A stretch of DNA of 15,460 nt from Pseudobdellovibrionaceae bacterium (GCA_044359815.1 JBIKLL010000066.1:1-15460), one strand, 5' to 3'. Positions 1 to 15,460 are shown, counted from the first letter of the stretch. Made by a program: numbers and translations. The notes: generated by a model not told the origin, from the sequence alone.

Positions 1-244
1 TTTTATGCAGGGATATTTTATGCTCATCGCTTACAGAACCTTCAGAAATTCCCACAGCGCAATTGATAGGGCTATGGCGATCGGACTTTTTTGTGCCATG
101 GTAGCTTTTAATATTGGGTCTTTAACGGAATCAAATTTTGAACATGCCAAGGTCAGAATGGCTTTATTGATCGTTTGGTCACTATCCCTTTACCTGTATC
201 TGAACTTATCGAAAACTTTTACCAATCCAAAATCCAAACCTTAG
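1..244 (+). CDS. C-terminal part of an O-antigen ligase (Wzy_C/WaaL-like) family membrane protein; 5' end lies outside the window
   Basis: Hydrophobic helices flanking 'IGSLTESNF...VRMALLIVW', resembling the final 'GLTExxF' loop and TM helix of O-antigen ligase family proteins. Stop TAG at 242-244. Confidence 0.55.
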   Translation, partial: FMQGYFMLIAYRTFRNSHSAIDRAMAIGLFCAMVAFNIGSLTESNFEHAKVRMALLIVWSLSLYLYLNLSKTFTNPKSKP

Positions 245-317
245 TTACTGACTCATTTAAACTTAACTAAAATTTTAATTTCAAAATACTTTATTGCAAG
301 CAACTAAGAAAGTGCCT

Positions 318-1706
318 CTAAACGGCCTCTAGGTCCAAATCTTCAGTCTGTTTGGCTGACATATTTAACAACAACGCGACTTCGTGAATGGAGTGTTCCA
401 GCAACACCACTGACTGCACAAAGCTTTCAAAAGCCTCACCGCTAAGCCTGGAAGTTTCAATCAGATTTTTCATGGGATCTTCAATTGGAATGATAAACTC
501 ATTCATCTGATCAATAAACGGACCAAACAGTTCAGCAATTTTTTGCGACCGTTCGCCCTCTAGCTTACCGCCAATCCGGATTAAATCTAATCTGGTCACC
601 AAATCTTTAATTTGATTTGTGTTCTTTGATAGCAGTTTTAAATTTTCTAAAAACTTGCGCTGATATTTTACGTTGTCAGAGAACAATTTAACGATTTCAT
701 TGTTCATTGTTCTGGCGTCGTCGACCAGATTTGCCAGTTCGGCTTGGTTTTTAAATTTTCCGGCATACAAATCAGCGACGTTCTCTTGTACCTGAAACAT
801 CAGCATTTCGATCAGGGCTCTGGATGACAATACAGCAAAAACGACTTTTTCTGATTCGTTCATAATGTCGTTTGACATTGTTTTAAAACTTTTGAAATTT
901 TGCAAAACATCAGCGGCAATTTTCTGAAAGGTATTTGCAACAACAACCAGCGTTCGGCCGTCTTGGCCCAGATTGTGGGCTGCTATTGCCATATTGATGG
1001 ATAGGCTTTCAAGGTTTAAAAATGATCCTTCGATTATGTTTGCACAATCTGAAATTTGCTTATGCAATCCCTCAAATCCAAAATCTTTTCTGGAAAAATC
1101 TTTAAAGTTTCCAACCACTCGAAACAAAATCTGCTGAATGTCTAAAAACAAATTTTCGATGGTACTGCCGTTGGACCGGGTAATGGCATCCTTGGCTTTC
1201 ATTTTATCGTCTCTTGAAAACAGCTCAGTCATCAACGCATGTTTCATAAAATGATCATAGGATTTAAACCCAAGCTCATTGATTCTTTTGACTAAATAGC
1301 CCAGGGCCTCGTTCATCCCATGTTTGTCTTCATATTCCAGAACATCTTGGTACAAAGCTTTAATGACCGTCAGCAGTTCAGAGGTCGGCTTGAGCCTGAC
1401 AGATATGTACCCAGATTTGGTCGGAAAAATGCAAGCTAACACCCAATAGTATTTTCCGTTTTTAGATTTATTTTTAACGTAACCAACAAAAATTTTATCT
1501 AAAGCTATTTCGGTCCACACCAGTTTAAAAACACATCTGGGCATATTAGGGTGTCTGATAATGTTGTGAGGTTTACCAATTAAATCATTGCGATCGTATT
1601 CAGACACTCTGACAAACACATTGTTACCAGTTTGTATGATGCCTTTTTTGTTGGTTCTGGATACAAAGAGCTCTTCGACTGAATAAAAACTTTCTGATTC
1701 TTGCAT
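318..1706 (-). CDS. Aer-type PAS-domain protein with a degenerate methyl-accepting chemotaxis (MCP)-like helical C-terminus; probably soluble
   Basis: N-terminus 'ELFVSRTNKKGII..GNNVFVRVSEY...LIGKPHNIIRHPNMPRCVFKLVW...FVGYVKNKSKNGKYYWV...GYISVR' matches the FAD-binding Aer PAS pattern. 'LSINMAIAAHNLGQDGRTLVVVA' resembles the MCP hairpin tip. No obvious TM helix. Confidence 0.8.
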   Translation of the reverse strand: MQESESFYSVEELFVSRTNKKGIIQTGNNVFVRVSEYDRNDLIGKPHNIIRHPNMPRCVFKLVWTEIALDKIFVGYVKNKSKNGKYYWVLACIFPTKSGYISVRLKPTSELLTVIKALYQDVLEYEDKHGMNEALGYLVKRINELGFKSYDHFMKHALMTELFSRDDKMKAKDAITRSNGSTIENLFLDIQQILFRVVGNFKDFSRKDFGFEGLHKQISDCANIIEGSFLNLESLSINMAIAAHNLGQDGRTLVVVANTFQKIAADVLQNFKSFKTMSNDIMNESEKVVFAVLSSRALIEMLMFQVQENVADLYAGKFKNQAELANLVDDARTMNNEIVKLFSDNVKYQRKFLENLKLLSKNTNQIKDLVTRLDLIRIGGKLEGERSQKIAELFGPFIDQMNEFIIPIEDPMKNLIETSRLSGEAFESFVQSVVLLEHSIHEVALLLNMSAKQTEDLDLEAV

Positions 1707-1853
1707 TGTTTAATTTTATTTAGTTTTGTGAGTTTTTGTATTTGCAAAAGGTCCAGTCTGTACCTTCAAAAAAGCTGCGGGAATATTTGGCCCGTTTTTT
1801 AATTATTCTTCTGCCCACACTACTTAGGTAGTAATCAATTGATTCAGATCACG

Positions 1854-2981
1854 TTAAAACAAAATCCCGTCGCAGGATTTTTGATAGCCTTTGGGAGTTC
1901 TGCCTCTAAGATTTTTTGGCAGCAAATGACGATAGGTATCCCACTCAAGCCCCGTTTCCGTTACAAATTTATAAAACTGATTTACCAGAAACTGATCTTT
2001 CCCGTACGTCGGGAAAAAATGCGGCTCATATTTTAATGCCTGATCAAAAGTCTTCAGATACTCCAAACGCTTTTGCAGCAATTCGGCCAGCAAAATAAAC
2101 TGCTGCATCGATGTTTGTGCATATATGGACCTGATTTCTAATCTTTGCAAAGCTTCTGATTGGGTTTCGATGATTTCTTCCAAGTTTATATTTTGAAAAT
2201 GATCGGCCCCATCTAGCTCCGTCCAAATAAATGAAGTCGTATAGACCTTACGATTGATTTCATGTGTAAAAGCTAATCTGCTTGATTTTGATCTGTCATT
2301 TTGAACAAAAAATATATCAGAATACTTTTTTAAAACCTTTGCAAACTGTAACTGCTGAGCCCTGGTCTGAATGGCCAATGGAGGCCCATTAGCCAAATCA
2401 TTACCCAACACTCCACGAAACAATTCATGCCAATTTTGCATATCCACGATGAAATTAAAAAGGGTCTTGTTGGTAAATCCTGATCTGTTGCCGATCGAAA
2501 TATGGCCGGCAGACCCTGCAGTGGTAATCAAACCCATTTTTTTAACTGGTTCAAAAATATATTTTTCATACAGATCAGCTTTATTTTTGTAATAACCTAC
2601 TGTGTGGGGATCCCCAGTGATTTCGTAACCCCCTGCTCGCATAGCTACTGTAAATGTAAAGGAATCCATCCGGCTGGGGTTGACATTAATATACGCAGCT
2701 ATATCTGCATTGTGTTTTACAGATGCAATTATAATTGCTTCTGGAAAAAGCTCTTGATAGCTATTTAAAAATTGAATCAACGCTTCTTCATGAAGCTTTT
2801 GATCCTCGCTGGTGAAACTGACTGCTTTGGTTTTTGATAATTTCTTGGTGGTAAATTCAAACTCGTAGCCAAACAATGGCGGCCAAGCAAATGCATAACC
2901 TGCAGTAAAAACTAATATCAGTGACAGCACTACCAAGGCGCAAAAATTGTTTTTTTGAATATGCAATCTAGCCCCTAACAA
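1854..2981 (-). CDS. Secreted hypothetical protein with amidoligase / COOH-NH2 ligase (glutamate-cysteine ligase fold)-like motifs
   Basis: 375-aa ORF with a TTG start (start uncertain) and a signal-peptide-like segment ending AFA/WPP. Motifs FGYEFEF, GYEITGDP, SAGHISIG and RLEIRS appear in the order expected for this fold. Confidence 0.55.
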   Translation of the reverse strand: MLGARLHIQKNNFCALVVLSLILVFTAGYAFAWPPLFGYEFEFTTKKLSKTKAVSFTSEDQKLHEEALIQFLNSYQELFPEAIIIASVKHNADIAAYINVNPSRMDSFTFTVAMRAGGYEITGDPHTVGYYKNKADLYEKYIFEPVKKMGLITTAGSAGHISIGNRSGFTNKTLFNFIVDMQNWHELFRGVLGNDLANGPPLAIQTRAQQLQFAKVLKKYSDIFFVQNDRSKSSRLAFTHEINRKVYTTSFIWTELDGADHFQNINLEEIIETQSEALQRLEIRSIYAQTSMQQFILLAELLQKRLEYLKTFDQALKYEPHFFPTYGKDQFLVNQFYKFVTETGLEWDTYRHLLPKNLRGRTPKGYQKSCDGILF

Positions 2982-3083
2982 TTGTTTAAAATTTAATTTT
3001 TTCAGTTTATAGCAGAGGCATGAAGCCAGAGGCCAAATTAAAATTAACTTGGGTGCAATAATCCCAGGTGATATGCTGAATTT

Positions 3084-3878
3084 ATGAAAAATTTTGTCGC
3101 TGTAATTATTTTTTTAGGTTTTATTTCAGGATGCTCCAGTTCAACAGAAAGCGGTGAGGTCGGCGCTAACAGGAGCCAGTTTTTATTACTACCTAGCTCT
3201 TATATTGAAAACTCAGCTGCCAGCGGTTATCAGAAAACCATTGAAACCGCTCGTAGCAAAGGCCAATTGGACAGAAACCCTTCGCAGGTCGATAGAGTGC
3301 GAACCGTGGCTAAAAGACTGATCCCCCACACTGCCAATTTCAGAGCGGAAGCTCCCAGGTGGGACTGGCAAACCCATGTGATTACTTCTGATGAAATCAA
3401 TGCTTGGTGCATGCCTGGTGGTAAAATTGCTTTTTATTCTGGAATTATTGAAAAGCTGCAGCTGACTGACGGTGAAATTGCAGCCATCATGGGTCACGAA
3501 ATTGCCCACGCTCTGCGCGAACATGGCCGCGAAAGAATGAGTCAGGAATTGGTAAAGGTTTTAGGTATTCAGATTCTGGAACAGACTGGAAAAATTAATA
3601 GCGAAACTGCAGAAGCCGCGATGATAGTTTCCTCATTGGCAATTTCGCTGCCAAATAGCCGTGGTCAAGAATCCGAGGCTGATCGCATAGGTATGGAGCT
3701 GATGGCAAGAGCTGGTTACAACCCCAATGAAGCAGTGACCCTGTGGCGCAAAATGCAATCAGCCGGAGGCAAGAAAAACCTAGAGTTTTTAAGCACCCAT
3801 CCTTCAGATTCCACACGTATAGAAAATCTGGAACGATTGGCACCACAGCTGATGCATCTGTACACCAAAGCCAGATAA
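3084..3878 (+). CDS. M48 family zinc metallopeptidase lipoprotein (LoiP/Oma1-like)
   Basis: Lipobox-like ISG-C, 'INAWCMPGGKI', HEIAH zinc motif, 'SRGQESEADRIG', 'FLSTHPS..RI'. Confidence 0.92.
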   Translation: MKNFVAVIIFLGFISGCSSSTESGEVGANRSQFLLLPSSYIENSAASGYQKTIETARSKGQLDRNPSQVDRVRTVAKRLIPHTANFRAEAPRWDWQTHVITSDEINAWCMPGGKIAFYSGIIEKLQLTDGEIAAIMGHEIAHALREHGRERMSQELVKVLGIQILEQTGKINSETAEAAMIVSSLAISLPNSRGQESEADRIGMELMARAGYNPNEAVTLWRKMQSAGGKKNLEFLSTHPSDSTRIENLERLAPQLMHLYTKAR

Positions 3879-4016
3879 AGAAATTTATAGTTTGAACATC
3901 TTGGACAAATTTATGTTCCAGCTATGACTCGATGTGGTTTTATGCTTATTTTTTCACCATAAAACTTGTAATCGTTAATTTTTCAAGCAACCATTTTATT
4001 TAGAGGGTGAGGTTTG

Positions 4017-4634
4017 ATGAGACAATGGATTGTCTTAGTAATACTTGGCTTTACGGCAAACGGTTTTGCCCAGAAGCTACCGGATAAGCATTTACCACTG
4101 CCAATTGTCAGACAAGCAACAGATTATTCCTGCGGTGCTGCTGCTTTGCTGTCTGTTTTGACTTATTGGGGAGTTTCGGAAGATGCCGAATCAGATCTGT
4201 ATGAAGATTTGGGGACTACTCCCGAAAATGGAACCCATCCATCCAAGATTTCCGAAGTTGCCAAAAATCATAATCTGCAAGCGCGTATCCAAGAACGAAC
4301 GACTTTTCTAGAGCTAAAAGCTGCTTTGGCCGAAGGTGCGACCGTGATTTTGGATATTCAGGCCTGGAGGGATGATCCAAAAATTCCATGGAAAGACACT
4401 TGGGAAGCAGGTCATTATGTGAACCTGGTTGGATTAGATAATAAATTTATTTATGTCATGGATCCATCTGTTGGCAGCGGCTACGCCTATCTTCCAATAA
4501 ATGAGTTCTTTGAACGCTGGCATGATTACGAAATCGAAAACGGCAAAAGGCGTGAATACAAAAATCTGATGATTTATATCAAAGGGCAAAACCCACTGAC
4601 AAAATACCCTGAGAACTTGATCCGATTAAATTAG
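4017..4634 (+). CDS. Secreted stand-alone C39 family cysteine peptidase
   Basis: Signal peptide (..NGFA/Q), 'QATDYSCGAAAL' (catalytic Cys), 'GHYVNLVG' (His), 'YVMDPS' (Asp). Purine-rich SD upstream. Alternative TTG start at 4014. Confidence 0.88.
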   Translation: MRQWIVLVILGFTANGFAQKLPDKHLPLPIVRQATDYSCGAAALLSVLTYWGVSEDAESDLYEDLGTTPENGTHPSKISEVAKNHNLQARIQERTTFLELKAALAEGATVILDIQAWRDDPKIPWKDTWEAGHYVNLVGLDNKFIYVMDPSVGSGYAYLPINEFFERWHDYEIENGKRREYKNLMIYIKGQNPLTKYPENLIRLN

Positions 4635-4648
4635 CACCATGGTTTGAT

Positions 4649-4818
4649 CGTAAGTTGCTAAATCTTAAATTTAAAAATCTAAAATTTGATTTCATTTAAA
4701 AAGACCACAGCTCCTGCTTCTCTGCTCGGGCAGAGCCCCCGCCATCCAGGCTCCGCAGAGGGTCTTTTTAAATGAAATCAAATTTTAGATTTTTAAATTC
4801 AAGATTTAGCAACTTACG
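4649..4818. repeat. Long palindromic element: 58-bp inverted arms (1 mismatch) around a 54-bp GC-rich core; MITE/REP-like and/or bidirectional terminator
   Basis: Arm 4649-4706 (cgtaagttgc...aaaaagacc) is the reverse complement of 4761-4818 except for one A/C pair. The core contains the hairpin ctctgc-tcgg-gcagag. Lies between convergent genes. Confidence 0.92.
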
Positions 4819-4838
4819 GTGAGAAACCTTGTGGGAAT

Positions 4839-5900
4839 TTAAATTGAATGCAAATCCGTATCCGATAAAGCAAAGGCTTTATAATCATCACGACCAATAG
4901 TGGTTTTTGCAGCTAACAAAACTTTGATCATGGCCTCTTCGCAGGCATCGCTGGCAGCCTCGAACAAATCATCAATATAAAAATCCGAAATAAATTTGGA
5001 TTCAACCACAGGACTGATTGGTTTATGCGGGATTCTATTGGCCGTTGAAAAAGCCATAACCACATCACCACTGGAATGATAACTGATACCACCTGTTCTG
5101 GAAATTCCTAAAAAAGTTCGCTTAGCCAAACGATTTAGCTGTCTGGAATCCAGCGGAGCATCGGTTGCTACAATGACAACCACCGAGCCGTCTTTATATT
5201 TACCGGGCGTCGGCAATTTGATTTTTGGACCAATGTTATTGCCTAACAAGCTTAAGGTGTGTCGTTTGCCATGATTTGAATTTAATAAAACTCCAACACT
5301 ATAATCTTGATTTCCAATCGAAACTTTTCTGGATGAACTGCCAATACCACCCTTCAGTTCATACGCAATCATACCTGTACCGGCACCCACTGCGCCCTCT
5401 ATAACTGCCTGATCAGTCGCTGTTTCAATGGCTTTAAAAACATGTTCCTGCTGGATGTGCTGTCCCCTGATATCATTCAAGACACTGTCATCACATTCAA
5501 AAACCAATGGCGTGATCGTGTCGTCATCCACACCAAGCTCTGGATATTTTTCGGCCATCCAATTAACCAATGATCTCTGCACAGTTCCGACAGACAAGGT
5601 ATTTGTTAAAGCAATCGGAGTTTCCAACACTCCAGATTCTTGCAACCACATCAGTCCGCAGGCTTCGCCATTACCGTTCATGATAAAACTGCCAGCATTA
5701 AATTTGTATTTCCAAATGTCTTCGCTGGGTAAAATCACCGTCACACCTGTGCGTACAGGACCATGGCCAGGAACCAGTTTGCCGCTTCCTTCAATCAAAG
5801 TGCTGTGACCTACTCGAATTCCTTTAACATCAGTCAAAGAATTTTTTGGACCGTTTTCAAATCTGCCGAACTGAATTTTTCTATCCCCTACCCGAATCAT
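4839..5900 (-). CDS. dmpA: P1/S58 family peptidase (DmpA-like L-aminopeptidase/D-amidase)
   Basis: 'GPKNSLTDVKGIRVGH', 'RTGVTVILP', 'NGNGE', 'EGAVGAGTGM..ELKGGIGSSSR', autoprocessing site 'DG/SVVVIVATDAPL', and 'SGDVVMAFSTA'. Confidence 0.9.
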   Translation of the reverse strand: MIRVGDRKIQFGRFENGPKNSLTDVKGIRVGHSTLIEGSGKLVPGHGPVRTGVTVILPSEDIWKYKFNAGSFIMNGNGEACGLMWLQESGVLETPIALTNTLSVGTVQRSLVNWMAEKYPELGVDDDTITPLVFECDDSVLNDIRGQHIQQEHVFKAIETATDQAVIEGAVGAGTGMIAYELKGGIGSSSRKVSIGNQDYSVGVLLNSNHGKRHTLSLLGNNIGPKIKLPTPGKYKDGSVVVIVATDAPLDSRQLNRLAKRTFLGISRTGGISYHSSGDVVMAFSTANRIPHKPISPVVESKFISDFYIDDLFEAASDACEEAMIKVLLAAKTTIGRDDYKAFALSDTDLHSI

Positions 5901-6114
5901 TAAACTGCTATAACTTACCCTTTTTCAGCTTGGCAATACTTTGTGCAAATCATGCTACTGACGCAGTAGAACTGTTAGTCAGGTGACTAAACCTTGTCAT
6001 ATCAAGGGTTTCGAAAGCGTCTCATAATGAGAATCACCAGACTGAAGCTTTAAGGTCCGATTTGAATATGTTCAAATAGTGTTAAGACACTCAGTTCAAA
6101 ACGGGGGAACGAAA

Positions 6115-6396
6115 ATGAAAGCGGCTGTAATGCTTTTAATAATTTTTCTGGGAAATATAATATATGCCGAGGCCCAGAGCGTTAGCAATGGTACCGACTC
6201 CTACCTTCAACAAGCAATTCTGATAGCTTCTGACAAACACAGCGATGACAGTAAGGCGGCTCATGAACACGGGGAAGATCTATATTTCAAATACCGGTCT
6301 GTTTCTGACTGCCAGGGCAATTCTGATTGCATTTCAGGTTGGTGGAAGGCTCACAACGAAGAATCTAAGGAATCCAAAGAACCCAAGCCCTTTTAG
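6115..6396 (+). CDS. Small secreted hypothetical protein (93 aa)
   Basis: ATG at 6115 preceded by a GGGGGA SD. Signal peptide MKAAVMLLIIFLGNIIYAEA; a Cys pair (CQGNSDC). Confidence 0.6.
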   Translation: MKAAVMLLIIFLGNIIYAEAQSVSNGTDSYLQQAILIASDKHSDDSKAAHEHGEDLYFKYRSVSDCQGNSDCISGWWKAHNEESKESKEPKPF

Positions 6397-6506
6397 ATCT
6401 AATTGAATTTAACCAGTCGCCACGATTTTACCCGTGGCATAAACATTGAACTTTATGTTTGTAGATTAAAGCTCTGATGCAAACACAGACACTTACAGAG
6501 GATTAA

Positions 6507-7190
6507 ATGCGTTTTACTGTTAATGGCCTATACACTGTCATTACAAAATCCGGCTGGGATAAATACCTGCTGGCCACAGCTTTATTGCTGTTTTGCGTGG
6601 CCTCGAACGCCAAACAATCTAAAGTTAAAATGCCTACCAAAATTTACGAACCTAAACCGATCACAATCATCAAAATGACCTCAGGGTCCACCCAAATAAT
6701 CACAGAATCTGCTGTCACTCGTGATAAAACTGCCGTCGAAAAGATTCCCAATGCTGTATCCATTGAAGCCGGTGGTAAAGGAATCATGTACAGTGTGAAT
6801 TTTGACCGACTGTTGGATTCACAGTGGGCGATCGGTGCTGGCTATTCATTTTATTCACTGGGAACTGCTGACAAAGGCGCAAACATGGCCGTAGTGCCAG
6901 TTTATTCAAATTTTTATTTTACCCAAGAATTTAATCGATACTTTGTGATAGGTGGCTTGGATATCGTCAATGTTCAAATACGTTCTAATAGCGCCAATCC
7001 CACAGACCAAGATAAAATTTTTGAAATCGGAAAAACTCAGCTAAAAAACTCGGTCATTCCAATATTTTTAGCAGGAACAGGCTGGGAGCTCAGAAGCCGA
7101 TCTGGATTTCTTTTCCGAGCCACAGGATATCTGACTTATTTGACTGAAATCCAGCCATGGGCCGGAATTTCCGTCGGTGGCGTTTACTAA
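6507..7190 (+). CDS. Putative small outer-membrane beta-barrel protein
   Basis: AGAGGA SD, hydrophobic signal-like segment (LLATALLLFCVASNA), alternating amphipathic beta-strands rich in Gly/aromatics, C-terminal aromatic residue (GISVGGVY). Confidence 0.6.
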   Translation: MRFTVNGLYTVITKSGWDKYLLATALLLFCVASNAKQSKVKMPTKIYEPKPITIIKMTSGSTQIITESAVTRDKTAVEKIPNAVSIEAGGKGIMYSVNFDRLLDSQWAIGAGYSFYSLGTADKGANMAVVPVYSNFYFTQEFNRYFVIGGLDIVNVQIRSNSANPTDQDKIFEIGKTQLKNSVIPIFLAGTGWELRSRSGFLFRATGYLTYLTEIQPWAGISVGGVY

Positions 7191-7323
7191 AAAATTGTTT
7201 TTTTGTCGGTATAAAAATATTCTTTGTTGCCACTTGCATCATCAGTAAAAATAATCCCCAAATCTCAGAATGAACTTGAAACAACAAGCTTTAAAAAATA
7301 TTCCATATATATAGCATTCTACA

Positions 7324-7329
7324 AGGGGG
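7324..7329 (+). promoter_or_regulatory. Ribosome-binding site of the first operon gene
   Basis: AGGGGG immediately upstream of ATG 7333. Confidence 0.55.
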
Positions 7330-7332
7330 AAT

Positions 7333-10104
7333 ATGCAGTTTGATTGGATCGATCCAAAAAATGAAACCTTGGCAAAATCTGTTTTTAAAAAGTACACAGA
7401 TAAAAATCTAATCCCTGCCGAAAAAAAACCTTTTATCATTGATCTCGAAAAAAGCTTTGGACCCTATATCAGTGTTAAATCAGAATCTGGGGACAATAAA
7501 ATTCTGTTGGATGCAGGATCGCAGATCGCCAGTCTTGGGTTTGGTTTTAATCATCAAAGTTTTTTTGGAGTCGCACACAACCCGGCAGCTTGGAACAATA
7601 AATCAGACCCTACAACCAGGGCCCGTTATGATGCTTTCTTAAAACGAACACTTAAATGGAATTCATTAAAATCAATTGTTTGTAATTCTGGTGCTGAGGC
7701 AAACGAAATCGCCTTAGGCCATTGCTTTGAAAACCGCTCCAACAAATCAGCTAAGAAAGTTTTAGCATTTAAAGGAAGCTTTCACGGTAGAATGCTGGTT
7801 TCGCTATGGAGCTCGTGGGCTCCGGCAAAGCGAGTTCCATTTCAGTGGCCTGGGTTTGAAACTACTTTTGTGGATTATCCAGAATCTCGGGATGGTGTCA
7901 TTCAAGCCCCATTTAAAAAGGACTGGCTTAAATTGTGGTCTGCTGAATCTGATTCTGATTTTAATGAAGCCCTTGATAAAATAAAAGGTCAATCAGACCC
8001 TTTGTTAACCAAAGAAATTGATTCACTTCTGCAAATCAGAAATGAAATTAAATCTGATCAATATTTTGCTGTCATCATTGAACCCATGCAATGCGAAGGC
8101 GGTGATGCCTATACGACAGATCGATTTCACAATGGATTAATCAATCTGTGCAAAACATTGAAAGTGCCGTTGATATATGACGAAGTTCAAACGGGATTTC
8201 ATTTGGGCGATAGCTTTTTTTGGCACCAACAGTTTGATCTGAAAAATATTTATTCTGAATCATTGAAACCGGATTTTGTCACTTGTGCCAAAAAAGCACA
8301 GGTTGGATTAGTCTTGATGCCAAATATTTGCGAAGCTGCAGATGAATTGCATTCGCAGGCCAGTCTTTATCGTGGACTAATTCATGCATCAATGCTTGAG
8401 CAAAACCACCTTAAGATCTTAGAAATTCAAAAATACTGTTCGGCAAAATTAAATGAACTGTGCAAATCATTTAGTGATTTAATCACAGATCCCCGCGGTC
8501 AGGGATTAGCCTTTGCTTTTAGGTTTTTAAATTCTGATCACTTAAACCCATTTATTGGTTTTAGATTTTCTGAAGGCATTATGTGCTACCCAGCTGGTAC
8601 AGACACCGCCAGGTTTAGACTGAATTTAGCATTTACTAATTCAGATATTGATTTGCTGTTTCTGGCCCTATCAAACATGCTTAAAAAGATTCAAAAGGTC
8701 CCGACGGATTCTATCCCGGCAATTGATCGAAAAATCGTCGACAGATATTCTGTCCATCAGAAACTACTCAGTCTAAAAAACAGCAAGCAGAAACTGTCCC
8801 TGCAAGATTCCAAAAAAATGGCTGCAGATTTTCTGAAATCCCAATTAGCTGCCCGAGGCCTGGCCCATTTACAGATTCAGTTTATTGAGAGACAAAATAT
8901 GGATCAGTATTTGATACCCTTGGAAGATTTTGAGACCGCAATTTATGAAAGATCCCGCGTCACTACTGCCGATGAATTTAAAAAAGCCCTGGAATCAAAA
9001 CATGGGCTTGGAATCCTGGTATTAGAAGAATCAAAAATTATTGCCGTTTGTATTGGCGGCTCCATATCTGAATTTAAAAATATCAAAGGCACAGAATCCG
9101 ATCCAAACATTGATGATCCAAATGCAGTTTATATGGTGGATACAGGTGTTCGAACAGAATTTCATGGTAAACAAATTGGTGAGATTTTAAAAACTGCTTA
9201 TTGCATGATTGCTTCACAAATTGGTGTCACTCACATCAGCGGCAGAAACCGAGAAGTTTACGCAAAATCTATGTTTAGCTTAAATGCCAGCCTTGGTGCC
9301 ACCGAGGTCACCAGAGTGCCCGATGCCTATAATGATGATTTGTTTTTCAAGGATTCAATTTATTATTCAATACCCCTGGAATGGACATCAGAACTCGACA
9401 ACAAATTTGTCGCTAAAGCTATGCCTTATATTGTAAATAAAATGACTCTTTCAAATTTTATTGATGATTCGTTGCTGGTAGCTCTTGAAAAAATCGCCGA
9501 CAAAATGCCAACTGAGCTTAGGCATTGCTACACAACATCGGGTCTGTCAGAGTGTGTAGACAAAGTTGAAAAATCAATTTGGTATTTTGATAAAAAATCA
9601 AATAAGCAAATTTCTTTTAAAGGACAGAATTTCGGTCGAGGCAGCTTTCTGGCCAGAAGTTTGAGCCAACCTGTGGATAGCTTTTTCCCAGTGACCCAAC
9701 TGGATGAACCCACAGAAAATAATTGGAAAGCTGTCTTGAGTGCAATCACTCAAAATATAGAAAATAATCTGTACCAAGCCGTTTGGATCGAACCTATTTC
9801 GTCAGTCAGCGGGCAAAAGGTGCCCCTTGATTTTTTAAAAGCTCTTAGGATTTTATGTGATCAAAAAAATGTGGCTTTAGTGTTTAACGAAACCAATAGT
9901 CAGAATCACGGTTACGACAAGGGAAACTATTTTGCCAGTCAGCTGGTAACACCTGATTTGGCTTTTGCATATTTGCAGGGTCAAATGGGAATTGTATTTA
10001 GCTCAAAAAAATATTTTGTGACAGAGCCGCTGTCACTAATCAGCACCTGGGATGGTGATATGTTTTCATTGCTTAGCTATGTCGAGAGGAATTTAAACAA
10101 ATAA
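7333..10104 (+). CDS. Fusion protein: class III PLP aminotransferase (lysine-6-aminotransferase/GABA-T-like) + GNAT acetyltransferase + degenerate second aminotransferase module
   Basis: N-module: 'NSGAEANE', 'FKGSFHGR', 'IIEPMQCEGGD', 'YDEVQTG' (D283), 'AKKAQV' (K320/K321). Middle: GNAT motif A 'VRTEFHGKQIG' (~aa 606-616). C-module: 'TTSGLSECVDK', 'FKGQNFG', 'VWIEPI', 'FNET', 'ISTWDG'. Confidence 0.85.
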   Translation: MQFDWIDPKNETLAKSVFKKYTDKNLIPAEKKPFIIDLEKSFGPYISVKSESGDNKILLDAGSQIASLGFGFNHQSFFGVAHNPAAWNNKSDPTTRARYDAFLKRTLKWNSLKSIVCNSGAEANEIALGHCFENRSNKSAKKVLAFKGSFHGRMLVSLWSSWAPAKRVPFQWPGFETTFVDYPESRDGVIQAPFKKDWLKLWSAESDSDFNEALDKIKGQSDPLLTKEIDSLLQIRNEIKSDQYFAVIIEPMQCEGGDAYTTDRFHNGLINLCKTLKVPLIYDEVQTGFHLGDSFFWHQQFDLKNIYSESLKPDFVTCAKKAQVGLVLMPNICEAADELHSQASLYRGLIHASMLEQNHLKILEIQKYCSAKLNELCKSFSDLITDPRGQGLAFAFRFLNSDHLNPFIGFRFSEGIMCYPAGTDTARFRLNLAFTNSDIDLLFLALSNMLKKIQKVPTDSIPAIDRKIVDRYSVHQKLLSLKNSKQKLSLQDSKKMAADFLKSQLAARGLAHLQIQFIERQNMDQYLIPLEDFETAIYERSRVTTADEFKKALESKHGLGILVLEESKIIAVCIGGSISEFKNIKGTESDPNIDDPNAVYMVDTGVRTEFHGKQIGEILKTAYCMIASQIGVTHISGRNREVYAKSMFSLNASLGATEVTRVPDAYNDDLFFKDSIYYSIPLEWTSELDNKFVAKAMPYIVNKMTLSNFIDDSLLVALEKIADKMPTELRHCYTTSGLSECVDKVEKSIWYFDKKSNKQISFKGQNFGRGSFLARSLSQPVDSFFPVTQLDEPTENNWKAVLSAITQNIENNLYQAVWIEPISSVSGQKVPLDFLKALRILCDQKNVALVFNETNSQNHGYDKGNYFASQLVTPDLAFAYLQGQMGIVFSSKKYFVTEPLSLISTWDGDMFSLLSYVERNLNK

Positions 10105-11160
10105 ATGGAAATTGGATTTCCTGTAATTAAATATCAAAAGGGACTTTCGCAGAAACAATGGGGTCAACAGCACGGTGAAGCTTTTCGGGATGCAATCCGG
10201 GAACTGGCTGCTATCCGCACTGATTTGATTTTGTCTGCCAGCAACAGATTTAATAAATCAAACATATCTGAAAATTCCAAAATCCAGCTGCGAATAACTG
10301 AGCAGTTTTCGCAGGATTTGTCACAAGAGCTCAAAGGCATTATGGATGGGGCTAATCTGTCGCCATCTGATTGCGTGATATTAAATAATTATACAGATTT
10401 TAGAGACCTCAGTTTTAACAACCAGATTTTGAATGATGGTTGTTCTACGGTTTATGTTAATAACGATGGCAAACATTTAGCTGGTCAAACTTGGGATATG
10501 CACAACAGTGCCAGAAGGTTTCTGGCAGTTATCGATACACCTGATTGCAAAATCATGACAGTTGTTGGTTGCGTGGGATTAATGGGATTTAATTCAGCAA
10601 AATGCATGATAGCAGTCAATAATCTGAACACAACCGACGCTGTGAACGGAGTGATTTGGCCTGTAATGGTCAGAAAATGTTTGCAAGCATCTAAGGTATC
10701 CCAAATGTCCCAGATTTTAAAAACGACCATGGTGACTTCTGGTCATAATTATCTGATTGCTGATTCACAGGGTGCCCAAAATTGGGAAATCACTCCCACT
10801 CAAAAAAAACTTACTCACACAGTGCAATCGGAGGGATTTGTGTTTCACACGAACCACTGCCTGGCACCTGAAACCATAGCTGTTGAATCGGCTGTGAACA
10901 TCAGCCCAACCAGTTTAAAAAGATATAAACTGATTCAAGACAGAATAAATAAAGTTAAATCAGCTGATGATTTTAAAGGATTGCTAACAAGCCATGATGA
11001 GTTTCCACTTTCTGTTTGCTCTCACCCACCGGCAACCAATGCTGAATCCAGCGAAACCTGCGGTGGAGCCATGGCTGATCTGAAATCAGGCCAGTTGTTG
11101 TTTTGGCGAGGCTGCGAAAAACGCAAAGAATTTTTTATTGAAAGGGAATTTCAAATATGA
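10105..11160 (+). CDS. C45 family Ntn-hydrolase (isopenicillin N acyltransferase / Tan-like acyltransferase-hydrolase)
   Basis: 'WGQQHGE', autoproteolysis site G/C113 ('DGCSTV'), 'GQTWD', 'GLMGFNS', 'HNYLIAD', 'HTNHCL'. ATG directly follows the upstream TAA. Confidence 0.88.
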   Translation: MEIGFPVIKYQKGLSQKQWGQQHGEAFRDAIRELAAIRTDLILSASNRFNKSNISENSKIQLRITEQFSQDLSQELKGIMDGANLSPSDCVILNNYTDFRDLSFNNQILNDGCSTVYVNNDGKHLAGQTWDMHNSARRFLAVIDTPDCKIMTVVGCVGLMGFNSAKCMIAVNNLNTTDAVNGVIWPVMVRKCLQASKVSQMSQILKTTMVTSGHNYLIADSQGAQNWEITPTQKKLTHTVQSEGFVFHTNHCLAPETIAVESAVNISPTSLKRYKLIQDRINKVKSADDFKGLLTSHDEFPLSVCSHPPATNAESSETCGGAMADLKSGQLLFWRGCEKRKEFFIEREFQI

Positions 11161-12362
11161 GTTCATTTTTTTATACATGGACTGCGCAAAGCAATGCTCA
11201 AACATTGGATGTGGCCGGCACTGACGGAAGTTTTTTAATATTGAAAACCGGCGCCCGCTTTGATGATTTTATATCTACAAGCTTTCAAACAAATTTTGGT
11301 CATAAAAATTCTAAGATCATGGCAGCAATTTCCGCACAGTTAAACCAAATGCCTATTGCTGCCCCTAAGTGGGATTTCGAACTGAAAGAATCCGTCAGTG
11401 CACAGTTAAAAAGGCTTTTGGGTTTTGCTTCAGGAAAAATATTTTACACCACATCTGGCGCAGAGGCCGTGGAAAATGCTTTGAAGATTGCCAGACAGAT
11501 CACTGGCAAAACAAAAATCCTGGCCAGAAACAACAGCTACCATGGTGCAACCCTGGGGGCTCTGTCTGTGACTGGTGATTGGCGCAATAAAGCCCACAAA
11601 ACACTGAACGATTGGACAGTCAGGATCCCTGAACCCATGCATGACCCCAATTTAGAGATCACTGAAAAAGTGATTTTACAAAACGATCCTGCGACGATCG
11701 CGGCTTTTTGTTTGGAAACAATCAGCGGAACCAATGGCGTGATCATTCCCAGCCAAAATTGGTGGGATGGGATTCAAGCCCTGGCAAAAAAATATGGAAT
11801 TTTATTAATTGTTGACGAAGTTCTGGTTGGATTTGGCAGAACCGGAAGTGACTTTGCCTTTCAGAATTTTTACATCAAGCCTGACATGGTCACAATGTCC
11901 AAAGGCATCACCGGGGGCTACATACCCTTTGGAGCTCTTTGGTGTCATTCGCGCATAGCTGATTTTTACCAAGACAATGTATTGGCCTGTGGTCTGACTC
12001 AGTATGCTCATCCACTGGGATTGGCAGCATTAGGCTCAGTGTTGGAAATATTAAAATCGATAGAGTTTAAAAACCTGCAGCAGGAAAACCTGAAATTAAT
12101 TGAACTGTATTTAACCAGACTGAAAAGACTGGAAACAGTTTCGGATGTTAGGGTTGCCGGAATGCTGGCTGCTGTTGATCTGAGGATTCCTGTGAATCCA
12201 GCAGAGTTTAGCAAAAGAAATTTATTTGTTTTTACCAAACCCAATCAGGTAATCATTGCGCCAGTGTTAACATGCAAACCCAATGACCTGATCAGCGGAT
12301 TGAATCGTTTTTGCGATGCCATTGTGGCTCACCGGATTTCACCCAAGAGCCTTTCACTATGA
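11157..12362 (+). CDS. Class III PLP-dependent aminotransferase (omega/beta-amino acid transaminase type)
   Basis: 'TTSGAEAVENALKIAR', 'SYHGAT', 'IVDEVLVGFGRTG', 'PDMVTMSKGITGGYIP' (PLP Lys249), 'GLTQYAHP'. ATGA overlap with the upstream gene. Confidence 0.93.
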   Translation: MSSFFYTWTAQSNAQTLDVAGTDGSFLILKTGARFDDFISTSFQTNFGHKNSKIMAAISAQLNQMPIAAPKWDFELKESVSAQLKRLLGFASGKIFYTTSGAEAVENALKIARQITGKTKILARNNSYHGATLGALSVTGDWRNKAHKTLNDWTVRIPEPMHDPNLEITEKVILQNDPATIAAFCLETISGTNGVIIPSQNWWDGIQALAKKYGILLIVDEVLVGFGRTGSDFAFQNFYIKPDMVTMSKGITGGYIPFGALWCHSRIADFYQDNVLACGLTQYAHPLGLAALGSVLEILKSIEFKNLQQENLKLIELYLTRLKRLETVSDVRVAGMLAAVDLRIPVNPAEFSKRNLFVFTKPNQVIIAPVLTCKPNDLISGLNRFCDAIVAHRISPKSLSL

Positions 12363-13045
12363 CTGTTTTTAAAGACGCTAGCGAAGCATTATTTGATTTG
12401 AAAGACGGAATGACCCTGATGAGTGGGGGATTTGGTCTGTGCGGAATTGCAGAAAACTGCATCACAGAAATTTTAGCAAAAGGCACAAAAAATCTGACTG
12501 TGATTTCAAACAACATTGGTAATCAGGGTAAGGGCTTAGCCGTGCTGCTGAAAACCGGTCAAATCTCAGAAGCGATTTGTAGTTATATCGGTGGCAATCC
12601 GGATCTGGAAAAATTAATGATGGAAAATAAAATCAAGGTTCAGTTGATCCCTCAGGGAACATTGAGTGAACGTATTCGTGCCGCTGGCATGGGGATTCGA
12701 GCCTTTTACACTCCTACTGGTTACGGAACTGTCGTCGCTGAGGGTAAAGAAATTAAAATATTTGATAAGCCTTGCTTGCTGGAAACTGCCTTGCACGCCG
12801 ATTACGCGATCATCAAGGCCCAAAAAGCTGATCGCTTTAGTAATTTGTGGTTTAAAGAATCCGCCAGGAATTTTTCACCCTTGATGGCAATGGCTGCAAA
12901 AATCAGCGTGGTAGAAGTCGAAGAATGGGGCGACATCAAACCCGAGGATGTTCATTTGCCAGGAATTTTTGTCAAAAGATTGTTTAAGGGCGAAAATTAT
13001 CAAAATCACATCGAACATTTAAAGCTTTCGCAGGACTTAGTATGA
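12359..13045 (+). CDS. scoA: 3-oxoacid CoA-transferase subunit A
   Basis: 'DGMTLMSGGFGLCGIAEN', 'ISNN', 'SYIGGN', 'PQGTLSERIRAAGMGI.AFYTPTG.GT', 'ARNFSP.MA', 'VHLPGIFV'. The true start is most likely ATG 12359 (ATGA overlap). Confidence 0.9.
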   Translation: MTVFKDASEALFDLKDGMTLMSGGFGLCGIAENCITEILAKGTKNLTVISNNIGNQGKGLAVLLKTGQISEAICSYIGGNPDLEKLMMENKIKVQLIPQGTLSERIRAAGMGIRAFYTPTGYGTVVAEGKEIKIFDKPCLLETALHADYAIIKAQKADRFSNLWFKESARNFSPLMAMAAKISVVEVEEWGDIKPEDVHLPGIFVKRLFKGENYQNHIEHLKLSQDLV

Positions 13046-13725
13046 GTTTATCAAAAGGTTTTTCACAAAATCAGATGGCAGACCTGGTGATCAAATTTTT
13101 TAAATCTGATTGTTCGGTTAATTTAGGAATTGGATTGCCCACATTAATTGCCGAAAGAATTCCGGCTGATAAAAATATATTAATACATTCTGAAAACGGA
13201 GTTTTAGGAATCAGTGGCAGACCCACAGCTGATACGGTTTCGCCCACATTGATCAACGCGGGCAAAGAAACTGTAGCTATCAAACCCGGAGCCAGCTTTT
13301 TTGACAGTGCTATGAGCTTTGGGATGATTCGTGGTGGTCATATTGATTTTTGTATTTTAGGTGGGATGCAAGTCGACGCAGAAGGCAGTCTAGCCAATTG
13401 GATGATCCCCGGCAAAAAGGTCACAGGCATGGGCGGCGCCATGGATTTAGTCAATGGAGCCAAGCACGTGATCGTAATGTTAACGCATTTTGATCCCAAG
13501 GGTTTTTCAAAATTGGTTAAAAAATGTGATTTGCCACTGACGGGATTTGCAGTCGTCAACACTGTGGTTACAGATCTGGCGGTGTTTTCTGTGGTCGGTG
13601 GAAAATTTAAAATATTAAATTTAGCACCTGGAATCTCTGTTGCTGATTTACAAATGGGAAAGGATATTTTGGATGAAAGCCTTATTTATCAGTCCACTCA
13701 GGACTCCGTTCACACAGGCCTTTAA
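13042..13725 (+). CDS. scoB: 3-oxoacid CoA-transferase subunit B
   Basis: 'VNLGIGLPT', catalytic 'HSENG', 'INAGKE', 'SFGMIRGGHID..ILG.MQV', 'GMGGAMDL', 'C.LPLTG'. ATGA overlap. Confidence 0.92.
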   Translation: MSLSKGFSQNQMADLVIKFFKSDCSVNLGIGLPTLIAERIPADKNILIHSENGVLGISGRPTADTVSPTLINAGKETVAIKPGASFFDSAMSFGMIRGGHIDFCILGGMQVDAEGSLANWMIPGKKVTGMGGAMDLVNGAKHVIVMLTHFDPKGFSKLVKKCDLPLTGFAVVNTVVTDLAVFSVVGGKFKILNLAPGISVADLQMGKDILDESLIYQSTQDSVHTGL

Positions 13726-14821
13726 GGGTTCATACAAGGACACCAGACCCGACGATTTGTTGACAGAATTGTTCAAGCAAACGCTGAGCCAATTTAGTAA
13801 AAATTATTTTCAGGATATTAGTGATTCAATTGACGAAGTCATCGTCGGTACGGCCTATCCCGAATCCGAACAAGGTTATAACATTGCCAGAACCTGCGCC
13901 CTGGGCTGCAGATTGGACAAACCTGGTTTTACAGTGAATCGCTTGTGTAGCTCATCACTGGAAGCATTGATGATTGCCGTGGCCAAAGTTAATTCGGGTT
14001 TGGGTGATTGTTATCTGGTAGGCGGTGTTGAGTCCATGAGTCGCATTCCCAGGCGCGGGGCAAATTTTTCTGAATCAGCACTTATAAAATCAGCAGCTCC
14101 TGATACCTACGTCACAATGGGCGAAACCGCCGAAAATATTTTTCAGAAATTTAAAATTTCTCGGGAAGCTCAAGAACAATTCAGCATCAGAAGCCATCTG
14201 TTGGCAGAAAAAGCCTGGTCCGAGGGCAAATACCAAGATCAAATTTTTGCCTACCTGTGTGCCAAGGACGAAGGAATCAGATCGCCCTTGAATGTTGAGA
14301 AACTGAAGGCATTGCCACCTGTGTTTAAATCAGAGGGATCAGTAACCGCAGCAACCAGCTCGCCATTAAGTGATGGAGCCTGCGCTGGCTTTGTTGTCAG
14401 TCCTGAATTTGCGAAAAAAATTAGTTTCTCTGATGAAACCAAGCCCAAAGGTTTAAAAATCTTGGATGCTGCTGTTTCCGCTGTTACTCCAGCGCTTATG
14501 GGTATGGGACCAGTGGATGCGACAAAGAAGCTTTTGCACAGAAATAATTTAACCGTTGATGATATTGATGTTTTTGAAATGAACGAGGCTTTTTCAGTGC
14601 AATCGCTTGCTTGTCAAAAGCAGTTAGAAATCCCCGATGAAAAATTAAATCAATGGGGCGGAGCCATCGCCATCGGTCACCCGTTAGGCGCCAGTGGATT
14701 GCGGCTATTGATGACCTGTATGGGAAGATTGTCCGAGATCAAAACAAAAAATCCAAAAGGAATAGTCACACTGTGTGTTGGCGGCGGCCAAGGCGTTTCC
14801 GTGCTGGTGGAGAGCCTATGA
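13673..14821 (+). CDS. Thiolase (acetyl-CoA C-acyltransferase)
   Basis: 'RTPF', 'NIAR', 'VNRLCSSS' (Cys), 'GGVESMS', 'MGETAE', 'EMNEAF', 'GGAIAIGHPLGASG', 'TLCVGGGQG'. ATG 13673 with AAGGA upstream overlaps scoB by 53 nt. Confidence 0.93.
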   Translation: MKALFISPLRTPFTQAFKGSYKDTRPDDLLTELFKQTLSQFSKNYFQDISDSIDEVIVGTAYPESEQGYNIARTCALGCRLDKPGFTVNRLCSSSLEALMIAVAKVNSGLGDCYLVGGVESMSRIPRRGANFSESALIKSAAPDTYVTMGETAENIFQKFKISREAQEQFSIRSHLLAEKAWSEGKYQDQIFAYLCAKDEGIRSPLNVEKLKALPPVFKSEGSVTAATSSPLSDGACAGFVVSPEFAKKISFSDETKPKGLKILDAAVSAVTPALMGMGPVDATKKLLHRNNLTVDDIDVFEMNEAFSVQSLACQKQLEIPDEKLNQWGGAIAIGHPLGASGLRLLMTCMGRLSEIKTKNPKGIVTLCVGGGQGVSVLVESL

Positions 14822-14841
14822 AAATATTAACTGGCCCTTTA

Positions 14842-15087
14842 GCTTGCGGTTAATTTGAATTTTAAAAAATATTTCTATGTTTTTATATCTTGTGAATACT
14901 TGCTAACGGCCGCAAGCTCATCTCCCGTATTGTGTCATTTTATTTAAATAGGTTTAAGATTAATAAATTATCATAAACCTAATTAAATAAAATGACACAA
15001 CACCAGATATGCCATGCGCGCTCGCAAATGTATTCACAAGATATAAAAACCTAAAAATATTTTTTAAAGTTCAAATTAACCGCAAGC
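14842..15087. repeat. Nested ~250-bp palindromic element (outer 58-bp arms, inner 31-bp arms)
   Basis: 14842-14899 vs 15030-15087 are inverted with 3 mismatches. 14930-14960 vs 14970-15000 are inverted with 2 mismatches. The ~30-nt GC-richer segments between them pair only loosely. Imperfect extension to ~14831/15099. Confidence 0.92.
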
Positions 15088-15120
15088 AAGTGGACCAGCT
15101 TGTGTAGTTTCGGAAATAAA

Positions 15121-15141
15121 TGGCGCGCCCGGAAGGATTTG
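15121..15141 (-). other. tRNA-Arg-like 3' fragment (half T-loop, T-stem 3' strand, acceptor 3' strand, discriminator G, CCA), copy 1
   Basis: Minus strand reads CAAAT-CCTTC-CGGGCGC-G-CCA. The implied acceptor 5' strand GCGCCCG with G73 is typical of bacterial tRNA-Arg. D- and anticodon arms are absent. Confidence 0.8.
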
Positions 15142-15280
15142 GTCTTCTCGAACCATTTGCTTCACGCAAATGGTTCTGCCAGAGCCGGCATCGCATATTC
15201 AAAATGCCTTCCTGGCATTTTTCCCTGCATTAAAAGCTATCGCTTTCAACGCAGGTCATATGCTGCTATTCAAATCCTTC
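15121..15280 (-). ncRNA. Candidate structured RNA (or ssDNA) unit of the repeat, ending in a tRNA-like 3' end
   Basis: Closing stem 15132-15141/15271-15280 (10 bp, perfect). Hairpins 15150-15176 (11 bp, perfect), 15201-15221 (8 bp, perfect) and 15224-15255 (14 bp, two G-U pairs on the minus strand). Stem 15193-15198/15258-15263. Confidence 0.5.
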
Positions 15281-15337
15281 AATCCCAGGATCTTTTCTAA
15301 AATCAATTTTGTGCTTGTTTGTTGTTTCGGATTTAAA

Positions 15338-15358
15338 TGGCGCGCCCGGAAGGATTTG
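15338..15358 (-). other. tRNA-Arg-like 3' fragment, copy 2
   Basis: Identical to copy 1, 217 bp to the right. Confidence 0.8.
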
Positions 15359-15460
15359 GTCTTCTCGAACCATTTGCTTCACGCAAATGGTTCTGCCAGA
15401 GCCGGCATCGCATATTCAAAATGCCTTCCTGGCATTTTTCCCTGCATTAAAAGCTATCGC

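Follow-up and report, generated by a model that had tools for sequence, protein, structure and literature searches.

A probable single-chain pseudo-heterodimeric class III aminotransferase with a GNAT-like domain between its halves in a Pseudobdellovibrionaceae bacterium

Textbooks treat class III aminotransferases as obligate homodimers. Can two unequal modules of this type, carried on one polypeptide, build a single active site between them? The question is raised by an open reading frame at 7333..10104 (+ strand) in a window of 15,460 nucleotides, the whole stretch of DNA that was analyzed, from a Pseudobdellovibrionaceae bacterium (GCA_044359815.1, JBIKLL010000066.1:1-15460). The gene encodes 923 amino acids plus a stop codon, has an AAGGGGG ribosome-binding site 5 bases 5' of its ATG, and comprises, in this order, an N-terminal module (N-module), a linker, a distant GNAT-like domain, and a C-terminal module (C-module). 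The protein is quite probably a class III (LAT/ArgD-like) aminotransferase that forms a pseudo-heterodimer within a single chain. The evidence for its architecture and function is computational throughout; it shows how each module folds, which residues are lost and how constant this is, and a predicted pairing of the N- with the C-module. The full-length AF2 model has a pLDDT of 93.3 and a pTM of 0.93.

Conservation was assessed in an alignment of 120 sequences (119 homologues and this protein) and in a second sample of 17 (16 further loci and this protein), which includes deeply diverged forms at 29–32% identity. Of 7997 candidates that were scored, 387 were homologues at E≤0.001, and the family comprises at least 177 clusters at 50% identity (E≤1e-30). 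It occurs in predatory Bdellovibrionota and Myxococcota. Two shorter relatives from the same cluster, P0250 (563 aa; its first part is the GNAT domain) and P0262 (615 aa), are possible natural split forms.

The two aminotransferase modules

The N-module (7333..8712, +; residues 1–460) contains a large domain plus a small one. It is apparently a complete class III aminotransferase and is predicted to be catalytically competent. PF00202 matches residues 29–449 on profile positions 4–402/403 with 140.2 bits, above the cut-off of 30.5. The top sequence match is the lysine aminotransferase (LAT) 2cin (phmmer 5e-21), and 2cin (VIA; Z 32.8, 396 aligned, rmsd 2.6, 27% identity) and 2ord (VIA; Z 32.9) are tied as the top fold match; EctB (9s1q) is also among the structural matches. 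The nearest NCBIfam models are those of LAT, ArgD, AstC, LysJ, and putrescine aminotransferase, and the N-module scores far under every cut-off (84 versus 610 bits for AstC, TIGR03246). Its 120.2 bits against the LAT model TIGR03251 (cut-off 520.8) indicate, therefore, that it is no LAT equivalog.

Alignment to the M. tuberculosis LAT (2cin/2jjf) locates the catalytic residues. The DEVQTG motif (D283-E-V-Q-T-G288; 8179..8196, +), whose Asp would pair with the cofactor ring nitrogen, is aligned to the same motif of LAT, and its D, E, Q, and G are each conserved in 120/120 sequences. K320 (8290..8292, +), the predicted Schiff-base lysine, lies opposite K300 of LAT and is likewise conserved in 120/120. 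In the phosphate-binding turn, S119-G120-A121 (7687..7695, +), the Ser and Gly are conserved in 120/120 and the Ala in 118/120; its counterpart in Cv-TA is Gly120/Ser121, to which the PLP phosphate is bound (PMC6698932). The Schiff-base lysine, the cofactor Asp, and the S/G turn expected of class III members are thus all present and invariant or nearly so. The N-module also shares KK and E-x-x-Q-x-E-G-G with LAT Rv3290c (2cin; mutants 2jje, 2jjf, and 2jjh).

Both subunits of the LAT homodimer carry the lysine as well as the Thr loop, and here the N-module differs. Its own trans loop, S344-L345-Y346-R347-G348 (8362..8376, +), is aligned opposite S329-T330-W331-G332-G333 of LAT; therefore, the Thr and the aromatic residue of the loop are missing. 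An Arg has been gained instead (R347, 119/120). The six commonest residues at position 345 are A37/L20/V19/M18/T9/F9 among the 120 sequences, so that an S-T-[FWY]-G-G loop is absent from the N-module and a Thr occurs at this position in just 9 homologues. The motifs and the LAT alignment confirm the sequence-only reading, which had assigned DEVQTG and KKAQV but no STW loop to this module; all of the motif positions that it gave are correct (DEVQTG 283, KKAQV 320, NKMTLSNF 702, FNETNS 851, LQGQMG 881, and LISTWDGD 902).

The C-module (9388..10101, +; residues 686–923) is a catalytically dead aminotransferase large domain. PF00202 reaches 24.7 bits (Pfam 1.2e-5), under the cut-off of 30.5, and matches to the PDB were obtained by phmmer (4.9e-8) and by a profile search (3.1e-7). 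The two modules align with each other in hhalign (96.5% probability, E 8e-10). The AF2 model of the C-module has a pLDDT of 90.9, and every one of its listed Foldseek matches in the PDB is either a class III aminotransferase or an enzyme with a close class III fold (TMq 0.66–0.79, E about 1e-12). By all these approaches, it does adopt the fold-type-I large domain. With a profile score under the cut-off and both the Lys and the Asp gone, it is a class III homologue but non-functional as a member.

The split is no accident of this copy, since the losses run through the whole alignment. N852-E-T854 (9886..9894, +) replaces D-E-V, with N852 in 120/120 sequences, and in the second sample the Asp-equivalent site is N, K, Q, or H in the 17 sequences, including distant clades. 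L881-Q-G-Q-M-G886 (9973..9990, +) replaces A-K-K-A-Q-V; Q884 is conserved in 120/120, and opposite K320-K321, position 882 is G89/S29/Q1/V1 and position 883 is G119/A1, with Lys in 0/120. The trans loop, S904-T905-W906-D-G-D909 (10042..10059, +), is retained. It equals S329-T330-W331 of LAT by motif, and S904, T905, W906, D907, and D909 are each present in 120/120, as are D283 and K320 of the N-module. The pattern STW[DE]GD is found in 17/17 sequences of the second sample, where the same split holds even at 29–32% identity. That the C-module lacks the catalytic residues but keeps STW, as proposed earlier, is thus borne out by its motifs and the larger alignment, and the split itself is invariant in both samples.

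Two further elements of the C-module are conserved. The segment N702-K-M-T-L-S-N-F709 (9436..9459, +) is the first that is predicted to reach the N-module, and N702, K703, and N708 are each found in 120/120. N702-K703 lies opposite W87-S91 of the N-module, in a low-confidence stretch of the alignment, and W87-S91 aligns with 'NKPS' of LAT; the earlier comparison of NKMTLSNF with the NKP-S segment of LAT is plausible by this indirect route. S736-G-L-S-E740 (9538..9552, +) is a vestigial phosphate-binding turn (S736 and E740 120/120, G737 119/120).

The view of the C-module as a second aminotransferase module holds for the large domain; nothing further is present in this copy, which ends 14 residues past D909. 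A small domain of about 100 further residues is present in the closest clade and absent here and in six deeply diverged loci. Because this copy and those six loci stop 14–25 residues past the STWDGD loop, the loop is the last element kept.

Predicted pairing of the modules and alternative arrangements

The complex of the N-module (1–460), the C-module (686–923), and PLP was predicted with the modules as separate chains, in 3 runs with 3 controls. The ipSAE was 0.94 in each of the 3 runs and 0.00 in the best control, a mark reached by 116/157 solved complexes and 2/215 mismatched pairs in the calibration of the tool; this value may partly reflect the predictor's memory of solved class III homodimers and shows likeness to them, not binding. 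Contact agreement between the runs was at least 91%, and the partner pLDDT was at least 91. The interface includes K320 and residues 117–122 (with S119-A121) of the N-module and residues 697–705, 707–712, and 899–906 (with S904-W906, including T905) of the C-module. In addition, residues 339–344 and 347 of the N-module contact the C-module, and K32 contacts N708/F709. The pairs with the least predicted error, 118:736 and 122:739/740, are counterparts in the phosphate turns of the two modules across the pseudo-twofold axis. They join pseudo-equivalent residues and therefore fit the expectation for a twofold axis. The predicted interface takes up 70 of the 238 residues of the C-module and holds 18 of its 25 invariant ones (Fisher p 3.8e-6). 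Like pseudo-dimeric fold-type-I enzymes, the protein has two modules, one with the lysine, and the predicted complex has a canonical dimer interface with one active site, an agreement that may owe something to solved homodimers.

The PLP phosphate of class III transaminases is held in place by Thr321 and adjacent residues, which come from the partner subunit, and the minimal unit is a dimer (PMC6698932). We propose that T905 would take this role and bind the PLP phosphate, with one PLP per chain and with pairing inside the chain, not swapped between chains. The N-module would carry all of the catalytic parts (S119-G120-A121, E250/E255, D283, Q286, K320, and R427/R429) and would have lost the Thr loop that class III subunits lend to the cofactor site of the partner. 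The C-module would be a duplicated large domain minus its Asp and Lys, packed on the N-module via the canonical twofold interface, and would lend two kept trans elements, N702-F709 and the S904-T905-W906 loop. The outcome would be one complete active site per chain, with about 230 residues, presumably a helical linker and a GNAT-fold domain, between the halves. The sequence-only reading had the modules complement each other in one asymmetric site, and the complementary losses speak for this model. Each condition for its refutation that computation could address (the C-module fold, the invariance of STW, and the predicted pairing) came out in its favor.

Other arrangements have to be weighed against the single-chain pseudo-heterodimer. 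The N-modules of two chains could form a canonical dimer with two sites that lack the trans Thr, while the C-modules pair with themselves or act as a scaffold or a regulatory add-on. The completeness of the N-module, its Z scores of 32.8–32.9 to homodimeric enzymes, and the Thr at position 345 in 9/120 homologues would suit such a dimer. However, the predicted N-C interface occupies the homodimer surface (117–129, 152–156, 319–324, and 336–347), the complementary losses are invariant, the conservation of the C-module is concentrated at the N-C interface, and the trans loop of the N-module is now a conserved S-x-x-R-G-Y; we regard this dimer as very improbable. A swapped head-to-tail homodimer, in which the N-module of chain A meets the C-module of chain B and vice versa, would have two asymmetric sites per dimer and, at each site, chemistry identical to that of the single-chain form. 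The linker and GNAT domain (~230 residues) are long enough for both topologies, and P0250 and P0262 may be natural split forms. Separate chains were used in the complex prediction; therefore, cis and trans are not told apart by it. The single-chain AF2 model, in contrast, is compact (pTM 0.93), within the limit that a monomer prediction cannot show swaps, and we judge that the swapped form has a small chance of being right.

The C-module may also have a function of its own. The vestigial S-G turn, E820-P821, N852, and Q884, together with the invariant R347 of the N-module, which points toward them, could form a second pocket that serves beyond complementation. In its strongest form, this idea makes the C-module a ligand-binding pseudoenzyme that regulates or feeds the active site: S736-G737, E820-P821, N852-E853-T854, and Q884, capped by R347, would hold a phosphate- or carboxylate-bearing ligand such as non-covalent PMP/PLP, acyl-CoA, or an effector. 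The pocket residues are conserved in 111–120/120 sequences although catalysis is impossible, R347 (119/120) lies within the predicted interface, and something similar has been proposed for the half of the glycine decarboxylase P-protein that has no Lys (PMC7259800). On the other hand, two of the six deeply diverged loci (L024 and L025) have lost the E-P motif, with S-G changed to S-S, and the 7 invariant C-module residues off the interface include just four pocket candidates (E820, P821, N852, and D907). We therefore think it unlikely that a pseudoenzyme of this kind is the explanation.

The GNAT-like domain, the operon, and a proposed function

A helical linker (8713..8862, +; residues 461–510), with helices 471–483 and 490–507 in the model, follows the N-module. 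It is the least conserved part of the protein, with a mean column conservation of 0.45 versus 0.62–0.66 in the three modules. The GNAT-like domain (8863..9387, +; residues ~511–685) shows a GNAT-like β/α order at 514–681 in the full-length model, and its profile has RimI (2cnm, 6.7e-4) as the top match in the PDB. Y538, E539, R542, Y600, G616, N639, and R640 are invariant. The CoA-binding motif is H-G-K-Q-I-G in this copy versus Q-G-x-G-x-G in most homologues. PF00583 gives 17 bits (E 0.007) here, under the cut-off of 20.7; at E≤0.01, it matches 10 of the 17 family members scanned (best 3.1e-5), and a precomputed PF00583 annotation is found on 7 of the 120 listed homologues. The fold order and the family matches fit the acetyltransferase domain suggested earlier, but this is a weaker assignment, and the score of this copy falls below the cut-off.

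The downstream genes lie on the same strand. A C45 family autoproteolytic acyltransferase/hydrolase gene (10105..11160, +; NF040521, 162 bits versus a cut-off of 85) begins one base past the stop codon of the fusion gene and adjoins it in 15 of the 16 other loci; its product keeps the invariant Cys, QTWDMH, and HTNH. It is followed by a second, ordinary class III aminotransferase (11157..12362, +; PF00202, 216 bits) and by the A and B subunits of a 3-oxoacid-type CoA transferase (12311..13725, +; TIGR02429 and TIGR02428, both above the cut-off), the latter 62–70% identical; within the closest clade, each of these is syntenic in 9 of 10 loci. A thiolase (acetyl-CoA C-acyltransferase; 13640..14821, +; TIGR01930, 371 bits versus 240) comes last. 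In 3 of the 6 distant loci, the fusion gene has an aminotransferase and a thiolase close by. No aldehyde dehydrogenase was found in this operon; a separate AstA/AstD-like operon is present in the genome. In 6 of the 150 listed relatives, an aldehyde dehydrogenase is fused at the N-terminus, with AstD as the top model in 4/4 tested (TIGR03240, 321–378 bits, under the cut-off of 579).

In the arginine succinyltransferase (AstA, AstC, AstD, and AstE) and acetyl-ornithine pathways, N-acylation by acyl-CoA is followed by class III ω-transamination, semialdehyde oxidation, and deacylation. We tentatively suggest, at somewhat less than even odds, that the protein performs an acyl-protected ω-transamination of a basic amino acid or diamine by the same logic, together with aldehyde dehydrogenase and C45 steps. 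The GNAT domain would N-acylate one amino group of lysine, ornithine, cadaverine, or putrescine as candidate substrates, and cyclization of the product would thereby be prevented. The N-module would then transaminate the other (ω) amino group to an aldehyde, which an aldehyde dehydrogenase, fused in some relatives and encoded elsewhere in this genome, would oxidize. The C45 neighbor might remove or transfer the acyl group, and the CoA transferase and thiolase might return the carbon skeleton or the freed acyl group to CoA metabolism. The step logic, the AstD-like dehydrogenase of relatives, and the AstA/AstD-like operon of the genome are points of likeness to the Ast pathway. Here, however, the presumed acyltransferase is part of the transaminase chain and has a GNAT fold, and deacylation would fall to a C45 N-terminal-nucleophile enzyme instead of a metallohydrolase of the ArgE/AstE type. 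With AstC- and AstD-type scores under the family cut-offs, the protein resembles this pathway in its working and is not a member of it. The low N-module and AstD-like scores, the weak GNAT match, the lack of a dehydrogenase in the operon, and the existence of a separate AstA/AstD-like operon count against the proposed function.

The reaction order may also be reversed, the transaminase converting an aldehyde or ketone to an amine and the GNAT domain acylating it to give an N-acylated amine as the product. In ectoine synthesis, a GNAT enzyme (EctA) likewise acts after a class III aminotransferase (EctB), and EctB is among the structural matches of the N-module. However, the AstD-like dehydrogenase fused in relatives points from amine via aldehyde to acid, the CoA transferase and thiolase of the operon are catabolic, and neither an ectoine synthase nor another biosynthetic partner was found in the 17 loci examined. 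This biosynthetic direction is thus distinctly improbable.

A more elaborate version of the acyl-protected transamination would be a 'protect-and-transaminate' machine. In it, the GNAT domain would sit over the single active site and pass its N-acyl product directly to the transaminase, the dead C-module pocket capped by R347 would be re-used for acyl-CoA or an effector, and the C45 enzyme would take the acyl group off the product amide and place it on CoA or fresh substrate, so that the protecting group would cycle. ArgJ recycles acetyl groups in this manner. That all three parts hold jointly is doubtful; if they did, the protein would have an asymmetric PLP site constructed in a new way, and predatory bacteria would have a cyclic acyl-protection pathway of a new type.

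Known asymmetric PLP enzymes and significance

The principle of a Lys-bearing half completed by a Lys-less one has precedents in the P-protein, SPT1/SPT2, and SerTA. SerTA (Ser4/Ser5) of Serratia sp. ATCC 39006 is a heteromeric aminotransferase that combines a full fold-type-I aminotransferase with a short, mostly large-domain paralogue without the Schiff-base lysine, and it has one interface active site per heterodimer, where the PLP phosphate is held with help from the inactive partner (PMC11726168). It differs in having two polypeptides of the sugar-aminotransferase type, a carrier-protein-bound substrate, and, as far as described there, no GNAT domain (PMC11726168), whereas both halves of the 923-residue protein are class III and are joined through a GNAT-like domain in one chain. 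The P-protein is a single chain of ~1000 residues with two fold-type-I halves, with the lysine in one and a Gln in the other, and occurs in some prokaryotes as separate α and β subunits (PMC7259800). In contrast to our protein, which is known by prediction only, its structure was solved experimentally; its halves stand in the opposite order, with the inactive one first, its chemistry is that of a decarboxylase and not of a class III transaminase, and the text describes no enzyme domain between the halves (PMC7259800). SPT1 and SPT2 are Lys-bearing and Lys-less paralogues with a single interface active site, and the coccolithovirus SPT is a natural fusion that, like the present protein, begins with the Lys-bearing half (PMC6148460). 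However, SPT belongs to the α-oxoamine synthase family, with condensation chemistry and, as far as described there, no inserted third domain (PMC6148460).

The layout of an active half, an acetyltransferase-like domain, and a dead half is so far undescribed for class III aminotransferases. The family would be a conserved natural example of a single chain that holds both a chemistry-bearing 'subunit' and a loop-lending 'subunit', the latter trimmed in this copy and six deeply diverged loci to just past the STWDGD loop. It would therefore be a clean system for probing what a partner subunit contributes to a PLP site and a natural template for engineered single-chain or asymmetric transaminases. 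Bacterial predators live on the amino acids and polyamines of their prey, and the fusion gene, the C45 gene, the second aminotransferase, the CoA transferase, and the thiolase point to an unrecognized amine-catabolic operon in them. A full-text literature search found no paper on this fusion family. Those of its members that have a public name are listed just as 'aminotransferase class III-fold' enzymes or similar, some with an added GNAT or N-acetyltransferase label, and one as a 'hypothetical protein'.

Two modules with complementary motif loss in one chain

The window is one complete contig of 15,460 bases in a 2.95-Mb draft genome (125 contigs, 91% complete). The ORF at 7333–10104 on the forward strand has a good ribosome-binding site and encodes a protein of 923 residues, in which each of the six motifs named by the sequence-only reading was found at the residue assigned to it. 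Class III aminotransferase was the sole significant Pfam family of the full-length protein (140 bits, residues 29–449). When the last 257 residues were scanned separately, the same profile matched weakly (E 1.2e-5, profile positions 57–254 of 403), and GNAT families were matched in the middle part at E about 0.01. The full-length AF2 model was confident overall (pLDDT 93.3, pTM 0.93). Its VIA-align matches among 48,161 chains cover only residues about 7–458, with the exception of 7lm0 (13–782), and the glycine-cleavage P-protein is absent among the 50 matches listed.

The best solved relative of the N-module (residues 1–460) by sequence is the lysine epsilon-aminotransferase (LAT) of M. tuberculosis (phmmer 5e-21). 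In VIA-align, LAT gave a Z score of 32.8 (396 residues aligned, rmsd 2.6, 27% identity), and acetylornithine aminotransferase (2ord) ties with it at Z 32.9. Its NCBIfam scores are far short of the cut-offs; the closest models are LAT, ArgD, AstC, LysJ, and putrescine aminotransferase. The residue alignment places K320 opposite K300 of LAT; the LAT numbering agrees with the titles of PDB entries for mutants (T330S and N328A). The N-module had been proposed to lack an STW loop after the lysine, and indeed S344-L345-Y346-R347-G348 faces S329-T330-W331-G332-G333 of LAT. In class III transaminases, the PLP phosphate is held by the loop Thr and its neighbours, which belong to the opposite subunit, so that activity requires at least a dimer (PMC6698932). 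Because this loop comes from the other subunit and that of the N-module reads S-L-Y-R-G, the N-module appears complete except for the element that it would lend to a partner.

Conservation was assessed with homologues from a word-index search (387 at E ≤ 0.001), the best 120 of which were taken. They are nearly all about 1000–1040 residues long, and the named sources among them are Halobacteriovorax, Bacteriovoracaceae, Bdellovibrionales, and Oligoflexia. The alignment consisted of 119 homologues and the query, and only P0002, an identical 5'-truncated copy, was left out. D283, E284, Q286, G288, K320, S119, and G120 of the N-module are each present in 120 of 120 sequences. R347 is kept in 119 of 120, and position 345 is variable (the six commonest residues are A37/L20/V19/M18/T9/F9).

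The C-module (residues 686–923) is homologous to class III enzymes, as indicated by PDB searches with the sequence (phmmer 4.9e-8) and with a 17-sequence profile (3.1e-7). The N- and C-parts of the family also align with each other in hhalign (96.5% probability, E 8e-10); when a profile of the full alignment was searched against the PDB, no additional LAT match over the C-module was obtained. Modeled alone, the C-module has the large-domain fold of fold type I (pLDDT 90.9), and its listed Foldseek matches are all of the class III fold (TMq 0.66–0.79, E about 1e-12). The proposed loss of its catalytic residues holds: N852 occupies the cofactor Asp site and G/S/Q the lysine site, while S904-T905-W906 is kept. 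This STW loop is conserved in the homologues, with each of the three residues in 120/120 sequences and STW[DE]GD in 17/17; D907, D909, N852, and Q884 are likewise each found in 120/120. Sixteen further whole-genome genes, six of them only 29–32% identical, have the same pattern as the 120-sequence set. Across these and the window copy (n = 17), the Asp position is N/K/Q/H and there is no lysine. The complementary motif loss of the two modules is thus confirmed for the fusion family. Several C-module positions that hardly vary in the homologues are changed in the window copy (Q738L, E910M, and G882Q).

Predicted pairing of the modules and the GNAT-like domain between them

The complex of the N-module (1–460), the C-module (686–923), and PLP was predicted, with each protein chain given its own slice of the 120-row alignment. 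All three runs gave an ipSAE value of 0.94, whereas the best among three controls scored 0.00; in the calibration of the tool, 116 of 157 solved complexes attained the mark, as did 2 of 215 mismatched pairs, counts that are only a rough guide here because of the custom alignment and the riding ligand. At least 91% of the contacts agree among the runs, with a partner pLDDT of 91 or more. The predicted interface comprises residues 117–122, 125–129, 152–156, 319–320, 323–324, 336–344, and 347 of the N-module and 697–712, 730–740, 768–773, 880–885, 899–906, and 908–912 of the C-module, which places K320 and the S-G-A turn of the former and T905 of the latter within it. The predicted pairs of lowest error include 118:736 and 122:739/740, in which residues would meet their own pseudo-equivalents as a twofold axis demands, and K32 is also paired with N708/F709.

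Solved class III homodimers are many; therefore, the score measures likeness to them and may stem from their memorisation by the predictor. Conservation provides an independent check. Among the 238 residues of the C-module, 70 lie in the interface, and these hold 18 of its 25 invariant residues (Fisher p 3.8e-6). For the N-module, the enrichment is weaker (14 of 61 invariant residues within 70 interface residues of 460, p 0.058), as its invariant positions are mainly catalytic or in the core. The proposal that the modules complement each other as a pseudo-dimer with one asymmetric site is supported by the complementary conserved losses, the predicted complex, and the conservation of the C-module at the interface, and, as far as computation goes, we regard it as quite probable.

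The sequence-only reading also likened the segment around N702 to a partner-contributed NKP-S segment. NKPS of LAT aligns with N88–S91 of the N-module, and residues 700–709 of the C-module are opposite residues 87–91 of the N-module in a low-confidence extension of the hhalign alignment between the two profiles. This extension, the distance to the S-G turn (34 versus 30 residues), and the Pfam profile coordinates equate NKxxLSNF with residues 87–91; an earlier equation with the N-terminal E30-K31-K32 was dropped in favor of it. In Cv-TA, the lining of the active site includes F88 of the partner subunit (PMC6698932). The remark on N702 is therefore plausible, on a weak alignment.

Residues 514–681, between the modules, are predicted to have the strand and helix order of the GNAT fold. 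The window copy scores below the Pfam cut-off for PF00583, which 10 of 17 family members match at E ≤ 0.01, and the best PDB match of the domain profile is RimI (6.7e-4). Invariant residues, including Y538, E539, R542, Y600, G616, N639, and R640, argue for a working domain. The CoA-binding motif (window 9160–9180, residues about 610–616) reads H-G-K-Q-I-G in the window copy versus Q-G-x-G-x-G in most homologues.

Precedents for this arrangement are known from three other enzymes. The P-protein has two fold-type-I halves in one chain, one without the lysine (PMC7259800). In serine palmitoyltransferase, a subunit with the lysine forms a heterodimer with one that lacks it, and the coccolithovirus enzyme has the two fused in the same order as our protein (PMC6148460). 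In SerTA, the partner of a full aminotransferase is a short large-domain paralogue that lacks the lysine and contributes to holding the phosphate (PMC11726168). The principle is therefore already known; compared with these three, the new aspects are the class III omega-transaminase enzyme class, the covalent joining of the halves with a GNAT domain as linker, and the trimming of the lending half so that it ends at the lent loop. A search of the openly accessible literature for pseudodimeric or single-polypeptide, GNAT-fused, or lysine-less class III aminotransferases found no description of the family. Where public names of its members are given, they are only class III-fold aminotransferases or similar.

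The short C-terminal end and the distribution of the family

The window copy ends 14 residues past D909, whereas closest-clade homologues run about 100 residues further, and in the alignment their extra part corresponds to the N-module's small domain. A tblastn search with homologue tails against the window in any frame matched the STWDGD stretch alone. The adjoining gene for a C45-family autoproteolytic acyltransferase/hydrolase begins one base past the stop codon, six deeply diverged genes stop 20–25 residues past the STWDGD loop, and P0002, a second record, stops at the same place as the window copy. Truncation by a frameshift or an assembly error was rejected on these grounds, and the sequences indicate that the short form is natural. 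The STW loop and one helix are the last part kept by selection in it.

At E ≤ 1e-20, the fusion protein is matched in 62 of 301 sampled genomes of the phylum (300 and the window's own), including 41 of 67 in one family and 15 of 20 in another, but in none of the 35 further genomes sampled from the family of the window. Possible explanations of this distribution are that the operon was transferred horizontally, that the contig was mis-binned, or that the sister genera lost the genes. The whole operon is syntenic with that of the family with 41 of 67; the CoA transferases are 62–70% identical between them and the fusion protein only 36–40%.

When a C-module profile was searched exhaustively, 672 representatives matched at E ≤ 0.001, of which 177 reached E ≤ 1e-30. 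Among the 150 relatives listed, six (P0220, P0221, P0226, P0242, P0244, and P0253; 1561–1759 residues) start with an aldehyde dehydrogenase, which precedes the aminotransferase-GNAT-pseudo-aminotransferase unit in a four-module protein. In these relatives, the C-module still has a small domain, which ends in a PP[LIV]D-type sequence. One family member of 1289 residues is named as from a Myxococcales genome. Two proteins of the same cluster, P0250 (563 residues) and P0262 (615 residues), on a 3.6-kb contig, are a possible natural split form, in which a protein starts at the GNAT domain and has a full C-module (STWDGDE, no Lys) without the N-module. A mis-called start or a cut contig could also account for this.

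Operon context and possible function

The operon is tightly packed in the order of the fusion gene, the C45 gene, a second class III aminotransferase, CoA transferases A and B, and a thiolase. The C45 protein retains the nucleophile Cys and other invariant motifs, and its gene adjoins the fusion gene in 15 of 16 other loci. In the closest clade, nine of ten loci continue with the aminotransferase gene and the two CoA transferase genes. In three of the six distant loci, an aminotransferase gene and a thiolase gene are within about 6 kb, with CoA transferase genes too in two of those three. For the fused dehydrogenases, the best NCBIfam model is succinylglutamate-semialdehyde dehydrogenase AstD (4/4 tested, below the cut-off).

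The models nearest to the N-module, the C45, CoA transferase, and thiolase neighbours, and the AstD-like fused dehydrogenases together point to acyl-protected omega-transamination. One amine of a basic amino acid or diamine would be acylated and the other transaminated, and the resulting aldehyde would be oxidised before deacylation. We infer this function for the fusion protein tentatively, at slightly less than even chances. The same genome contains a separate operon with the same acyl-protection plan in single genes (locus L036, contig C85, about 7900–13170, reverse strand). It encodes a class III aminotransferase (459 residues), an ArgE/DapE-family deacylase (446 residues), an AstA/AOST-like succinyltransferase (348 residues; 227 bits against a cut-off of 284), and an AstD-like aldehyde dehydrogenase (503 residues; 452 bits against 514), all on the reverse strand. 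A diaminopimelate epimerase gene adjoins the fusion gene in one deeply diverged locus (L029, 11352–12128, reverse strand; 1 of 16 loci), which is a weak hint at diaminopimelate or lysine as the substrate.

Directly upstream of the fusion gene, all ten loci of the closest clade (L014–L023) have an ORF of 329–342 residues (for example, L014, 6941–7966), and both of those scanned (L014 and L022) are ATP-grasp proteins of the D-Ala-D-Ala ligase family. An ORF of 582–604 residues precedes the ORF at this position in nine of the ten loci, and the scanned one (L014) is threonyl-tRNA synthetase-like. The window instead has a 227-residue ORF (6507–7190) without a family match at the upstream position. 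The ORFs at 1854–2981 (reverse strand, 375 residues) and 6079–6396 (forward strand, 105 residues) had no Pfam or NCBIfam match. The region upstream of the operon also encodes an M48 peptidase, a C39-like peptidase, an S58 (DmpA-type) peptidase, and a PAS/MCP-signal protein.
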